Shown here one piece after another: positions 1 through 64,000 of a stretch of DNA of 64,000 bases. How positions within the stretch are numbered: position 1 is the stretch's first letter; the number at the start of each line of letters is the position of its first letter. The stretch comes from a virus, in IMG/VR virus record IMGVR_UViG_3300019752_000001; one strand, 5' to 3'. Below the pieces are notes generated by a model. It was not told the DNA's origin, ran no database searches, and saw only the letters and a program-made list of their open reading frames with translations. The position numbers and the translations under genes are program-made.

Positions 1-321
1 CTCTTTAAGCAGGTGACTCGTTGTGTTCTGACTCATGAACAATCTCTCAGCCCAGTCTCCCTCACGAGGATTGAAACCACTAACACTACCTTCACAGATA
101 AGCTTATGCAAAACGTTCAACTGCTCCACTAATGCATCATGCTGGTTAATGGCTAAGGCAATATTCTGTGCAGCTTGTTCTGTTTCCTCTTTTCCACAGT
201 AGTTACGGATGTTAACACCGAACCAAAGGTAATTAACCAACACTCCTTCACTGTCAGGTTTCAGGTTGTAAACTGTCGAATGTTCAGCTTTAACATCTGG
301 GTAGTTATTTTTGATAGTCAT
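1..321 (-). CDS. hypothetical protein, runs off window edge
   Basis: Manually read open frame MTIKNNYPDVKAEHSTVYNL... from ATG at 321 with upstream GAGG; no stop before position 1. Confidence 0.7.
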   Translation of the reverse strand, partial: MTIKNNYPDVKAEHSTVYNLKPDSEGVLVNYLWFGVNIRNYCGKEETEQAAQNIALAINQHDALVEQLNVLHKLICEGSVSGFNPREGDWAERLFMSQNTTSHLLKE

Positions 322-739
322 GTTTGTTCCTCTTCTTAAACCAGAACACAATAGGGGTTGTCTTGACAACAATCTGACCAAACCTCTCAGCAGTTCTGAA
401 GTTTACACTACTATTACGTCCACGCTCAACTTGCTTCTCAAGCTCCTTCCTAAATTCCTCCACAGAAAAACACACTCTTGGATAAGTTGCAAGGAGCACA
501 TGACGAAACCATATTATCCAGTGTATCTATAAATCTTCATGCTGCATATCTCCTGTAAATCTCACCTCTGTCTAGTGAATATTCTTCCGTTCATGCACAG
601 GAACTATCTCAGACTTCCTATGTATAGGATGAAAGTGGTCAACATGCCAGCCCTTTTAAGGAAGCTGACAACCACAATACCAGCAGATTCCGTTAGACTT
701 ATTCCATACCAGCTGCCTAGTTTTCTTAGATATTGCCAT
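305..739 (-). pseudogene. HNH endonuclease, disrupted (2 in-frame stops, 2 frameshifts) or sequencing errors
   Basis: Manual read MAISKKTRQLVWNKSNGICWYCGCQLP*KGWHVDHFHP...H*...[fs]DNMVSSCAPCNLSK[fs]SVEEFRKELEKQ; CxxC, HVDH and CxxCN motifs. Confidence 0.8.
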
Positions 740-742
740 TAG

Positions 743-1148
743 TTAGTTTCCTCTGATCCCTGTACTGCTGATACAACATAGGCTTTCTGGACAAGGAAGA
801 TACATAACATCTACCCCCCAAACCTGTTGAGCGTGACGAGTCATAGCTTGCTCATATTCGAAGTCTTTTGTGTCACGTAATCCTCTTACTACAACCTCCA
901 CGTTTTCAGACTTCAAGTAATCACCGAGATCAGAATCTTTTCTGTAGGTAACTTGGGTGTTATGTAAATGTGACACCTCCTCCCAAAAGTAATCTGCCCT
1001 ATCCTCTCCAGAGGTATCGTAAACCTTATCAGGGTTATCCGCAACAACCACTAACAGTTCAAAACCCAACCAGTTACACATCTCTACTACCCCAGAGGTG
1101 CCCTTCGTGTACAGGGTTAAAACTCCTTATAAATGCAACCTTTTTCAT
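743..1148 (-). CDS. coaD: phosphopantetheine adenylyltransferase (CoaD/PPAT)-like; one extra base in the C4 run at 1090-1093
   Basis: N-term MKKVAFIRSFNPVHEGHLW (HxGH) joins track ORF 743..1081 after a 1-nt correction; VVVRGLRDTKDFEYE and ISST are CoaD signatures. Confidence 0.85.
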
Positions 1149-1663
1149 AGTAGATCTCCTCTATGCTCCACAAACCACTCCGTACATTTCTGCTTGAACT
1201 CCTGAGAAGAGGAAGTATCATTAATCAAGACCCAATCAGCGACCTCTTCCCTTTGCTCCCTAGCTAATTGTGTATTGTGGATTCTCTGAGTCAGTGACAC
1301 ATTTCTGTGTGTATCCCGAAGTATAGCTGCTTCCTGGTTAGCTTTACGCTCAACCGTTAGAATCTTATAAGAAGGCTTTATATCAAAACCCTCTAAGTTA
1401 GGGATGACACAAACTTCTGGAGTGTTAGAGGTTAAGTACATATCAAAGTGTTGCATCAACCACCTTTCGTATTCCTTCCAGTTAGGATGAATGAAGGCTA
1501 CAGGACTACTGCCAAACCAACCTTTAAAAGTGTAGTGATGTAAAGCTGTTCCTTTCATTTCTTCGTGGAACCAGTCATCAACATCTAAGCATTTGTACCC
1601 CAACTCTTCAGCAGCTTGCAATAGTGTACTTTTACCACAAGCTATACCTCCAGTTACAATCAA
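1145..1663 (-). CDS. coaE: dephospho-CoA kinase (CoaE)-like
   Basis: N-terminal P-loop IVTGGIACGKST, DVDD, C-term ADWVLIND; stop overlaps the CoaD start (ATGA). Confidence 0.8.
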   Translation of the reverse strand: MIVTGGIACGKSTLLQAAEELGYKCLDVDDWFHEEMKGTALHHYTFKGWFGSSPVAFIHPNWKEYERWLMQHFDMYLTSNTPEVCVIPNLEGFDIKPSYKILTVERKANQEAAILRDTHRNVSLTQRIHNTQLAREQREEVADWVLINDTSSSQEFKQKCTEWFVEHRGDLL

Positions 1664-1823
1664 TATGTTAAGGTCTACTTTGTCAATAACCTAAGTTCGT
1701 TCTGTACATCTCCACTAATTATATTAACTCGACCTACTAATTATAGGTAGCTAAACAATGATTATTTGTACTCAGCCTTAGCTGGTGATTTCTGCGATGT
1801 GTTTTTCTTAACTCTTGGAACCT

Positions 1824-1851
1824 ATTATAAACACATAGATACACATTGCAA
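1824..1851 (-). promoter_or_regulatory. sigma70-like promoter upstream of coaE-coaD
   Basis: TTGCAA-N16-TATAAT. Confidence 0.65.
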
Positions 1852-1906
1852 CAACTATTTTTAACTTTATCATTCAACGAACTACCGGCGATTACACCAA
1901 GGCATT

Positions 1907-1938
1907 AAAAAAGCCAGCTACTCTTTAGTAGTGGCTTT
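1907..1938 (-). terminator. rho-independent terminator
   Basis: AAAGCCA-GCTACT/AGTAG-TGGCTTT hairpin with U-tract on the minus strand. Confidence 0.6.
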
Positions 1939-1963
1939 CTAGTAATAGGTTTATCTTCCAATA

Positions 1964-2278
1964 TCAACGTTTAATTACTCGGCCAATAAACAAATAAAGC
2001 TGCCGTGAAAACGCATAATGTGCATTGAAGTTAAATGAAAAGCAATCTTTTTCTACGCTAAATTCAAGTGCATATCGTGGCTTTGGTTGTGACACGTATA
2101 TCCGGCCAACTTTTTTAGGGTTGTCAATCCTAACTTCTTCCTGGGTTACAGTATACCCTTCACCTTCAAGAAATGCAATAAATGTTTTCTTGTTTATCGG
2201 CGCTCTGCCTGTCTTGACGCTGTGCTGACTATCTTTCCAATCCTTCAGGGTGTCCCACGTTAATTTAGCCATAACCAC
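1964..2278 (-). CDS. hypothetical protein
   Basis: ORF track; AAGGAG RBS. Confidence 0.7.
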   Translation of the reverse strand: MVMAKLTWDTLKDWKDSQHSVKTGRAPINKKTFIAFLEGEGYTVTQEEVRIDNPKKVGRIYVSQPKPRYALEFSVEKDCFSFNFNAHYAFSRQLYLFIGRVIKR

Positions 2279-2322
2279 GCTCCTTATTTAAGTTACACAA
2301 TTTTACCAGAAAACCTTGGCTG

Positions 2323-2661
2323 TTACCAGCCATTATTGCCCAGGTATGTCTTAACTTCATTCATGTTATTGAACCACTTCTCACCACCGCAGTAGTTGTA
2401 AGACATGTTAGTGCTACCGTCTTTCTTCCATACTGTTACTGTAGCGCTTTTGTTATCATTATCAGTCCAGACATTATATTCGGTGAATAGCTCGTTGTCA
2501 CGCTTTACTTCGGTGTGGATAGTAACCTCTACAACATCATCGCCCTGCATTTCTAACCACTCAGAAGCGCTTACAGTAGCAACGTTACCGAATTCATCTG
2601 TTACTGTGTTGCCGCGTACTGTGAATGTCTTACCGGTGAATCGATCTTTGTAAGTGGTCAT
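2323..2661 (-). CDS. hypothetical protein
   Basis: ORF track; GGGAG RBS; upstream promoter. Confidence 0.75.
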   Translation of the reverse strand: MTTYKDRFTGKTFTVRGNTVTDEFGNVATVSASEWLEMQGDDVVEVTIHTEVKRDNELFTEYNVWTDNDNKSATVTVWKKDGSTNMSYNYCGGEKWFNNMNEVKTYLGNNGW

Positions 2662-2687
2662 GGTGTGTCTCCCTAAGTGATGTAACC

Positions 2688-2715
2688 ATTATAGCGATTA
2701 TGGATATGATTGCAA
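2688..2715 (-). promoter_or_regulatory. sigma70-like promoter
   Basis: TTGCAA-N16-TATAAT, same form as 1824-1851. Confidence 0.65.
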
Positions 2716-2824
2716 TAGCTTATCCATCATTTAATTATCATTCCATCCTAACGACATGTAGCATATCCCTTTGGTTTACAGAACAGTATAAGTTTTTCAC
2801 TTCAAACATTTTTAGTTCTCCTTG

Positions 2825-3013
2825 TCAGGCAAAATTATCCCTACAAATAAAGGTATTCTCTACCTTCAACTCGTAGTTTTCTCTTACATCCCCGTCCCAC
2901 ACTTCTATATGGAAATGATAAATATTCTTTATCGAGTGTGTGAATACAACATTCACTTGTGTTGCATTAGGAAACTGAACCTCAACCATCTTCTTAACCG
3001 CTAAATTCTTCAT
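2825..3013 (-). CDS. hypothetical protein
   Basis: ORF track; fits strand and packing. Confidence 0.6.
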   Translation of the reverse strand: MKNLAVKKMVEVQFPNATQVNVVFTHSIKNIYHFHIEVWDGDVRENYELKVENTFICRDNFA

Positions 3014-3017
3014 TACT

Positions 3018-3212
3018 CTACCTCTCCCTTTTAGATTCTAAGATATCAATCTCATCGCGGTGCACCCAGATACCATTGCGCATTTTTTTCTGCATATCAA
3101 CGGTCTTCTGAACATCGGCACGAAGCTGCTCCACAACATCTTGAGCAGTCTCTTTTTTGATCTTCAAATTATGAAATTTAACCACGAGAGCCTCCGTCAT
3201 CAATATTTTCAT
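3018..3212 (-). CDS. hypothetical protein
   Basis: ORF track. Confidence 0.5.
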   Translation of the reverse strand: MKILMTEALVVKFHNLKIKKETAQDVVEQLRADVQKTVDMQKKMRNGIWVHRDEIDILESKRER

Positions 3213-3319
3213 TATGCTCTAGAGGTTCATTAGCTGCAATGGCACTAGAGAACTCCTCCTGCTTGTAGGTTAGTATATATTCGCCATCACCTTTCTTACG
3301 AATCCCGTACTGTTTATTA

Positions 3320-3817
3320 TTATGCATCGGCCTTCTCCATCTCAATCAAAACATTAATAATGTAATCCTGTAAATAAACACAACCAAGGTGCGCTTCTGG
3401 ATTGATTGCAATCTTGTTAATGTGTACTTGTTCATCTTTAAGGTATTCTTTGTCGGTTATGTTTGCGCAATACAACTTTTTAGGGTGCAATTTGCCATCA
3501 ATTGTGAAGGTGCTGTAGATATAAGAATCATCATCTTTACAGAGTTCTGCATAAGTGCTTCGGTAATAATGAATCTCAACTTTTACCTTCTTGCTGACAG
3601 ATGGTGGGGTATTGTTACGATACCAACTCTTTTTACCACCCTCGACTGGAGAAGTGTAAACCATCCCCATCCGGGTTTCAAACCACTTACCGTCACACCA
3701 GTAGTAAGTGTCACTTTCAAATTCCTCGATAGTGTTGTTGTGAAACTCTTCCACAAAACCATCAAAAGAAATTACACAAAAATCACCAGATACTGTTAGA
3801 TCGTTAATGCTTGTCAT
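3320..3817 (-). CDS. hypothetical protein
   Basis: ORF track; promoter upstream. Confidence 0.7.
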   Translation of the reverse strand: MTSINDLTVSGDFCVISFDGFVEEFHNNTIEEFESDTYYWCDGKWFETRMGMVYTSPVEGGKKSWYRNNTPPSVSKKVKVEIHYYRSTYAELCKDDDSYIYSTFTIDGKLHPKKLYCANITDKEYLKDEQVHINKIAINPEAHLGCVYLQDYIINVLIEMEKADA

Positions 3818-3856
3818 TGTAAGTTACCTGTTCAGTTGTTTGTTTGATGTGATTAC

Positions 3857-3885
3857 AGTTTAGTTGTTCAGAAAGCCCTTGTCAA
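3857..3885 (-). promoter_or_regulatory. sigma70-like promoter
   Basis: TTGACA-N17-TAAACT. Confidence 0.6.
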
Positions 3886-5166
3886 CACTAAATTATCATG
3901 TGTACCCAACACCTCCCACCAAGCTTCTCTGAATGTGTCAACAAGCAACTGCTCATCTTCCTGCTTAACTACAGCTGAATCATGATACGGAAGGAGAGGT
4001 TTGTCAAGGGCTGTGAAGGTGTTTATTACATTCATGAGGATGGAGGAATCTAAGTATTGTAGTTGTTGCCAAAGGAGAGAGGATGAACCAGGATATAAAG
4101 AGTTGCTTAGTAACACTTCAGAGATGCGATGATTAGTTTTTAACAAAGAGTTTACTACATCAGTTGGACACAACACATCATAATTTACTGTGGGGTAGTC
4201 TCTATCATCCACTGACTGCTTTATTTGGTTCAGTGTAAACCACCCGCATGACCTTTCAGCTTTCTTAAGGTTTTCACAATAGAGGAGCGACATAAAGAAC
4301 TTCTTACACAACCCTCTGATATCCTCGTACCCTCCCTGTACAAGCCCTTGTTCAACCTTATAAGGTTCAAAGTGTTCCGGTAAGTTTATTCCTAAATGGC
4401 AGGCTATCAGGTTTGGGTGAAGACACTTAATATCCACCTCAACAGTTCTCTGTCCATCAATAGTGATAGTTGGTCTTAGCTTAGAAGGGAGAGATTGAAA
4501 CCCTCCACAACTATAAACTCTTCCTGCTAGCGTTATCTTCTCTGAGAATATACGTCTGTAACAAGGACTGCAAGAGTAGTCCCCCACTTTGACTGTATGA
4601 CCACTTAACATATTGTTATAATCTTTCATATCCTGCTTAAGCTGACCAATACCTTTAGGCTTGACACCTGTAACCTGCTTACCTTTCAAGTCGCGTATAA
4701 CCACTTCCTCTTCATTCCCTCTACTGGCCCCTTCAGAGCTAACAGGAAGCTCTGAGAAGAGATTTATAAGAGGTTGTAGAGGTTTTATAGAGGACTTGCA
4801 ATAGTCCTCCTCGTGCAGGTAATAGCCTTTGTAGAGGGTTATTAATCCCAACTCTTCAAGTAATGGTAAGAGTTCAAGCATCTTCTTGTATGAAAGTTTC
4901 TGTTTGTACTTTTTGTTTGCTTCTGAGTATCTTACAGGTTTCAGAGAGATATTAAAGAAATCTCCTCCGTATCTCAAGGTTTTAGATATAGCTGTAACTA
5001 GGCACCAAACTTCATTATCGTACTTAGAACCTACATTAAGTAATTTTGTAACTTCTTTGTGTACATACAAGAAATAAGTACTTCTCTTTATCTGTAGATT
5101 GAATGGTTCAGAAGTAGCTCTAATCTTTATCTGTTGTTCTTTCTCCAGGGTCAGGAGTTCTATCAT
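3868..5166 (-). CDS. compact family-A DNA pol / T7-type RNAP palm-domain protein
   Basis: AGRVY pre-motif, motif A VEVDIKCLHP, motif B-like RGLCKK...LLY, motif C PYHDSAVV; no exonuclease domain seen. Confidence 0.65.
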   Translation of the reverse strand: MIELLTLEKEQQIKIRATSEPFNLQIKRSTYFLYVHKEVTKLLNVGSKYDNEVWCLVTAISKTLRYGGDFFNISLKPVRYSEANKKYKQKLSYKKMLELLPLLEELGLITLYKGYYLHEEDYCKSSIKPLQPLINLFSELPVSSEGASRGNEEEVVIRDLKGKQVTGVKPKGIGQLKQDMKDYNNMLSGHTVKVGDYSCSPCYRRIFSEKITLAGRVYSCGGFQSLPSKLRPTITIDGQRTVEVDIKCLHPNLIACHLGINLPEHFEPYKVEQGLVQGGYEDIRGLCKKFFMSLLYCENLKKAERSCGWFTLNQIKQSVDDRDYPTVNYDVLCPTDVVNSLLKTNHRISEVLLSNSLYPGSSSLLWQQLQYLDSSILMNVINTFTALDKPLLPYHDSAVVKQEDEQLLVDTFREAWWEVLGTHDNLVLTRAF

Positions 5167-5338
5167 TATTCTTACCTTCTAATTTATCAGATGCTTCGAT
5201 GATGGCTTCTGACATAGTTAAGTTTTTATTCGCTGTTAATCTCATCAAGACAGTAACTAAAAAGGTTTGTCTGCTGTACTTTCCTCTGTGTTTCTCTAAC
5301 ATCCTTGTAACATTTCTTGGAAGTACTAAATTCATCAC
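5120..5338 (-). CDS. small ribbon-helix-helix-like DNA-binding protein
   Basis: MNLVLP..V...LEKHRG..SRQTF pattern; paralog at 61251-61457. Confidence 0.55.
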   Translation of the reverse strand: MMNLVLPRNVTRMLEKHRGKYSRQTFLVTVLMRLTANKNLTMSEAIIEASDKLEGKNNDRTPDPGERTTDKD

Positions 5339-5599
5339 AAACTCCTTTATATTATTTGTTCTTTACTTATAGCTTATACTCATTGTCTTTATTATCTGTT
5401 CTTCTAAGTCCTCTGTTGAGATATATACTATGAAGGAGAGCAAGAGCATTAGATCAAGGGAGAGAGGAATCCCCAAGGGGCGCTCAATGGGAATCTAAAT
5501 AACCGTGAAACCCACACAGCACTAAGGCTGCAGAGCAGAGGTTGACCTCTATTGTGGAAAATCCCTCTCTTTTACATGACCTTTACACCACCTATCACA

Positions 5600-6061
5600 T
5601 CACCCTTTATGCCCTACAATATCCCCACACTCACAGTCCTTGGCAATCATCTTAGCGACTAACAAAGTTTGCTCATGAAGCTCATATAGAATGGTATGAA
5701 CAAACTTATATTTCACTTGCTCATCATTTTCTGTATCGTTAGCCCATTTAACCAGGTTCCTCATAACACAGGCGTAGGAGTCACAAGCAAGAATTTCCCC
5801 GTACAGATCCTCTACTTCGTCATAGGTAACAGGGATATATTTCTTATGCAGAAGAGGTAGTACATTACCAACAGGTTCGAATATACGCCAAGGGTTTGTC
5901 AGTCTACGTGTATCAGCCAGAGCATCTTGGAACATCTTCATACGTTCTGGGTTGCGACGCTTCTTATAATACTGTGCAGTGTTGGTCACAGTACGTCGAG
6001 ACATCGCTCCAGAGTTCAGTGCATCAATTACTTCTTGTTTGGTGTTATACTTCGGTTTCAT
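5600..6061 (-). CDS. hypothetical protein
   Basis: ORF track; AAGGA RBS; promoter. Confidence 0.75.
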   Translation of the reverse strand: MKPKYNTKQEVIDALNSGAMSRRTVTNTAQYYKKRRNPERMKMFQDALADTRRLTNPWRIFEPVGNVLPLLHKKYIPVTYDEVEDLYGEILACDSYACVMRNLVKWANDTENDEQVKYKFVHTILYELHEQTLLVAKMIAKDCECGDIVGHKG

Positions 6062-6098
6062 TAGTGTTCCTTATTCAAATTAAGTGTAATACAACTAC

Positions 6099-6127
6099 AT
6101 TATACAACACAAGGAGGGCAGAATCAA
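6099..6127 (-). promoter_or_regulatory. sigma70-like promoter
   Basis: TTGATT-N17-TATAAT. Confidence 0.6.
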
Positions 6128-6388
6128 CTATTTAAGCCCATAAAATCCTCCCTTCCCATCATCCTCTTCCTTAGCAAACTCAGCCAGCCACTCCAAGTCC
6201 TTTATCAGCTGAAACACTCCCTCTTTCACAGGAATAAATCTGCTATCATTCTCAGCAAGCTTAGTCAAAGCTCTCTTACACTTCAACTCTGACCCTGTTG
6301 CATCGATCATCTCAATAACTCTGTGAAGGTCTGTAGGGATAATCCTGCCAGCTAGCACCTCTAACAGCTCCTGATCAACGTTCTTCAA
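6128..6388 (-). CDS. hypothetical protein
   Basis: ORF track. Confidence 0.65.
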   Translation of the reverse strand: MKNVDQELLEVLAGRIIPTDLHRVIEMIDATGSELKCKRALTKLAENDSRFIPVKEGVFQLIKDLEWLAEFAKEEDDGKGGFYGLK

Positions 6389-6389
6389 C

Positions 6390-6653
6390 CTAAGAGGGAG
6401 AGTTATCTCTCCCTGTCAACTTACTCCACCACACACCCACCTTGTACAAGCGTGTAACATTCTTCACCTTCTCCCACAAAGACAGCGGAGGTTCTCTTTC
6501 GAAAAACCCATAAGCCCAGTAACCTTCTTCACCACAAACTGTGCAGATTGTTTCCGTCTCTGATACATGACCTCCGTCGGTGTAGAACTTTCCCAGCTTG
6601 TTGTTGCCTCCACAAGCTTGACAGGTGTACTTGTTGTCATATTTAGTCGTCAT
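6390..6653 (-). CDS. zinc-ribbon hypothetical protein
   Basis: CQAC...CTVC; start moved to MTTKY after GGGAGAG. Confidence 0.65.
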   Translation of the reverse strand: MTTKYDNKYTCQACGGNNKLGKFYTDGGHVSETETICTVCGEEGYWAYGFFEREPPLSLWEKVKNVTRLYKVGVWWSKLTGRDNSPS

Positions 6654-7086
6654 TACTCTCTCCCTTACAGCTAGCCCACACACTAACAAACTTCACCTGA
6701 TCACTGCTTAGCAGGCAAACTCTTGAATCTTGTCCTGAGACAATACCAGATAAGGTGTTCGCCAACTTATACTGTGTACGTCCTTCAAAGTATTCAGCAA
6801 TCTTTCCTTCTCCTTCTGTAATCCAACCTTTGTCTGCGAAGTAAGCGGCATAACTACCTCCCCAATTCCCTCTATACATATCCTTATGTACCTCAGCAAG
6901 CTCTGTAGTGTCTCCTAACAGGAGATTGCCAAGCCAATGACGTTTCACAGGTGTGGTTTCTAACCGTTCTATAACCTCGGTTATCACCTCTTCACTGGCT
7001 TGCTTAGCTGAGTTGTAGTTGTGTAGAGCTTCTGATACTTCCTGTGAAGTGTATTGTGCAGCTCCGTTAAAGACTCCTGAGTTCAT
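6643..7086 (-). CDS. hypothetical protein
   Basis: ORF track. Confidence 0.7.
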   Translation of the reverse strand: MNSGVFNGAAQYTSQEVSEALHNYNSAKQASEEVITEVIERLETTPVKRHWLGNLLLGDTTELAEVHKDMYRGNWGGSYAAYFADKGWITEGEGKIAEYFEGRTQYKLANTLSGIVSGQDSRVCLLSSDQVKFVSVWASCKGESNDD

Positions 7087-7281
7087 CTAAACAACCACCT
7101 CTTCAAACTTCTCGATAAACACATCATACTCTCTGGTAAAAACCTCTCCTGTATTACAGCTTACATAGGTTACTAATGTAGGCCACTTTGCCTTATCTGT
7201 GGTGGTCTGATTACCTACACTTAGCACAATATAACGAGCACCTGAATGGTGGGTATATATTGGTAATTTTGATTTAATCAT
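7087..7281 (-). CDS. DUF1653-like small protein
   Basis: YTHHSGARYIV...LVTY...VFTRE...F.EKF pattern. Confidence 0.6.
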   Translation of the reverse strand: MIKSKLPIYTHHSGARYIVLSVGNQTTTDKAKWPTLVTYVSCNTGEVFTREYDVFIEKFEEVVV

Positions 7282-7642
7282 TTGTAACCCTTCTTTAATA
7301 TTAACTGTTACGTAACTTATTAGCACGTTTCCTCAACAGTAGCGCTTGCACCTCGAATTTTGGTGACACTCTTTCCAAGTAATTAGTTGCATCATCCACA
7401 GCTTTGGCAGCCACCTTTCTGTGGTGATCACACATTAAAACATAACCACGACCTGACAAACTACACCGATCTCATCTTTACCTTTAACAACCTATCCTGT
7501 AGGTGCTGTCCAGTCCTTCATAACAAACTTGTAAGTTATTCCTCTCCCCCAGTTACTTAAAGCATTACAACCTAGTTCTCCTTTTAGATTAATAGAAGGA
7601 GAAGCCTTTAGGAGTGCATCTGTGAAAGTTTTATGTGTTTAT

Positions 7643-8113
7643 TCATTTGAACAGCCACCTCCATAGGGAAGTATCTCGTTTGTGTTGTGCATCACAGGCT
7701 GCATTTCTATCATCCCACCAACAAGGCAACCCTTTTTCCTCCCTTTCTCGTTCATCATCCATAACCTTTTGTGCATCCCAACCCCCTTTGTATTTATCAA
7801 ACCCGCAGACAGCCTTATCCAAGCTTAAGGTTCCTATATTTCTGAGGAAAGCTCGCTCATTGTATACTCTCAAAGATGTCATAGCAAGATCTTGCTTCCA
7901 TCCTTTATATCTGTTATGTGCAGCTTTGTCTACATCTTCACGAAGTCTTCCACAATACTCTATTAAGTCTCTGCCATGAGGACAAATCACAGTAACATAA
8001 TAACCTGCATTACCCTCGAAAGGTATACTCCACTTATTACAGTCCTCTTCTGTCATCATCCAGACTTCTAAATCTAAGTCTTTATACTTGATATTCTCCT
8101 TAGTTCCCATCAA
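7643..8113 (-). CDS. hypothetical protein
   Basis: ORF track. Confidence 0.65.
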   Translation of the reverse strand: MMGTKENIKYKDLDLEVWMMTEEDCNKWSIPFEGNAGYYVTVICPHGRDLIEYCGRLREDVDKAAHNRYKGWKQDLAMTSLRVYNERAFLRNIGTLSLDKAVCGFDKYKGGWDAQKVMDDEREREEKGLPCWWDDRNAACDAQHKRDTSLWRWLFK

Positions 8114-8486
8114 ACCCCTCCTTAAGTACCCTATGCAAAGAAACTATAGCTCTACATCCTGTAATCTTAACATCCTTCCTAGAATAACACTGAGTACCTG
8201 ATAACAAGCAATCTGCAGAAGCATACTCAAACTTACCTTCACCATCTGTGTGATTGTGTAGGTTTATATCGAAGTTCTTAATAATATCCAAAAACTGAGC
8301 AGAGTTAGTTGTGGGAGAGAAGTCACACTTATTCATAATCCTGCCAAATGGAGCACGTTCAGCATCTAAGTGCCAAACTGTTCCACACTCAACACTATCA
8401 GAGGGATAATCAATGTACCCAAGCGCATACCCTACAGCTTCGTCTAACTCTTCTCCTGACAAGCTATCTACATTATCCATAGCCAT
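8100..8486 (-). CDS. NinX/DUF2591-like phage protein
   Basis: LSGEELDEAVGYALG...FSPTTNSAQFLDII. Confidence 0.55.
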   Translation of the reverse strand: MAMDNVDSLSGEELDEAVGYALGYIDYPSDSVECGTVWHLDAERAPFGRIMNKCDFSPTTNSAQFLDIIKNFDINLHNHTDGEGKFEYASADCLLSGTQCYSRKDVKITGCRAIVSLHRVLKEGFDGN

Positions 8487-8808
8487 AACTCCCTTCCCAA
8501 CTTTTCACTTCATCATCCACAGATTCATTAGCCTTCCTAATAAACTCAAAAGCTATCTCCTTAGGCGATGCAACACTCATACACATCTCAGCGACTAAGT
8601 AAACCTGTCTATACCGGAGAATATCTCCACGATTACTCCATTCAACCTGAACAAACACTTCCTGAAGATCATCCTCATCTTCTTCACATGTTACAACTTC
8701 CCAGGATAACTTTCCCCAACCTAGAATATCTTCTTCACACTGTTCAAGTGTGTCTGTGAAAACCTTTACAGTATTATTCACACTCTCACTCCCTAAACCA
8801 CTAAGCAC
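8473..8808 (-). CDS. hypothetical protein
   Basis: ORF track. Confidence 0.6.
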   Translation of the reverse strand: MLSGLGSESVNNTVKVFTDTLEQCEEDILGWGKLSWEVVTCEEDEDDLQEVFVQVEWSNRGDILRYRQVYLVAEMCMSVASPKEIAFEFIRKANESVDDEVKSWEGSYGYG

Positions 8809-8943
8809 CTTACTACAAAAATAGAGATAAAACTAACCCAAAAAGGAGCTGTACCATTTGAAGTAGGCTCTAAGTAGCTCCACACTGTTGAGATAGCTGA
8901 AGCAACTATTCCACTAACGAACAATAGAAATACATAGTACATA

Positions 8944-9201
8944 TCAAGCCCCCTCTCCAGTATAATTACCAAGCCCCTTCATAATTTCATCAACTCGTTG
9001 CTTAGTATACCTTCCTGTATGATCAGGTTCCTTTTCCACCATAGCCTGAATCACAGAAAGCCTAGTCTTCTCGTTAGCAGCTTTGATAATCAGCTGGTCA
9101 AGTTCATAATTTCCACTCTCAGGGATGCACAGACGGATACAGGCATCTACTCTGGCTTCTGGTGAGAGGAGTGTAGTAGTGGGTTTGTATTGTTCAGTCA
9201 T
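8944..9201 (-). CDS. hypothetical protein
   Basis: ORF track; AGGAG RBS. Confidence 0.7.
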   Translation of the reverse strand: MTEQYKPTTTLLSPEARVDACIRLCIPESGNYELDQLIIKAANEKTRLSVIQAMVEKEPDHTGRYTKQRVDEIMKGLGNYTGEGA

Positions 9202-9203
9202 TG

Positions 9204-9617
9204 TTAATCTCCTTGTGCAGGTACTAGTAAGAAGCAGTTTGCAGCTGCCTCTAAACCATCTTCTTTGTTTAGGAACTCTATAACAATATCTTCACCTTTA
9301 CTAAGGTATTTACTAACTTGTCCTATGCACCCATACCCTTCACCCTCTGGCCACTCCATATCAATACCATTATCCTGTATAATCTGTCCCATATCATCCC
9401 AGCAGTAAGCAGAGAACTGTGACCAAACTGTATCTTGTTCACCCTCCTCATTCTTCCCAGCAATCCAGCAAAGGTTTGGGTAGTTCTTGTGAAACCTCTC
9501 AGTGAAGCCGAAGTTATCCTGTATCTCCTTCTGAACCAAAAATCCTAACTTTTCAGCTACTGCACAGGATAACTCAAAACCTTGAAGCAAATTTTCTTTA
9601 GTGTAATACTTTGTCAT
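9204..9617 (-). CDS. NinX/DUF2591-like phage protein
   Basis: ELSCAVAEKLG...CWDDMGQII, similar layout to 8100-8486. Confidence 0.45.
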   Translation of the reverse strand: MTKYYTKENLLQGFELSCAVAEKLGFLVQKEIQDNFGFTERFHKNYPNLCWIAGKNEEGEQDTVWSQFSAYCWDDMGQIIQDNGIDMEWPEGEGYGCIGQVSKYLSKGEDIVIEFLNKEDGLEAAANCFLLVPAQGD

Positions 9618-10000
9618 CGTCCAGCTCCTTCACAGAATTCTTTCTCAAAATCTTCATCAGACATAAGTTTCAGTTGTTCTACTAAGTACAGACAAAACCG
9701 TTTACGAGATGCTCCGTACTCACTTTCCCAGTACTTCCCTTTTGAAAAGTAGAAACCTTGTTCAGCTCCATATTCAGGGTAAGGTACTGGAAAGTCTATA
9801 TCCCCGCTCCACTCCTCCCAACCTGAACAGAAAAAATCCGGTATCTGCCCAATATCTCCCCTGAATTCCTTCCAGAGAGCATAACAGATACCTCCATAAG
9901 CAGGCTTAGTACTCCCATCAGCCAACCCACCAAGAAACTCTATAACTTCCTGTTTAGGTGTAGCCTTATTATTCATCTCACTGTCCCTATTATGGCTCAT
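9614..10000 (-). CDS. GIC/PVPxP/EYG paralog family, copy 1
   Basis: GIC...WEEWSG..FPVPYP...WESEYGASRKRFCLYL. Confidence 0.75.
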   Translation of the reverse strand: MSHNRDSEMNNKATPKQEVIEFLGGLADGSTKPAYGGICYALWKEFRGDIGQIPDFFCSGWEEWSGDIDFPVPYPEYGAEQGFYFSKGKYWESEYGASRKRFCLYLVEQLKLMSDEDFEKEFCEGAGR

Positions 10001-10001
10001 A

Positions 10002-10415
10002 TCATTCTCCTAAGATAAGGTTGTTAAAGGCTGCAATTGTCCAATGTGGTTTCTTAATCCGTGCGTTAGCAAATTGTTTAGCTAACCAGAGACATAAGCA
10101 CTTACGAGAGTTTCCGTATTCTCCTGTCCACTTATTTTCAGTGTGTCGGAAGATCACATAAGCCGCATACCTGCCTTCTATGTTAGGGTCAGGTACAGGG
10201 TGTGATAGGCTTCCTGTATATTCAGGCCATAAGGGCATCAACTGCCATGTAAGATTTCTGAGGTAGTAAGGAAGACGTAGTCCTTCAAGATTACCACAGA
10301 TACCAGTATCCTTGTTAGGTGCATCAGTTGCTAAGCTGGTAAATATATCTGACATCTTCTCTCTCCACGCAAAGTATGAAGCATCCAGCGTCAGGTAGGA
10401 ATAGAAAGTGTTCAT
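10002..10415 (-). CDS. GIC/PVPxP/EYG paralog family, copy 2
   Basis: GIC...WPEYTG..HPVPDP...WTGEYGNSRKCLCLWL; start moved to MNTFY. Confidence 0.75.
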   Translation of the reverse strand: MNTFYSYLTLDASYFAWREKMSDIFTSLATDAPNKDTGICGNLEGLRLPYYLRNLTWQLMPLWPEYTGSLSHPVPDPNIEGRYAAYVIFRHTENKWTGEYGNSRKCLCLWLAKQFANARIKKPHWTIAAFNNLILGE

Positions 10416-11347
10416 TGTGCATTCTCCTTCTGCTTGCAACCAGAACTCTTCCGAGCTTTGTCAGGGTTGTTTTCCATCCACTGCTGCACAAAATGTAACT
10501 GACCGCAACCTCCACCAATATCATCCTGCCCAGCAGGGTCAAAAACTCTTACACCGTAACCGTAGTTAAGTAGTTTCTCAGAGAAAGAAGTAGCCATCTT
10601 CCAAGCTTCTGTGTCACGACCTTTTGTAATATCCTTCTCACAAATTACAGAGACAGTAGCCTGCCATGTTTCTGGCTTGAACACCTCAGATAACCGCTGA
10701 GCATCCTCCTCTGTATCATTTCCGATATGTGTGCAATAGTTGAAGAAAGGAGACCGACCCGTTGCTGCATAAAACTCTTCACCCTTTTGGGCAATACCTT
10801 GTAAGTCTAGCTTAGCCTTGAATGGAATAAGTTTACTACGTTCCTCATCCAAGCTCTCATGTACACTGAATTGTAACCCAATGTTAGGGATACGAGAAGC
10901 TTGCTCAAACAACCACTGATAATCAACATCAGGTCCAGAAGTACTGACAAGGAGGGCTGCAGCAGGGTAACGAGAAGCCAACTCTTCCAAAACCTGTTCC
11001 ATGGTATTAGGTGTAAGCATTGGTTCGCCCATGGACATGAACATGATCTGGAGTTTATCAATTTTGTGAGGATCTTGTCCTGTCATAGACAAAGAATACT
11101 CAACCTGTTCTAACACCTCATTAACTGTAAGGTTACGTACAAAGTATTTCCCTGTTCCACAGAATGTGCAACCTACAGGACAACCACTCTGCACAGAACA
11201 ACAGATAACTGTACGTGTAAGGTAATCCGGGTAGGCGTATAGTACACTTTCAACAACAGCGTCATCTTTGGTGAATACAAACTTCTTAACTGATGTTTCT
11301 TCAGAGTTGAACTGTTCGATATTTGGCCAGTTTTTAGTAGAGGTCAT
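10412..11347 (-). CDS. RlmN/Cfr-family radical SAM RNA methyltransferase
   Basis: CCSVQSGCPVGCTFC (CxxxCxxC), MSMGEP, FSVH, DIGGGCGQL with the catalytic-position Cys. Confidence 0.88.
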   Translation of the reverse strand: MTSTKNWPNIEQFNSEETSVKKFVFTKDDAVVESVLYAYPDYLTRTVICCSVQSGCPVGCTFCGTGKYFVRNLTVNEVLEQVEYSLSMTGQDPHKIDKLQIMFMSMGEPMLTPNTMEQVLEELASRYPAAALLVSTSGPDVDYQWLFEQASRIPNIGLQFSVHESLDEERSKLIPFKAKLDLQGIAQKGEEFYAATGRSPFFNYCTHIGNDTEEDAQRLSEVFKPETWQATVSVICEKDITKGRDTEAWKMATSFSEKLLNYGYGVRVFDPAGQDDIGGGCGQLHFVQQWMENNPDKARKSSGCKQKENAQ

Positions 11348-11568
11348 TGTGCATTCTCCTGGATAGTTGAGTTTATAAGCTTTTTGATTGTGTGTAAGTT
11401 TTTAATCCTCTCGTCACCTGTACAGCAAAGTAATTCCTCTCCTTCTTGCAGCATTTTTTCTGCATACTCCAAGGCATCTGCGGCAGTTGGAGGGCAGTAT
11501 GCATAAATCTCACCTTCACTTAATAAGCACCATCTTAACTCTGCTGATCCAGTATCGATAATATTCAT
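11344..11568 (-). CDS. hypothetical protein
   Basis: ORF track; ATGA-coupled. Confidence 0.7.
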   Translation of the reverse strand: MNIIDTGSAELRWCLLSEGEIYAYCPPTAADALEYAEKMLQEGEELLCCTGDERIKNLHTIKKLINSTIQENAQ

Positions 11569-11786
11569 TGTACATTCTCCTTAACAGTTTCGTCATAACC
11601 ATGAAAACTTGTGTATGCAATGATAGGTTCTTGGTCATAGTGGAAATGCCCACCTACAACTATAAATTTACCATTAGGTTGAACACTAACATCTGCAACA
11701 TGATAAGGGAAGTGCTTAGATGCAATCTTAACCAACCAAGTACCCTCAGGTAGATCTTTGTAGTTGTCAATTTCTTTCCAGTTCAT
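11565..11786 (-). CDS. hypothetical protein
   Basis: ORF track; ATGA-coupled. Confidence 0.7.
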   Translation of the reverse strand: MNWKEIDNYKDLPEGTWLVKIASKHFPYHVADVSVQPNGKFIVVGGHFHYDQEPIIAYTSFHGYDETVKENVQ

Positions 11787-12304
11787 TGTGTAGCTCCTTG
11801 TAAGGTTATTAGTTCTTCAATAGTGACTGGACGATAGTTCACTTGTTCACAGCATACTGACAAATACCGCTCATCGTCAACAGGTTTGTGATGTGTATGC
11901 CCGTAGATATTTTTAGCACCTCTCAACTCACAAGGGTGAATTGGACAGTGACTTAACCAAAACCCCTTATACTTAACTAAAGAGTGAATCTTAGCTGTCT
12001 GAGCCATGATACGTAGGTTTTGTTGCCTAACAGGTCTGTCTGTACAGTGATTACCTAGCACAACTTGAATATTCTTACAAGCCTTACTATAAGCCTCCCA
12101 ATATTTCATACTATCTTCTGTAAAGAATAGATCTCCAAGCAACCACAAAGTGTCTCTCTTGCCAACACCACTAAGAATTCTGTCTGACAAGATTTCATCG
12201 TGTTCCTCTACCGAGGTTATTTCTTGTCCAGCAATGTGTGTACGAAACTTACAGATGTTTGTGTGGCCATGGTGGAGGTCTGAGATGAACTTAACTTGAC
12301 TCAT
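11783..12304 (-). CDS. calcineurin-like metallophosphoesterase
   Basis: SDLH, LGD, GNH, SH, GHTH motifs. Confidence 0.88.
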   Translation of the reverse strand: MSQVKFISDLHHGHTNICKFRTHIAGQEITSVEEHDEILSDRILSGVGKRDTLWLLGDLFFTEDSMKYWEAYSKACKNIQVVLGNHCTDRPVRQQNLRIMAQTAKIHSLVKYKGFWLSHCPIHPCELRGAKNIYGHTHHKPVDDERYLSVCCEQVNYRPVTIEELITLQGATQ

Positions 12305-12506
12305 ATTTATAACCTATCTCATTTACTCGTTCAATTTTACAGAGTTCAACACACAAACCATTATCACAAAGGACATATGTGTCATCTACATCAACCACTG
12401 TGCCGAAAGATTTAGTGTTAGGTACTATATCACTACTGTCGAACCTTATGAAGTCACCTACCAAAGGAGCTGGGCTTGTACGGAATCCCTGGAGAGTCAT
12501 AAACAA
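12291..12506 (-). CDS. hypothetical protein
   Basis: ORF track. Confidence 0.6.
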   Translation of the reverse strand: MFMTLQGFRTSPAPLVGDFIRFDSSDIVPNTKSFGTVVDVDDTYVLCDNGLCVELCKIERVNEIGYKYESS

Positions 12507-12838
12507 TACTCCTCAAATTCCTCATCAGTCATCTTCTCAAGCACTTCTGCTAAGTACAGGCACAGACGCTTGCGAGATGCTCCATACTCACCTTCCCAGA
12601 GGTCATATATGTCAGTATAAGCTTGTTCTGCTCCACAAGGACTAGGTACAGGATACTCTGTATTTCCTGAGAACTCTTTCCACTCTGAACAATAAGATAC
12701 TACAAAGCGAGAACTAATTTTACAACATAAGAATAGATTTCGACAAATACCTTGGTAACACTTAACTCCAACAGTCCCCTCAGCCAGACCACGAAGATGT
12801 TCTATAGTGTTTTGTTTACGTTCTGTAATATTCATCAT
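12497..12838 (-). CDS. GIC/PVPxP/EYG paralog family, copy 3
   Basis: GIC...WKEFSG..YPVPSP...WEGEYGASRKRLCLYL. Confidence 0.75.
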   Translation of the reverse strand: MMNITERKQNTIEHLRGLAEGTVGVKCYQGICRNLFLCCKISSRFVVSYCSEWKEFSGNTEYPVPSPCGAEQAYTDIYDLWEGEYGASRKRLCLYLAEVLEKMTDEEFEEYCL

Positions 12839-13065
12839 TAAGCCTCTACAAAGGTTTCATAAAATTTACTCAATACTACACTATCATCCAGCTCATTGTA
12901 GAAATCCATGTACGTGCCTACATAAATTTCCGTAAACTCTGCGGGAAGTTCGTCCCACAAAGCCTGACCGAAACGAAGACCTGGTGAGCTTTCCTGTTCA
13001 GAACGTACACGATTGATAAGAGTTTGAGCATCTGTATATGAAAGTTTCTGGTAGGTAGTCATCAT
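12838..13065 (-). CDS. hypothetical protein
   Basis: ORF track; LRFGQA...DFY pattern. Confidence 0.65.
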   Translation of the reverse strand: MMTTYQKLSYTDAQTLINRVRSEQESSPGLRFGQALWDELPAEFTEIYVGTYMDFYNELDDSVVLSKFYETFVEA

Positions 13066-13376
13066 AGGGTCTCCAACAAGGTTACAATTAAAGATACAGC
13101 TTTACTCATCTCATCTTCCGAAACAATAAAGATAGTGTAGCAGAAACTTTTATCGGTATCTACAATGGTGCAACCTTCACTCAATAAGGTGTCAACATGT
13201 TTTTGGAAACTGTACCAATACTGTGTGTTAGGGAAGTTTATCTCCAAATTTACCAGCCCTTCATCTGCTGTCATAACAATCAAGTTAAAATCTTTACCCA
13301 GGTTGTAGGTAATCTCTTGACAACCAGGCAGTTTGTTAATGTCTAAAAGATCCTGTTCGTTGTCTACCATATTCAT
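13062..13376 (-). CDS. hypothetical protein
   Basis: ORF track; GAGG RBS; promoter. Confidence 0.7.
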   Translation of the reverse strand: MNMVDNEQDLLDINKLPGCQEITYNLGKDFNLIVMTADEGLVNLEINFPNTQYWYSFQKHVDTLLSEGCTIVDTDKSFCYTIFIVSEDEMSKAVSLIVTLLETL

Positions 13377-13420
13377 TGTGTAGTCCTCTACAATGTTGTG
13401 TTTCTTAGTTGATGTTGAGA

Positions 13421-13449
13421 AGTGTAGGTGAAGGGGATTGTCTTGTCAA
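13421..13449 (-). promoter_or_regulatory. sigma70-like promoter
   Basis: TTGACA-N17-TACACT. Confidence 0.6.
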
Positions 13450-13557
13450 TAACCTTAGAGACAAATACCTTAGTATTTCCTGTATAGCTCTGTGGCCTTG
13501 TGAGAACCTCTGTAAGGAGTTTTAATAACTCCCTATATAATCACATTACTAGAACGC

Positions 13558-13604
13558 AAAAAGACTCCACAGCCCTGTTTAGGAAGGCTGTGGAGTCTTT
13601 GTTT
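13558..13604. terminator. bidirectional terminator
   Basis: AAAGACTCCACAGCC/GGCTGTGGAGTCTTT stem flanked by A and T tracts. Confidence 0.75.
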
Positions 13605-13657
13605 TAGTGGTTGTCGTCTAACCAACGTTTAGATCATTTACATTTATGTACCTGTTC

Positions 13658-14146
13658 TCACATACGTCCTGTCAGAAAATACTTCAGTCGCTTACCAAAT
13701 CCTGCTGAAGCAATTTCTAAGTAGGTTTTATCTACCGTATCCTTCTCAGCACAAATGTCCTCTCGCAATTCATTGATAACCTTCTGCTGTTCATCTACCT
13801 GTGCAGTAAGTCCATCGATTACAGTGTTACGCTCAGCGAGACGCAGGTCTGTGTGTGAGGCTGAGTATTCATGAGCTGAAATAAGACTCTTAAGGTTATC
13901 TAAGTAGAAGTTTACACCTCCTAACATCTGATCAACCTCTTCTGTAAAGGCTACGCACTTAGATTCCTCCTCTCCTTGAATATCCACACCGTACACTGCT
14001 TCAGGTTCACCACCTCGGAACAGTTTCCAACTCATAGCATCACCTCGTGGGATATCCACTACTTGCGTAGTGATACCTGTGACAATAGTCATTTCTGTTG
14101 TGTTGTTAGTATTAGTCTTAATAGTCATCTTCTCATCCTCTCTCAT
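13658..14146 (-). CDS. hypothetical coiled-coil protein
   Basis: ORF track. Confidence 0.7.
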   Translation of the reverse strand: MREDEKMTIKTNTNNTTEMTIVTGITTQVVDIPRGDAMSWKLFRGGEPEAVYGVDIQGEEESKCVAFTEEVDQMLGGVNFYLDNLKSLISAHEYSASHTDLRLAERNTVIDGLTAQVDEQQKVINELREDICAEKDTVDKTYLEIASAGFGKRLKYFLTGRM

Positions 14147-14427
14147 TAAAATGTATGTACAATATCAACCCAGTGTGCTTGAGTTCCGTCATTGTACAGG
14201 ATACAAATCTGTTTACTTGTTTGTCCAATCTTGTTCATTAGAAACGGAACATGATAGTTTGTCAATGGAAATGACATACGAAACTCAGGAGGTAGATGAT
14301 TCACATGTAAACGTCTCACCTCAATGTGTTTGTCAGCTGCTCTGATGATTAGTTGTTTCTCAAACTCTTCTGTCAAGGAGAGCATCGCTTTGCTCTGCTT
14401 GATAGGTTCTCTTATGAAGTTGTCCAC
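14146..14427 (-). CDS. hypothetical protein
   Basis: ORF track. Confidence 0.6.
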   Translation of the reverse strand: MDNFIREPIKQSKAMLSLTEEFEKQLIIRAADKHIEVRRLHVNHLPPEFRMSFPLTNYHVPFLMNKIGQTSKQICILYNDGTQAHWVDIVHTF

Positions 14428-14440
14428 ACTTTACCTTTTA

Positions 14441-14788
14441 TCATTTCACTGCCTCATACACAAAGATAGTTTTCTCTACTTCCTGTACTTGGAAGCAATC
14501 CCCTTCAGACCAATCTGTACCCTCCCAACTACTGTAGAAAGCCGTGTGCATCCAGTACTCTTCACAGCCTAACTTTTTATCTTTAATTAGAAGTACAACG
14601 TGGTAGTTCTCTCCTTCCCCTTCCCCACCTTCCTGCTCCGCACTGCATATAGTGTACTTTCCATCCTCTGTTTCGTAGGAAGAGGTACACTCTAGTTCTG
14701 AAAACATACTACCAAGTTCTTCCTCAAAACCTGCGGAGATAGCAACATCGTTAATATCAATAACACTGTCAGTGTTTTTAGTAGTCAT
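14441..14788 (-). CDS. hypothetical acidic protein
   Basis: ORF track; EQEGGEGEG...YSSWEG. Confidence 0.7.
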   Translation of the reverse strand: MTTKNTDSVIDINDVAISAGFEEELGSMFSELECTSSYETEDGKYTICSAEQEGGEGEGENYHVVLLIKDKKLGCEEYWMHTAFYSSWEGTDWSEGDCFQVQEVEKTIFVYEAVK

Positions 14789-15558
14789 AGTAATTCCTTT
14801 ATCTTAGTTATGAAATGTTTATCTAAATCTTTTCTCTTCTTCATTACAGTTACAGCGTTCTCTATTACATAAGTGTTCCACCACCCTTTTGACAAAGAAG
14901 TTATTAACAAGTCTAAAGCCTTACTCTTAGCTACTGACAGCGGTAATTGTTTTTGTTTGTCCACAAACACCCATCGTTCAGCAGCTATAACATACAACTC
15001 TTCAAACACTGTTAGAAGTTTTTCCTCTTGAGACAAACCGCAGAACAACACCTCACTACAAATAGGTTTATCTTTATCCTGTCTGATAAGATTGTGTACA
15101 GGTTCTTCTCTAAAAGCTAGAAGTTTGTGCAGCTCGTCATGATCAAACCTCCTAGTAATTACATCTTTAAAGAAAGTTTGATTATTCTTATCAGAGAACG
15201 ATGCGCACTTTTTCCCAAACTTCCTTTCCCACAGAGACGTTAATATACTGTGAAGGTGTTTATCCAACCTAGCTCCGCACCTTTTCATAATATCAATATC
15301 TTTTAGGTGTTGTATCCATTTCCCATTCTTACCTTTCCAAGGGCAATGAGAAACCTTAATTGTATAAAGATAGTCCAGGTCTACGTACAGAGGGTGGTTA
15401 TTATTATCTACGACATATTGAAATGCCTCATCCCAATGTACATCTACACCAAGTTGCTTTTCTGTTGTACTTGACAGGACATCTAAATCAGAAGGAACAC
15501 GACCTAGCGTACCTCTTCCAACCCAATAATCAAGAGCTGTTGATCCAAAGATTAACAT
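14785..15558 (-). CDS. putative nucleotidyltransferase-fold protein
   Basis: N-term hGS...DLD motif (IFGSTAL...PSDLDV). Confidence 0.6.
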   Translation of the reverse strand: MLIFGSTALDYWVGRGTLGRVPSDLDVLSSTTEKQLGVDVHWDEAFQYVVDNNNHPLYVDLDYLYTIKVSHCPWKGKNGKWIQHLKDIDIMKRCGARLDKHLHSILTSLWERKFGKKCASFSDKNNQTFFKDVITRRFDHDELHKLLAFREEPVHNLIRQDKDKPICSEVLFCGLSQEEKLLTVFEELYVIAAERWVFVDKQKQLPLSVAKSKALDLLITSLSKGWWNTYVIENAVTVMKKRKDLDKHFITKIKELL

Positions 15559-15586
15559 AAGCTTTTTTAATTTCCTACTTTACCTT

Positions 15587-16582
15587 TTATAGGGTTCCTA
15601 CTCCAGTTGCTGCCTGCTCCATACGCTGCTTCTCAGCCTTATCAAGAACAGCTTTCTCAGCCCAATATTCAGGGTTATTGACCTTCTTACTAGGCTTCTT
15701 AGGGCCTTGTGGAGGCGTCTGTACAGCAGGCTTCTTAAGTCCACCTGCAATAGTAAGTTTATAACTGTCATCGAAAGGAACACTAACAACTTCACCATTA
15801 ACCTTATACAGGATAATCCCAGCAAGATGTTTTACAGGAACATTTACAACATTTGTACTGTTTACTGAGAATGTGTCTGTATTAGTGGTTGGTGATTGCA
15901 CATACTCAACATAGCGATTATCAACCTGATCATCACCTCCACCTTCTACGCTTCCCTGAACACCGTTCCAAGTAGTGATCTGAGTAGCTGTGAAGGTTGA
16001 AGCTTCCTCCCCTTTATCATCGCCCTCCTCAGCCTTGTAGATGAATGTTACTTTGTGTACCAGAGTTGCTGGGCAATGAACGAGAGGCTTCATCAAGGAT
16101 TCCTTCTTATTTTTGGTAGAGGTGTTATTCCTACCTTTCATCGAACTCTTACCCCGGAGTGTCCCTTGTTCAGCTTCATTCTTAGCCAGGAGGAAGGCAA
16201 CTGGGTGTATTGTTAGAAGATGCTTAACATTTACATAATGCCAATCATTTCCCTCAGAATTTAAAACAGCGATCTCATTATCCCTGTCAACCCCACGATC
16301 ACTGGTACTCCGAATGCTACCTTCTACGAAAATACTAGGGTGTTCCTCTTCTCCAACCAAGAACTTATTAAATGTCTTAGCGTCAGAAGCAAACACATAA
16401 ACCTTATCACCTCGCTCCCAACCTAACTGTTTGTTATAGTGCTTTCCTTCCACCAATTGCTCAGTGAATGAGAATCCAATCTGACCTGCTGCAGCCTTAC
16501 GTTCCTCCTTAGAGTAATTATCAAGGATTGACAAATCTTCTACGTAGTTCTCTGCGAAGTTTTTCTCATTAAATGTGGTCAT
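15587..16582 (-). CDS. hypothetical protein
   Basis: ORF track; start moved to MTTFNE after AGGAG. Confidence 0.75.
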   Translation of the reverse strand: MTTFNEKNFAENYVEDLSILDNYSKEERKAAAGQIGFSFTEQLVEGKHYNKQLGWERGDKVYVFASDAKTFNKFLVGEEEHPSIFVEGSIRSTSDRGVDRDNEIAVLNSEGNDWHYVNVKHLLTIHPVAFLLAKNEAEQGTLRGKSSMKGRNNTSTKNKKESLMKPLVHCPATLVHKVTFIYKAEEGDDKGEEASTFTATQITTWNGVQGSVEGGGDDQVDNRYVEYVQSPTTNTDTFSVNSTNVVNVPVKHLAGIILYKVNGEVVSVPFDDSYKLTIAGGLKKPAVQTPPQGPKKPSKKVNNPEYWAEKAVLDKAEKQRMEQAATGVGTL

Positions 16583-16642
16583 TGTGTTCTCCTGTTGTAT
16601 AGTTTGTTGAGGTTTGTTAAGTTTTGTTGAGTCGATGAAGAG

Positions 16643-16671
16643 AGAATAATACACCCACTTCTCTCTGTCAA
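16643..16671 (-). promoter_or_regulatory. sigma70-like promoter
   Basis: TTGACA-N17-TATTCT. Confidence 0.6.
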
Positions 16672-16681
16672 CGTTTATTTC

Positions 16682-18049
16682 TCAGGCATTCAAAGCTTTC
16701 TCTTTCATCATATTGTAAAACTCCATGACATCTTCATCAATGACAATATCCTCTCTCCGTATCTTCCTGACAAGGTGAAGGTTCTCTACATTGGTCAGAC
16801 GAGAGAGTGCTACATAGGCTTGCCCTGCTGCAAAACATTTCCAACCTAAGTCAATAACAGCTCCATCTCGTATGGTGCTTCCCTGTACACGATGAACTGT
16901 CAATGCATCAGCCTGCAACACAGGAAATTGTGTCCAGCTCCCTACTACAACCTGATCAACTCTGTTACGTGCAGGGGTATCATCTGTGGCTGCTACAGCT
17001 GTTGTTACATAGTCTCGCTTCTCCCACTTAAATGGCTCAATCAGCACCTCCTCTCCTGTTGAGGCAAGCTTCACAACAATCTCAGTTACAGATAGATATG
17101 TAATCACTCCTGTAGATCCATTGTTGTATTGTCCGTTTACATCATTGGCTGTCAACAACACATTCAAACCTACCTTCAAGGCTAAGGTTTTAGGTGCTGG
17201 TTCCTCAGTCTTCTTGAATGTCCCCTTCACAACAGCTGGGTAGATGTGTTCCTCACTCCGATTCAAACTGTAATGCTTAGCGTTCTCAGCCTCAACCTTT
17301 GCATTAGTTGTGACAATTTTCAATGTATTTGTTGGAGGTCGAGTTGTGTAACAGTTTTGATTGAACCATGGAATAGCTATATCTAGTTCATGTCCGAAAC
17401 GAATACGTTCAAGGTTTTCTTTGAACACAGGATCAGAAGTACGCTCTACTTTATGGAGAATGATATAGTCAAAGTTTAGTTCATCCCACACATCACAATG
17501 GAAAGGGTATTTCCCTCCAAAGTGATCCATTACAAGTGTATGTTCTTTAGTCTTGGGTTGAAGGACAGGTTCAAGCTGGAACACATCTCCCATAACAACT
17601 ACTTGTAACCCCCCAAAAGGTAGGTTATTATTTTTAAGTTTACGTAGCTTCTGATCAATAGCCCAAAAACTATCTACTCTGTTCATGAATATTTCATCAA
17701 TGTAGACAGTTTTTATAACGTTTCCGCTGAACAGTTTCTTAGTTTTAGGGGATACCTTAGCCAACCCTTTCTCTGTAGGATACCCAATAGGGATACCAAA
17801 CACAGAATGACATGTAGAACCTCCAATATTGATAGCAGCCTTACCAGTAGGAGCTACGAAGATGGCACTGTCAGCTTGCAACAGTTTCATGTGATTGAGT
17901 AGCCAACTCTTACCACAACCTCCTGATCCAGATATGCAGACATTACTTCCAGATAGGATAGCATCACGGGCAGCTGCTTGTCCTTCGTTAAGAGGGAACT
18001 GCTTATCGGCTTCTTGTGTAACGGGGTTTACAGGTGTAAATAGTTTCAA
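16682..18049 (-). CDS. PIF1-family SF1B DNA helicase
   Basis: GSGGCGKS, APTGKAA, DE, GDVFQLEP, TVHRVQG, GQAYVALSR. Confidence 0.92.
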   Translation of the reverse strand: MKLFTPVNPVTQEADKQFPLNEGQAAARDAILSGSNVCISGSGGCGKSWLLNHMKLLQADSAIFVAPTGKAAINIGGSTCHSVFGIPIGYPTEKGLAKVSPKTKKLFSGNVIKTVYIDEIFMNRVDSFWAIDQKLRKLKNNNLPFGGLQVVVMGDVFQLEPVLQPKTKEHTLVMDHFGGKYPFHCDVWDELNFDYIILHKVERTSDPVFKENLERIRFGHELDIAIPWFNQNCYTTRPPTNTLKIVTTNAKVEAENAKHYSLNRSEEHIYPAVVKGTFKKTEEPAPKTLALKVGLNVLLTANDVNGQYNNGSTGVITYLSVTEIVVKLASTGEEVLIEPFKWEKRDYVTTAVAATDDTPARNRVDQVVVGSWTQFPVLQADALTVHRVQGSTIRDGAVIDLGWKCFAAGQAYVALSRLTNVENLHLVRKIRREDIVIDEDVMEFYNMMKEKALNA

Positions 18050-18576
18050 TTATGCAAGCCCTCTAAAGTTTTATTAAGCTCTGCTTCAGTCAGAACATAC
18101 ACAATCACCTTCCAACCTTTATCACACAGCTCCTCTTCAATAATCTTTGACACAACTCGCCAGTCTCCTCCAGCCAATCCACAACCTATAAGAGGAAGGC
18201 CAATCTTAATATCCTCTCTTTCTCTGAATACATCAAGACATTGTTGCATACCTTTAAAGGAACTACGTAGGGCTGTGTAGTCTGTATCTAGTTCACCACG
18301 TTGACGACCATTCCAATGATACTGTCCGTATAGTCCAAAGACTGCAGGGTTATTGTGCGGAATAATGTCTGCAACAATAAACGTACCAAGCTTCTCTTTA
18401 TCACCCCTCTCTGTGTCATCATCAGCTTCACCCATTAAAGGAAAAGCCTTATCAATAAGAGGAGCAATCCCACTTTTACGTGTACAGAAACAGTTGAGCT
18501 GTTGAGCAATAACATCTACCTCACCAACCTTTGCAGCTTCTATTAAGTCACCTACTTTGTATTCTATCTTTGTCAT
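18046..18576 (-). CDS. macrodomain (ADP-ribose binding/hydrolase) protein
   Basis: GDL, NCFC...GIA, LPLIGCGLAGGDW. Confidence 0.88.
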   Translation of the reverse strand: MTKIEYKVGDLIEAAKVGEVDVIAQQLNCFCTRKSGIAPLIDKAFPLMGEADDDTERGDKEKLGTFIVADIIPHNNPAVFGLYGQYHWNGRQRGELDTDYTALRSSFKGMQQCLDVFREREDIKIGLPLIGCGLAGGDWRVVSKIIEEELCDKGWKVIVYVLTEAELNKTLEGLHN

Positions 18577-18764
18577 TAGTTGTTCCTCTTGATTAATAGT
18601 GTGCAGTCCTATCAGCAGCCTGTCTATCCTCGTGCATACAGCGTTTTATCTCTTCAGTCATACAATCACACCACTTAATAGAAAGCCTATCACAGAGCCT
18701 TACAGACGCTGTGAGAGGCTATACTGTTTATCTTATCTCAAATAACTATTACATCACACAAGAT

Positions 18765-20477
18765 CTACATAACACCAAGCTTACTACGGATCTCAGATAG
18801 AGTGTATTGGTTGTAGAGTTCACCATCCTCAAACACAACCTTCAGCTCCCCTTGAGCTTCCTGTTCAACAGTTTGGTTATCATATGTCACATACATCTCC
18901 TGTCCATCTTCTCCCTTCTCAAGCTCAACACGTAACAATCCTTCACGAGAAGCCTTAGACATATCGGTCTTAGGAGTTTTGTTCATACCAAAACCTTCAC
19001 CACCTACTACGGAGTAACCTCCCTTCAACGCAATACCATAAGAATCTCGTGAGGAGTTTTTCAGCTTAGCCCAACTACCAACACCAAGCAATAGGTTTGT
19101 TACACAGAATCCTAATTCTTCCATACGGCTATAGATAGCTTCTTGCATCTCCATTGTAATAGCTTCTCCGTAGATCAGTCCAACAGAAGGATGCAACACT
19201 TTATAACCTTTCTCGTTAACCACCCCTCCAAACACTTCCCAGAGTATTTGTAAACTACCCTTCACTTCTTCTTCTGAGATTTCCTTGTAACTGAGGTTTC
19301 CATCAACTTCATAATATTTACCTGAAGTTTTGCACCGGAACACCTGATAACCTCGTTGTATTAATGATGGGGTGATGAGGTTGTTAAGACCCCGTCCTTG
19401 TAGGTAAGGTCTGAAGTTAGGAATATCTTTATACCGTTCACCACAAATAACTTCTAGTGGGGTTTTAGGGCTGCTATCAGGACGGAACACAAGCTTACCA
19501 GGCAAACCTAAAGAGTCTGGCTCACGGGACACAATTACAGGTTCAAGCTTAGCAGCTAGCTCTGAGATAACGTAATAGTAATCTTTACTATCTGCTACAT
19601 AACTCAGAATGCCACGTGGGTAAACATCTGTCAGGAGACGCTTAAGACTCTCTTCTTCACTTCCGTAATAATGGATACCTTGTGTGGTTGTTGCGTGTTC
19701 AGTTGCATTAACAGAGACGCCAACCCATTCCTTATCACTATCTGCACCATAATATTGTTCAAGTCCATCAATAGCCCATAAAGTGTCTGTTCCAACACCA
19801 AACATAAGGTGTGCTACTCCAGACATCATAGCATCCTGATCACCACGCAGACCACGAGCTGAGAAGTCATGGTTAGCAATAGGCAACCAAGCAGCAGCTG
19901 CTTCTGGAGTAGCAGTCTTCTCAGCCCAGCGCTTACTTGTCAGGAAATACTGTTGAGCTACGGATGCAGAGTTACACATTGACCACACCATACAACTCAG
20001 GAATGTCTCACAATTGTTTGTCAACCAGAAGAAGCGATCATCTGTATTAACTACTGTGAAGAATGGTGTGTTCTTATTAACCAAACTACCTTCAGGGAGG
20101 GACTTAATACGCAGAGGAAGATAACCTAGATCATGTAGGTCAGCCATAGCAGCAATCTGTACATCTCCGTTGTCAGGGCCTACACAGTTTTTAACCCGAC
20201 GACGATAGGCATTGATAACTTTTTCTTTAGGCTGACTGAAGAATGTAGCATTCCAGTTATCCTTCAACATGTGTACAGCCAACTGAACACCCACCATCAC
20301 CATCTTATCGGTGTTGTTCTGAGGGATTGTGTGAGCCAGTCTGAAGTTACGAGCTGTACAGCTGCTGTACACTACCTCTGTTCCAGGGACATACTGTTCA
20401 ATATGACCTAGTTTATAAGCATCTGTCTTGTGAGCTTGAGAGATGGCGAAAATTGAATTGTTCATTGTGTTAATCAT
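18765..20477 (-). CDS. nadV: Nampt/NadV-family protein (Namat of NARP1)
   Basis: TDAYKLGH, HDFSARG, ATEH, VADS, RPDS, GLIYG. Confidence 0.9.
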   Translation of the reverse strand: MINTMNNSIFAISQAHKTDAYKLGHIEQYVPGTEVVYSSCTARNFRLAHTIPQNNTDKMVMVGVQLAVHMLKDNWNATFFSQPKEKVINAYRRRVKNCVGPDNGDVQIAAMADLHDLGYLPLRIKSLPEGSLVNKNTPFFTVVNTDDRFFWLTNNCETFLSCMVWSMCNSASVAQQYFLTSKRWAEKTATPEAAAAWLPIANHDFSARGLRGDQDAMMSGVAHLMFGVGTDTLWAIDGLEQYYGADSDKEWVGVSVNATEHATTTQGIHYYGSEEESLKRLLTDVYPRGILSYVADSKDYYYVISELAAKLEPVIVSREPDSLGLPGKLVFRPDSSPKTPLEVICGERYKDIPNFRPYLQGRGLNNLITPSLIQRGYQVFRCKTSGKYYEVDGNLSYKEISEEEVKGSLQILWEVFGGVVNEKGYKVLHPSVGLIYGEAITMEMQEAIYSRMEELGFCVTNLLLGVGSWAKLKNSSRDSYGIALKGGYSVVGGEGFGMNKTPKTDMSKASREGLLRVELEKGEDGQEMYVTYDNQTVEQEAQGELKVVFEDGELYNQYTLSEIRSKLGVM

Positions 20478-20815
20478 ACTTTGTTCTCCTGTTTTACGAA
20501 AATAGCGTGGAAATAATTACAGAAATCATAAGCTTCTGAGTTTACTACACCGGAAGAGGAACTGCTTAGTGTATACCCTTGAGCTAATAGTTCATTACAC
20601 TCCTTTTCAAACTCTGCTGGTGTTAATACGTCTACAACTTTTACAGAAGGTGTAGTTATGTCTTCCTGAACCTTCTCCTCAAAAACTGTTCCATCCTTAA
20701 CCCACTCCCAAGTTATATATCGGGGATTAACAGCTCCACAGTCACAAACCCAACCATTACGCCCTTCCATTACAGAACTCTTGCAGACATCACAAGAAAT
20801 AACTGAATGCCCCAT
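20474..20815 (-). CDS. zinc-ribbon hypothetical protein
   Basis: CDVC...CDC; lies between the Prs-like and Nampt-like genes. Confidence 0.65.
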   Translation of the reverse strand: MGHSVISCDVCKSSVMEGRNGWVCDCGAVNPRYITWEWVKDGTVFEEKVQEDITTPSVKVVDVLTPAEFEKECNELLAQGYTLSSSSSGVVNSEAYDFCNYFHAIFVKQENKV

Positions 20816-20826
20816 AACTTTCTCCT

Positions 20827-21684
20827 TTAATATGTGTAGTTTAATTTCATCAGTTTGATACGTTCATCTTTGCAGTAACCAAACAAACTATCTGTTGTCC
20901 AGATGTCATCAACTCCTCCCTCAAAGATGTGATCAACTCCGTTAGGGAATATACCATGTACAACACAAAGTACAACCTTTGCAGCTCCCTTTTCCTTAAG
21001 CTTCTTTGCCAGAGCTATAAAGGTTCCTCCGTTATCACAGATGTCATCAAAGATATAACATGTTCGTCCCACCACTTCATCATCTTTACAATACACTTCT
21101 GTAGATGTGATTGCACCAGATACTACATCTCGCACTTTAGCTGCTTGTACTACACGGGATATACTGAGCTTCTTACAAACTTTCAAACTCTTCTTGCTAG
21201 CACCTGCGTCAGGGATAACCACAACGTCCTGATCAGAAATGATGTTATGGAAAGGTCTAAACACTTCTTCTTGCTTAACTTCAATGCAGCGAGCTAAGCA
21301 GGCTGTTGCCACATCTGAGTGGCTATCCACCACCATAACCAAGTCAAACTGCATAGCGTTGATTGCTTCACAGAATACCTTAATAGATAATGCTTCTCCA
21401 TTGTCCATAACACGATCCTGTCGAGCATATGGAATGTAGGGCATACGAAGCTTCATATGAGAGGGACGACACATACGAACTACAGCATCCTTCAGCATCA
21501 TAAGGATAATTAAATCCTCTGGCTTAGACATCTTAGCTTCAATCGTACAAGCCTGTCCACAGAAGACAGTAAAAGGAGGAAGAAGTTTTACATTAACCTC
21601 TCCTCCACTAAAGACTGAATAGGTGAACGGGATAGTTTGTGTCCCATATTGAATATCGAATCGTTCATTAACTCTTGTCATCAT
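20827..21684 (-). CDS. prs: PRPP synthetase-like protein (Adps of NARP1)
   Basis: FSGGE, PYIPYARQDR, DSHS, PDAGA, DDICDNGGT, HGIF. Confidence 0.9.
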   Translation of the reverse strand: MMTRVNERFDIQYGTQTIPFTYSVFSGGEVNVKLLPPFTVFCGQACTIEAKMSKPEDLIILMMLKDAVVRMCRPSHMKLRMPYIPYARQDRVMDNGEALSIKVFCEAINAMQFDLVMVVDSHSDVATACLARCIEVKQEEVFRPFHNIISDQDVVVIPDAGASKKSLKVCKKLSISRVVQAAKVRDVVSGAITSTEVYCKDDEVVGRTCYIFDDICDNGGTFIALAKKLKEKGAAKVVLCVVHGIFPNGVDHIFEGGVDDIWTTDSLFGYCKDERIKLMKLNYTY

Positions 21685-21692
21685 TTGTTCTC

Positions 21693-22256
21693 CTATTTAT
21701 GTTTTTCTTTCTGCCTCAACCACTCATCACGAGCAGCCTCATGGTCTAGTTTTTCCTGCAGGTTGTCAAGCCAAACTTGTTTATATTCTTCTTCTTCCTT
21801 CTCAAGAGTTGATACAGTTAGCATCTCAGAGAGAGGAACAATATGACAGATGAACACACTTGTATCTGTATGCTTACTGAAACCTTCCTCTACATTTAAA
21901 TACATAATACAGGGGTACTCTGACCACACCCCAGTATCAAGCTCCAAAGAGTCTTGTGAATACAAATTCCAGGTAGTAGAGATATAAGCCTTCTGATCCA
22001 CAAAAGCAAGGTAAGGGTTATTATGGAAGGTTGGTAACGTTACTGCGTGGTGTCCATAGATGTTCTCTTCCTCGTCGTTGAAAGAGGTGTCTTCTTTAAC
22101 ACCCACTCCACAGGTGTACATACTCTCTTCATCCATACCTGTCTTGCTGAAGAACTTCCTCACCTCTTCTTCACTATTGAACAAGAACATCTTCCCAGTA
22201 GGAATTCCCCAAAAGATTGGCAGGTCGTTTAGTGGTTTGTTTTCTTTATCAGTCAT
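21693..22256 (-). CDS. hypothetical protein
   Basis: ORF track. Confidence 0.7.
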   Translation of the reverse strand: MTDKENKPLNDLPIFWGIPTGKMFLFNSEEEVRKFFSKTGMDEESMYTCGVGVKEDTSFNDEEENIYGHHAVTLPTFHNNPYLAFVDQKAYISTTWNLYSQDSLELDTGVWSEYPCIMYLNVEEGFSKHTDTSVFICHIVPLSEMLTVSTLEKEEEEYKQVWLDNLQEKLDHEAARDEWLRQKEKHK

Positions 22257-22470
22257 TCACCAACTCCATATTTTCTTCAAACTCTTCCTTAGTGAAGTAA
22301 GTTGTAGAGTTTACTGCCACATATGGTTGATCCCCTTCAACATACCATTTATCTCCTGACCAGAAACCCTCTACACCTGTTGTTAGTATGTGTGGCCAAT
22401 ATTCTAAGAAGCAATGCCCTCCAAAGACTGTAGCCTCTAACTGTGCAGCACTTTTCGCTCTAGCTTTCAT
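22249..22470 (-). CDS. hypothetical protein
   Basis: ORF track. Confidence 0.65.
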   Translation of the reverse strand: MKARAKSAAQLEATVFGGHCFLEYWPHILTTGVEGFWSGDKWYVEGDQPYVAVNSTTYFTKEEFEENMELVND

Positions 22471-22727
22471 TCTTCTTCTCCTGCTTTGTCCAGAAGAGCT
22501 TCCAACATAAGCCCTGCCTGTAGTGCATGATTATCAAAATCCCCACGAATCTTACTACGTTCAGCCTCCTGTAAGGCTTCTTGGTGCTCAAGAATCTCTT
22601 CCATATAGGAATACAGATCTTCTGCTAAACTGTGCATACCAATTGTATCAAGTGCTCGTGATTTAGACTGTAATGCACTTGCAACTCTGATAAGCCCTGT
22701 ATGTGCCTGTTCTGTAGCTACACTCAT
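22467..22727 (-). CDS. hypothetical protein
   Basis: start moved to MSVATE after AGGAG. Confidence 0.7.
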   Translation of the reverse strand: MSVATEQAHTGLIRVASALQSKSRALDTIGMHSLAEDLYSYMEEILEHQEALQEAERSKIRGDFDNHALQAGLMLEALLDKAGEEE

Positions 22728-22767
22728 ATCCGTTCTCCTGTGAAGGTGTTTGAAGTTGATGACTAGA

Positions 22768-22838
22768 ATAGTAATAGAGCTTCCTCTTCCTGTCAACACA
22801 AACATTTATATTGACAACATTAAACATTCAGTTACTAT
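22768..22838. promoter_or_regulatory. divergent sigma70 promoter pair at the strand switch
   Basis: minus TTGACA-N17-TACTAT (22768-22796); plus TTGACA-N16-TACTAT (22811-22838). Confidence 0.75.
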
Positions 22839-22872
22839 GAGGGCATCACTTAGACAACGAGGTAAACGCACA

Positions 22873-23520
22873 ATGAAGACTAATAATCCTGGTAACAACA
22901 ATCCCCCTAAGTATGTCAAAGGAGAAGCCCCTCAGTTCAATGAAACATCATTGAACAAGGTTTGGAATGAAGCGACTAGCATGACTACTGATCAGCTAAT
23001 TGCTAAGATCCAGAAGCTGCACACTGCTGTAGCCAAGAAGAATAAAGGCTGGCACCGTGCTGAGAAGGCTCTCCCTATGTGGAAGTTTGTAGCAGATAAA
23101 AGTGGAGTGGTGTGGGAAGGAGAGGATGATAAAGCTTTCCAACAAGTTGTAGATGCAGAGTTAATTCTTGCGCAACAATATAGTAAGAAAAGTGAACGAG
23201 CTAAACAACGATCTGTTGAATGGAAGTTGACATTTGCTCAGTTTAAGAAGATCATGTCACGACGTACCTGTGCATATACGGGAAACAAGTTTACAGAGGT
23301 TAACTTTCCAACACTAGATAGACTTGATCCAGGAAAACCTTACATTGTAGGGAATGTGTATAAGGTGGGTAATGTAGCTAATCAGTTAAAGAATACTCTG
23401 TTTGAGAAGCCTAGTAATCAACCTGCTAATCTGAGTATGCGTATCAAGTTTGAAGATATGGAGAAGTTGATGGCAGGACTGAAAAAGGTAGGGTTTGATA
23501 AAGTAGTTGTTGAACGTTAA
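22873..23520 (+). CDS. Srd-like / degenerate HNH-fold protein
   Basis: AKQR..EWKLT...CAYTG...TLDRLD...Y..GNV...N..K. Confidence 0.6.
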   Translation: MKTNNPGNNNPPKYVKGEAPQFNETSLNKVWNEATSMTTDQLIAKIQKLHTAVAKKNKGWHRAEKALPMWKFVADKSGVVWEGEDDKAFQQVVDAELILAQQYSKKSERAKQRSVEWKLTFAQFKKIMSRRTCAYTGNKFTEVNFPTLDRLDPGKPYIVGNVYKVGNVANQLKNTLFEKPSNQPANLSMRIKFEDMEKLMAGLKKVGFDKVVVER

Positions 23521-23696
23521 TTTAAGTCCGTAGTAGGAGAGGGATGTGAAAAACTTTTATGGGAAAGCTCTACAAGCTAAACGTGTACGACAGCTTATGG
23601 ATGCTACTGAACAAGAACATCCCAGGGATGTAAACTGGGAAGAAGTGAATGAAGAGATTGATAAAATTAACCTGACAGTTTTGGACATGGAGTTAT

Positions 23697-24086
23697 ATGA
23701 AGATGACTGAACAAGATAAGAAAGATGTTGCAGAGTTTTTAGGAAATAAGGATAAGAGGTCTTTATATCATTGTAGTAAAGACCTTAAGCTCTTAGCTAC
23801 AGAAACAGGAAAAGGTAATGTACTATCAGAAGGAGACCTTATGTTTGGGATATGTAACGCTATACCAGACAGTAATATTGTTTGTGTTTTAAGCCTGTAC
23901 TGGTTAGAGTTCTCTGGAAAAATCGCTTACCCGGTTCCTCACCCAACAGGTGCCCGCACTGGATTCGATAATTCTGACAACCTCTGGATAGGAGAATATG
24001 GAGCAGCCCGAAAACGTCTCTGTCTATGGCTGGCTGAAACAATTGACAACTTCTTAATAAAAATAGGGGTAGAAGATGTCCAATAA
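23697..24086 (+). CDS. GIC/PVPxP/EYG paralog family, copy 4
   Basis: GIC...WLEFSG..YPVPHP...WIGEYGAARKRLCLWL. Confidence 0.75.
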   Translation: MKMTEQDKKDVAEFLGNKDKRSLYHCSKDLKLLATETGKGNVLSEGDLMFGICNAIPDSNIVCVLSLYWLEFSGKIAYPVPHPTGARTGFDNSDNLWIGEYGAARKRLCLWLAETIDNFLIKIGVEDVQ

Positions 24087-24339
24087 TTCCTCCTCCTGTA
24101 CACCTTGTTTGAGAAGCGCATTCAAAAACACTTCTGAAAGCACCTTGAACATTGAGAACGGTGATAGTTTCATTCGTCAACTACGTTTGAAGTTGGCTGC
24201 TGAGTTTTATATCACAGAGCAGAATAAACCGGGGGATAAGAAGATTCCTGGCATTGCATGTGCGAAACAGTCCTTGACTTTGGCTGATACTTTGATTAAA
24301 GTTGAGGAAGAAATTTACGGAACAGGAGAGGATGTATGA
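24076..24339 (+). CDS. hypothetical protein
   Basis: ORF track. Confidence 0.6.
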   Translation: MSNNSSSCTPCLRSAFKNTSESTLNIENGDSFIRQLRLKLAAEFYITEQNKPGDKKIPGIACAKQSLTLADTLIKVEEEIYGTGEDV

Positions 24340-24635
24340 ACAACACAACTACAGCCAAACCACCTTGTAAACTCATCTTCGCAGACTTCAAGAACAAGGT
24401 GAAAGTTGGTGAGCGTTATGTAACTCAAACTCCATGGATGTGTAATGTCTGTGGACACAGCTACCTGTACACACCAGAAGTTGATCGTAAACCTGGGCAG
24501 AAGGTTATGAAGTATCTACCTCTTACTGTGAATATTCCAGTAGCTAATAAAATGAATAAGGTAGAGATGAAAGATACGGTAATAAACGTTTGTGAGAAGT
24601 GTGCTGATCAAGTACACTTGGCATTCCAAGAATAA
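24336..24635 (+). CDS. zinc-ribbon hypothetical protein
   Basis: CNVC...CEKC. Confidence 0.7.
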   Translation: MNNTTTAKPPCKLIFADFKNKVKVGERYVTQTPWMCNVCGHSYLYTPEVDRKPGQKVMKYLPLTVNIPVANKMNKVEMKDTVINVCEKCADQVHLAFQE

Positions 24636-24646
24636 GGAGAAATACT

Positions 24647-25303
24647 ATGAAACCTACTAAGAAAACCAAAGCTTACAAAGCTACGATGAAAAAGATTAAG
24701 AAGCTACCTATAAAGGTGATGAAGGCTAAGGATGTCCCTGAGGGTGCCGATGTTATAGATGAGGAAGGAGACTTCCTAGCACTTCACTCAGATGGTAAAT
24801 TAACCTTGTGGAGTTTAAAAAGTCAATGGTCTGATATTAAAGGTTTCCATAGTTTGCAGGACTTGTTCGGTGCTAAACGGATCAAAATCAAGCGTAAGAA
24901 GAAGGCTAAGCCAGTTATTACTCCAGACCTTACTCCAGACCTTACTCCAGCAGAACTACCCAGTTTTCCTTTTAAGCTGACATGCGGAGATCGTCCTGAA
25001 GTGAGGGCGTGGCTGGAGAGTAAAGGGTGTAATTGGGTTAGCGGGAGATATTTAACTGGTTGGAAAACAGAGGAGAAAACAATCTATGTATCTGGTTCCT
25101 CCGTGTACCTTTCGGTTGTTGAAGTAGGTAACTATCCAGAGATTAACCTTGCATTTCTTGGCGGTGTTGTAGTTGATTGGAGTTGCTCACCCTCTAACAA
25201 AACCCGTTTACAAGAAGCTCTGGATAGTTTAACCTCTGCAAACAATCAAGCACAAGAAGCTGCTAACACTGTTCAGCAGATTATCGATACTATGGAAGAA
25301 TAA
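24647..25303 (+). CDS. hypothetical protein sharing a domain with 58188-58802
   Basis: PFKLTCGDRPEVRAWL...GC.W; TPDL tandem linker. Confidence 0.7.
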   Translation: MKPTKKTKAYKATMKKIKKLPIKVMKAKDVPEGADVIDEEGDFLALHSDGKLTLWSLKSQWSDIKGFHSLQDLFGAKRIKIKRKKKAKPVITPDLTPDLTPAELPSFPFKLTCGDRPEVRAWLESKGCNWVSGRYLTGWKTEEKTIYVSGSSVYLSVVEVGNYPEINLAFLGGVVVDWSCSPSNKTRLQEALDSLTSANNQAQEAANTVQQIIDTMEE

Positions 25304-25313
25304 GGAGAGGAGT

Positions 25314-26408
25314 ATGACTAAACTTGAATTATCCATCGACCCAGAAGGACTTCCTGGTTGGGGAGTTTGGGAGGCTGTACGAGAGTTTGTACAGAATTGG
25401 GCAGACAATACTGAAGATAGTGATTGGTTCTGGAATGACAACTATGATGGACGTGGAGGTTATCTTTACCTGAGTAACAAAAACACATCACTACCTCGTA
25501 AGTCGCTTCTCGTAGGCAATAGTACAAAACGTGAGGATAACACTACACGAGGTCGTCATGGGGATGGACTTAAGTCTGCTATGGCTGTATTGTTACGTCA
25601 AGGAAAAGAGATTAGAATTCATAACGATAATGTTGTGTGGACTCCAACTCTCTCTCATTCTGACATATACGGTTGCGAGCTTCTAACTATTGTTGAGCAG
25701 GAAGTTGATAGTACAGGGCACTTAGAAGTTTTCATTACTATGACCTGTGAAGATTTTGAAACTGTTATAGCTAACTGTCTACTCCTCCAAGAAGATGGTC
25801 GTAAGCTACATTCAACAGATAAAGGTGACATCCTTCTTGACGAAGAGTACAAAGGTAAGATATTCTGTGGAGGGATCTATGTAAACACTCTTCAGCAGCT
25901 TGAGTATGGATATGACTTCAAACCTGAAGTGTTGTCCCTTGACCGAGACAGACAAGCTATAGACTCCTTTGATATTAAGTGGATCACTAAGGAGATGTGG
26001 CGAGAGATCGGAACAGACCCTGACAAAGCTTCTGATGTAGCTGAGATGATCCATGATGAGATTGAAGATACTAAGTACTTAGTAAGTCACGCAAGTCCTT
26101 CTACCTCCCTGAAAGAGGCAGCTATGGAGATCTATAGAGACAATTACCAAGGGAATATGCTTGCTGAGAGTTTTGTAGAGGCTGAGGAGCTTAAAGCTGC
26201 AGGCAATGATAATGTTGTCTACCTGGGCAAAGAAGACTTCACGAACCTTGTGAAGTCTTCTGACAAGTATAAGACTATTGACTTTGGGATCGTACAGACT
26301 GTCAAAACTTCTCCCAAGGAAAAGGTTGAAAATTGGCTTGAAGAATGGCAAGATGAAATCACAGAAGAGGTGTACATCTCACTGCAAGACTTGATCAATA
26401 CTTTATAA
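25314..26408 (+). CDS. GHKL-fold ATPase domain protein
   Basis: EAVREFVQNWAD, GNSTK, GRHGDGLK Bergerat motifs. Confidence 0.8.
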   Translation: MTKLELSIDPEGLPGWGVWEAVREFVQNWADNTEDSDWFWNDNYDGRGGYLYLSNKNTSLPRKSLLVGNSTKREDNTTRGRHGDGLKSAMAVLLRQGKEIRIHNDNVVWTPTLSHSDIYGCELLTIVEQEVDSTGHLEVFITMTCEDFETVIANCLLLQEDGRKLHSTDKGDILLDEEYKGKIFCGGIYVNTLQQLEYGYDFKPEVLSLDRDRQAIDSFDIKWITKEMWREIGTDPDKASDVAEMIHDEIEDTKYLVSHASPSTSLKEAAMEIYRDNYQGNMLAESFVEAEELKAAGNDNVVYLGKEDFTNLVKSSDKYKTIDFGIVQTVKTSPKEKVENWLEEWQDEITEEVYISLQDLINTL

Positions 26409-26459
26409 ACCATCTCACAAACTACTTTGTAATTAAGATAAACCTAAGAGGAAACAGAC

Positions 26460-26753
26460 ATGACTACTAACAACACCACTACACGTACCATCCGTAACAT
26501 TGTCCTGCTTGATGAAGATTCAAAGCTTCCTGTGGCTGATTCCATTGTTCATAACTTTGGAGATATTGTGACAGAAGATTGTGATCAAGCTACTCTGATG
26601 CAGCTTATGGTTGATCACGATATTAAAGGTATTATTGATAAACACAACAGTGTGCTAGCTAATCGCGCTAATCAGACAGTGTTGGAACGTACAGGTAAAA
26701 GGGTAATGCTACCTCCTATCACTATTAAGGACTTGTCTTGGAAGATTAAGTGA
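26460..26753 (+). CDS. hypothetical protein
   Basis: ORF track; GAGG RBS. Confidence 0.75.
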   Translation: MTTNNTTTRTIRNIVLLDEDSKLPVADSIVHNFGDIVTEDCDQATLMQLMVDHDIKGIIDKHNSVLANRANQTVLERTGKRVMLPPITIKDLSWKIK

Positions 26754-26833
26754 CCGAAAGAGATATATTGAAATAATAACTAGACAGGAGAGATTATACC
26801 TTCTCTCCTTCACCATTTTATGTAGGAGGTGTT

Positions 26834-28678
26834 TTGGGAGATATTGTAGTAAGGCATAAGGAGTGTATAAATCCTTCTTGTGAGTCAAGTGACGCACTCT
26901 CAGTGTATGAAGAAGAGTTAGATAATGGTGATGTTGAATACAATGCCACTTGCTATAGTTGTGAACAATTCTTTACACAGAAACAATTAGCAGCCTCCTA
27001 CTTAGGTGAAGAACTAGGTATAACAAGTGAAGGAGGATACACATCAGGAGGTAGGAATAAATTGGTTGTCAAAGCAAAACCTAAAAAATATATTACAGAT
27101 GAACAAATTCAGCATGTAAAAAATATTAGTGTTACAGATAAGACTAAGTATCGTACACTTGTCCCTGGAGTTAATTCTAAGTATAAGGTGTTGTCTGAGT
27201 TTAATAAAGATGATGATCTTATTAAACGATACTATCCTGTGTATGATATTGAAGAAGCTAAACTTTGTGGTTATAAGATCAGAGTTGTGGCTACAAAGGA
27301 TTTCTACTCAGTAGGTCACACAGGAGACTCTACAGCCCTCTTTGGACAACATGCTATGAAGCCTGGAGGTAAGTATGTGGGGTTGTTTGGTGGTGAAGAG
27401 GATGCGTTAGCTGCCTACTCAATGTTGGCTAAGGACCAAGCTGCTAAGGGTTATGACCCTATAGCTTGTGTTTCTCCATCTACATCTGAAACAGCCTCTA
27501 TCAAGAATGTTAAGCAGAACTATGAGTGGCTTGACACCTTTGAGAGAATTATCATTGGTTTTGATGATGATGCTAAAGGTAAAGAGTATGCTGTGAAGGT
27601 AGCTGAGGTATGCCCTCCTGGTAAAGCTTACCTTATGAAGATGCCTGTCCCAAAAGATCCTTGTGATGTTAAGATTGCAGGTAAAGAGAAGGAATTTGTT
27701 CGGGCCTTCTACTGGGAAAGTGTTAAGTATAAACCTCAAGGTATTGTTGGTAGTGGTGAACTAGAAGATGCTGTATTTGAAGAGTTGATGGTTGAGAAGA
27801 TACCCCTACCACCCTTCATGTTAGGTCTTCAGAATAAACTCGCTGGAGGGATACCATTAGGTGTTATTGTAAATATTGGAGCAGCTTCAGGATGCGGGAA
27901 GACTAGTATTATCAATGAGATGATCTATTATTGGTTGTTTCACAGCCCTCACAAGGTAGGTGTAGTTAGCTTAGAGTTGTCTAAAGGCCAGTATGGTATG
28001 GCTATGCTATCAAGACACCTTGGTAAGAAACTACAGCTATTTGAAAAGCCACAAGATGCAGTTGACTTTGTAAGATTACCAAAAAACCAAGAAGCTCGGT
28101 CTAAATTGTGGAGGGATGAAGAAGGAGAACATCGATGGTATCTTGTTGATGAACGTGAAGGTAGTGTTGAAGATATAAAGAACCTTATTAGTCAGCTTGT
28201 CATCTCATGTGGTTGTAAAGTTATAGTTCTTGATCCTCTACAGGATATTTTAGATGCTATGTCTAACGAAGATCAGGCCAACTTTATGAAGTTCCAGAAG
28301 AGCATGATTAAATCTGGTATCACCTTCGTTAACATAAACCATGTAAGGAAGAGTGGTAGTGGGGAAAAGGCAGGCAGTCAAGGTAAGGACTTGGTAGAAG
28401 AGGACTTCGCAGGAAGCAGTACCATCTTCAAATCTGGTGCTATCAATCTACTTATGATGAGGGATAAGGAAGCTGAAGATGAAATTATGAAGAACACTAT
28501 AATACCTAAGCTTAGTAAGAATCGTGGTCCTGGTTTTACAGGTTATGTAGATCCTTGGTATTACGACTTTAAGACACACACAATACATGACAAGAAAACT
28601 TACTTCGAAAACAATAGTATAGAAGGTGCTGTAGCTTCTGATGATAAAGATGACTTCGTAGGAAGTTTTAAAGAATGA
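26834..28678 (+). CDS. T7 gp4-like primase-helicase
   Basis: N-term Cys zinc finger, TOPRIM (GEED, FDDD), AASGCGKT, LDPL, HVRK. Confidence 0.93.
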   Translation: MGDIVVRHKECINPSCESSDALSVYEEELDNGDVEYNATCYSCEQFFTQKQLAASYLGEELGITSEGGYTSGGRNKLVVKAKPKKYITDEQIQHVKNISVTDKTKYRTLVPGVNSKYKVLSEFNKDDDLIKRYYPVYDIEEAKLCGYKIRVVATKDFYSVGHTGDSTALFGQHAMKPGGKYVGLFGGEEDALAAYSMLAKDQAAKGYDPIACVSPSTSETASIKNVKQNYEWLDTFERIIIGFDDDAKGKEYAVKVAEVCPPGKAYLMKMPVPKDPCDVKIAGKEKEFVRAFYWESVKYKPQGIVGSGELEDAVFEELMVEKIPLPPFMLGLQNKLAGGIPLGVIVNIGAASGCGKTSIINEMIYYWLFHSPHKVGVVSLELSKGQYGMAMLSRHLGKKLQLFEKPQDAVDFVRLPKNQEARSKLWRDEEGEHRWYLVDEREGSVEDIKNLISQLVISCGCKVIVLDPLQDILDAMSNEDQANFMKFQKSMIKSGITFVNINHVRKSGSGEKAGSQGKDLVEEDFAGSSTIFKSGAINLLMMRDKEAEDEIMKNTIIPKLSKNRGPGFTGYVDPWYYDFKTHTIHDKKTYFENNSIEGAVASDDKDDFVGSFKE

Positions 28679-28710
28679 TATAACACTTATTAATATAATA
28701 GGAGATACTA

Positions 28711-31125
28711 TTGGCAATCCCTAATAACTACAAAAACAGAGTATTCTCTGGAGACATTGAAGCCAATGGACTCCTAGAGACAGTTGATAAAGTTTGGTGT
28801 ATTGTAACTGAGGATATTGAGTCTGAAGAGATGTACACTTTCCACGACTACCCTGAATTGTGTGGTCAAGAGGTTGTAGATCCTCATGATAATATAACCT
28901 ACACCATCCCAGAGCGCACTGGGAGCCTTGTGGAGGGTGTTCGATTCTGGTACTTAGCAGGACGCAATGGAAGTAAACTTGCTGTACACAACTGTGCAGG
29001 ATATGACAAGCTGCTTGTTGAGAAGTTCTGGCCTAAGTGTGTTATTCCTGATGAAGCTTGGGATGACACATTAATATGGAGCAAGATTCAGTGGTTTGAA
29101 CGAGGAACCCCTAAAGGTGCTAAAGGTGTACATGGTCTTCAAGCATGGGGTTGTAGGTTTGGTATCAATAAACCTGATATTGTAGACTGGACAGTGATGG
29201 ACGCTTTCATGCTGCATCGTTGTATAGAAGATGTTAAGATTCAAACTAAGACGTACAACTATTTATTGAAGGAAAGGAAAGCTGTAAAGTCTAAACTTAA
29301 CATTGACTTCACCGAAGGCTATCAATTAGAGTTTAAAGTCAGACAGGAAGATACTTGGCAGGAACTTAATGGAGCTAATATAGACAAACCTGCTTGTGAG
29401 GACTGCATAGTAGAGCTTGATAAGCTATCTAGTGAACTTAGAAATGAAATTGAACCACAACTCCCACAACATGTTAAGGCTAAAACTCAGAAAGTGAGTT
29501 TGTCTGAGTTAGGTGAATTGTTAGGGTTGAAAAGAAAGCTTGTGGATGAAACTGAAAGGGTTGTTGTTAAAGGTGAGTGGGTGGAGAAGGTTAAGAAGCC
29601 TTACCACAAACCTTCTGTTAATTACACTTCTAGGAAAAAACTTCTCCAATACTCTGGCGAACATGTAGTATATGGTAAGACTTTAACCTATGAAAAACGT
29701 GCACAATTATCTACATGGATAAAAGAAACCTTCCCAGACACTAAGCAGAAAGATTGGAATATTAAGAAGGTTGAAATTGAGTACGAAGTGTTGAATCATC
29801 ACACAGTTAATCATTTTGAATGTGATCCAACTGATACAGAGTATGTGTGTGGGCCTCATACACGTGTTGAATGGCTTGATACTAAGATGAGTCAGCATGA
29901 CAAGGTTAAACAGTTCTTGTTGAAGCTGGGATGGGTTCCTGATGAATGGAACTATAAGAAAGATCCTATCAAGGGTGGGTTGATGAAGGATGATGACAGG
30001 AAACCTATTCCAACATCACCGAAGTTAACAGAGAGCAGTTATGAAACTCTTCCGCCTGGCTTAGGTATGCAGATTGCTGAGTACAACACATACATGCACC
30101 GTAGGCGCTTTCTAGCTAACCCAGAAGATGATGAGAAAGGTATCCTTAACATGCTGCGTGAAGATGGAAGGTTGTCCTGTGGGCTTAACAACTTTGCTAC
30201 AGCTACTGGAAGGTATATACAGAGTAAGTGGGTGAATGCTCCTGGTGAAGGTGCTCTGTATGGAGAGAAGATTCGTAGTCTGCTAATCCCTTCTCCTGGG
30301 TGGGAGTTGGTTGGGGCTGATATGAAGAGTGCTCAGTTGAGTATTGCTGCATACTATGCTAATAATTTGGAGTATTACAACGCTGTTGCTGATGGACAAG
30401 AAGAGATAGAATTACCAGATGGAACTAAGAAGTATCTTGGGGAAAGTGGTCACTGTGTAAATGCTCGTGCATTCACCTTGGTAAGTGATGCTGAGTGGAA
30501 AGAGGCTGTACGTACACAAGATTCAGTGTTATTGAAAAGTATTATGCTTCGTCGTAAGAAGAGTAAAGGTGGTAGTTTTAGTACTATCTTTGGAGCATCT
30601 GGTAGGAAAGTTGCACAGACATTAGGTATTCCTGAGTCATTAGGGGAAGCTAAGAAGAATGCCTTCTTGAAGAACATTGGTCTTGACAGGGTGATAGAAA
30701 TCCTTAAAATGATGACCACAGCTAATGCAAGAGCAGGTGGAGGGTACATTGAACTACCCTTTGGTTATCATGTTTGGAGTAACCAGCAACATAAATACTT
30801 CAACTATCTTGACCAAGGAACTGAAGCTGCTTGTCAGAAGTTTGCTACTCATTACTTTGAAGATCAGTTGAAGGAAAGAAAACTTGACTCTCAAGCGATG
30901 AGGGTGTTAAATATACATGATGAGTATTTGGTAGATTGTCATCCAGATATTTCTAAAGAGGTTGGTAAGCTCATGTGTGAGTCTTATGAAGTTGCTAGCT
31001 ACGAATGTTGGGAATGGCATAAGAAGAACAGCAAATGGTTTACGGGAGATGACCTACCAACATTCATGTTTAACTTGGATGGTGGTTGTAAGATCTCTGC
31101 TAACAATTACCTTGAAACACATTGA
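28711..31125 (+). CDS. polA: family A DNA polymerase with 3'-5' exonuclease
   Basis: DIEA, HN..YD, ATGR, motif A GADMKSAQL, motif B RKKSK...F...FG, motif C IHDE. Confidence 0.95.
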   Translation: MAIPNNYKNRVFSGDIEANGLLETVDKVWCIVTEDIESEEMYTFHDYPELCGQEVVDPHDNITYTIPERTGSLVEGVRFWYLAGRNGSKLAVHNCAGYDKLLVEKFWPKCVIPDEAWDDTLIWSKIQWFERGTPKGAKGVHGLQAWGCRFGINKPDIVDWTVMDAFMLHRCIEDVKIQTKTYNYLLKERKAVKSKLNIDFTEGYQLEFKVRQEDTWQELNGANIDKPACEDCIVELDKLSSELRNEIEPQLPQHVKAKTQKVSLSELGELLGLKRKLVDETERVVVKGEWVEKVKKPYHKPSVNYTSRKKLLQYSGEHVVYGKTLTYEKRAQLSTWIKETFPDTKQKDWNIKKVEIEYEVLNHHTVNHFECDPTDTEYVCGPHTRVEWLDTKMSQHDKVKQFLLKLGWVPDEWNYKKDPIKGGLMKDDDRKPIPTSPKLTESSYETLPPGLGMQIAEYNTYMHRRRFLANPEDDEKGILNMLREDGRLSCGLNNFATATGRYIQSKWVNAPGEGALYGEKIRSLLIPSPGWELVGADMKSAQLSIAAYYANNLEYYNAVADGQEEIELPDGTKKYLGESGHCVNARAFTLVSDAEWKEAVRTQDSVLLKSIMLRRKKSKGGSFSTIFGASGRKVAQTLGIPESLGEAKKNAFLKNIGLDRVIEILKMMTTANARAGGGYIELPFGYHVWSNQQHKYFNYLDQGTEAACQKFATHYFEDQLKERKLDSQAMRVLNIHDEYLVDCHPDISKEVGKLMCESYEVASYECWEWHKKNSKWFTGDDLPTFMFNLDGGCKISANNYLETH

Positions 31126-31240
31126 TAGGAAGAGAACTTTGAACTATCACACTTTATCCGTATTAGAAGTTCAAGAACTTAGGCAGGACTTGAAGAGTAG
31201 TTTGATTAAACTTGAAGAAATTATCGAAGAGGAGAAAACC

Positions 31241-31618
31241 ATGACTAACACAAAATACAAGCTATACAATGTTTATAAAGTAGTTGATGACGAGAGAAAA
31301 GAATTAGTGGAAACTTACATATCTTATCGAGGAGCTTATAATCAAGAGTCTGGAGCTTTTTACTTCGACGAACTAGGTGTTGATGACGATGATATTGTAG
31401 AATATCCAAGCAATACGTTCTATTGGGAAGAAGAACCTGATAAGAACAAAACTATTCAATCCCTATTTTCACACTCTTATTTCCGAGGTACACAGAACCC
31501 TCATGAGTGTTTTGCTCACTTGTTAGGTGTGTCTCGTAACCGAGCTAAAGAGTTGGCTGTAGCTATTAGTTATTATGGAGTACAAGCTACTACTCCTCCT
31601 GCACATACACTTTACTAA
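31241..31618 (+). CDS. hypothetical protein, tandem paralog A
   Basis: start moved to MTNTKY after GGAG; paralog of next gene. Confidence 0.75.
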   Translation: MTNTKYKLYNVYKVVDDERKELVETYISYRGAYNQESGAFYFDELGVDDDDIVEYPSNTFYWEEEPDKNKTIQSLFSHSYFRGTQNPHECFAHLLGVSRNRAKELAVAISYYGVQATTPPAHTLY

Positions 31619-31629
31619 GGAGAAAAACC

Positions 31630-32028
31630 ATGACTAACACAACTACAAAGTACAACGTTTACAATATCTACCGTAAGTTAGATAACGGTAAGAAGAAGCT
31701 TGAAGAGTGTTATGTGACTGATAATATCCACACAGCACATGATAATAAATTCTGGTTAACAGCTGTGAACATACCCGCAGAACCTAACTATAAAGTGTAC
31801 GACCCTGATCAGTATCTTTGGGAGATTGAAACCAGAGAGCATCGGAAGTTGATGGAGTTCTACTTAAACTCTTATTTCTACGGAGAGAGTAAAGACCGTC
31901 ACGGTAACTTCGCAAAGCTTTTGGGGATTTCTCGACGAGAAGCTAAAAATTTAGTTTATATGATTACCTACAGAGGGGTTACTTCTTACCTTAAAAACAA
32001 CAAAGAAGGGTATGCCACAGATGTCTGA
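31630..32028 (+). CDS. hypothetical protein, tandem paralog B
   Basis: shares YNVY/YNIY N-term and H..FA.LLG.SR..AK.L...I.Y.G C-term with paralog A. Confidence 0.75.
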   Translation: MTNTTTKYNVYNIYRKLDNGKKKLEECYVTDNIHTAHDNKFWLTAVNIPAEPNYKVYDPDQYLWEIETREHRKLMEFYLNSYFYGESKDRHGNFAKLLGISRREAKNLVYMITYRGVTSYLKNNKEGYATDV

Positions 32029-32251
32029 TATGAAGATTCTACCGAACAAAGTTGTTGCACATTTCGATGGAAATGATATTATGTGTACTGCACATACTAT
32101 TTGCGAAAACGGAGTTGAAGTGTTAACATTTACCATGGAGGGTTGGGACGAGAACAATGAATCATTAGCTTCCAGTTTGAAGATGCCTACAGAACACCTT
32201 GAGAAGTTTGAAGGTTTTATTGGTAAGCTTGTTAAGTTGATGGAAGATTAG
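32012..32251 (+). CDS. hypothetical protein
   Basis: ORF track. Confidence 0.65.
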   Translation: MPQMSDMKILPNKVVAHFDGNDIMCTAHTICENGVEVLTFTMEGWDENNESLASSLKMPTEHLEKFEGFIGKLVKLMED

Positions 32252-32326
32252 TGTATATTACTATAAATGGCTGTAACAACTGAAGAGGAAGATTATGTAA
32301 TGACTGCACAAGCTTGATGAGAGAAT

Positions 32327-32370
32327 GGATATATATATATATATATATATATCCTCCTACACACACACAC
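32327..32370. repeat. GG(AT)12CC palindromic microsatellite plus (AC)6
   Basis: direct reading. Confidence 0.9.
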
Positions 32371-32408
32371 GAACAACTGTTTATAATTTAATAAGGAACT
32401 ACTAAACA

Positions 32409-33155
32409 ATGACTACTATGACTACAGAACAAGCTAACACTATCTACGACAACATCAAAGGTTCTATGGTAGATAACCTACCTAACCTTACCAAGAAGTT
32501 CGGTGAAATGGTGTTGGCTGGTGAAGTGTACCGTTGCAACACAGATCGCAGCAAACTATCTAAGGATAACAATAAGTACTCTCTATCGCTAAAGATTGAC
32601 AAGCCTACCTTCGTAGCGTTTAAGAAGTTTGTTAGTGAGAATGGTAAACTTACAGGGCTGAAGGCTGTTGAAGTAAAGGTGAAGGAGCTGGATGAAGAAG
32701 GTAATCCTGTCAAGCGCGATGATAAGTTTGTCTTTGTAGAAGATGATATGGGTGATGTGGTTAAAGAGTTCTCTCACTACCAGATTAGCGTTTACCAGAA
32801 CCCAACTATCAAGGGTGAGGATGTAGAGGTAAGTGTTACAGATGTTCTTACTGGAGAACCTGTCACAGGTGTGCTGGCTGAGGGTAGTCGAGTGGCAGTG
32901 AATGTATCTGCATATGACACAGTGTTCCGTGACAACCCTGCACGAGGTCTTAACCTTGGCCAGATTAAAGTGTTTGAACATGTAGCGCTGTCTGGTGGAG
33001 GTGGTAGTGACCCTTGGGCTGCATTTGGTCTTAGCAAGGCAGATATTGCAGCATCAGCTCCACCTCCTCCATCTGCTCCTGCGCAGGGACCTTTCAAGGA
33101 GGCTATTTCTCCTGAGCTGCCGGAAGATGAAGAGGACGATCAGATCCCATTTTAA
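32409..33155 (+). CDS. single-stranded DNA-binding protein (T7 gp2.5-like)
   Basis: GSRVAV...RGLNLGQIKV and acidic tail EDEEDDQIPF; replication module context. Confidence 0.8.
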   Translation: MTTMTTEQANTIYDNIKGSMVDNLPNLTKKFGEMVLAGEVYRCNTDRSKLSKDNNKYSLSLKIDKPTFVAFKKFVSENGKLTGLKAVEVKVKELDEEGNPVKRDDKFVFVEDDMGDVVKEFSHYQISVYQNPTIKGEDVEVSVTDVLTGEPVTGVLAEGSRVAVNVSAYDTVFRDNPARGLNLGQIKVFEHVALSGGGGSDPWAAFGLSKADIAASAPPPPSAPAQGPFKEAISPELPEDEEDDQIPF

Positions 33156-33186
33156 AATAGTTACTAAAAATAAGTGATACCTTAGA

Positions 33187-33216
33187 AGAAGGGCTGCTTC
33201 GGCAGCTCTTTTTATT
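33187..33216 (+). terminator. rho-independent terminator
   Basis: GGGCTGC-TTCG-GCAGCTC followed by T-tract. Confidence 0.85.
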
Positions 33217-33245
33217 TGCCTAAAATTTACACAAGGAACTAATAC

Positions 33246-33863
33246 ATGCCTGCTAATAAAACCTCTGTAGGAAGCCACATAGATCTCTACTGCGAGGTGA
33301 TTGAAGAATACCCCTCAACAAAAGGACAGCCTAAGTTCATCCTCATCAAGAGCCTTGACAAATCTTCTGAAGGAGAGATGTCACAACTCTTCTCAGATCA
33401 GCAACATAAGTTTTGTGGACAGACACTAAAAGTTGGTGATAAGTTTGGAGCTGTAGGTGAGGTTACAGCAGACAACCAGGGAACTCTTGTCCTGTGTCTG
33501 TCAAAGTTTAAGAAGATGTATGGACAGGAACCTGCAAAGGGGAAGGTGTATAAGAAAGATAACTCTGGTATGGAAACAGGTCATGCACTGAATGCTGCTT
33601 TCTTCTGGGGAGCCTCTCCTGCTCAACTGTGTGAGAAGGCTAAACAGATGCACTCATCAACTGTAAAGGTGAAGGAACGCTATGCAGAGCATATGGATAA
33701 GCCAGCCACAGACTATGGAATTGGAGCTGCAACAGGCAATGCTATCCACCTTGCTTGTCGTTATAAACAAGGAGCCTCTCAGGAAGTTGTAGAGAACACT
33801 GCTTGGGCTATACTGACAAAGATTGTTCCAGATGTTACAGAGTTTGTTAAAGAGAACTGTTAA
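33246..33863 (+). CDS. hypothetical protein (possible OB-fold)
   Basis: ORF track; AAGGA RBS. Confidence 0.7.
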   Translation: MPANKTSVGSHIDLYCEVIEEYPSTKGQPKFILIKSLDKSSEGEMSQLFSDQQHKFCGQTLKVGDKFGAVGEVTADNQGTLVLCLSKFKKMYGQEPAKGKVYKKDNSGMETGHALNAAFFWGASPAQLCEKAKQMHSSTVKVKERYAEHMDKPATDYGIGAATGNAIHLACRYKQGASQEVVENTAWAILTKIVPDVTEFVKENC

Positions 33864-34094
33864 GGAAAGTGTTAAATGCGGAAGCTAAAAACTCGTAAGA
33901 AGGTATGTAAGCGTGAAAGGTTGCGTAGGCAGGAGCAATCGTTTGTAGACAAAGGAGGAAGGTATTTAGGTGACTTTGAAGGAGGAAGTATTAAAACTCC
34001 TACGTTGAAAGTAATTTCGGGAGGATAAGGTTTACAACCTCGAGGGATTAGACTAAAATAAACATCTAAGTTAACTATTGAAGGAGAAGAAGAT

Positions 34095-34478
34095 ATGAAC
34101 TATACAGGCCAGGTCAAAACGGTAAAGGAAGTAGTTGTGGTAAAAGGGAAGGAACACACTGTTGAGATCTCCCCAGACAAGTGGGAGAAACATAAAGAGC
34201 AGATCAGAGCTTATATACGAGGATCGGATATTGAGGTAGATGTAGGAGGTAGATGGTGTCATGTATACAATCCTCAATGGCTCATGCATCAGCAATACCG
34301 TGCGAAGGTGACTAATCAACCAGAAGCTGCTCAGATTTGGAAAGACAGGAATGGAACCCATTACGTCTACTCTTATGAGCAAGGGATGGTTAGTTTAGAT
34401 ACAGGAGAGGTTTACCATGATTACGACCCAGGAGATGTCATTTATGTATGTGACCATTACACTAAAATACCTCGATAA
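34095..34478 (+). CDS. hypothetical protein
   Basis: ORF track; AAGGAG RBS. Confidence 0.7.
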   Translation: MNYTGQVKTVKEVVVVKGKEHTVEISPDKWEKHKEQIRAYIRGSDIEVDVGGRWCHVYNPQWLMHQQYRAKVTNQPEAAQIWKDRNGTHYVYSYEQGMVSLDTGEVYHDYDPGDVIYVCDHYTKIPR

Positions 34479-34492
34479 GGAGAGCTTACAAC

Positions 34493-34744
34493 ATGAACAC
34501 GTACACTAAAGACTCTACCGCTAGTGATCCTTGGTCTGCATCTATCCTCAAGAACTACTCAGATGTTACAACCAGTGAATTATTGAGGGATATTCACAAG
34601 CTACAGGAGGAGGTTAAGCTTGCACAGGAACAGGCCGAAACCTTTAAGGAATTGGCTATAGGTTATAAGGAGCTTTTCTGGCGCAGTCAGAATCTAATAG
34701 AGGAAACACTAACAAGTAATAAAAAATCTGATCAATCATCTTAA
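34493..34744 (+). CDS. coiled-coil protein, duplicated at 35246-35509
   Basis: ELLRDIH.LQ.EVKLAQEQAETFKELAIGY in both copies. Confidence 0.65.
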   Translation: MNTYTKDSTASDPWSASILKNYSDVTTSELLRDIHKLQEEVKLAQEQAETFKELAIGYKELFWRSQNLIEETLTSNKKSDQSS

Positions 34745-34764
34745 TAGTATTTAAGGAGCCCCTT

Positions 34765-35196
34765 ATGAAAACTTTTGTAGAACAAGATTTCACTCGGTGT
34801 CCTATATGCAGCTCTGATAACTGCGGAGTGTATCCTAATGATGACGGAACTAAATGGATATTTACAGCAGGATGTTTAAATTGTGGAAAGGAGGTTGGTA
34901 CGTATAAAGATCTTACGGGAGCAGGGGTTGGTTGGGAACATTGGGTTAAAGTGTACGTACTGGAAGAACATGTGGCTGCTCAGGAGTCATTTATTTTGAC
35001 ATTACAAAACTGTTTAGCCAACTCTGAAGACAGAGAGCAGAGAATGTTTGAACGTCTGTGCAGTAAAAACTCAGAAGTTGAAGAACTAAAAAGTAAATTG
35101 GAAGAGGTTAATGAGGAGTTTACTGAACTATCGGATGTACTGGATGGACTACCTATTGACTTTGAAGAGTTATTAGATAAGTATCCATTGAGTTAA
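34765..35196 (+). CDS. Lar-like zinc ribbon plus coiled coil
   Basis: CPIC...CLNCG...WE followed by heptad repeats. Confidence 0.6.
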   Translation: MKTFVEQDFTRCPICSSDNCGVYPNDDGTKWIFTAGCLNCGKEVGTYKDLTGAGVGWEHWVKVYVLEEHVAAQESFILTLQNCLANSEDREQRMFERLCSKNSEVEELKSKLEEVNEEFTELSDVLDGLPIDFEELLDKYPLS

Positions 35197-35245
35197 GCAG
35201 GGTGGGGTATATTACAGAAGGTACTGTTGGTTGGGAGGCTAAAAC

Positions 35246-35509
35246 CTGAACACGTACACTAAATACGCGTACAGCGTAGGTAATCCATTCAACAATTTTA
35301 TATTTAAGAACAGAGAGCGTGTGACAGAGGATGAGTTGTTGAGGGATATTCACGAACTGCAAGCTGAGGTTAAGCTTGCACAGGAGCAGGCTGAAACCTT
35401 TAAGGAATTGGCTATAGGTTATACAGAACTTTTATGTCGCAGCCAGAATCGAACAGATGAATTACTAACAATCAATAAAGATCTGATCAATCGCCTGAAT
35501 AGCATATAA
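35246..35509 (+). pseudogene. degenerate duplicate of 34493-34744
   Basis: ATGAACACGTACACTAAA has become CTGAACACGTACACTAAA; 5' part diverged, 3' part near-identical (track ORF 35321-35509). Confidence 0.55.
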
Positions 35510-35535
35510 GGTTAATTCCATAACTCCTAAACAAC

Positions 35536-35577
35536 AAAAGCCCGACAGGAAACTATTAAGTCTCTTGTCAGGCTTTT
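35536..35577. terminator. bidirectional terminator between convergent modules
   Basis: AAAAGCC-CGACA...TGTCA-GGCTTTT. Confidence 0.75.
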
Positions 35578-35608
35578 CTGTGTCTGTTGTTTATTACTTA
35601 ATTATTAT

Positions 35609-35956
35609 TCAGTTCTCCACTCCGCTGGCTGCAACCGTCAGCATAGCTTGTACTACCTCTAACCTAATCCTCTGACTAAAATCTACCAAATTCTTAAGCT
35701 CAATAGTCAGGAAGTATCTCCCTACCGGAAGGAGAGCTGTCTCTTCAGGTTGTAGGTAGAATACGAAGGAGGTGTTATCCACACTCTTACCTAACAGTCC
35801 TTGCATTTCAATATCACCTGTAATAGTCTCATTACGTAATGTATAAGTTCCTATCCAATTTGCTGATGAGATGTCATCAAACTCTGTGAATCTGAATATC
35901 TCCTCACTAGAGTTATCTCCTTGTACCAATGAAATACTGCTTATTAAACTTTGCAT
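35609..35956 (-). CDS. BppU-like Ig-fold virion accessory protein
   Basis: start moved to MQSLIS after GAGGAG; VQGD...LQPEETALLPVGRY pattern. Confidence 0.5.
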   Translation of the reverse strand: MQSLISSISLVQGDNSSEEIFRFTEFDDISSANWIGTYTLRNETITGDIEMQGLLGKSVDNTSFVFYLQPEETALLPVGRYFLTIELKNLVDFSQRIRLEVVQAMLTVAASGVEN

Positions 35957-35975
35957 ATTATCTTCTCCTCTCCCT

Positions 35976-36161
35976 CTAACGAGAAACATCTTGTCTGTTA
36001 CATAAGGTATACTGTGTTCTTGTAACACTTACAGTGTGTGTATTAGTCTGTAAGCTAATTATATGTGGCCTGGATTCCCTCAGCACAGACAGATCGTACA
36101 ACACTATACCTGTAGGACTAACAATTCCTCTTCCCAAACCAAACGTGATTAAGTTTGACAT
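35976..36161 (-). CDS. small hypothetical protein
   Basis: ORF track; GGGAG RBS. Confidence 0.55.
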   Translation of the reverse strand: MSNLITFGLGRGIVSPTGIVLYDLSVLRESRPHIISLQTNTHTVSVTRTQYTLCNRQDVSR

Positions 36162-36176
36162 AAACTACTCTCCCTA

Positions 36177-38798
36177 CTAAACAGGTTCTCTTCTTAGAAT
36201 GTTCATATTAGTTGGTTGCCCTGCTTCATCAAACAGATTGAATGTTCGCAACACGGTTGTATTATCAGCTTCATACATGATTAGTTGAGTTCCTACAATC
36301 TCCCACCTACCGAGCAGCCCATTCTTAATATCTACTACATCCTGTGTCAAAGTGTTTAAGTCTGGATTAGTAGGAGCTACATAATCAGCTGCTAACAGGG
36401 CATTGTCTGTGCCTCTCATATTCCTGGCATCCACTGTATCTGTGCTTGCGTCAAACTCACTACGAGAACTAACTGTTGTATCCAGATTAGCTAGGCTATC
36501 AAGCCTAGTGTCAGCAGACTGTAGAAGACTGGACACATCAGCTTGGTAATCGCCTTTATTCATGTAACTATCCAGTGCTGTGTGTATATCTGTGTCAGAT
36601 GTATTGCTGAGAGCCTCTAGAGCCGTCCTATCAGCAGAGTTGAAGGCTGAGGTAGGTAATGTACTAACTGTTGTAGAAAGGCTGTCTATGGAGGTCTGAG
36701 AGGCTCTGGAGGCTACAGTGGCTTCCTTAGCTACTACGGAGGAACTTTCCACCTCGGTTACAACCCCTGTTACAACATCAGCTACAGAGATGTTATTGAG
36801 TGCATCTATCGCAGCTGTAAGAGAAGTTGTAACTGCAGCTACTTCAGTAGAAGAGGCTCTTGAACTTATCACTTCGTCTACACGATCATTAATCAGACTT
36901 CTTAAGGCTGACCATTCCATTCCAACAGATCCCGGCAAAGTGAACTCTGAAGTCTGTGCATTCCATACATCCTGCGATGACACAAAGTTAGCTAACACAG
37001 CCTGTAAAGGTTGTCCATTCTGCCAGAAGCTAAAGTCACCTACATTTACAGGGTTTGCAACAGGAGCTACTACATCATCTATCCAGACACTTCCATCATC
37101 ACTCTGCGCACTGAATGTTAGAGTTAGTACACCATCTACACCAGATGTTTGAGTACCTGATACAGTGAACTGTTGGAACACATCATCAATATCCTGTATA
37201 GTGAATGAGCTAGGTGTTATCCCTAACCCTGATAAAGTTGCTGTTGGAAGATTAGTACTACCATATGCACTACTTTTTCTTATGTAGCCTGATACAACTA
37301 CTGGAGTGTTTGTTGGTGCAAATATATCCAGGGTAAAAGTGAAGGGTGCTGAATCATCATTTAGATCTATTCTTGCTGAAGGTGCTGAAGTCCTTGCTAT
37401 GGTATTATCTCTGAATAGGCTACCAACTCTCCTATGTGTCTCCTGGTTCCTGGGGTTTCTATCTCGGTTGCTTATCATTATTGCAGCGGACTCAGAGGCA
37501 TTTTCTATATTAGCTATAAAGTTTGTTGATGTCCCGAACAAACAATCAGTACACAAAACCTCACTCACTGCATTATTGTTAACTAGGAAAGGTCTTAGTA
37601 GTTCTGTACCAGTGGGACCAAACACACTATCTATTACTCTATGAGCTGATCCAAAACCTAAGGTAAAACCATTATCTGATGACCTAAACTCACAATCTCT
37701 TATCAGGAAAGAGTTACCAGTACCTATCGATATACACTGTAAACTTCCCGAGAATACACACCTGTTGAATACCGGATTAACCCCGCCTTGTGAGAAACCT
37801 GACAACACTGCAATCTCTGTTCTATGGAAAAGGGAGTCCTCAATCGTACAGGTAGACCCTTGCCTTATAGTAACACCATTACCTTCTACATCGAATGCTA
37901 AGTTAGAAGCTACTACTCTTGACCCTATAGAAAAGAAGTCAACTCCATAGTCACCATTAAAATCTGTAAAGGTGCAATCTCTAAAGGAGTTTACAGCATC
38001 TTGTGTTGTAGATCCGAATGCAGTGAACCCTAAACCTGCTCTAGTAGAGCCAGATACATAACTAATATGATTAAATTCCGTTTGAACAATATTCTTTATA
38101 CGTGCACTAAGAGTGTGTATACTTAACTGTACAAACGTTACAAAGTTTTCATCTGTAGCTTTCACCACAACACTCTTACTCATATTAGAGAGGTATTGTC
38201 CTTGTGGATGCACCTGGGTTAAAGCTGAAGATAGGGTTATTGTATTACCTGACACCCCACTTATAACAACCCTTTCCTGTCCTGTTCTTAACGGAGTTGG
38301 AGACATGAGGATTAGGTTATCCCCTACCATCCAACCTGTGGCGTCCTCTACTTCAAGTGTTGTACTTCCTAATGCCGCTACTGCAGTAGTTTGTGTGTTA
38401 GTGGTCTTATCAGCTCCTTGAAAGGATATGTTAGTATCTCCGTCTGTCCACATACCCCACTTGCCTGATGCTAAGGTATCAGAATTGTTAAGGTTTATTG
38501 TTGCAGATACAGTCAGAGGTATTGGATCAGCTTGTGTTCCATAGTCAAAAGATCCTGTGCCTTCTACTCGCAGATCTCCCTTTACAGTTAGGTTTGAAGT
38601 AACACTCCTGCTAGCCTTCAAAGTTCCTCCTGTGAAGACTACAACACCTCGGTTTGTATCATCCCCCCAATTATACACACTGTCTATTGTACATTCATGT
38701 CTAATCTCAACACTGTCATCTTCAACAGGAACAACACCCCCAACCCATGTAGATGTGGCAGAGGCTAGCCCGTCTTGCGCTGTAACTATTGTAGCCAT
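36177..38798 (-). CDS. large beta-helix (pectin lyase-like) virion appendage / putative receptor-binding protein
   Basis: N-term G8-like W.GG.VP..D.V.I.H, parallel beta-helix repeats (IxDCxF), carbohydrate-binding-like module, helical repeats. Confidence 0.65.
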   Translation of the reverse strand: MATIVTAQDGLASATSTWVGGVVPVEDDSVEIRHECTIDSVYNWGDDTNRGVVVFTGGTLKASRSVTSNLTVKGDLRVEGTGSFDYGTQADPIPLTVSATINLNNSDTLASGKWGMWTDGDTNISFQGADKTTNTQTTAVAALGSTTLEVEDATGWMVGDNLILMSPTPLRTGQERVVISGVSGNTITLSSALTQVHPQGQYLSNMSKSVVVKATDENFVTFVQLSIHTLSARIKNIVQTEFNHISYVSGSTRAGLGFTAFGSTTQDAVNSFRDCTFTDFNGDYGVDFFSIGSRVVASNLAFDVEGNGVTIRQGSTCTIEDSLFHRTEIAVLSGFSQGGVNPVFNRCVFSGSLQCISIGTGNSFLIRDCEFRSSDNGFTLGFGSAHRVIDSVFGPTGTELLRPFLVNNNAVSEVLCTDCLFGTSTNFIANIENASESAAIMISNRDRNPRNQETHRRVGSLFRDNTIARTSAPSARIDLNDDSAPFTFTLDIFAPTNTPVVVSGYIRKSSAYGSTNLPTATLSGLGITPSSFTIQDIDDVFQQFTVSGTQTSGVDGVLTLTFSAQSDDGSVWIDDVVAPVANPVNVGDFSFWQNGQPLQAVLANFVSSQDVWNAQTSEFTLPGSVGMEWSALRSLINDRVDEVISSRASSTEVAAVTTSLTAAIDALNNISVADVVTGVVTEVESSSVVAKEATVASRASQTSIDSLSTTVSTLPTSAFNSADRTALEALSNTSDTDIHTALDSYMNKGDYQADVSSLLQSADTRLDSLANLDTTVSSRSEFDASTDTVDARNMRGTDNALLAADYVAPTNPDLNTLTQDVVDIKNGLLGRWEIVGTQLIMYEADNTTVLRTFNLFDEAGQPTNMNILRREPV

Positions 38799-38820
38799 AT
38801 ATCTCCTTATTACAGATACT

Positions 38821-38847
38821 AAAAAGCCCCAACTAAGGGGCTTTTTT
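38821..38847. terminator. terminator
   Basis: AAAAAGCCCC-AACTAA-GGGGCTTTTTT. Confidence 0.85.
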
Positions 38848-39222
38848 GTTTATTCTTGTAAAGGTTGAGAATGTAAGAATTATAAGTGTAGCTTCTATAA
38901 GCAGTGTGTTCATAAAGGTGTAGTGTATGTAGAATACATTCTGCCATGCATCAACCCAGACAAACAGGTTTAGGAAAATACTATACATTGCTACGCAAAT
39001 CAACAACCACCTTTTATGACCTTCGAGCTTCATATATAGGAGAATGTTAAACATCTCTCCTATACAGACACTTACATATATAGTTAGAGGTGTTAGGTTC
39101 CAAACCCACGTTGTAAATAACATAACGAACAGTAGTCCAAGTAGAACACTCCCTTCTGTTTCCTCACTGAAAGGGATTAGAAAGGATATAACTACACAAT
39201 AGTATATCAGGTTGTCATACAT
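38833..39222 (-). CDS. multi-pass membrane protein
   Basis: 4-5 hydrophobic segments. Confidence 0.7.
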   Translation of the reverse strand: MYDNLIYYCVVISFLIPFSEETEGSVLLGLLFVMLFTTWVWNLTPLTIYVSVCIGEMFNILLYMKLEGHKRWLLICVAMYSIFLNLFVWVDAWQNVFYIHYTFMNTLLIEATLIILTFSTFTRINKKAP

Positions 39223-39239
39223 TCTCTCCTCCGTATACG

Positions 39240-39317
39240 TTAACGGCTTAGTGTGCTTCCTCGTGGTGGCTTACGATCTTTATCCTTGCTGCCATTATTA
39301 CCTGGGTATCCGCTCAT
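39240..39317 (-). CDS. 25-aa peptide MSGYPGNNGSKDKDRKPPRGSTLSR
   Basis: manual read; AAGGA RBS; fills the gap between two genes. Confidence 0.45.
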   Translation of the reverse strand: MSGYPGNNGSKDKDRKPPRGSTLSR

Positions 39318-39318
39318 G

Positions 39319-39669
39319 TCAAGTATTCCTTTTATAGTTTGTTTGTGTTTGTGATAGTATCTGTTTAATATCTTTAGCTGACTCAGTGGATGTGGCTTCT
39401 ATGTTATCCATTTTAGCCTCTAACACAATTACCTTATCTTTCACCGTGGACAGTTCATCTATCTGAGCTGCCATCTCCGTCTGCTGAGCTTCTTGTACAG
39501 CATATCTCCTTGATATTTCCGTTATGGTTTTTTTATTATCCTCTATAATTTTATTCCTATCATTCAAAACCTTTATACCCAGCCCTATGAATAGTCCGAA
39601 CAAGGCTGTTAGGATTTGCCACAGCTTGGCTGCTGAGAAGATCCCTACTTCCAGACCCCCTGCTGACAT
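39319..39669 (-). CDS. single-TM coiled-coil protein, putative holin-like
   Basis: start moved to MSAGGL; TM WQILTALFGLFIGLGI then coiled coil. Confidence 0.55.
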   Translation of the reverse strand: MSAGGLEVGIFSAAKLWQILTALFGLFIGLGIKVLNDRNKIIEDNKKTITEISRRYAVQEAQQTEMAAQIDELSTVKDKVIVLEAKMDNIEATSTESAKDIKQILSQTQTNYKRNT

Positions 39670-39670
39670 A

Positions 39671-40282
39671 TTAAGGCTTCCTTCCAATAGCCATAATATG
39701 TACAGTAAGTACTTCAGATCCTGACACGTTACTCCCAATAACTCTGTTGGCATCTACAGTTACAGTTGTAGCAGATGTTGCAGCTACTCCTGTTAAAATC
39801 TCTGTACCTTCCAAACCACCCTCTGCTACATTCCTATTTGTAAGTTGAACTTGGAGAGGGGCGCTTGCAAGTGCAGGTGATAAGGTTGCTGTTCCAGAAG
39901 CAACAGACCCTATATCATTTGGAACCACTAAATCGATAGTTGTGAAAACTATTCGAAGATCTCCTATATCAACATGAGCAGAATTTAAATCTACCACGCT
40001 ATCTATCTCATCAACCTTAGTTTCAAGTGTTGTTACGGTATCTGTAATGGTTTGCAAATCTGTTACTAAAGTATTTACACGTTCATCATTATACCCTGTC
40101 CATCTGTATACGTTATTCCTCCATGCGTTTTCTTCTTGTGCTGTGGGTAGCTCTAGGTAATCAACCCCTATCTGCCTTAAGGTTAAACTAGGAGCCACTT
40201 TATTAACTCCTTGCCCACTAGGGAGATTTACGTCAGTAGTAGCCCATTCTGGTAGTTCTGTGGGTCTTGTCATTGTAGTCAT
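39671..40282 (-). CDS. short tail fibre protein
   Basis: N-term RP...PEWA...PTAQEEN baseplate-anchor motif; follows baseplate genes. Confidence 0.7.
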   Translation of the reverse strand: MTTMTRPTELPEWATTDVNLPSGQGVNKVAPSLTLRQIGVDYLELPTAQEENAWRNNVYRWTGYNDERVNTLVTDLQTITDTVTTLETKVDEIDSVVDLNSAHVDIGDLRIVFTTIDLVVPNDIGSVASGTATLSPALASAPLQVQLTNRNVAEGGLEGTEILTGVAATSATTVTVDANRVIGSNVSGSEVLTVHIMAIGRKP

Positions 40283-40310
40283 TTATTAGTCCTCTCCTTC
40301 TTCTTATTTA

Positions 40311-41165
40311 TTAATCCAATACTCTGAAAGGGTTATCTTGTAGTCTGTTAAACTCGGAAGTAACTTCTTTGTTACCTATAGAGATGATTTCACCAGCAGA
40401 AGTAGTAGTCCTATTATCAGTCCTTACCGTTTGATATCCCCGTAAGAACTCTGTACCCTCCGCAGTCTCTGTACTACCATAACCAAAGGCGTAACGTGGA
40501 TCATCTGAGTTAGCGAAGTCCCTATCTACACGAGATATGTGGGAACTCATACGTCCTGGTTGCTCATCATTGCTTATGTTTACACTGCCATAGCCTCTGA
40601 TATAAGGATGTGTAGCTTCTCCTGTCACACTCCCATAACCAAACACTTTCTCGTTGTGTATGTTAAGCCATTGAACATTACTCATTATAGGAAGTGCTCT
40701 ACTCACAGCATCTATAATATCTTGATTATTAACACAAGTAGGGTTAAATCCTAGCTGCAGGTAGTAACCATACCCTCTATAATGATGTACAAGTCTTATC
40801 CCTGTTAAGTAGTACAGAAGTTCGAGTATCTCATCAATAGCCCCACGGGATTGCCTCTGCAAGGAGCTTACACGTAAAGCTGCTCTGTAAGCCTCATCAC
40901 TTCTCCCCTCCCGAGGAACACTAAGCCCTACACCAATATTGTCTAGATTAACTCCTTCAGCTCTAACTAGGGTTCTTTCATACAGAAGAGGGATAATTGC
41001 ATCTGATTCCAACTCTTGAAGTTCTTGAGAGAACAACCCTAAGAATTTGTTTAGGTTCTCTGAGTCACAAAACTGACCTAGCAAATGACTAGGTAATGTC
41101 TCAGATATATTAAGCTTTTCTTCAATAACGTTTACAGAGGATTTACCATCAAGTAAACTTGTCAT
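40311..41165 (-). CDS. baseplate wedge protein (DUF2612-like)
   Basis: AEGVNLDNIG...R.GRSDEAYR. Confidence 0.75.
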   Translation of the reverse strand: MTSLLDGKSSVNVIEEKLNISETLPSHLLGQFCDSENLNKFLGLFSQELQELESDAIIPLLYERTLVRAEGVNLDNIGVGLSVPREGRSDEAYRAALRVSSLQRQSRGAIDEILELLYYLTGIRLVHHYRGYGYYLQLGFNPTCVNNQDIIDAVSRALPIMSNVQWLNIHNEKVFGYGSVTGEATHPYIRGYGSVNISNDEQPGRMSSHISRVDRDFANSDDPRYAFGYGSTETAEGTEFLRGYQTVRTDNRTTTSAGEIISIGNKEVTSEFNRLQDNPFRVLD

Positions 41166-41174
41166 ATCTCCTCC

Positions 41175-42641
41175 TTAAATTCTTCGGAATGTTATGTTGT
41201 CACTTCCCCAGTTGAATATCTCAAACACCCCAGCTGATAAGTTCACTTCTTGATAAGCACTATCTGGTTCACCTTCTGGCTTGGTTTCTACAGTGAGTAT
41301 GATGAGGTCATTTACATTACACAGTACAGGACGCTGTAGTTGGAGAGTTGTAAGCCCCTCAGCAATATCCACTCTTGTCAGAAGGTTTAAGAACCCAGAT
41401 ATAACCTCTTGCTGTTCATCTGCAGTTAACTCTGTTCCATCCTCTTTACGATAACTAACTCGGATATCTATATCCCTCACAGTAGCTTCTGTGAACCTCT
41501 GAGGAGATATACCTCCACCGAAATTCATCACATTAACAATAGTAGAGCCGTGTTGAGCAACATTAAGAGGTCCATAAGTATGCAACACCTCTCCAATCTC
41601 CTCATTCACGCCTCCAGCCACAACAACATGATAAGCCCAGCTCTGAGGAACCTGAACAGTAGGTACGTTTGTAACGTTCTTATAAACCCGTACAGAGCGT
41701 ACACCACCAAGCATACCAATCTGTTGAAGTAGTGCGTCTTCTGTTCCTATAGCTTCTGAGCGTAACTGTGTAGCCCCTCTTATACGAAACTCTGCATCTG
41801 TCTCTACATTTCTACCAGGGTTGAAATCCTCGTAAGTGAAGGCGTCTGAATAACCGGGGAAATTAGGTGTAGCTCTGAACTGTGAACCTCTGGCTACCAG
41901 TTGCCTGCCTGGTTCAATAGCCTCTATGTTTACTATGCCATACCTCAGTCCTACTAAAGGTGACAGGTTAAAGTCATGAGAGGATAATAGGATATTGTAA
42001 GTGGTGTCTGGGTTAATACCTACCAGAAGTGTGTCAGCTGTTACAGAAGTTTTACCAACAGATTCAGCTACATGGGTATTCCAGAACAATGCCAACGCAT
42101 TCAGGTATGATCTTTTCTCTGCATCATCAGCTAATGATGTACTTGGGAGTGTCTGTACGGCACCTGCATCATCTACTAGCGTGGCTGTATAAACCTGTCC
42201 AGTTACTAAATCAGATAATGCTAGTCGATAAGCGTAAGTGTTAGATGCCCCAACTCCTGTTGTAGTGGACATAAACCTTGCACCATTAGCAAGACTAAAC
42301 CGTCTACTAGACAGAGTTGTTAACGCTAACCTATTATCTGTTTCTAAGAGGATTGGCCCGTTAGCAGCAGCCTGATCGAGCCTTGTAACACCTAACAAAT
42401 TAAAGTAGTTATCTAGGTGAACACCTTCGGCTCCTTGTCTAGTATAGGCTGCATAACTTTCCTCTGTAGCCTGCCACAGCTCATCAACTTCTAACGCAAT
42501 GCTTCCTGCAATCTGGAGGAACACACTGTCATCGGAGGTGTTAAAATCTTCTCCGAAAGCTTCTCTGGCCCTTTGTCGTAAACTGTCAAGTATTCTAGGT
42601 AGTGTCTTTCTGTCAAACCCACTTGATGTGAGTCCTGCCAT
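41175..42641 (-). CDS. baseplate J-like protein
   Basis: GLT..GF, AEG..LD, GR..ETDAEFR.R. Confidence 0.88.
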   Translation of the reverse strand: MAGLTSSGFDRKTLPRILDSLRQRAREAFGEDFNTSDDSVFLQIAGSIALEVDELWQATEESYAAYTRQGAEGVHLDNYFNLLGVTRLDQAAANGPILLETDNRLALTTLSSRRFSLANGARFMSTTTGVGASNTYAYRLALSDLVTGQVYTATLVDDAGAVQTLPSTSLADDAEKRSYLNALALFWNTHVAESVGKTSVTADTLLVGINPDTTYNILLSSHDFNLSPLVGLRYGIVNIEAIEPGRQLVARGSQFRATPNFPGYSDAFTYEDFNPGRNVETDAEFRIRGATQLRSEAIGTEDALLQQIGMLGGVRSVRVYKNVTNVPTVQVPQSWAYHVVVAGGVNEEIGEVLHTYGPLNVAQHGSTIVNVMNFGGGISPQRFTEATVRDIDIRVSYRKEDGTELTADEQQEVISGFLNLLTRVDIAEGLTTLQLQRPVLCNVNDLIILTVETKPEGEPDSAYQEVNLSAGVFEIFNWGSDNITFRRI

Positions 42642-42677
42642 ATTATTCTCCTTAGTGTGCTACATCCGTGTGTTGTG

Positions 42678-43103
42678 TTAAGGGATTTTACAAACAATGG
42701 GTTGGAGTGTATTAGGGTCAGGGTATATGTAACGGTCAGGGTTAAATCTCCTACCTACCATTAACTCTCCTTCTGTTGTTCGTAAGTTCATTTCAACTAT
42801 TGAGTATGTTCGTCTAACCCTATCAAACTCGCTTCTAAAACTTACAAGTTCTTCTACTCCGTCAACTGCCAAGATCCTTGTAAGGAAGATATCATCAACA
42901 AGTGTTTGAGTTTCAACCTTCTGGAATATCTCTTGTAAATAAGGGATTCCGAAAGCTTCATTAAGCAGCCATTCTCCTTGCCAAGCACGGATAGTGATCA
43001 GTACACGCTGCCTAACATCTTGAGAGTTTAAAGAGGTAAATGATAAGTCTCCGTTTACAATAGCGAGGTCATCATTGTTTTCATTCAATAAGAAGTCTGT
43101 CAT
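42678..43103 (-). CDS. baseplate wedge / sheath initiator
   Basis: QRV......GEWLLN..FGIPY. Confidence 0.8.
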   Translation of the reverse strand: MTDFLLNENNDDLAIVNGDLSFTSLNSQDVRQRVLITIRAWQGEWLLNEAFGIPYLQEIFQKVETQTLVDDIFLTRILAVDGVEELVSFRSEFDRVRRTYSIVEMNLRTTEGELMVGRRFNPDRYIYPDPNTLQPIVCKIP

Positions 43104-43747
43104 TAGTTAGGCACCGATGTACTTGATGTTCCACTACGAACACCACCATGTGTATGATCATCTCCAACATTAACTCCGTTGTGTGTGAAGCTCCCACCAT
43201 TAGCAGAGAAGTTTCCATTAACAACAGTATTACCGTTAACGATGAGTGTGTCTGAGGGAGTGATTATAATGTTTCCATCTTCATTCATACGTATTGTAGA
43301 AGATCCTGCTTGGATAACTACAGCATCCGATGCAACTTCTGTGGGGTTAGTGTGTGTGAATAAACAAGGAGTGACGAATACAGGATTTGACTGATGAGCT
43401 AAACCTGAGAAACTATCTACTACTGTCTTACCATCACTTCCATAAAACTCGAATAAGTCTCTTTGAGAGTAATGAAGCATCACTGTATCATTTACACGAA
43501 TAGGAAATGTTATTTTAAACTTCCCTACATCTCCACTTAGTATCTGGAAAGGTACATCGTAAACTTCTGGAAGAGTGGTTTGTTTCTCATCTCCCCCTTT
43601 GCTACGTATAAGGGGTTGAACATCTACACAGTTCCTGTCTAAATGTACTGCTGTAACTACTGCTGGAATACCTGTGTAAACATTCTGTAATCTTGCTTCA
43701 ATAAAGTTTGTTAACGTATCTGTAAAACTATCTGTAGGTTGATGCAT
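43103..43747 (-). CDS. baseplate central spike (Gp138/gpV-like)
   Basis: OB-fold VDVQP, C-term HTHGGV metal-binding apex. Confidence 0.85.
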   Translation of the reverse strand: MHQPTDSFTDTLTNFIEARLQNVYTGIPAVVTAVHLDRNCVDVQPLIRSKGGDEKQTTLPEVYDVPFQILSGDVGKFKITFPIRVNDTVMLHYSQRDLFEFYGSDGKTVVDSFSGLAHQSNPVFVTPCLFTHTNPTEVASDAVVIQAGSSTIRMNEDGNIIITPSDTLIVNGNTVVNGNFSANGGSFTHNGVNVGDDHTHGGVRSGTSSTSVPN

Positions 43748-44745
43748 TATATAGGATTACCTCCTTCATCAAACTCACCAACATCAAAGAAAGAGAGTGC
43801 TGGGTTTCGAACATCAGTAACTTTTAATGCTTCACATTCTGTGTACCACCCATTCCCACGCCAATCCCCAGAGTGGTTAACTTTGGATATTCTGAAAGTA
43901 CCTTCGAAGTCTCTACTGTTTATAATTACTAACGAGTCTACTGTAAGGTTTCCATCAAGCAACACCTTAAACCTAATACCTGTAGGTGACTCAGAAGATC
44001 CCTGTTTAATACCTTGAGATTTATCAAGTATAGCAGGACTACCTATCAGTCCACTACGCTCGTTATACTCAGCTACCTCTGTCAAGTTAACCCTGTGTCT
44101 ATCTACAAAGTTAACCTTACCATCAGTTATATTAAACCTATAGTTAATCTCTTTAGCTACTCGTCTTAGTCCATCAACAGTAGGACCATCGTAACTCCAA
44201 GGAGCTTTAGCAACCATCAACAAGGGAGGCTCATCAAAGATCCCTGTAGGAAGCTTCATATCAACCAGGAGACGTTCTATAATACTCTTGTAGGTTTCAT
44301 TAGCTAAAAAGGAAACACTACTCACAGCTTCTTTAGCGGGCGTATAACCATCTCCAAGTGTTAGCTTAGTGATCCTATCAACACCTTCAAATCTATCTGT
44401 TAGACTGACAATAGTACCTAAGAAGATTACTTTTAAAGGTTCTTGATTTGTTGCAGCCTCTAATTTAACATAAACTTCTTGACCTGCAGAGGCTTCTATA
44501 AACCCCTTCATGTCATCATTTATATTAGTAAGTGTTATAGATCCTTTGTTCTGATCTGCGGATGCAGTCTTTTCAATATCAAACTGTATCCTGTGTCCTG
44601 TGTCTGTAGAGAGAATACGAGACTGAACAGACAAACCTCTATCTGGTACAAACACTTGGAGTTCTTCTAATTCTTCTATATTCGACAGGTTTAAGGCTTT
44701 ACCAAACTCTAGCCTGTATCTTCTATTCAGTCCTTGTAAGGCCAT
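43747..44745 (-). CDS. baseplate hub protein
   Basis: F.IEK...N...I.L.N; SGLIGSP; H.GD..G..W. Confidence 0.8.
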   Translation of the reverse strand: MALQGLNRRYRLEFGKALNLSNIEELEELQVFVPDRGLSVQSRILSTDTGHRIQFDIEKTASADQNKGSITLTNINDDMKGFIEASAGQEVYVKLEAATNQEPLKVIFLGTIVSLTDRFEGVDRITKLTLGDGYTPAKEAVSSVSFLANETYKSIIERLLVDMKLPTGIFDEPPLLMVAKAPWSYDGPTVDGLRRVAKEINYRFNITDGKVNFVDRHRVNLTEVAEYNERSGLIGSPAILDKSQGIKQGSSESPTGIRFKVLLDGNLTVDSLVIINSRDFEGTFRISKVNHSGDWRGNGWYTECEALKVTDVRNPALSFFDVGEFDEGGNPI

Positions 44746-44766
44746 TCTACTCCACCTTTGTATTTT

Positions 44767-45111
44767 CTATATAAGCTCTGTAGTCTTTAAATACACTAAC
44801 TGGAACCTTCCGTTGTCCTCTCTTAATCCAAACCTATCAACTCTTCCATAGTCCCTTTCTACGTCCACGACATAGAAGTTACCTGGAGCTACTCCTGTCA
44901 GGTATTTAAAACCTTCTGTAATGTCTAGCCCGTTTGTAACTTTTCTCTGTATAGAAGGAGGGAATCCTGAAGCACCTATTGAGAAGTACCAAGCACCATC
45001 CCCTGTAGTAGTTCTCATTGGGTTATATTGAAGTCGTATATCGTAAGAGGTTCCTTCTAAACTAACTGTTTGTGTGTAATCTGCCAGATTATCAAGAGGT
45101 AATACTATCAT
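44767..45111 (-). CDS. baseplate plug / virion protein
   Basis: Q.V.L.G..Y..RL.YN...W pattern and synteny. Confidence 0.65.
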   Translation of the reverse strand: MIVLPLDNLADYTQTVSLEGTSYDIRLQYNPMRTTTGDGAWYFSIGASGFPPSIQRKVTNGLDITEGFKYLTGVAPGNFYVVDVERDYGRVDRFGLREDNGRFQLVYLKTTELI

Positions 45112-45135
45112 AACAAATAATCCTTATATATCAAG

Positions 45136-45160
45136 GAGAAGGCTTATTTATAAGCCTTCT
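45136..45160. terminator. hairpin, possible terminator or processing site
   Basis: AGAAGGCTTA/TAAGCCTTCT. Confidence 0.45.
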
Positions 45161-45787
45161 CTATCCACCTATTATAGTTTCTCCAGCATCTGTAATAACC
45201 CTTGTAGTTTCTCCGAAGTTATCGCTGAAGAAACTACCTATGCTACTGAACAGTCCTTCGTCAGCTTCAGAGTTTCCCTCATTCTCTGCATCCTTAGCTT
45301 CCTTACTACCTACCTTCGTAGGTCTTAATAGCCTATCTAGTAGCTCAGCGCTAGTAATAACAGCTTCAGGTTCAACAATCTGGACTTGTTCAAGTGTGAT
45401 ACTAAACTGTAAACTGTCTCCTACTTGAGCTGTACGTGGAAAGGATAGAGAGGTGATTACACATTGATCAAATGCTTGTAACTCTGACCTTACAGATATA
45501 AACTCCCTATTTTCTTTTAACCTGACCAGTTGTCTATATTGCGCTCTAACTCTATTTGGTCCGGCATCAATAGCATCTCTTATCGGGTAGTTAACAATAC
45601 ATCCTTGTATGTCTATTACAGTGTTCTGCCTGAATACATGATCAGATATATTGTTACCACCTTCTGTCGGGTGAGCTGTTACAGTGTTTGTAAACTTTGG
45701 TGTTACTGAGGTAGCTGCATCAATATGTATAATTGATTCGTTAGTTATTAAACTTTGCCTACCTCCAGCAATTATAGTGAAACTCAT
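45161..45787 (-). CDS. tail tube initiator / Dit-like baseplate protein
   Basis: DA......VT.HP.E.G..ISDH; follows tape measure. Confidence 0.75.
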   Translation of the reverse strand: MSFTIIAGGRQSLITNESIIHIDAATSVTPKFTNTVTAHPTEGGNNISDHVFRQNTVIDIQGCIVNYPIRDAIDAGPNRVRAQYRQLVRLKENREFISVRSELQAFDQCVITSLSFPRTAQVGDSLQFSITLEQVQIVEPEAVITSAELLDRLLRPTKVGSKEAKDAENEGNSEADEGLFSSIGSFFSDNFGETTRVITDAGETIIGG

Positions 45788-45798
45788 AAAGTGTCTCC

Positions 45799-47658
45799 TT
45801 ATTGGCTGCTGTTAGAGGCCATAGCACTCTGCAGGCTATTTAAGTTGGATGATGCACCTTGAGAGATTCTGGCATCCAACATATCACTCTTCAGGTCAAC
45901 CTCTACAGCAACACTATTATTAACTGATACACTCTGAGCAGCGCTACGTACAACTGCAGCTCCTACATCACCACCTGTAGCAGACCCTGTTGCGGACACA
46001 TTAAATTGATCTCCTGAGAATAGAGATGCAATATAGTCATAAGTTTCTGTAGCAAACTTCTTAATATCATCCCAGAAGTAATAGATAGCTGAAAGTGCTG
46101 TAATAACTGCTGTAACTACTAATGCAGGGAAGCTTACAATACCTCCGATTACACCAGCCATCAACGCACCTATTCTACCTAACCATAAGGCGACGGCTCC
46201 ACCGCTAGCTGCTAATGATCCCATACCTTGTAAAACTGGCAGGACATGCTTAGCAATAGCTTTTAGTCTCCAAACCCATAAACCCCATGTTGCAGCTACA
46301 CCAAGAATAGTCCCTGCAAATTTACTAACAACACTTTGACCATCTACTCCAAGCAGGTTCATAATGTCTACTAGTAGACTAACTGCCAACCTTAGCGGAA
46401 GAGTGAGTAATGTAAAGATTGTGTTCAAGGCTCTACCTAAGATGAATGCTAAAGGGGTGGCTGCTTTCATCCCGTTAGCTAAAGATTCGAACAGTTTGGT
46501 AGTTAAGTCTCCAAATCCACCACGGAAGAATTGATTCTTCAGATCTTGGAATGTGGATATCATCCTGTTCATAGCTGTTTGGTTACTATGCAGGGCTTTG
46601 TCTAATGACCCACCAGTCCTAGCCATCTTAGCCATGGACTTTGTAACTTTAGGAAGTACTTCAGCGGATAACAGTTTCCCGGTTTCCATCATCTTGAGAA
46701 ACTCGTCGTTGCTTACACCAAGTGCATCAGAGAATAATTTTAACCCTCCAGGGATACTTTCTGCGAACTGGTTTTTAACATCATCTGCTTGCAATGTACC
46801 TTTGTTAAGCATCTGCTCAACAGCTCTCATACCGAGCTTCATACGCTCTGTGTTAATCTTAGCTGCAACACCTAACTCACTAAAAGCTGTAAAGAAGTCC
46901 TCAATTTGCGTAGGCTCCATAACACCTTTAGCTGCAATACTTAACCTAGCAAAGCCATCCTGCGCAGTTATTAGATCTAAGCCTAACCTAGTTACCTGAC
47001 CCCTTACATACTTAATAGCCTCAGCAGCCTTCTCAGGACTACCTGTACCAATAAGCATCTTAGCTTCTGTAGCCTCAAACTGTTGACCAGTTCGGACTAC
47101 TTCACTACCTGCTTCAAACCCTGCATAACCAATACCGCCCGCAACTAACATTGTACGCCATTCACGGAAGCGCTTATTAAAACTCTTCATCTCTCTGTTA
47201 GCTTTAGACATATTAGCTTGTACATTAGAGATACGTGCAGAATATTCTCGTGTGGTGATTGCTCCAGACATAAACTTCTGATTGATTGCTGCAATCTGTC
47301 TGTTAAACTTCTCCATTTGCTCAGGCTTCAAATTACTCCTGTCAAAGAAACCTCCAGCACCACTAGTCCTTATTTTCCTAGCGTCCATCATATCTTGACG
47401 ACGAGCAATAACTTTTAAATGTTTCTCACGAGCTTTTACTTGAGCATCTTGTGCAGCTGGCCTAGAAGACCTACCTCCACCTCCTGTTCCTCTTCCACCT
47501 CCACCAGTAATCCTACCAATATTGGTGTTACCAATCCCTTGGAGTTGCTTCTTAAGCTGACCAATACGTTTCTGGTATCTGTCTAGGTTCTTCCAACTAG
47601 GTCGGTCTATTGTAAAACCAACCTTGTTATCAATTCTTCCTATTGTCTGTACAGCCAT
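45799..47658 (-). CDS. tape measure protein
   Basis: A..QM..KG....D...Q..E.IPG tape-measure domain; hydrophobic helical C-term. Confidence 0.9.
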   Translation of the reverse strand: MAVQTIGRIDNKVGFTIDRPSWKNLDRYQKRIGQLKKQLQGIGNTNIGRITGGGGRGTGGGGRSSRPAAQDAQVKAREKHLKVIARRQDMMDARKIRTSGAGGFFDRSNLKPEQMEKFNRQIAAINQKFMSGAITTREYSARISNVQANMSKANREMKSFNKRFREWRTMLVAGGIGYAGFEAGSEVVRTGQQFEATEAKMLIGTGSPEKAAEAIKYVRGQVTRLGLDLITAQDGFARLSIAAKGVMEPTQIEDFFTAFSELGVAAKINTERMKLGMRAVEQMLNKGTLQADDVKNQFAESIPGGLKLFSDALGVSNDEFLKMMETGKLLSAEVLPKVTKSMAKMARTGGSLDKALHSNQTAMNRMISTFQDLKNQFFRGGFGDLTTKLFESLANGMKAATPLAFILGRALNTIFTLLTLPLRLAVSLLVDIMNLLGVDGQSVVSKFAGTILGVAATWGLWVWRLKAIAKHVLPVLQGMGSLAASGGAVALWLGRIGALMAGVIGGIVSFPALVVTAVITALSAIYYFWDDIKKFATETYDYIASLFSGDQFNVSATGSATGGDVGAAVVRSAAQSVSVNNSVAVEVDLKSDMLDARISQGASSNLNSLQSAMASNSSQ

Positions 47659-48352
47659 TATCGGCTCCTTGACATACTATTCTGTTGCTGTTGTTCCTTC
47701 TCTGCTTTAGCTCTCTGTAGCTGATCTTCAGCATATTGTTTCATATCTAAAGCTTCGGATAGTTTCATAACATACGACAGAGGAGCTTCTTTAAGGCTGG
47801 AGTAGTTTTCATTACTATTCAGTAACACTCTGGTGTATAACTGATCCCACCAATCCAACCCTGTTGTGCTGTTTATATATTTAACAATTCCAGGCTTAAG
47901 AGTTATTTCTGTGCCAATGCTACTTTTGTGATTCCTGTCATTTGCGTCATCAGGGACGCTAAACCTTTTCCCTGATAAAGACTCCCATAATTAACCATCA
48001 AACTCTCAGCGGCAATTTGACACAACACTGACAAGTCTGTCCCACAAACCTCTTCCAGGTTGATTGCACTATTCTGATAGTATACATCCTCACAAATCAT
48101 CTTGAAAAACTCTACAGCATCGTTAGCTTCAAGCTCATCAAATAGCATTGCTAGTGCGAGGGGGATAGCATTCTGCCATTCATCACCTTCAGACATAAGG
48201 ATTGATAAAGGCTGTGCAATTACTCGTCCTACCTGAGGAAACCGGGACATTGCCTTAAAAACTCCCCAAGGCATAACCATCAAATCTTTCTTTTCAGTGG
48301 AGCCGTCTGGCTGTAATACTTCTACAGTGAATTTCTTTTGTACTTCAATCAT
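47658..48352 (-). CDS. tail assembly chaperone (47903-48352) with a -1 frameshift-extended form to 47658
   Basis: slippery G GGA AAA at 47966-47972; -1 frame open (RFSVPDDANDR...LDWWDQ) into track ORF 47658..47858. Confidence 0.8.
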
Positions 48353-48369
48353 GTTTGTTATTCTCCTTT

Positions 48370-48394
48370 GAAGGGGCTTTACACAGCCCCCTTC
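48370..48394 (-). terminator. hairpin after tail tube gene
   Basis: GAAGGGGCT/AGCCCCCTTC. Confidence 0.5.
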
Positions 48395-48443
48395 TTAATG
48401 TTTAGTTATTATGTGTGGGTGTTGTTAACCAATAACAAACCTA

Positions 48444-48926
48444 TTAAGTAATTACCCCACGGAATACAGCTTCTACTGCAACACCCTGTTCCTGGGCATC
48501 CTGAGACACTTCATAGGAAATGTTGGCAACTCCAATCACCCAGTCCATCTGCATAATTTCCTGAGCCATACTGAGTGTAGGTTGTGTCTCAATCCAACCT
48601 TGAGTCTGTAGAACAATACCAGATGAAGGATCTATGAAGGATACATCGAACCAAGGGATACCAGTCTCTTCTTGAGCATAGAAGTTAACTAGGCTTCGGT
48701 TTGTACGTGAAGTGTTCTTAAGTGAGATAGTAATCATACCTACCTCGTTCCTGTTGCGGGCAATTGCCACTGCACCATCTACACCAACTTTAGGGAGAAT
48801 CCTGTCCTGTTCCTTACTGATTTCAATAGCTGTATCTTCAGCGTAATCAACTGGTTCAATACCACCTAACAGGAGTGTCACATTCTTAGGGTCGTAATAC
48901 CCTGTTGCAACGTTACGAATTTGCAT
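48444..48926 (-). CDS. tail tube protein
   Basis: YDPK.V...G...VG.DG...G.ITI.L..TS..N; follows sheath. Confidence 0.85.
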   Translation of the reverse strand: MQIRNVATGYYDPKNVTLLLGGIEPVDYAEDTAIEISKEQDRILPKVGVDGAVAIARNRNEVGMITISLKNTSRTNRSLVNFYAQEETGIPWFDVSFIDPSSGIVLQTQGWIETQPTLSMAQEIMQMDWVIGVANISYEVSQDAQEQGVAVEAVFRGVIT

Positions 48927-49007
48927 ATACTATCTACCTTTACCTTTACAAATGATTATAGAGGCTCCCTTTACAGAAGCCTCGTGGACGGACTTTATAG
49001 TTACTGA

Positions 49008-51515
49008 TTAGATCAGGATAAACACACGTGCAAATACCTGCTGAATAGCACCTGAGTAAGTAAACTCAACAACCACATCCCGCAGTGTACGGTTTGCAAT
49101 GTCATTGTCAGGGATCTCACTACGTGCTGGAATCCTCACTACGGCTGCATCTACTCCGTCTTGTGGAGTGAGTATTGCATTACGACGGATGGCTACGTTA
49201 ATAACCTGACCGTAAATTACTTGACGGATTTGTTCAAATCCTGTATCTCCGAAAACCACTTTTCGTCCCAGATCACTCTCTCTTTTAAGCAGACCAAACA
49301 CAGCCTCTGCAATTCGAGCTTTCATCCACAGACCAAACCTCACATCATCGAAGAACAGACCACTCTGGTTAACACCATTGTCGTAAACAGCTACTCCATT
49401 TACTAAAGGATAGATGTTAGAGTTTTTACCTTGAATACGGTTTTGCTCAGTAGAACTAAACTCTGTAACGCTGACACCAGGCATACTCTTGAACGCTAGG
49501 ATACTTTCACCAGGGTTGATTGATGCAATAGCCCCGATAACTCCACCTTCAGCTTGTTCCTCAAGTCGCTCATCAGGAACTGTCAATGTGTGTGTGTTGT
49601 CTAGTTGTGCATTCATCAACTGACTAGCAATATCATCATCTGCAGTAGAGGCTACAGTAGATGCAGGGATAGTGGTGATGTACATTTTATCATTTGCTTG
49701 AGCATAACGACCAAGAGCAAGCTGTGTAGTTGGAGTTTTATCTTCAGCTGACAAGAAGAACCAAGAGTCATCTTCACCAGCTGCCTCTGCAAGAGCTTCC
49801 TCTGTAGTTTCAGCTCCTATGACAGTGTTCATCAGGTTATCTGTGAGAGAGGATAGAGACACATCCTGATTCAGGTTTGGTGTAATACTTAGAACATTTC
49901 CATCTACACCAGCTACAAGCGCTGTATTAAACACACCTGAGTTATTGATCTGATCAGACAGTCCTTGCAAGATCTCTGTGACAGTTGGTGTGGTATCTGA
50001 TGTATACTCAATAGTCTGAGATACAGATGCTGAGGTTGCTTCTAAGTCGAAAGCGTATCGTACACCACCCCCTCCTGTTGTAGGGTCTACCACAAACTTA
50101 TCAAAAGAGCTTGAAAGGTTTGAAGAAACGTTAGTGATGTTTACCGTAGTACCTCCTGTCGGGTCAATAAGTAATTGCCCTCCTGAAACACTGGCTGTAA
50201 CAACTCCCAATAAGGCAGCAGTTCCTGTAATATCTGCTGCAAGGGCATCAAGGATTTCTGATTCAGGGGTGAAATTTGTGCCTGTTGCAGAGATAGTTGA
50301 AGTAATCCCTTCAGAACTTATGTCAAAGGAGAAGGTTGATGGACTGTCAACCAAGTTCAACAAGTAATATCCGTTATAACCTTGCGCTCCTAGATCTACA
50401 GAAGAAACAGAAACTTGGGTAGTTCCATCAATAGGTTTTATCAACAACCTTAGAGCTGTAGCTCCAGTGGCTGTTGACCTCTCTCCTACCAATTTACCAG
50501 TGTAATCTGGGTCATTGTTTATTTGTGAAGTTATACTAGCTATATCTCCTGTGAAAGTTTTTTGGGCTACCCCTGAAACATCGAGAGTTACTGATAGGCT
50601 CGTACCAGCAAAAGTAGAGGTAATTACAGAACCACTAACATAGGTTACATCTATATTAGGACTACCAGTTAATTCATCACCAGCCAATGTGACTACAGTA
50701 CCATCAGCGTTAGTCCCTATGCGTTGCTCAAATACATAAGCAAAACCATCTGAAGGTGTTATAACTTCAGTCAACCCACTATTTACATCTTCAACCTCAT
50801 AAATAGCTGGAATGTTACTACCTGAGAGAGGCCAAGTAGTCTGCAGTGCAGCTAGTAACCCTGTTTCTACTTCTAATTTAGTAGGTGTGGTATCTGAAGT
50901 AAACGTAGATGTAGTACTATCGAAAGTTATAGAGTAGTCTTGGGCACCAACCCCAGAGGTCACATCAATAGAAAACTGATTAATATTCCCTTGCAAGTTT
51001 GCTGACAAACCTGTTACAGTTACTACGTTGTTTCCTTGAGGTGTGATTTCAAGATTGTCATTAACATTAGCAGCTACTACAACACCTGTTAACAGGCTAT
51101 TGCCTGTAATAGCTGCCACCAATCCATCTACAACAGCTTGTTCGCTAGTAAGCTCTGTACCTGTGAATGTGATAGTCTGAGGCGCTACACCTACAGCGAT
51201 AATAGTGAGGAAATACTCAACACTACCTGGCAATACACTTACCTCAAACCGTGTAAAACTCTTCTTACCAATCATTACAGTTTGAGGACGGAATGTACCA
51301 GAGAATACATTTGTAGCAAACCGTACAGCTGCTGACGTAGGACTCCAACCATCACCAGTCATCTCATCTACATCATTATATGTACGGATACGCTCATTAG
51401 CATCAAACAGGTTTGTTTCAGTTAGGAATAATGGGGTGTTAAAATTTGCTGTATCAATTGGACGAGTAGCCCGGCTGACAATAACGTCAACATATTTACG
51501 AATATTAGTTGTCAT
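49008..51515 (-). CDS. contractile tail sheath protein (DUF3383-like) with inserted repeat domains
   Basis: N-term F..PL...ER...Y; C-term PG...AFK..PGV, G.F.D...WM, Y.GAI. Confidence 0.88.
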   Translation of the reverse strand: MTTNIRKYVDVIVSRATRPIDTANFNTPLFLTETNLFDANERIRTYNDVDEMTGDGWSPTSAAVRFATNVFSGTFRPQTVMIGKKSFTRFEVSVLPGSVEYFLTIIAVGVAPQTITFTGTELTSEQAVVDGLVAAITGNSLLTGVVVAANVNDNLEITPQGNNVVTVTGLSANLQGNINQFSIDVTSGVGAQDYSITFDSTTSTFTSDTTPTKLEVETGLLAALQTTWPLSGSNIPAIYEVEDVNSGLTEVITPSDGFAYVFEQRIGTNADGTVVTLAGDELTGSPNIDVTYVSGSVITSTFAGTSLSVTLDVSGVAQKTFTGDIASITSQINNDPDYTGKLVGERSTATGATALRLLIKPIDGTTQVSVSSVDLGAQGYNGYYLLNLVDSPSTFSFDISSEGITSTISATGTNFTPESEILDALAADITGTAALLGVVTASVSGGQLLIDPTGGTTVNITNVSSNLSSSFDKFVVDPTTGGGGVRYAFDLEATSASVSQTIEYTSDTTPTVTEILQGLSDQINNSGVFNTALVAGVDGNVLSITPNLNQDVSLSSLTDNLMNTVIGAETTEEALAEAAGEDDSWFFLSAEDKTPTTQLALGRYAQANDKMYITTIPASTVASTADDDIASQLMNAQLDNTHTLTVPDERLEEQAEGGVIGAIASINPGESILAFKSMPGVSVTEFSSTEQNRIQGKNSNIYPLVNGVAVYDNGVNQSGLFFDDVRFGLWMKARIAEAVFGLLKRESDLGRKVVFGDTGFEQIRQVIYGQVINVAIRRNAILTPQDGVDAAVVRIPARSEIPDNDIANRTLRDVVVEFTYSGAIQQVFARVFILI

Positions 51516-51548
51516 TCGATTTTGGTTTCCTTGTGTTTTATTTTATTA

Positions 51549-52214
51549 TTATGGAGGAGCTGGAATAATTGGATCTGAAGGATCACGTGGAGGGTAACTA
51601 ACAATCTCATCTTCACAAGTTATTGTTGTGCTTCCGTCATGTCCTGTTGTATCGAATATAACTGTCTGAATAAACCCGTCAATATCCTGGTCAAATGGTT
51701 CATCTGTCCTGACATCTTCTATGATCATGTGGAATGTCATAGTCCCTACAGAGCGTTGTTCCCAATTCACCCCATCAAGAGGTACAGGACGATCTTCTAC
51801 TACAGAGTTTTTATGATGACCTGCACCATTCTGCCAGAAGTATTTATATGCAACCCCTTTATTCTCAATCCTATGCATAATTGCCGAGATAACATCTTGA
51901 GGTAGGATAGGGATTATCAGGGAAGGGTCTGGAGCAGCCTTATCGTAAAACTCTTTATAGCAGCTTACTTCTACATCAATTATATAGTTAAGAGAATAAA
52001 TTGAGTTACCCTCAGAATCAAACCGTCTAAAACTTCCTCTATCCATGGGGTTTGTTATTCGTGGTCTATATGTTACATATTGCTCCTTTGGTCTAGCGAA
52101 GTTAGTCATTGCATAATAAACTCTATCATGACCAACAACACTTTTAACAAACTCTTGAAAGTTTATAGAGAAATCATAAAAAGCTTCTCCCTGTGAGGTT
52201 TGCTTTAATGTCAT
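51549..52214 (-). CDS. tail terminator / completion protein
   Basis: synteny upstream of sheath. Confidence 0.6.
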   Translation of the reverse strand: MTLKQTSQGEAFYDFSINFQEFVKSVVGHDRVYYAMTNFARPKEQYVTYRPRITNPMDRGSFRRFDSEGNSIYSLNYIIDVEVSCYKEFYDKAAPDPSLIIPILPQDVISAIMHRIENKGVAYKYFWQNGAGHHKNSVVEDRPVPLDGVNWEQRSVGTMTFHMIIEDVRTDEPFDQDIDGFIQTVIFDTTGHDGSTTITCEDEIVSYPPRDPSDPIIPAPP

Positions 52215-52240
52215 AGTCTCTCCTTATATTTGTTTCCCTC

Positions 52241-52657
52241 TTATTGATCATTCTTACGTACAACTAAAAGGTGATAATGTGGAACTACCTGGTTTCTCCA
52301 CGCCTTCCTCTGCATCACAATGAACCAGCCAGGGTCTGATGCAAGCTCTCCTGAAGAAATCCCCATATCCAGGAACACCTCATCAGGATTTGAATTAGTT
52401 CCTTCTATTGCAGGGTTTGCATTAGTCGCTGTGAAGATGTTGTAAGCTTCAACCTCTTTATAACCCTCTCCAAGTGTTTCTAGTTCTTCACCAGAAGCTG
52501 GCTGAATAGTGCAGGCCTTTAAGGTGAACTCATTAAACTCAACCATATCATCAGAAGAATAACCATTAGGAAGGAATTGCTGAGTAACTGTACGAGCTGT
52601 TAAGTTTAACCTGGGTAATGCACTCCTTGTTGTTCTTGTCCAACGTCTTACTGCCAT
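52241..52657 (-). CDS. head closure protein
   Basis: IQP.SG.EL..L.EG motif; synteny. Confidence 0.65.
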   Translation of the reverse strand: MAVRRWTRTTRSALPRLNLTARTVTQQFLPNGYSSDDMVEFNEFTLKACTIQPASGEELETLGEGYKEVEAYNIFTATNANPAIEGTNSNPDEVFLDMGISSGELASDPGWFIVMQRKAWRNQVVPHYHLLVVRKNDQ

Positions 52658-52701
52658 GTATACTTAGTCTCCTTGTTGATGTATCTATTATAATACTCTC
52701 G

Positions 52702-53154
52702 TTAACTGTCTTTTCCTGTCTTACTCCAACGCCTAACACTTTGAACCATTTCTAATGTGTCTAGTAGAGGCGTAGGGTTGTTGGTTACAACATAGTTGCC
52801 AGAGGTTATAGAGTAAGGTATGTTGTCAGCTATACGCCATGACAACTTGTTTAGAAGAGGACGGAGAGGCTTCTTGTTGTACAGGTGTTGCTCAATAAGA
52901 TCAGCTCTATCCTTGAGAGTTATGTGATCTCTGTCATGCTGAGCAGCCTGTGTCATAAATGGACGAGGAACAATATACTTAGTTCCGTGCTCATGGATGT
53001 ATGCGATAGTTGCCATCCCTGTACCAGAGTCAGCATGTTTATCAATATCATCAAACCCTGCTGAGGCTTCTGCACCATCGATGTTCTTAAGCTTCTTCAT
53101 GAAGTTTGTGAGGTTGTTCTTTGATGTCACCTTGTTTGTAAACTTAGGACACAT
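52702..53154 (-). CDS. neck / tail completion protein
   Basis: A.IA..HE.G...I.PRPF...PL.DT. Confidence 0.75.
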   Translation of the reverse strand: MCPKFTNKVTSKNNLTNFMKKLKNIDGAEASAGFDDIDKHADSGTGMATIAYIHEHGTKYIVPRPFMTQAAQHDRDHITLKDRADLIEQHLYNKKPLRPLLNKLSWRIADNIPYSITSGNYVVTNNPTPLLDTLEMVQSVRRWSKTGKDS

Positions 53155-53155
53155 A

Positions 53156-53662
53156 TTAGAAGCTCCCTACACCACGAAGCCTAAACCCTCTGTCTCGTGC
53201 GTTACGATTACCTCGTGTACCTACAGCACGGCTACCACCACCAATATTGGAGTTAGTGTCCCTGAACAGGTAGTTCTGCTGATAACCTGGGCCAACACTT
53301 TCAAGGTCATCCTCCACTCTAACAACTTCTGTACGGACAACACCACCAATAATAATATTAGCTGAACGTGAAGCAAACTCTTTCTCAAGTTCATCAATAA
53401 GATCTTTCAGGTTATCAAATAATTGATTACCATAAACCTCAATTAGTCCTTCTCGTTCACGTACATACTGAGCAGACCTAGCCATAATGGTTCTAGCAGC
53501 CGCCAACGTAGCAATACCCTCATCATTCCCGTTAGCAGATAGCAAGTATTCCAGCTCAGCGTCTTTTAAAAACTCCTCTTCCTCATTATCCCAGACATCT
53601 TGAAGTCTAAACCTGATACGGTAGATGGGGACAGACATTAATAAGTTAGGATCATAAGACAT
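53156..53662 (-). CDS. head-tail adaptor
   Basis: R..L.D...FL.D.E..Y.L; start moved to MSYDP after GGAGG. Confidence 0.7.
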   Translation of the reverse strand: MSYDPNLLMSVPIYRIRFRLQDVWDNEEEEFLKDAELEYLLSANGNDEGIATLAAARTIMARSAQYVREREGLIEVYGNQLFDNLKDLIDELEKEFASRSANIIIGGVVRTEVVRVEDDLESVGPGYQQNYLFRDTNSNIGGGSRAVGTRGNRNARDRGFRLRGVGSF

Positions 53663-53663
53663 A

Positions 53664-54032
53664 TTACAAGCCTCCTCCTTTCCATCTGGCTGGACCATTT
53701 GTACGAGAGTCGATATGTACAAAGGTTTTGTATAGTCCGAAACCGTATTGGTCTGGATACTGATTGCAAAGGTAGTTGTATAACCCCTCAGGATCTAGTG
53801 TAGGAAGATCCATAGCACGACCTTTAAGGTGTTGAGAGTGCTTTGTACCCTTCTCAGCTGCGTTGTGAACTGCGCAACGAGCACCAGAGGTAGGTTTGAT
53901 AGGGTGACGTACAAAGTCCCTGCATTCATCAGCTAGAGCCAGTGTAACCCCATCCATTGTGTCAAACCCGCAGCCACACTTACAGGCTACTTCGTGACGA
54001 TAGAAATGTTTACTAATTTTTTCTTTAGGCAT
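53664..54032 (-). CDS. endolysin, M15 family peptidase
   Basis: CKCGCG, SG.RC..HN, SQH..G.A.D, FVHID. Confidence 0.88.
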   Translation of the reverse strand: MPKEKISKHFYRHEVACKCGCGFDTMDGVTLALADECRDFVRHPIKPTSGARCAVHNAAEKGTKHSQHLKGRAMDLPTLDPEGLYNYLCNQYPDQYGFGLYKTFVHIDSRTNGPARWKGGGL

Positions 54033-54249
54033 AATTTTCCCTTCATTGTTATAAAGCCTGAGAAACAAGCCTTATAAGGATGAAAAGTGATGAATAGAAA
54101 AGGTAATGTTATGATGTAAAGTTATAATACGTAAGATACGAAAATGCCCAAGCTCCTACGTAGAGGGGAGGCTACGAAGAGGCTTGGGTCTTATTTAAGT
54201 ATTACTACTTGTTAATACTTGCATATAAATATACTTGTATAAATACCCT

Positions 54250-54338
54250 TAGCAGCCTCATGGTGAATCGAACACCTCCGCTCCATCCGTCTGCTGTAAT
54301 GCGACAGGCTTAGAAGGCCCGTGACGGAAAATGAGGCT
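54250..54338 (-). ncRNA. non-canonical tRNA-like RNA, anticodon UCU (Arg), D-arm absent
   Basis: AGCCTCAT/ATGAGGCT acceptor, GGTG-TTCGATT-CACC T arm, CGGGC-CTTCTAA-GCCTG anticodon arm; ends G-CTA. Confidence 0.7.
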
Positions 54339-54458
54339 GCTAAAAATACTTACAAAAATACTTAGTGTTGTTTATTTAATAATGAAGACTGGAAGATGAA
54401 TATCTACACCTTATACATGTGTAGTGGGATCTTTACACAATCTTCATTGTTAAATATT

Positions 54459-54546
54459 TGGAGGCCCTACGGTGAATCGAACACCTTGACATCCTTCCCT
54501 CTGTTTTGTGTCGCAAGCTTAGGAGGCTTGTGAGGGGAGTAGGGCC
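54459..54546 (-). ncRNA. non-canonical tRNA-like RNA, anticodon CCU (Arg), D-arm absent
   Basis: GGCCCTAC/GTAGGGCC-T-CCA acceptor, identical T arm, CAAGC-CTCCTAA-GCTTG anticodon arm. Confidence 0.75.
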
Positions 54547-54550
54547 TTGT

Positions 54551-54624
54551 TGGAGCAGGCGACGAGAATCGAACTCGCATCTTCTGGTTGGAAGCCAGAA
54601 ATTCTACCATTAAACTACACCTGC
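54551..54624 (-). tRNA. tRNA-Gly(TCC)
   Basis: GCAGGTG/CGCCTGC-T-CCA; TCTGG-CTTCCAA-CCAGA; GTTCGATT. Confidence 0.95.
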
Positions 54625-54625
54625 T

Positions 54626-54700
54626 TGGTGCCTCCGACTGGTAACGATCCAGAGTCTTCCCGGTTATGAGCCAGGCCGCTTTACCTTAAGCTACAAAGGC
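54626..54700 (-). tRNA. tRNA with CAT anticodon (Met or Ile2)
   Basis: GCCTTTG/CGGAGGC-A-CCA; CCTGG-CTCATAA-CCGGG; atypical T loop ATCGTTA. Confidence 0.85.
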
Positions 54701-54709
54701 TACTTCTTA

Positions 54710-54955
54710 TTACACTACTTCAGTAAACTCCAAAGTCCCTTTCTCAAGATCCTGCTTAGTTTCTCTTAGTAGGTGAGATGATATTGTAGATCTTACCACA
54801 TCAACCTTTACTATTTCAACAAGTTTATCAGGATTGTTTTCAACCTCTTCATAGAATAGATCCAGCATCTCTACAGAGGCATATTCAGCTGCTTGTTTAA
54901 AGACTACTGTCTGTCCCACTCTTAGCTCGAAACAGGATTTAACTCCATCCCTCAA
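54710..54955 (-). CDS. hypothetical protein
   Basis: ORF track. Confidence 0.55.
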   Translation of the reverse strand: MRDGVKSCFELRVGQTVVFKQAAEYASVEMLDLFYEEVENNPDKLVEIVKVDVVRSTISSHLLRETKQDLEKGTLEFTEVV

Positions 54956-55094
54956 GAGAAGACCTCACCACCTTTATTATACTTCTTCTCAAGGTATGTT
55001 ACAGCCTCTGTGTGTCCATTCTTCAATAACACTTCCTTCCACAAATCGCGCATACCTGTTAGTAACATTTCAGCTTTCTCGTATTCAGAGTTTT

Positions 55095-55277
55095 TCATAA
55101 CACCTGTTCCTTGTTACTGATTATAAACTTACGTTTGTCTTCTCTTGACAACCCACAAGGAATCGAGATAGTAGACTCGCTATTTAGCTTAGCCTCCACT
55201 ACAACCTCGATAGCTCGCTCAAGACCTATGATGTCTACAGCTTCCTTCAAAACTTCACTTAGTTTTTGGTATATCAT
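55095..55277 (-). CDS. hypothetical protein
   Basis: ORF track; GAGG RBS. Confidence 0.6.
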   Translation of the reverse strand: MIYQKLSEVLKEAVDIIGLERAIEVVVEAKLNSESTISIPCGLSREDKRKFIISNKEQVL

Positions 55278-55332
55278 AGTCTACCTCAAATTCATTAAAC
55301 ATTTGTTCTCTCCAGTAAATTCCTAGAACGCC

Positions 55333-55364
55333 ATATAACAACGCGCTTAGCGCAAAGGTTATGC
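55333..55364 (+). other. collapsed attC A
   Basis: ATATAAC-aacgcgcttagcgcaaag-GTTATGC. Confidence 0.55.
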
Positions 55365-55664
55365 GAATGCGCTTTGAGCCTTTCCGCGTAGGCGCATAAT
55401 TAATGTGTCATCCATATAGTCGTAATCATCAGGTATATTCCATACCTGCATTTTATGACTATACCCTTTATATTTTCTTCTCAGTTTGCTTCTATGGTGG
55501 TTCTCCATGCAAACAATTATGTCAGCCCAATCCATCTGCTCTTTAGTTATAGGTCTATCTGCATCTCTGTCGGTGCCAGCATAATCCTTTTCAAATCCCC
55601 CTAGACTTTGCGCTGCCGTTTTACTCCTAAGTCTAGCCATACTACATATAAATAAGACTCTCAT
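55359..55664 (-). CDS. LMW protein-tyrosine-phosphatase-like protein (cassette 1)
   Basis: LFICSMARLRS P-loop, WADII.CME, IPDDY; start and stop lie inside the attC core sites. Confidence 0.85.
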   Translation of the reverse strand: MRVLFICSMARLRSKTAAQSLGGFEKDYAGTDRDADRPITKEQMDWADIIVCMENHHRSKLRRKYKGYSHKMQVWNIPDDYDYMDDTLIMRLRGKAQSAFA

Positions 55665-55722
55665 AACAATTCAATCAAAGCGGAACTCCGCTTAGCTCCG
55701 TCCGTTTATCTCTGGGTTATAC
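55661..55722 (+). other. attC site B (62 bp)
   Basis: TCATAAC...AATCAAAGCGGA...TCCGTTTATC...GTTATAC, two unpaired bases on the left arm. Confidence 0.75.
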
Positions 55723-55753
55723 CTCTCAACTCTCGTACCTAGGAGGTACAACT

Positions 55754-55859
55754 ATGGATCAGCACCAACTAAAAAGATTTACTTAACCTGCACCTTAAAA
55801 AAAATCACCCAGAATATGAAGAATGGATGCAATTTGATGAGGTCGTCTCTGGCGACTAG
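55754..55859 (+). pseudogene. small cassette-2 ORF, frameshifted
   Basis: AGGAGG RBS, MDQHQLK[+1]DLLNLHLKKNHPEYEEWMQFDEVVSGD. Confidence 0.45.
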
Positions 55860-55864
55860 TCCTG

Positions 55865-56029
55865 CTACCTTACGGTGTAGTTAAGGGCTAAGTCTGTAGC
55901 CTCTTCTTGTGTGAGTCTCCCTTCCTTTACAGATTCGAGGAAGAACTCCTTCTTAGCCTTAGCTACACGTACCTTGTGCTCGTAATTTTCTATCAAGGAG
56001 TTAAAATGTTCTTCAATGAGGTTCGTCAT
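55865..56029 (-). CDS. 54-aa helical protein (cassette 2, reverse)
   Basis: manual read MTNLIEEHFNSLIENYEHK...; GGAG RBS. Confidence 0.55.
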   Translation of the reverse strand: MTNLIEEHFNSLIENYEHKVRVAKAKKEFFLESVKEGRLTQEEATDLALNYTVR

Positions 56030-56261
56030 TAATTATTCTCCATAATCCGTGTTATAAAAGTAAACCAAAGAGGTTATGACACACCTCGGCTTTATTAAAA
56101 ATGTTACAAGCTCTTTATCTAAATGTGCACTCCAGAACTTGACCATTCTGTGCACGATTCACTCAGTCCAGCAAGGAGGTGGGCAAGCACACAGTCTTAC
56201 TGAAATTCACCCTCTGGTGGTTGTGACTGGCAGACGCCATACAAACACTGGAGACGATTCC

Positions 56262-56417
56262 ATGATCGAATTGACCATTGTCTTACAGGTTGCCGGTAGT
56301 ATTGTCCCTGTAAGCTTGGTTCAGGTTGCAGTTGAAAATGCTGCTGCGATTAAGGATCTGGCCGCTGCCGCGTATTTGCTGTCCAAGGCAAATAAGATCT
56401 TTCGCAAGAAAACCTAA
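56262..56417 (+). CDS. 51-aa protein (cassette 3)
   Basis: GGAG RBS, MIELTIVLQVAG... Confidence 0.5.
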   Translation: MIELTIVLQVAGSIVPVSLVQVAVENAAAIKDLAAAAYLLSKANKIFRKKT

Positions 56418-56562
56418 CCAATAATTCTCTAAGCTTTTCTGAAGCTTCCAGAACCAAACTGATCAAATTGGAACATAGAAAATAAATCTCAAATTAGTAG
56501 CGTCTTACCCTCACATGACTGTTGAGTTTGGCGCTCACCAAATAGTTAGTACAACAAAGAGC

Positions 56563-56621
56563 TTATAACAAAGCAATCCAACCGGACTGCGCTTCGCTTG
56601 CCGCTGTTTGCGGCGTTATGT
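56563..56621 (+). other. attC site D (59 bp)
   Basis: TTATAAC-aaaGCAATCCAACCGG..gcgcttcgc..CCGCTGTTTGC-ggc-GTTATGT. Confidence 0.8.
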
Positions 56622-56664
56622 TTATCTAGTTCTATTCCTAACCGTTAAGAAAGGAGTTCTTATT

Positions 56665-56877
56665 ATGTCTGAATTAAACGTCTCTCTTGGAACTTACAAA
56701 TGTATCAAGTGCGGTAATGAAGAGTTCCCACTCTCCAGTGACTTCCAACTTAGTGACGAGGTTTCCTGCCTCAATTGTGGATTCACTGCTCGCTACGAAG
56801 AACTCAGGCAAGCCCACGTCGAGCAAACATTTGAAGAATCTGCGCAATTCGTTAGGGACTTCCTCAGAATTAAGTAG
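56665..56877 (+). CDS. small zinc-ribbon protein (cassette 4)
   Basis: AAGGAG RBS; CIKC...CLNC. Confidence 0.7.
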   Translation: MSELNVSLGTYKCIKCGNEEFPLSSDFQLSDEVSCLNCGFTARYEELRQAHVEQTFEESAQFVRDFLRIK

Positions 56878-56952
56878 CTCTTTTAGACGAGAAAGTTCTT
56901 TAGTGTAATCCTCTGTGTCGAAAAGAATTTTCCCTGTTCTTTGTTTTTCCAT
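56674..56952 (-). CDS. antisense ORF in cassette 4
   Basis: GAGG RBS, MEKQRTGK; overlaps the plus gene heavily. Confidence 0.35.
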   Translation of the reverse strand: MEKQRTGKILFDTEDYTKELSRLKELLNSEEVPNELRRFFKCLLDVGLPEFFVASSESTIEAGNLVTKLEVTGEWELFITALDTFVSSKRDV

Positions 56953-56989
56953 AAAAACCTCATACGGTGGATAGTTAGTCAATTTTAAA

Positions 56990-57008
56990 ACATAACAAAG
57001 TGTTACAT
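56990..57008 (+). other. collapsed attC E
   Basis: ACATAAC-aaagt-GTTACAT. Confidence 0.5.
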
Positions 57009-57074
57009 GTTCACCTGCACTCCTACAACCAAGCTGGAGCGCTCTTTAACACCAAGTCCAAGGAGGACTTATTT

Positions 57075-57296
57075 ATGTCTGATTACCACTTTAAACAGGG
57101 TTTTAACCCTAAATGCCTGTCTTGCGAAAAAGAGAATATCAAGATTTCTCTAAGCGAACACCTATACGGACCTTGCAATGGCCAGTACGAAGTTATTTAC
57201 TGTGGAGATTGTAAAACATTCTTAGGTGCCCACCCAATTGTAGTCAGTAATTTATTTAAAAACTTGCCTACAGATTTGGAAATTAATCACGGTTAA
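57075..57296 (+). CDS. small zinc-ribbon protein (cassette 5)
   Basis: AGGAGG RBS; CLSC...YCGDC. Confidence 0.7.
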   Translation: MSDYHFKQGFNPKCLSCEKENIKISLSEHLYGPCNGQYEVIYCGDCKTFLGAHPIVVSNLFKNLPTDLEINHG

Positions 57297-57495
57297 GTAG
57301 TGCAATCTTGATCTTTTCCTTTTCAATATTGAGATGGTGGATAATCTCTTCTATCATCTCAATCTGATACTGCCCGTTGGAAGAGAAAGTGTTGAGTCGC
57401 TTAACCTCGTCGCTGAGGTTATTAAAGGTCCATTCATTTTTCAAAAGTTTACTCACAATAAAATTACCCCATTCTAATTTGAATATACGAAACAT
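57283..57495 (-). CDS. reverse ORF in cassette 5
   Basis: ATG within the attC F core (GTTATG on minus); convergent with the plus gene. Confidence 0.45.
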   Translation of the reverse strand: MFRIFKLEWGNFIVSKLLKNEWTFNNLSDEVKRLNTFSSNGQYQIEMIEEIIHHLNIEKEKIKIALLNRD

Positions 57496-57565
57496 AACAA
57501 GCGTAAACACAGGACAAGCCTCATTCGCTACGCTCAATCGTTTGCCCGTGTTACGGGCGTTATTA
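57492..57565 (+). other. attC site F (74 bp)
   Basis: ACATAAC-aagCGTAAACAC...GTGTTACG-ggc-GTTATTA with an extra A in L''. Confidence 0.8.
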
Positions 57566-57657
57566 CTAGGTGCTTTATTTCTCATTAGTGCAATCAGCCA
57601 CCAACTCATTCAATTGTTTAGTTAGGACCGATAGAGCTATCTCCAACACTTTAATTA

Positions 57658-57858
57658 TCAGTGAGCTTCAATCAACCTCTTAATATCTCGGTAAGCCTCT
57701 TGATGCCCAACCTTCACACCATACTCATAAGAGTCATCAAGGTTTCCATTATCCCAATGATCTACCTCAAAGTCAAAGTTATCATTAATAAGGTTGTCTA
57801 GTGAGTCGAGTAGTTCTTGCATCTTGTTATCCATTGTAGTCACCATCTCCTGTTTCAA
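57658..57858 (-). CDS. hypothetical protein
   Basis: ORF track; AGGAG RBS; promoter. Confidence 0.65.
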   Translation of the reverse strand: MKQEMVTTMDNKMQELLDSLDNLINDNFDFEVDHWDNGNLDDSYEYGVKVGHQEAYRDIKRLIEAH

Positions 57859-57874
57859 AAATTAAACATTCCCT

Positions 57875-57903
57875 ATTATAAACCTAGCAGTCTGCATAGT
57901 CAA
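57875..57903 (-). promoter_or_regulatory. sigma70-like promoter facing the cassette array and tRNA cluster
   Basis: TTGACT-N17-TATAAT. Confidence 0.7.
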
Positions 57904-58187
57904 CAGAGGAAGGTTTCATTTGTTAAGATCTTTATTAGCGATCACCTCATTCACTGCAGACATCACGTTTATGTAACTTCCAGCCCACCACAGAGGACTA
58001 GTGTAAGACTTGTACATCTTGTGGTAAAGGGAGGGTGTAAACATATTCTTCTCCTTGTACTGTTTAGTATGTCTTAGAGCTTCTGTAAGCCGTCTAGGAG
58101 AGGCGTTACCTTATAGGTATACAATCACACTACCTGCTTAGTAAAACCTCTCCTAGTCGCGTTTAACTCCTGTGTAGTAAGGAGCTC

Positions 58188-58802
58188 TTATGCTTCTTCC
58201 TGCTCAAGCTTAGTCAGTTCCTTCTGAAGCTTCTTGATAGCCTTTTTCAGCTTCTTACGCTTACGGGATGGAGAAGGAGATTGTGTAGTAGCCTCTTTCT
58301 CTTCTTTTACAAGCTCCCATGAGCATACAGCTGCAGGGATTGGGTCTGAGAAGGAGAGGATTAGTTCTGGTAGTTTTCTATCAATGTATCTCTCTTTATT
58401 CTTATGATAAAGTACCTTGTGTTGCTTATCTATAGACAAAAACTTCTCAGAAAGCATCTCTTCTGTTAAATCTTCACTACTTTGCCACTTACAACCATTA
58501 TCCTTCAACCATTGACGCACCTCAGGACGATCCCCACAGGACAACTTAAAAGGTGTTTGTGGGAATGACTGTGTAGGGTTGTTCATTGTATTGTCCTCTG
58601 GTAGTTGTGTTAGTCGTTTTTCGAAACTCAAAAGGTGGGATTCTCCTTCTTTTGAGATAAAATGTATCCACTTTCTGTTGTCATCACGTTCAACCTTTAC
58701 TTTATCTCCTAAGAAGAAATTTTTGTAGTATGCGCTTACAACCGTAAACACTCCTTTTGGGTCAAACCCTTCATCTTCACACCACTTCTCAAACTTAGTC
58801 AT
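58188..58802 (-). CDS. hypothetical protein sharing a domain with 24647-25303
   Basis: PFKLSCGDRPEVRQWL...GCKW. Confidence 0.7.
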   Translation of the reverse strand: MTKFEKWCEDEGFDPKGVFTVVSAYYKNFFLGDKVKVERDDNRKWIHFISKEGESHLLSFEKRLTQLPEDNTMNNPTQSFPQTPFKLSCGDRPEVRQWLKDNGCKWQSSEDLTEEMLSEKFLSIDKQHKVLYHKNKERYIDRKLPELILSFSDPIPAAVCSWELVKEEKEATTQSPSPSRKRKKLKKAIKKLQKELTKLEQEEA

Positions 58803-58889
58803 CTGTATTCTCCTTGGTTATGTAACGGTAGCAACAAGAGCATTATTGCATAGGCTAACCACCTAATCAACACCCTGTATAAAGATTTC

Positions 58890-59375
58890 TTATGATATTT
58901 CCTTCTCTTCATCTTCTCCATTCTTACCTTCCCAATAAGCTGTAGAACCAAGTTCAACAACCGCTGTGTAATAAGACCATGCTATACGTCTACGCACATA
59001 GGTAGTTAACCGATAACTATCCTTTTCAGCCTGGATGATACGTAGCATATTATTAAGAAACACTCGGTCAGCTTCTTCCTTATCCTTGTATGTAACACCT
59101 ACCAAGTACATGTAGTCGTGTATATTCCCAGCTTCAGACATATCCAGACCGAGAAAGGTGTTTGGAATAAACGGACTAAGAAGGCTATCCTTAGCCCCCA
59201 TACCATTACATACTACAGACTTCTCCTCTTCAGACATTTCCCAATATCCGACAGGGGCATACAGCTTAGTGCAAGGGCTTAATCCGTCCTTATTTAAATT
59301 TAACAAACTATTCACTCCTCTATAACCAATAACGTTTATTATTACTACGTCTATACTTTGTCTTGCTTGTTGCAT
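58890..59375 (-). CDS. prokaryotic phospholipase A2-like fold protein (start uncertain)
   Basis: CNG.G...IHDYMY...K.EAD..FL.NM...YY.AV...G. Confidence 0.55.
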   Translation of the reverse strand: MQQARQSIDVVIINVIGYRGVNSLLNLNKDGLSPCTKLYAPVGYWEMSEEEKSVVCNGMGAKDSLLSPFIPNTFLGLDMSEAGNIHDYMYLVGVTYKDKEEADRVFLNNMLRIIQAEKDSYRLTTYVRRRIAWSYYTAVVELGSTAYWEGKNGEDEEKEIS

Positions 59376-59484
59376 TAGTTATTTCAGTGTGCTCACCAAC
59401 ATGCCTGACAACACCATTCTTCTTACCTGAACGGCTACGTTCCTTGTTAAGCCACTGCCGAGTACTCTTATCAGCTTTCATGGG

Positions 59485-60138
59485 TTATTCCTGCCCGTCC
59501 TGCTCAACACAATCTTCTATAGTATGTAGCTTCTCAACAACACTGTCAAACCTTGCACTAATACCTTGAGGACTTAATGCTGTAATATTGCAAGCAGCTA
59601 CCTCATACATAAACGAACTAATCTCCCAAGCAGTTGCAGTAGGAAACCTGTCCACATACATCTTCTCAATCTCCATCAGACAATAATGAAGTGTTTCAGC
59701 AGCACTAAATAGCGTCTGTTTAGACACCTCGCAGTTGTGTACATCAACCCATTCAGGTACGTACAAAACTCTTTCTCCACGCTTCTTACCAAGGGCTGTG
59801 GCCTTCCTCTTGATAGTGTTCTTGTCCTTCTGAGACAAGGCCAGTTCATGCTTCTGTGTTGTGTCATCAAAGACTGTTCCAAAGATGCTGTAATACACCT
59901 CAATAATCTCTGATGGTTTCACTCCACAACTTCTGATAGCTAACTCACAAACTTGTGTTGCAGCTTTGTCTATGGCAGTTTCTTCCATAACAACTCCTTT
60001 ACATACACGTTTAACCCACCAATCAGTGGCTCCGTATTCTAGCAATTCTTCAAGTATAACCTTGTAAGATTTACCAGATTTCCTCAACTCAATAGCTTTA
60101 TCTTCTACCTCAACAGGCAGCACTAGTGGCTTGCTCAT
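59485..60138 (-). CDS. N-terminal HTH protein
   Basis: KAIELRKSGKSYK.I pattern; start moved to MSKPLV. Confidence 0.6.
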   Translation of the reverse strand: MSKPLVLPVEVEDKAIELRKSGKSYKVILEELLEYGATDWWVKRVCKGVVMEETAIDKAATQVCELAIRSCGVKPSEIIEVYYSIFGTVFDDTTQKHELALSQKDKNTIKRKATALGKKRGERVLYVPEWVDVHNCEVSKQTLFSAAETLHYCLMEIEKMYVDRFPTATAWEISSFMYEVAACNITALSPQGISARFDSVVEKLHTIEDCVEQDGQE

Positions 60139-60794
60139 GGCAGTGTCCTTATTTTCAGTTTTAAAGGTATTTACAACACCAACTACATAGATACTTCTAA
60201 ACACTCTCCGAAAATTACCTTAAATATATATAGAGTAAAGATGGGAGAGTGTACATGAAAACAATGTGTAAATATTGCAGTCAGCACTACTGTGTAGTTT
60301 TTGTGTAGCAACTATCCCGTAGGGATGAACACATACACAGATTGACATAGATCCTGTACAGACAACCTAATAGTAACACACATAACAAAAAGAGCAAACA
60401 TAAAATCACATATTAAGTAGACGTTTTAGTAGCTTGTTCAAGGTGTTAATTTTAACTTGTCTTTTGTTATTACTTGTTGTTTGTACAGTGGAGACTAAGT
60501 AGCTTGTTAAGTGTCTATGTAATCTATGATCCCGAAGGGATAGTTCCTACATAGTTGCTAACAAGACAACTTCATAGTCTACTCAAACCGAAAGAGGGTA
60601 ATAACAGTGGAACACAAAACCCTCTCTCCTTGTAAAAGAAGCTATTAAGCAACCACTTAGTTGTTGTAATAGGTGTCTGAGCTGTAAGCTCTACTACTAT
60701 TAAGGTGGCTAAGTAGTTGGCTCTTTCTTTTGATCTTATTCTTATTTCTCTTTTGTTCTTATATTATTCTTATAGTGGCGCATTTTGACACATA

Positions 60795-60847
60795 TATTGG
60801 TTGCATTTTGCAACCTATCCATCATTTATTGGTTGCATTTTGCAACC
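60795..60847. repeat. two 21-bp direct repeats, each palindromic (GGTTGCA-TTT-TGCAACC)
   Basis: TATTGGTTGCATTTTGCAACC at 60795 and 60827. Confidence 0.9.
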
Positions 60848-60850
60848 AAA

Positions 60851-61303
60851 CTAAAAAGGTAATGTGCATGTATCACACAGACAATCTTCCGTACCTGTAC
60901 AGCTAGACTCTAACGTAACCCCTTTCATGTCATGGTTAGTACCAAAGAAACTACTACTTCTCTCATTTGTAGTCCACTCCACTATCACATCCTCATAATA
61001 CTTTGTAGTATAACTGTTATTCTTTCCTTCACGGTTTACACTTATCAACCCTATTGATTCTAATTTAGTTACACTCCTGAGAACTGTCGCTTTGTTGATA
61101 CCGAGATCTATGGTCATCTGGTAGATAGTCATGTAAACCTTATTACAGCTTCTGTCCCAGCTTCTTAGGTATGAATACAATTCTTTATCGTTAGCAGTTA
61201 ATGAGACTAATGAGTCATTAATCCCTCTAACCTTAACCATTCTTCTAAAGCTATTGTAAATCTTTGTGAAGTTCTGGTCTTCCTCTTTTGTTACTCGTGC
61301 CAT
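60851..61303 (-). CDS. winged-HTH protein (replication-initiator N-term-like)
   Basis: LT..DK.LY.YL...LGINKATV.R....L...GLI. Confidence 0.7.
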   Translation of the reverse strand: MARVTKEEDQNFTKIYNSFRRMVKVRGINDSLVSLTANDKELYSYLRSWDRSCNKVYMTIYQMTIDLGINKATVLRSVTKLESIGLISVNREGKNNSYTTKYYEDVIVEWTTNERSSSFFGTNHDMKGVTLESSCTGTEDCLCDTCTLPF

Positions 61304-61457
61304 GTTGATCCTTAAAAAGTGTTGCTGAAATATCAGCTAAAGTGTTGGGATTATCTCTTAGAGCTTTAAGAAGAAATAGAATGAAAGCTTGTTGGCTTCT
61401 ACTTCCTCTATGTTCATCTATGAATCTAATGACTGAGGGTGGTAATTTTATATCCAT
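61251..61457 (-). CDS. small RHH-like protein, paralog of 5120-5338
   Basis: MDIKLP..V...IDEHRG..SQQAF. Confidence 0.55.
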   Translation of the reverse strand: MDIKLPPSVIRFIDEHRGSRSQQAFILFLLKALRDNPNTLADISATLFKDQHGTSNKRGRPELHKDLQ

Positions 61458-61521
61458 CGATGTACCCTTATCGTTTCGGTTTCATAGAATCTTACAACTA
61501 CTATTGTTGTTAGTCCACCTC

Positions 61522-61740
61522 TTATTTAAGTTTGAAGTAGTTCACATTACCTCCTCGTTTCTGCTTACTCATGTAGCCTTTCTTGACAAGTTCATTAGTG
61601 AACATTCTCATGTAAGGTCCATTACAATCCCAGAGAGAGATAAGCTCACTACTCTTCCATTCAGTTTCCTCAGCTTCTTCAAGAAGCTTTAAAAACCGGT
61701 ATTCACTATTTGACAAGTTTGTGTCTGCAGCTTTAATCAT
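61522..61740 (-). CDS. small winged-HTH protein
   Basis: LS.SEYRFL...ELVKKGY...R.G..NY. Confidence 0.6.
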   Translation of the reverse strand: MIKAADTNLSNSEYRFLKLLEEAEETEWKSSELISLWDCNGPYMRMFTNELVKKGYMSKQKRGGNVNYFKLK

Positions 61741-61774
61741 GTATCTTTCCTCGGAATGTTATTGGTGAATCCTT

Positions 61775-61836
61775 ATAGTACGGTGTAAATATATTATTGT
61801 CAACCACTTTACATACCTTTAAAGCTCTACTAAGAT
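61775..61836. promoter_or_regulatory. divergent sigma70 promoters at the strand switch
   Basis: minus TTGACA-N17-TACTAT; plus TTTACA-N17-TAAGAT. Confidence 0.65.
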
Positions 61837-61869
61837 ATCACTTCATTAATCACCTAACGAGGAACAATT

Positions 61870-62121
61870 ATGAAGATTATTGATAAAGCTGCGGTAGCTA
61901 TTGCAGTGTGTATAATTGGTAGTATTGGTGTTATGGCTATTGTTAAGGTGTTCACATACATAGTAGCTGACCTTGAAGAACGTCGTCGTAAGAACACTAC
62001 TATCCAATCCTCTGTAGGAACTCACCACAGCATTAAGTGTATTGATGGAGTGAACTACCTGACAAAAGTTGGCACTGTCAAGATAGACAAAGTAACTTTA
62101 CTCCCGGAGACTTGCGAATGA
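61870..62121 (+). CDS. single-TM hypothetical protein
   Basis: N-term TM, CIDGVNY motif. Confidence 0.7.
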   Translation: MKIIDKAAVAIAVCIIGSIGVMAIVKVFTYIVADLEERRRKNTTIQSSVGTHHSIKCIDGVNYLTKVGTVKIDKVTLLPETCE

Positions 62122-62328
62122 CTACACAACATACTACTCCACCTACAACTTCCTCTCCTACAGGCGACACTGAAGCGTCCTTCACAGACAACACCTCATT
62201 CACCTGTCCGTACAAACCTAGACAGAAGATTGATGTAGTGTATGTGTCAGCAGAAGGAACAAAACCTTTTCAGCACAATGGAATAATGGCTATGTTCTGT
62301 GACTTCTCAGAAACAGCTGAGAATGTTA

Positions 62329-62357
62329 TTGACAAGAGTCGTGTAAGTGTTTACTGT
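62329..62357 (+). promoter_or_regulatory. sigma70-like promoter
   Basis: TTGACA-N17-TACTGT. Confidence 0.55.
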
Positions 62358-62407
62358 TGAGTTACTTAAACAGGACAAATAGAAACTAACTAATAAGGAA
62401 AAATAAG

Positions 62408-62599
62408 ATGAACTCAATGGTGACAGGGTTTATTTGTGGATTAGTAGATGCCTACATGACAACTGCTATGGTGTCAGCAGAAACTCAGCGCAATATATCT
62501 ACTTATTGTGCTTCTGTTAATAGTTCAGTTGAAGCTAAGCAGGTTTGTAAACAAGATTTGAAAGGCATCACCAGTAAAGCTTGGAAAATGGAGAAATAA
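62408..62599 (+). CDS. hypothetical protein
   Basis: ORF track; AAGGA RBS. Confidence 0.6.
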   Translation: MNSMVTGFICGLVDAYMTTAMVSAETQRNISTYCASVNSSVEAKQVCKQDLKGITSKAWKMEK

Positions 62600-62600
62600 A

Positions 62601-62954
62601 ATGAAACCTGAAAACTATAACGCAAAAATTATTGATGAGCCTACATACTTCAATCATCTACTTCTAGAGAGTGAAGGCATCCGAGATGTGGTAAAGGCAA
62701 AGGACTTCGACCCAGATCATATGGAAGTTGTCCTCACTATTAATGGTGTACAGGTGTCTGTTCAAAACTTCAACAACCTTATGAGTGCTTGGGGTAGTCG
62801 AGTGGAAGCTCAGATAAAGAGAGAGGCTGATTACTTCGATAAGGAGGAGGCTGTAAAGGAGAAAGCATTATCCATGTTGAAGGATAAAATAGGAAATGCT
62901 TATGAGGTATTAAATATTATTGAAAATAGTACATATTTGTTGGAGGAAGATTGA
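62601..62954 (+). CDS. hypothetical protein
   Basis: ORF track. Confidence 0.7.
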   Translation: MKPENYNAKIIDEPTYFNHLLLESEGIRDVVKAKDFDPDHMEVVLTINGVQVSVQNFNNLMSAWGSRVEAQIKREADYFDKEEAVKEKALSMLKDKIGNAYEVLNIIENSTYLLEED

Positions 62955-63331
62955 TGAACGGACTGTTTACGCTGTATGAACACGAAGAGTTAGAGATCCG
63001 AAAGATAGTTGAAGATGCTATCGCCAACAACCAACCTAAAACTGAACTACACACGTACTTAGTAAGAAGCTTGCTATTCACTATTGACAACCTTCGTAGC
63101 CAGCTAACTCTTCCTGAAAAGGAACACTTCAACACGATCACAGGGGCACCTCTTCCTCCTGTTGGTGTGTGGCTACATATCAAGGATGAACGTACTAAGT
63201 TGTTTGGGGAAGGTAGCTTTAAAGCTAAACGAACTAAGCATGTTTCAGGCAGCAATCGAGGGAAGTGGGAGATGGAGCTGGAAAGCGGAGTTGTTGAGAT
63301 GATTGATGTTGTGGAGTGGGCACATGTGTAA
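62951..63331 (+). CDS. hypothetical protein
   Basis: ORF track. Confidence 0.7.
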   Translation: MMNGLFTLYEHEELEIRKIVEDAIANNQPKTELHTYLVRSLLFTIDNLRSQLTLPEKEHFNTITGAPLPPVGVWLHIKDERTKLFGEGSFKAKRTKHVSGSNRGKWEMELESGVVEMIDVVEWAHV

Positions 63332-63563
63332 TAAAGATAAAAGAGTTAATACTGTTCATGCAGAGATTGAATATCTCACAAGAGCAGAAATGTGTAATAA
63401 GGTTCACTCGGATATCTGCCCACCAGGTTGCAGCTCTGCTAACATGGACGATGAAAGTTGGAGGAAGTTTCTGCATGAATGTTTGGATGAGTGGCTTGAT
63501 ACATCAGACGGAACAGGAGGTTTTTACATCAAGCAAGAGGGTTATAAATTTGATTTTCAATAG
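63324..63563 (+). CDS. hypothetical protein
   Basis: start moved to MCNKDK. Confidence 0.6.
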   Translation: MCNKDKRVNTVHAEIEYLTRAEMCNKVHSDICPPGCSSANMDDESWRKFLHECLDEWLDTSDGTGGFYIKQEGYKFDFQ

Positions 63564-63574
63564 GAGAGATTCAT

Positions 63575-63874
63575 ATGTTTAAATGGTTATTTGGTGGGTA
63601 CGAAACCAACAAAGAAGAAGAAGAGGTTGACACACAAACCATTAGAGGTTATGTACAAGTTAGTAAGACAATTTGCCCTTACATGGGGTGTGTTAGCTAC
63701 AAGAGTAGAAGCCTAGTTAGTGAGTACAATGGAATATTCATATCTATCACGACTGACTGGGCAGAAATAACAAAGGAGCAATATGATAGCTTCTTGTTTG
63801 TTTATGGTGGAGAGATAACTAAAAAAGTAGATTTGCTTAGTTTTTCTTTCAAGGAGGTTGAGAGCGATGTGTGA
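63575..63874 (+). CDS. hypothetical protein
   Basis: ORF track; AGGAG RBS. Confidence 0.65.
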   Translation: MFKWLFGGYETNKEEEEVDTQTIRGYVQVSKTICPYMGCVSYKSRSLVSEYNGIFISITTDWAEITKEQYDSFLFVYGGEITKKVDLLSFSFKEVESDV

Positions 63875-64000
63875 TGTAATTGAAGAGATAATGAAGAAGA
63901 AGTGTGAATGGTATATGAATAACAATCCAGGATCTTCAACAAACCCTGTGTATGTTTATCTAGGATACGATACTTACTATCTCCTTAAAGCTCAAATTAA

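Follow-up and report, generated by a model that had tools for sequence, protein, structure and literature searches.

We found that the coaE-coaD gene pair of an uncultured myovirus is probably a product of recent decay: related loci appear to carry it as an intact cassette for finishing CoA, and in this phage it is most likely unable to make CoA. CoaD converts 4′-phosphopantetheine to dephospho-CoA, and CoaE converts dephospho-CoA to CoA. In the intact relatives, the two enzymes would thus top up the CoA supply without relying on those of the host, turning 4′-phosphopantetheine into dephospho-CoA and then CoA. The 4′-phosphopantetheine may be drawn from the host pool or released by an HD-like enzyme encoded beside the pair in some lineages, which may supply or tidy up the substrate. 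In the phage studied here, coaD is split by a one-base insertion and has an arginine in place of an otherwise invariant glycine, coaE lacks the ATG and ribosome-binding site seen in a close relative, the HD-like gene is absent, and a neighboring HNH gene is a pseudogene. Because a whole transferase is impossible without recoding, the CoA pathway is most likely off in this phage.

Genome Context

The DNA analyzed (64,000 nucleotides; hereafter the window) has a GC content of 40.6%, is dense with short open reading frames (ORFs), and encodes tail sheath, tape measure, and baseplate proteins, a family-A DNA polymerase, and a primase-helicase. Its structural proteins share only about 30-36% identity with those of rV5-like and other large myoviruses. 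The cassette proteins also occur in JGI, ENA, and Logan, on contigs measuring 139.5-139.8 kb. The source is an uncultured myovirus with a genome of ~140 kb, and the window represents under half of that genome. Among 50,697 phage records, no match was found by megablast with positions 500-2100 or by tblastn with the CoaE-like protein. The features of the cassette and its surroundings are listed in Table 1.

The original prediction stated that the window lacks coaA and coaBC. This held for the 30 ORFs that were scanned, in which no pantothenate kinase or CoaBC family member was detected; the coverage was partial, with Pfam used for 20 ORFs and PHROGs alone for 10 genes of structure or replication, and it included all ORFs of at least 200 aa.

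Table 1. Features of the coaE-coaD region and the NARP1-type genes (positions in the window).
Feature	Position	Strand	Basis
HNH endonuclease pseudogene, directly downstream of coaD	450-739	-	Comparison with L002
coaD 3′ fragment, 112 aa, with RGLR...DFEYE and ISST motifs	743-1081	-	TIGR01510
coaD 5′ fragment, 24 codons with HEGH motif, then TAA	1077-1148	-	Translation; weak HIGH-nucleotidyltransferase match
GGGG run, one-base insertion relative to GGG in L002, +1 shift	1090-1093	-	Alignment, indel list
ATGA overlap of coaE stop (1147-1145) and coaD ATG (1148-1146)	1145-1148	-	Sequence; also in L002
CoaE-like (dephospho-CoA kinase family) ORF, 172 aa	1145-1663	-	Pfam CoaE, profile, fold
Remnant of the HD-like gene 3′ end, with mutated Shine-Dalgarno and lost ATG	1664-1712	-	L002 alignment
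Sigma-70-like promoter candidate, TTGCAA-16-TATAAT	1824-1851	-	10/12 matches, best site in 300-2400
Hairpin and U-run, likely intrinsic terminator of the upstream gene (1964-2278)	about 1903-1940	-	Fold
NAMPT-like gene	18765-20477		
Prs-like gene	20827-21684		

The Kinase Gene and Its Neighbors in Related Lineages

The proposed assignment of the kinase to the CoaE family was confirmed by both sequence profiles and predicted fold. The protein matches Pfam CoaE (PF01121) with 38.8 bits, above the cut-off of 27, and TIGR00152 with 34.9 bits, below the equivalog cut-off of 65.55. The Pfam model is matched by 12 of the 13 clade members. The N-terminus reads IVTGGIACGKS and contains the Walker A P-loop GGIACGKS (residues 5-12), whose G5, G10, and K11 do not vary across the family alignment. 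This alignment keeps the P-loop and the D-x-D-x-W, A-F-x-H-x-x-W, E-R...R-D...R lid, and Q...R...N motifs. When compared against the PDB, the 13-member kinase profile matched 13 dephospho-CoA kinase sequences (best match 1jjv, E 6.6e-14, profile positions 4-176). The AF2 model of the protein has a pLDDT of 92.5, and a Foldseek search of the PDB with it retrieved nothing but dephospho-CoA kinases and the bifunctional CoA synthase of mouse through rank 29 (E 1e-8 to 2e-5, TM 0.57-0.75); shikimate and adenylate kinases rank lower.

When 1.84 billion representative proteins were searched exhaustively with HMMER, only 11 kinase clusters were retrieved at E < 1e-10. Using a family-level CoaE match above 200 bits as the criterion, we distinguished seven lineages from metagenomes, namely, the window together with the JGI contig L001, L002, L003, L004 (equivalent to L005 and L008), L006, L009, and L010. 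A CoaD-like gene of 135-145 aa lies immediately downstream of coaE in all seven, and is intact in the five other than window/L001 and L002. At least three of the seven lineages are clearly phage, and the cassette has phage genes as neighbors in both L004 and L009. Ordinary bacterial-type CoaE matches in the same scan were found without a CoaD-like neighbor. Judged from their sequences, both enzymes form a small, divergent, and compact phage clade. In IMG/VR, a single-protein query gave no match and an alignment query gave one locus (L007), which matches the P-loop only and has no CoaD-like neighbor.

The HD-like gene is located directly upstream of coaE and overlaps its start in four of the seven lineages, including L002 (L002 positions 5360-5899); in L003, an HD-like enzyme is encoded at L003 positions 2137-2646. 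Members of this family match phrog_19425 and are labeled by some sources as "predicted metal-dependent HD superfamily phosphohydrolase"; no sequence match to the HD-like protein was found in Pfam, NCBIfam, or the PDB. Its structural model (pLDDT 97) is closest to the catalytic domains of class I cyclic-nucleotide phosphodiesterases (Z about 13 over 168 residues, rmsd 3.2) and is also near generic HD hydrolases (Foldseek, VIA). The ACP phosphodiesterase AcpH was absent from these matches, although some relationship to it may exist.

Frameshift in coaD

The ATGA overlap read from the sequence agrees with the proposed translational coupling of coaE and coaD. The original prediction also relied on an intact coaD, and itself named a true frameshift as evidence to the contrary; in this genome, the frameshift is very probably genuine. 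The gene opens with MKKVAFIRSFNPVHEGHLW and reaches a TAA after 24 codons (frame A, stop at 1077-1079), and the remainder lies in the +1 frame (frame B, 112 aa). The stop codon of the 24-aa ORF adjoins the ATG of the 112-aa ORF (1079-1081), such that translation of both fragments is conceivable. If one base of the GGGG run is skipped, a 134-aa PPAT-like read-through protein (P0001) results.

Comparisons with other contigs trace the change to a one-base insertion. L001, which comes from another sample and an independent assembly, is 100% identical to window positions 46-4417 (4,372 bases), GGGG included, and the split ORF occurs on four contigs from three sources (JGI, ENA, and Logan). The close relative L002, which is 92.5% identical over the cassette block, has GGG at this site and reads through it in frame as GHLWVVEMCNW, the helix expected after HxGH. 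The five other lineages have an uninterrupted CoaD-like protein through the shift region. Because the run is the same in L001 and is an in-frame GGG in L002, we consider GGGG an insertion in the real phage population rather than a conserved recoding site. The coaD of L002 carries a different one-base insertion further down, an extra T that aligns at window position 977, which does weaken L002 as an "intact" reference. This second insertion is probably an assembly error, because L002 has a coverage of 3.85x and another of its conserved ORFs is also broken by a single base.

It is unlikely that the frameshift is an assembly or sequencing artifact concealing an intact, working coaE-coaD auxiliary metabolic module. 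Such an artifact would fit a single-base change in a homopolymer, the full-length PPAT-like protein recovered when one G is removed, and the low dN/dS across the whole coaD frame, which covers codons on both sides of the break (see below). However, the run is only four bases long, the same GGGG was recovered independently in the JGI assembly and the split ORF recurs across sources, and the additional lesions in and around the pair fit real decay.

Further Signs of Decay and Flanking DNA

Several of these lesions are in the two genes themselves. The window reads IRSFNP in the G-[ST]-F-D-P loop before HxGH, with Arg in place of Gly8; L002 and the five other lineages have Gly. In alignment with L002, the coaE start codon has changed from ATG to ATA and the Shine-Dalgarno sequence from AAGGAG to AAGTAG. 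The CoaE-like ORF now starts with TTG without a recognizable Shine-Dalgarno site; it remains open and can still be translated from such a start. In addition, the Ala of the D-A-D motif has become Val, and the window copy has a 3-aa deletion. Set against L002 and the five more distant relatives, all of these changes, including the loss of the start Met, arose in the window lineage.

The genes on both sides are affected as well. Homology to L002 stops at window position 1712, leaving a 50-base remnant of the HD-like gene, which is itself absent from the window. Downstream, two in-frame stops and a 2-nt indel disrupt the HNH gene, which is intact (95 aa) in L002. Between the window and L002, dN/dS is 0.16 for coaD (13.5 synonymous and 9.5 non-synonymous differences) and 0.41 for coaE, with few substitutions behind either figure, and the coaD differences are mostly synonymous on either side of the break. 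These patterns suggest that the damage is recent and that the genes stayed constrained over most of the period after the two lineages split.

The proposal that the pair has its own promoter was upheld only in part. A sigma-70-like site with 10 of 12 matches does follow a terminator-like hairpin, but the region holds no more promoter-like sites than chance would give (5 observed vs 4.8 expected), and the candidate sits in DNA upstream of 1712 that is absent from L002. The hairpin (-17.7 kcal/mol, z -2.9) is followed by UUUUUU and likely sets the coaE-coaD unit apart from the upstream gene; owing to a bulge in its stem, it was missed by a simple terminator scan.

NARP1-Type Genes and Counter-Defense

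As predicted, the same phage carries a NARP1-type pair, consisting of a Prs-like and a NAMPT-like gene. The pair is intact and lies 17 kb from the coaE-coaD cassette, and the nearest relatives of the NAMPT-like protein (about 50% identity) are from Vibrio and Pseudoalteromonas phages. This co-occurrence was the basis for proposing that coaE and coaD rebuild CoA after cleavage by an immune effector, in parallel with NARP1. The two enzymes exactly cover the path from 4′-phosphopantetheine to CoA. Moreover, the cassette is accessory, patchy, and mosaic as anti-defense genes are, and in relatives it is headed by an enzyme with a phosphodiesterase fold.

Against this, the counter-defense reading is undercut in this genome because coaD is truly frameshifted, and the Gly to Arg replacement adds to the damage. 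That the cassette is decaying while the NARP1-type genes are intact argues against tight co-selection of the two here. No NARP1 homologs were found within the fetched 6-8 kb flanks of the relatives' cassettes, and tblastn searches with the NAMPT-like, Prs-like, PIF1, and neighboring proteins of the window against all fetched loci gave no relevant match. A full-text literature search found no paper on an anti-phage defense that depletes CoA, although a missing paper does not prove absence. The counter-defense interpretation is therefore unsupported, and we regard an active role of this kind for the pair in the present phage as quite improbable.

A wider version of the idea concerns the whole HD phosphodiesterase-CoaE-CoaD cassette, which might act as a NARP-like pathway that reconstitutes or redirects CoA in the face of an undescribed CoA-targeting defense, intact in the relatives and a relic here. 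The HD enzyme would then liberate 4′-phosphopantetheine, either from some molecule of the host or from a product of immune cleavage, for CoaD and CoaE to regenerate CoA. We regard this scenario, too, as improbable.

These observations have consequences beyond this phage. The cassette appears to be dispensable, as a phage recovered from several samples has a freshly broken copy together with intact NARP1-type genes, and this provides useful negative evidence against proposals of a CoA-based arms race. For bench work, the intact relatives L004, L006, and L003 are the candidates rather than the present phage.

Substrates and Activity of the Two Enzymes

The transferase was predicted to be PPAT-like rather than NMNAT-like, and the profile scores agree. 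The read-through protein matches TIGR01510 (coaD) with 87.8 bits over residues 8-132, and the 112-aa fragment alone with 63.9 bits; the CoaD-like proteins of the intact relatives score 72-83 bits. The protein also matches Pfam CTP_transf_like (PF01467) with 31.9 bits, above the cut-off of 21. All 34 of its sequence matches in the PDB are PPATs, with alignment over residues 3-132. The HEGH nucleotidyltransferase motif is found at residues 14-17, in both the frame-A fragment and the read-through protein, and the PPAT-specific block VRGLRDTKDFEYEQ and CISST are present and align to the PPATs in the PDB. An NMNAT identity was rejected; the NMNAT models match the N-terminal HxGH region only, with at most 15 bits.

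The NCBIfam scores of the transferase and the kinase are both below the equivalog cut-offs (103.3 for TIGR01510), and the substrate specificity of the two enzymes is therefore assigned at the family level only. The substrates and physiological role given here are those that we infer for the pair; intact cassettes may serve metabolic boosting or counter-defense. We give little credence to the alternative that the two proteins have other substrates, for example as an NMN or NaMN adenylyltransferase and a nucleotide or small-molecule kinase, and have nothing to do with CoA. This would be consistent with the scores below the cut-offs and with both proteins being shorter than their bacterial counterparts, the transferase at its C-terminus and the kinase in its substrate domain. 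Furthermore, Myxococcus phage Mx1 has a PPAT-annotated gene beside NAMPT, and this gene may be an NAD enzyme. However, the PPAT model matches the whole length of the transferase, including RGLR...D[FY]xYE, the kinase is closer to dephospho-CoA kinases than to shikimate or adenylate kinases in both sequence and fold, and the genes for two consecutive pathway steps are strictly adjacent in every one of the lineages found.

The least probable alternative is that a decayed-looking coaD still yields an active enzyme, either by programmed +1 frameshifting at CUC-UGG-GGU or by reassembly of the 24-aa and 112-aa pieces: termination-reinitiation at the adjoining stop and start could produce both pieces, and the differences from L002 are mostly synonymous in both frames, but the break interrupts the first helix that follows the catalytic HxGH, UGG-G lacks good +1 re-pairing, no stimulatory element was seen, and programmed frameshifting was rejected as neither the shift site nor the two-frame layout is conserved (in frame in L002 and uninterrupted in the other five lineages).

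Comparison With Known Systems

The decayed pair and its intact relatives resemble the bacterial enzymes in most of their motifs and differ in size. Similar to bacterial CoaE (1jjv of H. influenzae, 1vhl/1t3h of E. coli, and 4ttp of L. pneumophila), the phage kinase has the P-loop GGIACGKS, D-x-D after strand 2, an HP-like motif, the RD...R lid, and the C-terminal Q...R...AD-V-x-N motifs, and these enzymes are its best fold matches. It has 172 aa compared with about 200 in bacterial CoaE, with a shorter helical substrate-binding region between D-x-D and H-x-x-W. The transferase shares HxGH, NPxK, RGLR...DFEYE, and ISST with bacterial CoaD (1vlh of T. maritima, 1od6 of T. thermophilus, and 1b6t of E. 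coli). In the phage clade this protein has about 134-140 aa, whereas bacterial CoaD has about 160; about 25 C-terminal residues are lacking, and the last C-terminal helix is absent clade-wide. The frameshift and the replacement of the conserved GSF[DN]P glycine by Arg are specific to the window copy.

The phage NAD+ reconstitution pathways NARP1 and NARP2 consist of enzymes that use the products of a known immune reaction (bioRxiv 10.1101/2024.02.11.579819). The CoA pair resembles them as a phage module of two enzymes with the potential to regenerate an essential cofactor, starting from a product of its breakdown. In contrast to NARP, the CoA enzymes described here would catalyze ordinary biosynthetic steps rather than repurposed chemistry, and no defense that cleaves CoA is known.

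Viral coaD and coaE are already known as auxiliary metabolic genes, being abundant in snow viromes with a role stated as unknown (PMC11097641). The pair described here has in common with them the presence of the last two CoA steps together on phage DNA, and may be regarded as a further, broken member. It differs from them in that the clade is compact and divergent and in that the window copy is broken and without the HD-like gene. What is new is this clade itself, in which CoaE and CoaD are kept in strict synteny, often with an enzyme of the HD/PDE fold.

HD/PDE-Fold Gene and Surroundings of the Cassette

In four of the seven distinct cassette lineages, the start of coaE is overlapped by a gene for an HD/PDE-fold phosphohydrolase. 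This protein matches phrog_19425, and its AF2 model (pLDDT 97) is nearest to the catalytic domains of cyclic-nucleotide phosphodiesterases (Z ~13). Separately, the phage-like contig L004 (167 kb), in which the cassette is intact, carries cyclic-di-GMP signalling genes for one GGDEF/EAL protein and one HDOD protein (14447-16555).

Locations of the genes compared
Feature	Sequence	Position	Strand	Remark
HNH endonuclease pseudogene	window	450-739	-	immediately 3' of coaD
NARP1-type pair, Prs-like + NAMPT-like	window	18765-21684	-	
HD/PDE-fold phosphohydrolase gene	L002	5360-5899		overlaps coaE start
HD/PDE-fold phosphohydrolase gene	L003	2137-2646		overlaps coaE start
HD/PDE-fold phosphohydrolase gene	L006	3-404		overlaps coaE start
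HD/PDE-fold phosphohydrolase gene	L010	2-154		overlaps coaE start
Gene annotated phosphopantetheine adenylyltransferase	L033, Myxococcus phage Mx1	OR576727.2 129142-129651		

The window phage and L002, a metagenome contig of a close relative, were aligned over two segments (window 317-1712 with L002 5847-7251, and window 1712-3308 with L002 4291-5847). Identity is 92.5% in the coaE-coaD-HNH block and ~86% in the flanks, and immediately 5' of coaE the DNA is unrelated between the two. This mosaicism may have arisen through homing or gene conversion by the adjoining HNH gene. This gene encodes an intact protein of 95 aa in L002 (6829-7116); compared with that copy, the window pseudogene has a 2-nt indel and two in-frame stops. 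The L002 contig (3.85x coverage) has a one-base insertion (aligning at window 5033) that shortens an ORF near 1480-2556 to 358 aa from the 432 aa of its window counterpart (3868-5166), which suggests that this contig carries indel errors. Elsewhere in the window, a 311-aa ORF (10412-11347, minus strand) has a weak radical SAM match of 28.8 bits, slightly below the cut-off of 29.5.

NAD-Related Genes

In Mx1, the gene annotated as phosphopantetheine adenylyltransferase adjoins cytidylyltransferase and nicotinamide phosphoribosyltransferase genes; it may be a mis-named NAD-salvage adenylyltransferase. The NARP1-type pair (NAD+ reconstitution) of the window consists of a Prs-like protein of 285 aa and a NAMPT-like protein of 570 aa, with a 113-aa ORF in between. 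The NAMPT-like protein is ~50% identical to its counterparts in Vibrio phage 1.187.O and Pseudoalteromonas phages J2-1 and H101.

Follow-up and report, generated by a model that had tools for sequence, protein, structure and literature searches.

A lytic-type myovirus with a probable integron-type cassette array lacking a nearby integrase

The window considered here, the whole 64-kb stretch of viral DNA that was analysed, belongs to a lytic-type myovirus with a genome of roughly 140 kb. Between 55.33 and 57.57 kb it carries a block of small genes and inverted-repeat sites, located in a variable accessory region with endolysin and tRNA genes on one side and early genes on the other. Three of the sites (S1-S3) resemble the attC sites of integrons; they lie just upstream of the endolysin gene and face against phage transcription. 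We scored the block with two covariance models: R1, made exclusively from the attC sites, 16 in number, of one V. anguillarum integron (MK672802; 97% of the structure is paired), and R2, made from 53 sites outside the window (49 from bacterial loci and four from phage H101). Both were run on the whole 64-kb window, on both strands and with filters off, and their E-values, here and below, are rough owing to a short calibration. The features of the block are as follows.

55333..55364, + strand: mini-palindrome of 32 nt, ATATAAC...GTTATGC; R1 10.5 bits; R2 13.7 bits, E 0.65
55359..55716, + strand: cassette 1, opening with the TT that follows G55358 and closing with the G of the S1 R' core; holds gene A (inverted) and S1
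55359..55664, - strand: gene A, 101 aa, opposite to the attC top strand
55661..55722, + strand: S1, attC-type site of cassette 1, 62 nt; R1 15.2 bits, E 0.16; R2 30.0 bits, E 8e-5
55717..56615, + strand: cassette 2, from the S1 to the S2 crossover point; contains ORF B (-) and module C (+)
55865..56029, - strand: ORF B, 54 aa, with a GGAG ribosome-binding site; from the ORF list and gene calls
56134..56538, + strand: module C, a conserved unit of ~400 nt with a 51-aa hydrophobic peptide (56262-56417)
56563..56621, + strand: S2, attC-type site, 59 nt; R1 26.9 bits, E 1.5e-4; R2 44.5 bits, E 2.6e-8
56616..57559, + strand: cassette 3, or two fused cassettes, from the S2 to the S3 crossover point; holds D (+), E (+) and F (-)
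56665..56877, + strand: ORF D, 70 aa, CxxC...CxxC zinc-ribbon pattern, strong ribosome-binding site
56988..57012, + strand: short palindrome between D and E, AAACATAAC-AAA-GTGTTACATGTT
57075..57296, + strand: ORF E, 73 aa, cysteine-rich, CxxC...CxxC
57283..57456, - strand: ORF F, 57 aa, with a GTG start just upstream of S3
57492..57565, + strand: S3, attC-type site, 74 nt, last in the array; R1 21.3 bits, E 4e-3; R2 44.1 bits, E 3.3e-8

Each model ranks S1-S3 as the best three sites in the window, and does so at exactly the ends given in the initial annotation, whose claim of three intact attC sites is thus borne out by two models trained on outside sites. The next best R2 score in the window is 17.1 bits, and real Shewanella sites score 35-54 bits with the same model. 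S1 is borderline under the Vibrio-only model R1 (E 0.16). As a positive control, R1 recovers the four attC sites of phage H101 at 35.8-42.6 bits; as negative controls, three genomes of related phages, together about 400 kb, give no score above 13.9 bits, and no match was found at E<=5 across 67 kb of related loci.

The architecture of the sites agrees with these scores. S1-S3 all have the form ATAAC...GTTAT with their ends, the R''/R' cores, paired in the model alignments, and xxATAAC/GTTATxx is the commonest core form in real Vibrio and Shewanella sites. The bases of all three fall in the L-box (L''/L') pairs in the cmsearch alignments, where the + strand alone scores, and their unpaired columns are placed as in the 16 Vibrio sites; the extra left-arm bases that had been pointed out earlier are the ones that fall at these columns. 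In an 18-site alignment that includes S1-S3, 94% of cells are paired, as against 29-44% in slid controls, and 10 of 16 pairs are changed on both sides, the alignment itself being fitted to the model. The pattern ATAAC-N40-70-GTTAT occurs 10 times where 2.95 occurrences are expected, and the + strand has five copies of ATAACAA between 55335 and 57494. Counted against the sites is that minimum-energy folds of single sites lack the attC hairpin and have ordinary stability (z -1.1 to -1.75); as a test, however, such DNA folds are uninformative because local hairpins compete. Sequence and pairing geometry together confirm S1-S3 as genuine attC-type sites. S2 and S3 have the look of intact, recent sites; the score of S1 is lower.

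Mobility is best documented for cassette 1, which recurs in two unrelated metagenome contigs (L121 and L123). In a three-way alignment the homology starts at GTTATGCG and ends at GGTTA, that is, at the G|TT crossover points, and the DNA outside is unrelated. S1 itself keeps its 5' arm in both of these copies, and its 3' arm has diverged in sequence. As G|TT-precise breakpoints are the signature of integron cassette mobility, we count cassette 1 as a mobile unit; at the level of sequence comparison it is shown to be a discrete one, found in other arrays. Among cassettes 1-3 it is the one for which copies in different contexts were available to show G|TT breakpoints, the mark of a gene cassette.

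Complementarity between successive cores runs along the array. S1 R' (GTTATAC) matches S2 R'' (TTATAAC) at 6/7 positions, and the S2 R' tail GTTATGTTT complements S3 R'' AAACATAAC at 9/9; for cassettes 1-3 in order the values are 6/7, 6/7 and 9/9, compared with 7/7 for the chain rule in a true Vibrio array. The sequence AAACATAAC occurs five times against 0.82 expected, and three of the five occurrences are inside the array. The complementary cores reported in the initial annotation are therefore real, if slightly overstated: GTTATGTTT/AAACATAAC holds in full, GTTATGC/TCATAAC only at 6/7, and GTTATAA/TTATAAC, a 7/7 match, depends on a site near 56050 that lacks model support. An internal boundary of cassette 2 proposed at that point is supported by neither model. 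Counted against the cassette reading is that several ORFs, on both strands, share each of cassettes 2 and 3, a layout atypical of arrays in bacteria.

Three shorter palindromes had also been described as collapsed attC sites. Their scores (9.9-13.7 bits) are at noise level, and unrelated short palindromes at 4603, 7518 and 13271 score alike. The one near 56040 fares worst, as 56058-56097 gives 9.9 bits with R1 and no match with R2, so that neither model supports it. The palindrome at 56988 (10.3 bits with R1 and 11.3 with R2 for 56990-57008) has an R'' identical to that of S3, the shared AAACATAAC, and complementary to the S2 R' tail, and may be an attC remnant. The one at 55333 occupies precisely the position required of an upstream site for cassette 1: it contributes the G to the G|TT junction at the start of the cassette, the homology with L121 and L123 starts exactly at its GTTATGC, and L121 has a 48-nt attC-like site of 17.4 bits at the equivalent position. 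Possible identities for it are a remnant attC, a very short attC and a secondary insertion site. The mini-sites as a group may be decayed remnants.

Relatives of the sites are found in bacterial chromosomes. S3 shares 93% identity across 68 nt with an attC from a Shewanella-family genome (G160), and 83% across 106 nt with two copies in S. benthica KT99, a species whose IntI scores 394 bits, above the family cut-off. The 3' half of S2 is 93% identical to Shewanella-family attCs in two genomes (G121 and G099), and S2 is 86% identical over 58 nt to an attC in a locus of a MAG (L060). The three sites differ in attC type and their nearest bacterial relatives are in different genomes; by sequence likeness, they are of the short type of the chromosomal integrons of Shewanella and other Alteromonadales. 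The same type occurs in ten further IMG/VR viral contigs, eight of which have two to four sites on one strand. The exact S2 sequence had no match in viral contigs, nor did megablast of the region match any phage. A DNA search of 179 Shewanella-family genomes did not find the cassette contents, blastn of the array against plasmids matched the module C leader only, with no attC matches, and a literature search for a Vibrio repeat sequence string returned no match.

Gene A lies inside cassette 1, its ATG lying within S1 R'' (CATAAC) and its TAA within GTTATGC. It matches Pfam LMWPc at E 2e-4, below the cut-off, has a CX5R(S) P-loop, and has 35 homologues, some named tyrosine phosphatase by their source; we predict a short protein like the low-molecular-weight phosphotyrosine phosphatases. 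The family is common in phages, with homologues in phage early regions, and one homologue is a canonical cassette (L066, 444-960) in a bacterial array of at least 10 attCs. We considered that gene A might be a native phage gene merely abutting the array, and dropped this because the homology block ends at the core sites. A 102-aa cassette gene of another locus (L001), examined as a possible relative, is unrelated.

For ORF B no family match was found. Module C shows 70% nucleotide identity over 420 nt to two loci (L001 and L003), and its 52-nt leader is matched in 15 V. parahaemolyticus plasmids. In a three-way alignment its non-coding 5' and 3' flanks are better conserved than the peptide, which has a 60% identical homologue; the module is a candidate type I toxin-antitoxin-like selfish element. 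Its homology with L001, L003 and a V. parahaemolyticus plasmid ends short of the attC boundaries, so not all of the cargo is cassette-defined, a point counted against the main reading. A scan of a genome collection with a module C motif gave 0 matches.

ORF D matches the NCBIfam zinc-binding family ECs_2282 at E 9e-6, below the cut-off, and has seven distant homologues. Identity to one of them (L016) by codon position is 0.52/0.69/0.42, which fits the D frame; the antisense 93-aa ORF at 56674-56955, which the gene callers chose instead, gives 0.37/0.62/0.42, a misfit, and is probably a shadow frame. D and E, both listed as putative small zinc-ribbon proteins, have no significant similarity by BLASTP and are thus not detectably paralogous. 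An alternative 108-aa reading of ORF F from an ATG at 57609 would traverse S3. The 35 nt upstream of S3, where F starts, are homologous to the same part of an S. benthica cassette, in which a - strand ORF starts AAGGAG-ATG. The cassette ORFs that were compared with those of the H101 and S. benthica cassettes showed no significant similarity to them.

A close relative of the phage (L100), with an endolysin 84% identical at the amino acid level, carries different genes at the array locus and has no attC match in 16 kb around it; the array is therefore not fixed in the phage lineage. The locus is a general hypervariable region in which relatives carry unrelated genes. Other comparisons add little: the 204-aa flanking gene has no relatives in IMG/VR, a search with the sheath protein retrieved only 30%-identical loci, all without attCs, and an endolysin relative in another contig (L101) lies among IS elements and is uninformative. 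An Rfam search returned only two tRNAs; Rfam presumably contains no attC family.

No IntI-like sequence was found in the 64-kb window by tblastn with V. anguillarum IntIA (E<=10), in agreement with the initial annotation. With three + strand sites within 1.9 kb and no IntI-like match in the 64-kb window, the block falls among integron-type cassette arrays without an integrase (CALINs); the intI, attI and Pc promoter of a complete integron were not found in the window, which is part of a genome of roughly 140 kb. Our main reading is that the block is such an array, with cassettes moved by IntI, residing in a lytic-type myovirus, and we give it a probability of about 0.87. The model scores, the near-identity to Shewanella attCs and the recurring G|TT-bounded cassette all support what had been proposed from a first inspection of the DNA.

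That the assembler joined host integron DNA to phage DNA, a possibility raised by the metagenomic origin of the window and the bacterial type of its attC sites, has the slightest probability of the explanations weighed here. A 139.5-kb contig of MEGAHIT style and a 37.5-kb one from Logan agree fully across the array and both junctions, and the array is matched exactly by two further short contigs, giving four separately assembled contigs from two assembly pipelines, which may derive from related samples. GC content is uniform at about 0.40, both flanks of the array are phage genes, the family of gene A is common in phages, and an equivalent array occupies the same place in H101, which is an isolated phage. 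Misassembled host DNA, which the initial annotation had named as a possible refutation, is hence unlikely. It is also very improbable that S1-S3 are attC-like in looks only, being intrinsic terminators or regulatory hairpins of the phage, or shuffling elements of the T4 type built from a promoter and a stem-loop. The 3' arms of S2 and S3 do fit the intrinsic-terminator pattern on the + strand, the region has ten terminator-like sites against 2.3 expected, and attC sites are themselves said to act as weak terminators (PMC9892861), which we count on this side. Terminators do not, however, explain the conserved 5' arm (ATAACAA, spacer, and L'' with unpaired bases), scores of 44 bits from a model of outside sites, 93% identity to chromosomal attCs of Shewanella or homology breakpoints precise to the cassette, and no such element occurs elsewhere in the window or in close relatives. 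Judged by the model and homology results, the terminator reading is already contradicted.

A more serious alternative, which we consider possible but unlikely, accepts the sites and denies the mechanism: a block of host integron would have been acquired once by illegitimate or homologous recombination, not by IntI, and would now be passenger DNA that is neither exchanged nor used. It would fit with an integrase-free window, with the lower score of S1 and the possibly decayed mini-sites, with the identity of all four contigs, among which no strain variation was seen at the array, and with a locus that is generally hypervariable. Off-target recombination has been raised as a route by Qi et al. 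(PMC9892861). However, differing attC types with relatives in different genomes fit piecemeal assembly better than the arrival of one block, and cassette 1 has clearly moved once by G|TT-precise recombination, not necessarily in the present phage. The duplicated cassettes within the array of H101 also argue against inert passengers.

Under the integron reading, an IntI-type integrase acting on folded single-stranded attC sites would have made and moved the cassettes. As no IntI-like enzyme is encoded in the window, entry into the phage line would most likely have been through the integrase of the host acting in trans, during infection of an integron-bearing cell. The first cassette could have entered at a GTT secondary site or at a short site such as that at 55333, and later ones at attC sites. 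The suggestion that the phage uses host IntI as a device for gene capture and shuffling is plausible. A stronger version, in which attC arrays would serve the large lytic myoviruses of marine Gammaproteobacteria as a phage-adapted exchange platform and would not be accidental passengers, by way of SOS-induced host IntI, seems to us doubtful and is put forward only tentatively. It draws on the equivalent place of the arrays in the present phage and its distant relative H101, upstream of the endolysin gene in each, on their orientation against phage transcription, which leaves many cargo genes pointing the other way from those of bacterial cassettes and read together with the genes of the phage, and on the circulation of the same inverted cassette (gene A with its attC) among such arrays. 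Phages and host integrons would then trade accessory and counter-defence genes during infection, through SOS-induced IntI of the host.

Such arrays had been called seldom noted in virulent phages, a view now outdated: Qi et al. described 17 attC clusters without integrase in phages in 2023, virulent ones included (PMC9892861), and the ten further viral contigs add to these. IntI1 recombined five of the six phage attC sites assayed in that study, H101 sites among them (PMC9892861). The present array is thus a well-supported further example of a published phenomenon, attC clusters without integrase in a few virulent phages. Unlike most calls made from models only, it comes with proof of mobility at the cassette level, the same cassette being found in three arrays and cut at G|TT. 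Integrons of the Shewanella type are likely donors, which is a pointer to the likely host range, and the position and orientation shared with H101, together with the inverted genes, hint that phages may have their own way of using cassettes. Were host IntI to act on the sites in the course of infection, cassettes would have in lytic phages a direct route from one bacterium to another, and the phages would have a means of sampling small accessory genes.

Among known systems, the promoter-early stem-loop (PeSL) mobile regulatory cassettes of T4-type phages are comparable. These promoter-plus-hairpin units are repeated intergenic hairpins that flank small accessory genes in the hyperplastic region of a large lytic myovirus; they have been proposed to shuffle genes and are thought to act through homologous recombination. 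The sites described here differ in matching attC models and bacterial integron sites, and in having G|TT-precise cassette ends. IntI-catalysed cassette insertion at non-att sites in bacterial genomes is a possible way for a first cassette to enter DNA free of attC and attI (bioRxiv 10.1101/2022.09.11.507474). It would leave a left junction made of G|TT and the cassette's own R' tail, as at 55358; the account concerns bacterial genomes, whereas here the route is a possibility only.

The sedentary chromosomal integrons of Shewanella, Vibrio and other marine Gammaproteobacteria share the architecture and sequence type of the attC sites. The V. anguillarum array has the same R'/R'' chain complementarity, the S. 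benthica KT99 cassette has a GTTATGTTTAT start and a convergent +/- ORF layout as in cassette 3, and one cassette of a bacterial array is a gene A relative. In contrast to these integrons, the phage array has no intI, attI or Pc promoter and only three sites, which are heterogeneous and not of one species-specific type; it resides on a lytic-type phage replicon, and several of its genes are inverted relative to attC.

The closest parallel is phage H101, also a large virulent-type myovirus (132 kb, compared with about 140 kb here), with a PolA 43% identical at the amino acid level. The attCs of both phages are short (57-77 nt) with a similar ..TCGCTACGCT.. loop, are spaced 0.6-0.9 kb apart, run opposite to phage transcription and stand just upstream of the endolysin gene. 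In both phages the cassettes hold convergent + and - small ORFs, and no intI lies near the array. What the cassettes contain is different in the two, and BLASTP of the ORFs compared gave no significant match. Of the four H101 sites, which include a near-identical pair, two were assayed with IntI1 (PMC9892861), whereas the sites here are predicted; those of the present phage are, for their part, closest to the attCs of the Shewanella family.

A lytic-type myovirus carries, at 55333-57565, a genuine array of integron cassettes with no integrase in the window; its sites are of Shewanella type. The presence of such an array in a phage of this kind was the core reading of the initial annotation, and it is borne out by the attC models, by the identity of two of the sites to attCs of the Shewanella family, and by the breakpoints of one cassette. 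The window belongs to a contig, some 140 kb long, from a myovirus and codes for tail sheath, tube, tape measure, family A DNA polymerase and primase-helicase; the polymerase is ~54% identical to that of Aeromonas phage 2L372D, ~49% to those of several Vibrio phages and 43% to that of Pseudoalteromonas phage H101, and no deposited phage gives a close nucleotide match. Genes from 36 to 61 kb lie on the minus strand. The features discussed here are as follows.

53664-54032, endolysin gene
54551-54700, tRNA-Gly and tRNA-Met genes
55359-55664, minus strand, gene A: 101 aa, low-molecular-weight phosphotyrosine phosphatase-like, with a CX5R(S) loop
55359-55716, cassette 1 (gene A and S1)
55661-55722, plus strand, attC site S1
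55717-56615, cassette 2
56134-56538, module C: about 400 nt, its non-coding 5' and 3' parts more conserved than its 51-aa hydrophobic peptide
56563-56621, plus strand, attC site S2
56616-57559, cassette 3
57492-57565, plus strand, attC site S3

Two contigs made by different assemblers, 139.5 kb and 37.5 kb long, are identical over the array and both of its junctions, and a further two, both short, agree exactly with the array. GC is uniform. An assembly chimera, a possibility the initial annotation had raised, is unlikely. As also claimed there, the window holds no intI: tblastn with the Vibrio anguillarum IntIA finds no match in the 64 kb.

At S1-S3 the sequence agrees with its first description. 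The window has 10 copies of the pattern ATAAC-N40-70-GTTAT where 2.95 are expected, three of them being S1-S3, and ATAACAA has five plus-strand copies between 55335 and 57494. Since plain minimum-energy folds of the sites neither produce an attC hairpin nor are unusually stable, and Rfam has no match at the array, an independent attC model was needed. We built one (R1) from 16 aligned attC sites downstream of intIA in the complete integron of V. anguillarum phage MK672802, taken from Qi et al. (PMC9892861), with R-box, spacer, L-box and inner-stem pairs assigned manually. The pairing is kept in 97% of cells (30–43% in slid controls), with changes on both sides in seven pairs. Searched over the whole window on both strands with filters off, R1 ranks S2 (26.9 bits, E 1.5e-4), S3 (21.3 bits, E 4e-3) and S1 (15.2 bits, E 0.16) highest, all on the plus strand and with ends identical to those proposed for the three intact sites. 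The extra left-arm bases noted at the outset coincide with its extrahelical columns. As a positive control, R1 recovered all four attCs of the cluster already published for H101, with scores of 35.8–42.6 bits; in three related phage genomes (~400 kb in total) its best hit was a 13.9-bit partial match, and in 67 kb of related loci there was no match at E<=5.

A degenerate motif common to S3 and the H101 sites has 56 matching loci among genomes of bacteria and archaea, the majority from marine Gammaproteobacteria (~3 chance matches estimated), and many of these carry co-oriented runs of R1 matches and are real arrays. A second model (R2) was made from 53 sites, 49 from such motif-matched loci and four from H101, with none from the window. 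It too places S2 (44.5 bits), S3 (44.1) and S1 (30.0) at the top (E 3e-8 to 8e-5); true Shewanella sites score 35–54 bits. The next best match, at 17.1 bits (E 0.1), is at 60380-60451 on the plus strand, in an AT-rich non-coding stretch (60240-60850), and is probably due to chance. In an 18-site alignment including S1-S3, which was fitted to the model and so leans towards the structure, 94% of pair cells are standard as against 29–44% in slid controls, and ten pairs are changed on both sides.

S2 and S3 have their affinity with the family to which Shewanella benthica KT99 belongs. One genome of this family (G160) has an attC that shares 93% identity with S3 over 68 nt, and KT99 itself has two copies with 83% identity to S3 over 106 nt. 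Sites in two further genomes of the family show 93% identity to S2 in its 3' half, and a gammaproteobacterial MAG has a site with 86% identity to S2 over 58 nt. S. benthica has an integron integrase scoring above the NCBIfam cut-off. Furthermore, GTTATGTTTAT opens both the S. benthica cassette beside the S3-like site and the window cassette after S2, and the two share a layout in which a small plus-strand ORF faces a convergent minus-strand ORF starting just upstream of attC. In KT99 the cassette (GTTATGTTTAT to attC) is a tandem duplicate (L054 2067-3010), its cargo being a plus-strand ORF of 67 aa and, converging on it with partial overlap, a minus-strand ORF of 58 aa that has an AAGGAG site of its own; the phage D/E/F cassettes and the H101 cassettes are arranged alike. 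A DNA search of 179 genomes of the KT99 family did not find the cassette contents.

In a true Vibrio array, the tail of R' complements the R'' of the following site at 7/7 positions (R'' and R' being the outer core boxes). The complementarity of cassette start and end cores, claimed in the initial annotation, is complete (9/9) between S2 GTTATGTTT and S3 AAACATAAC, and reaches 6/7 both for GTTATGC at 55358 with TCATAAC of S1 and for GTTATAC of S1 with TTATAAC of S2. Within one site, R'' and R' do not match past the 5-nt core. AAACATAAC has five copies in the window (0.82 expected), three of them in the array. The three additional "collapsed" sites of the initial annotation are not established, as 55333-55364, 56990-57008 and 56058-56097 score 9.9–13.7 bits, equal to unrelated short ATAACAA..GTTAT palindromes elsewhere. 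That at 55333 nevertheless sits where cassette 1 must have its upstream partner, a position occupied in metagenome contig L121 by a 48-nt site, and 56990 has the same 9-nt R'' as S3; the one near 56040 is without any support.

Cassette mobility can be traced through gene A. Its relatives are tightly packed in early regions of other phages, and one relative, flanked by two attC sites, is a canonical cassette of a bacterial array with 10 sites or more. In two metagenome contigs (L121, L123), copies 76–83% identical run in the reverse orientation to an S1-type attC directly adjoining the start codon, as in the window. When the three are aligned, homology runs from exactly GTTATGCG to GGTTA with unrelated flanks on both sides; these limits coincide with the G|TT crossover points. 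Cassette 1 is therefore a discrete unit, and integron-type recombination has put it into at least three arrays. In L121 a short attC-like site lies on the opposite strand between all neighbouring small genes. This contig (positions 1-1200; ENA ERZ505368, the same contig as JGI 3300011253) has four such sites of 48–62 nt (R2 17–26 bits), making it an "inverted-gene" array with the sites on one strand and the small genes, gene A homologue included, on the other. Phage-like L010 has two weak short attC-like sites (5784-5839 and 6022-6071, minus strand; R1 ~14 bits, one R2 21.3 bits) 1.5 kb from a gene A homologue (70% nucleotide identity) and opposite to gene orientation.

Among the other cargo, module C looks like a candidate for an undescribed type I toxin-antitoxin-like selfish unit. 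Copies occur beside a Vibrio-type attC (45–47 bits) in four metagenome contigs (L001-L004) and in 15 V. parahaemolyticus plasmids, and outside the phage window attC sites are not its boundaries. Examples are L001 1150-1545, L003 1423-1818 and L009 about 2400-2800, with peptides of 47–55 aa; the plasmids have only a 47-aa hypothetical protein annotated there, and Rfam has no match for the module. The Vibrio-type sites are full length by R1 and on the minus strand (L001 520-636, L002 1435-1551, L003 804-911, L004 974-1081), come after a 102-aa gene, and adjoin the module and large genes without Pfam matches (142, 640 and 739 aa). D is a zinc-ribbon protein with coding-type conservation in its frame; the 93-aa antisense ORF over it, chosen by gene callers, is without a coding pattern of conservation. 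No function is assignable to ORFs B, E and F.

The cassettes of this array would move by IntI-type recombination of folded attC strands, the enzyme coming in trans from a host that bears an integron. Ongoing cassette exchange in this phage is possible, with a fossil array as a live alternative. A close relative (L100; endolysin 84% identical in amino acids, tail genes 72–76% in nucleotides) has no attC match in 16 kb, and between the common flanking genes it has ~0.8 kb with a different gene versus ~2.7 kb in the window; this shows a hypervariable locus and an array that has not become fixed in the lineage. A strain ~90% identical to the phage (L102 136-986, window 54701-54975) has, in the interval from the tRNA genes to a 48-aa gene, ~580 extra bases that include a 65-aa ORF, further evidence for a hyperplastic region.

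In H101 the cluster occupies the corresponding position, a short way upstream of the endolysin gene. Its attCs and its annotated genes are on opposite strands, and here too the cassettes hold convergent ORFs. An identical ~80-nt leader follows attC 1 and 3, and sites 2 and 4 are near-identical (L035 5900-8000; record 75.9-78.0 kb), which suggests cassette duplication within the phage; an unannotated 82-aa plus-strand ORF (7467-7715) is overlapped by the annotated minus-strand gp135. Besides H101, 10 IMG/VR viral contigs have the same short attC type, eight with two to four co-oriented sites (R2 27–56 bits), so attC clusters are recurrent among viral contigs. Qi et al. 2023 (PMC9892861) reported integrons and 17 CALINs (attC clusters without integrase) in phages, virulent ones included, and found that IntI1 recombines five of the six phage attC sites tested. 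As phage CALINs are already published, the present array is a further example with unusually good cassette-level evidence; that evidence, the clue to a donor or host and the positional parallel with H101 are what it adds.
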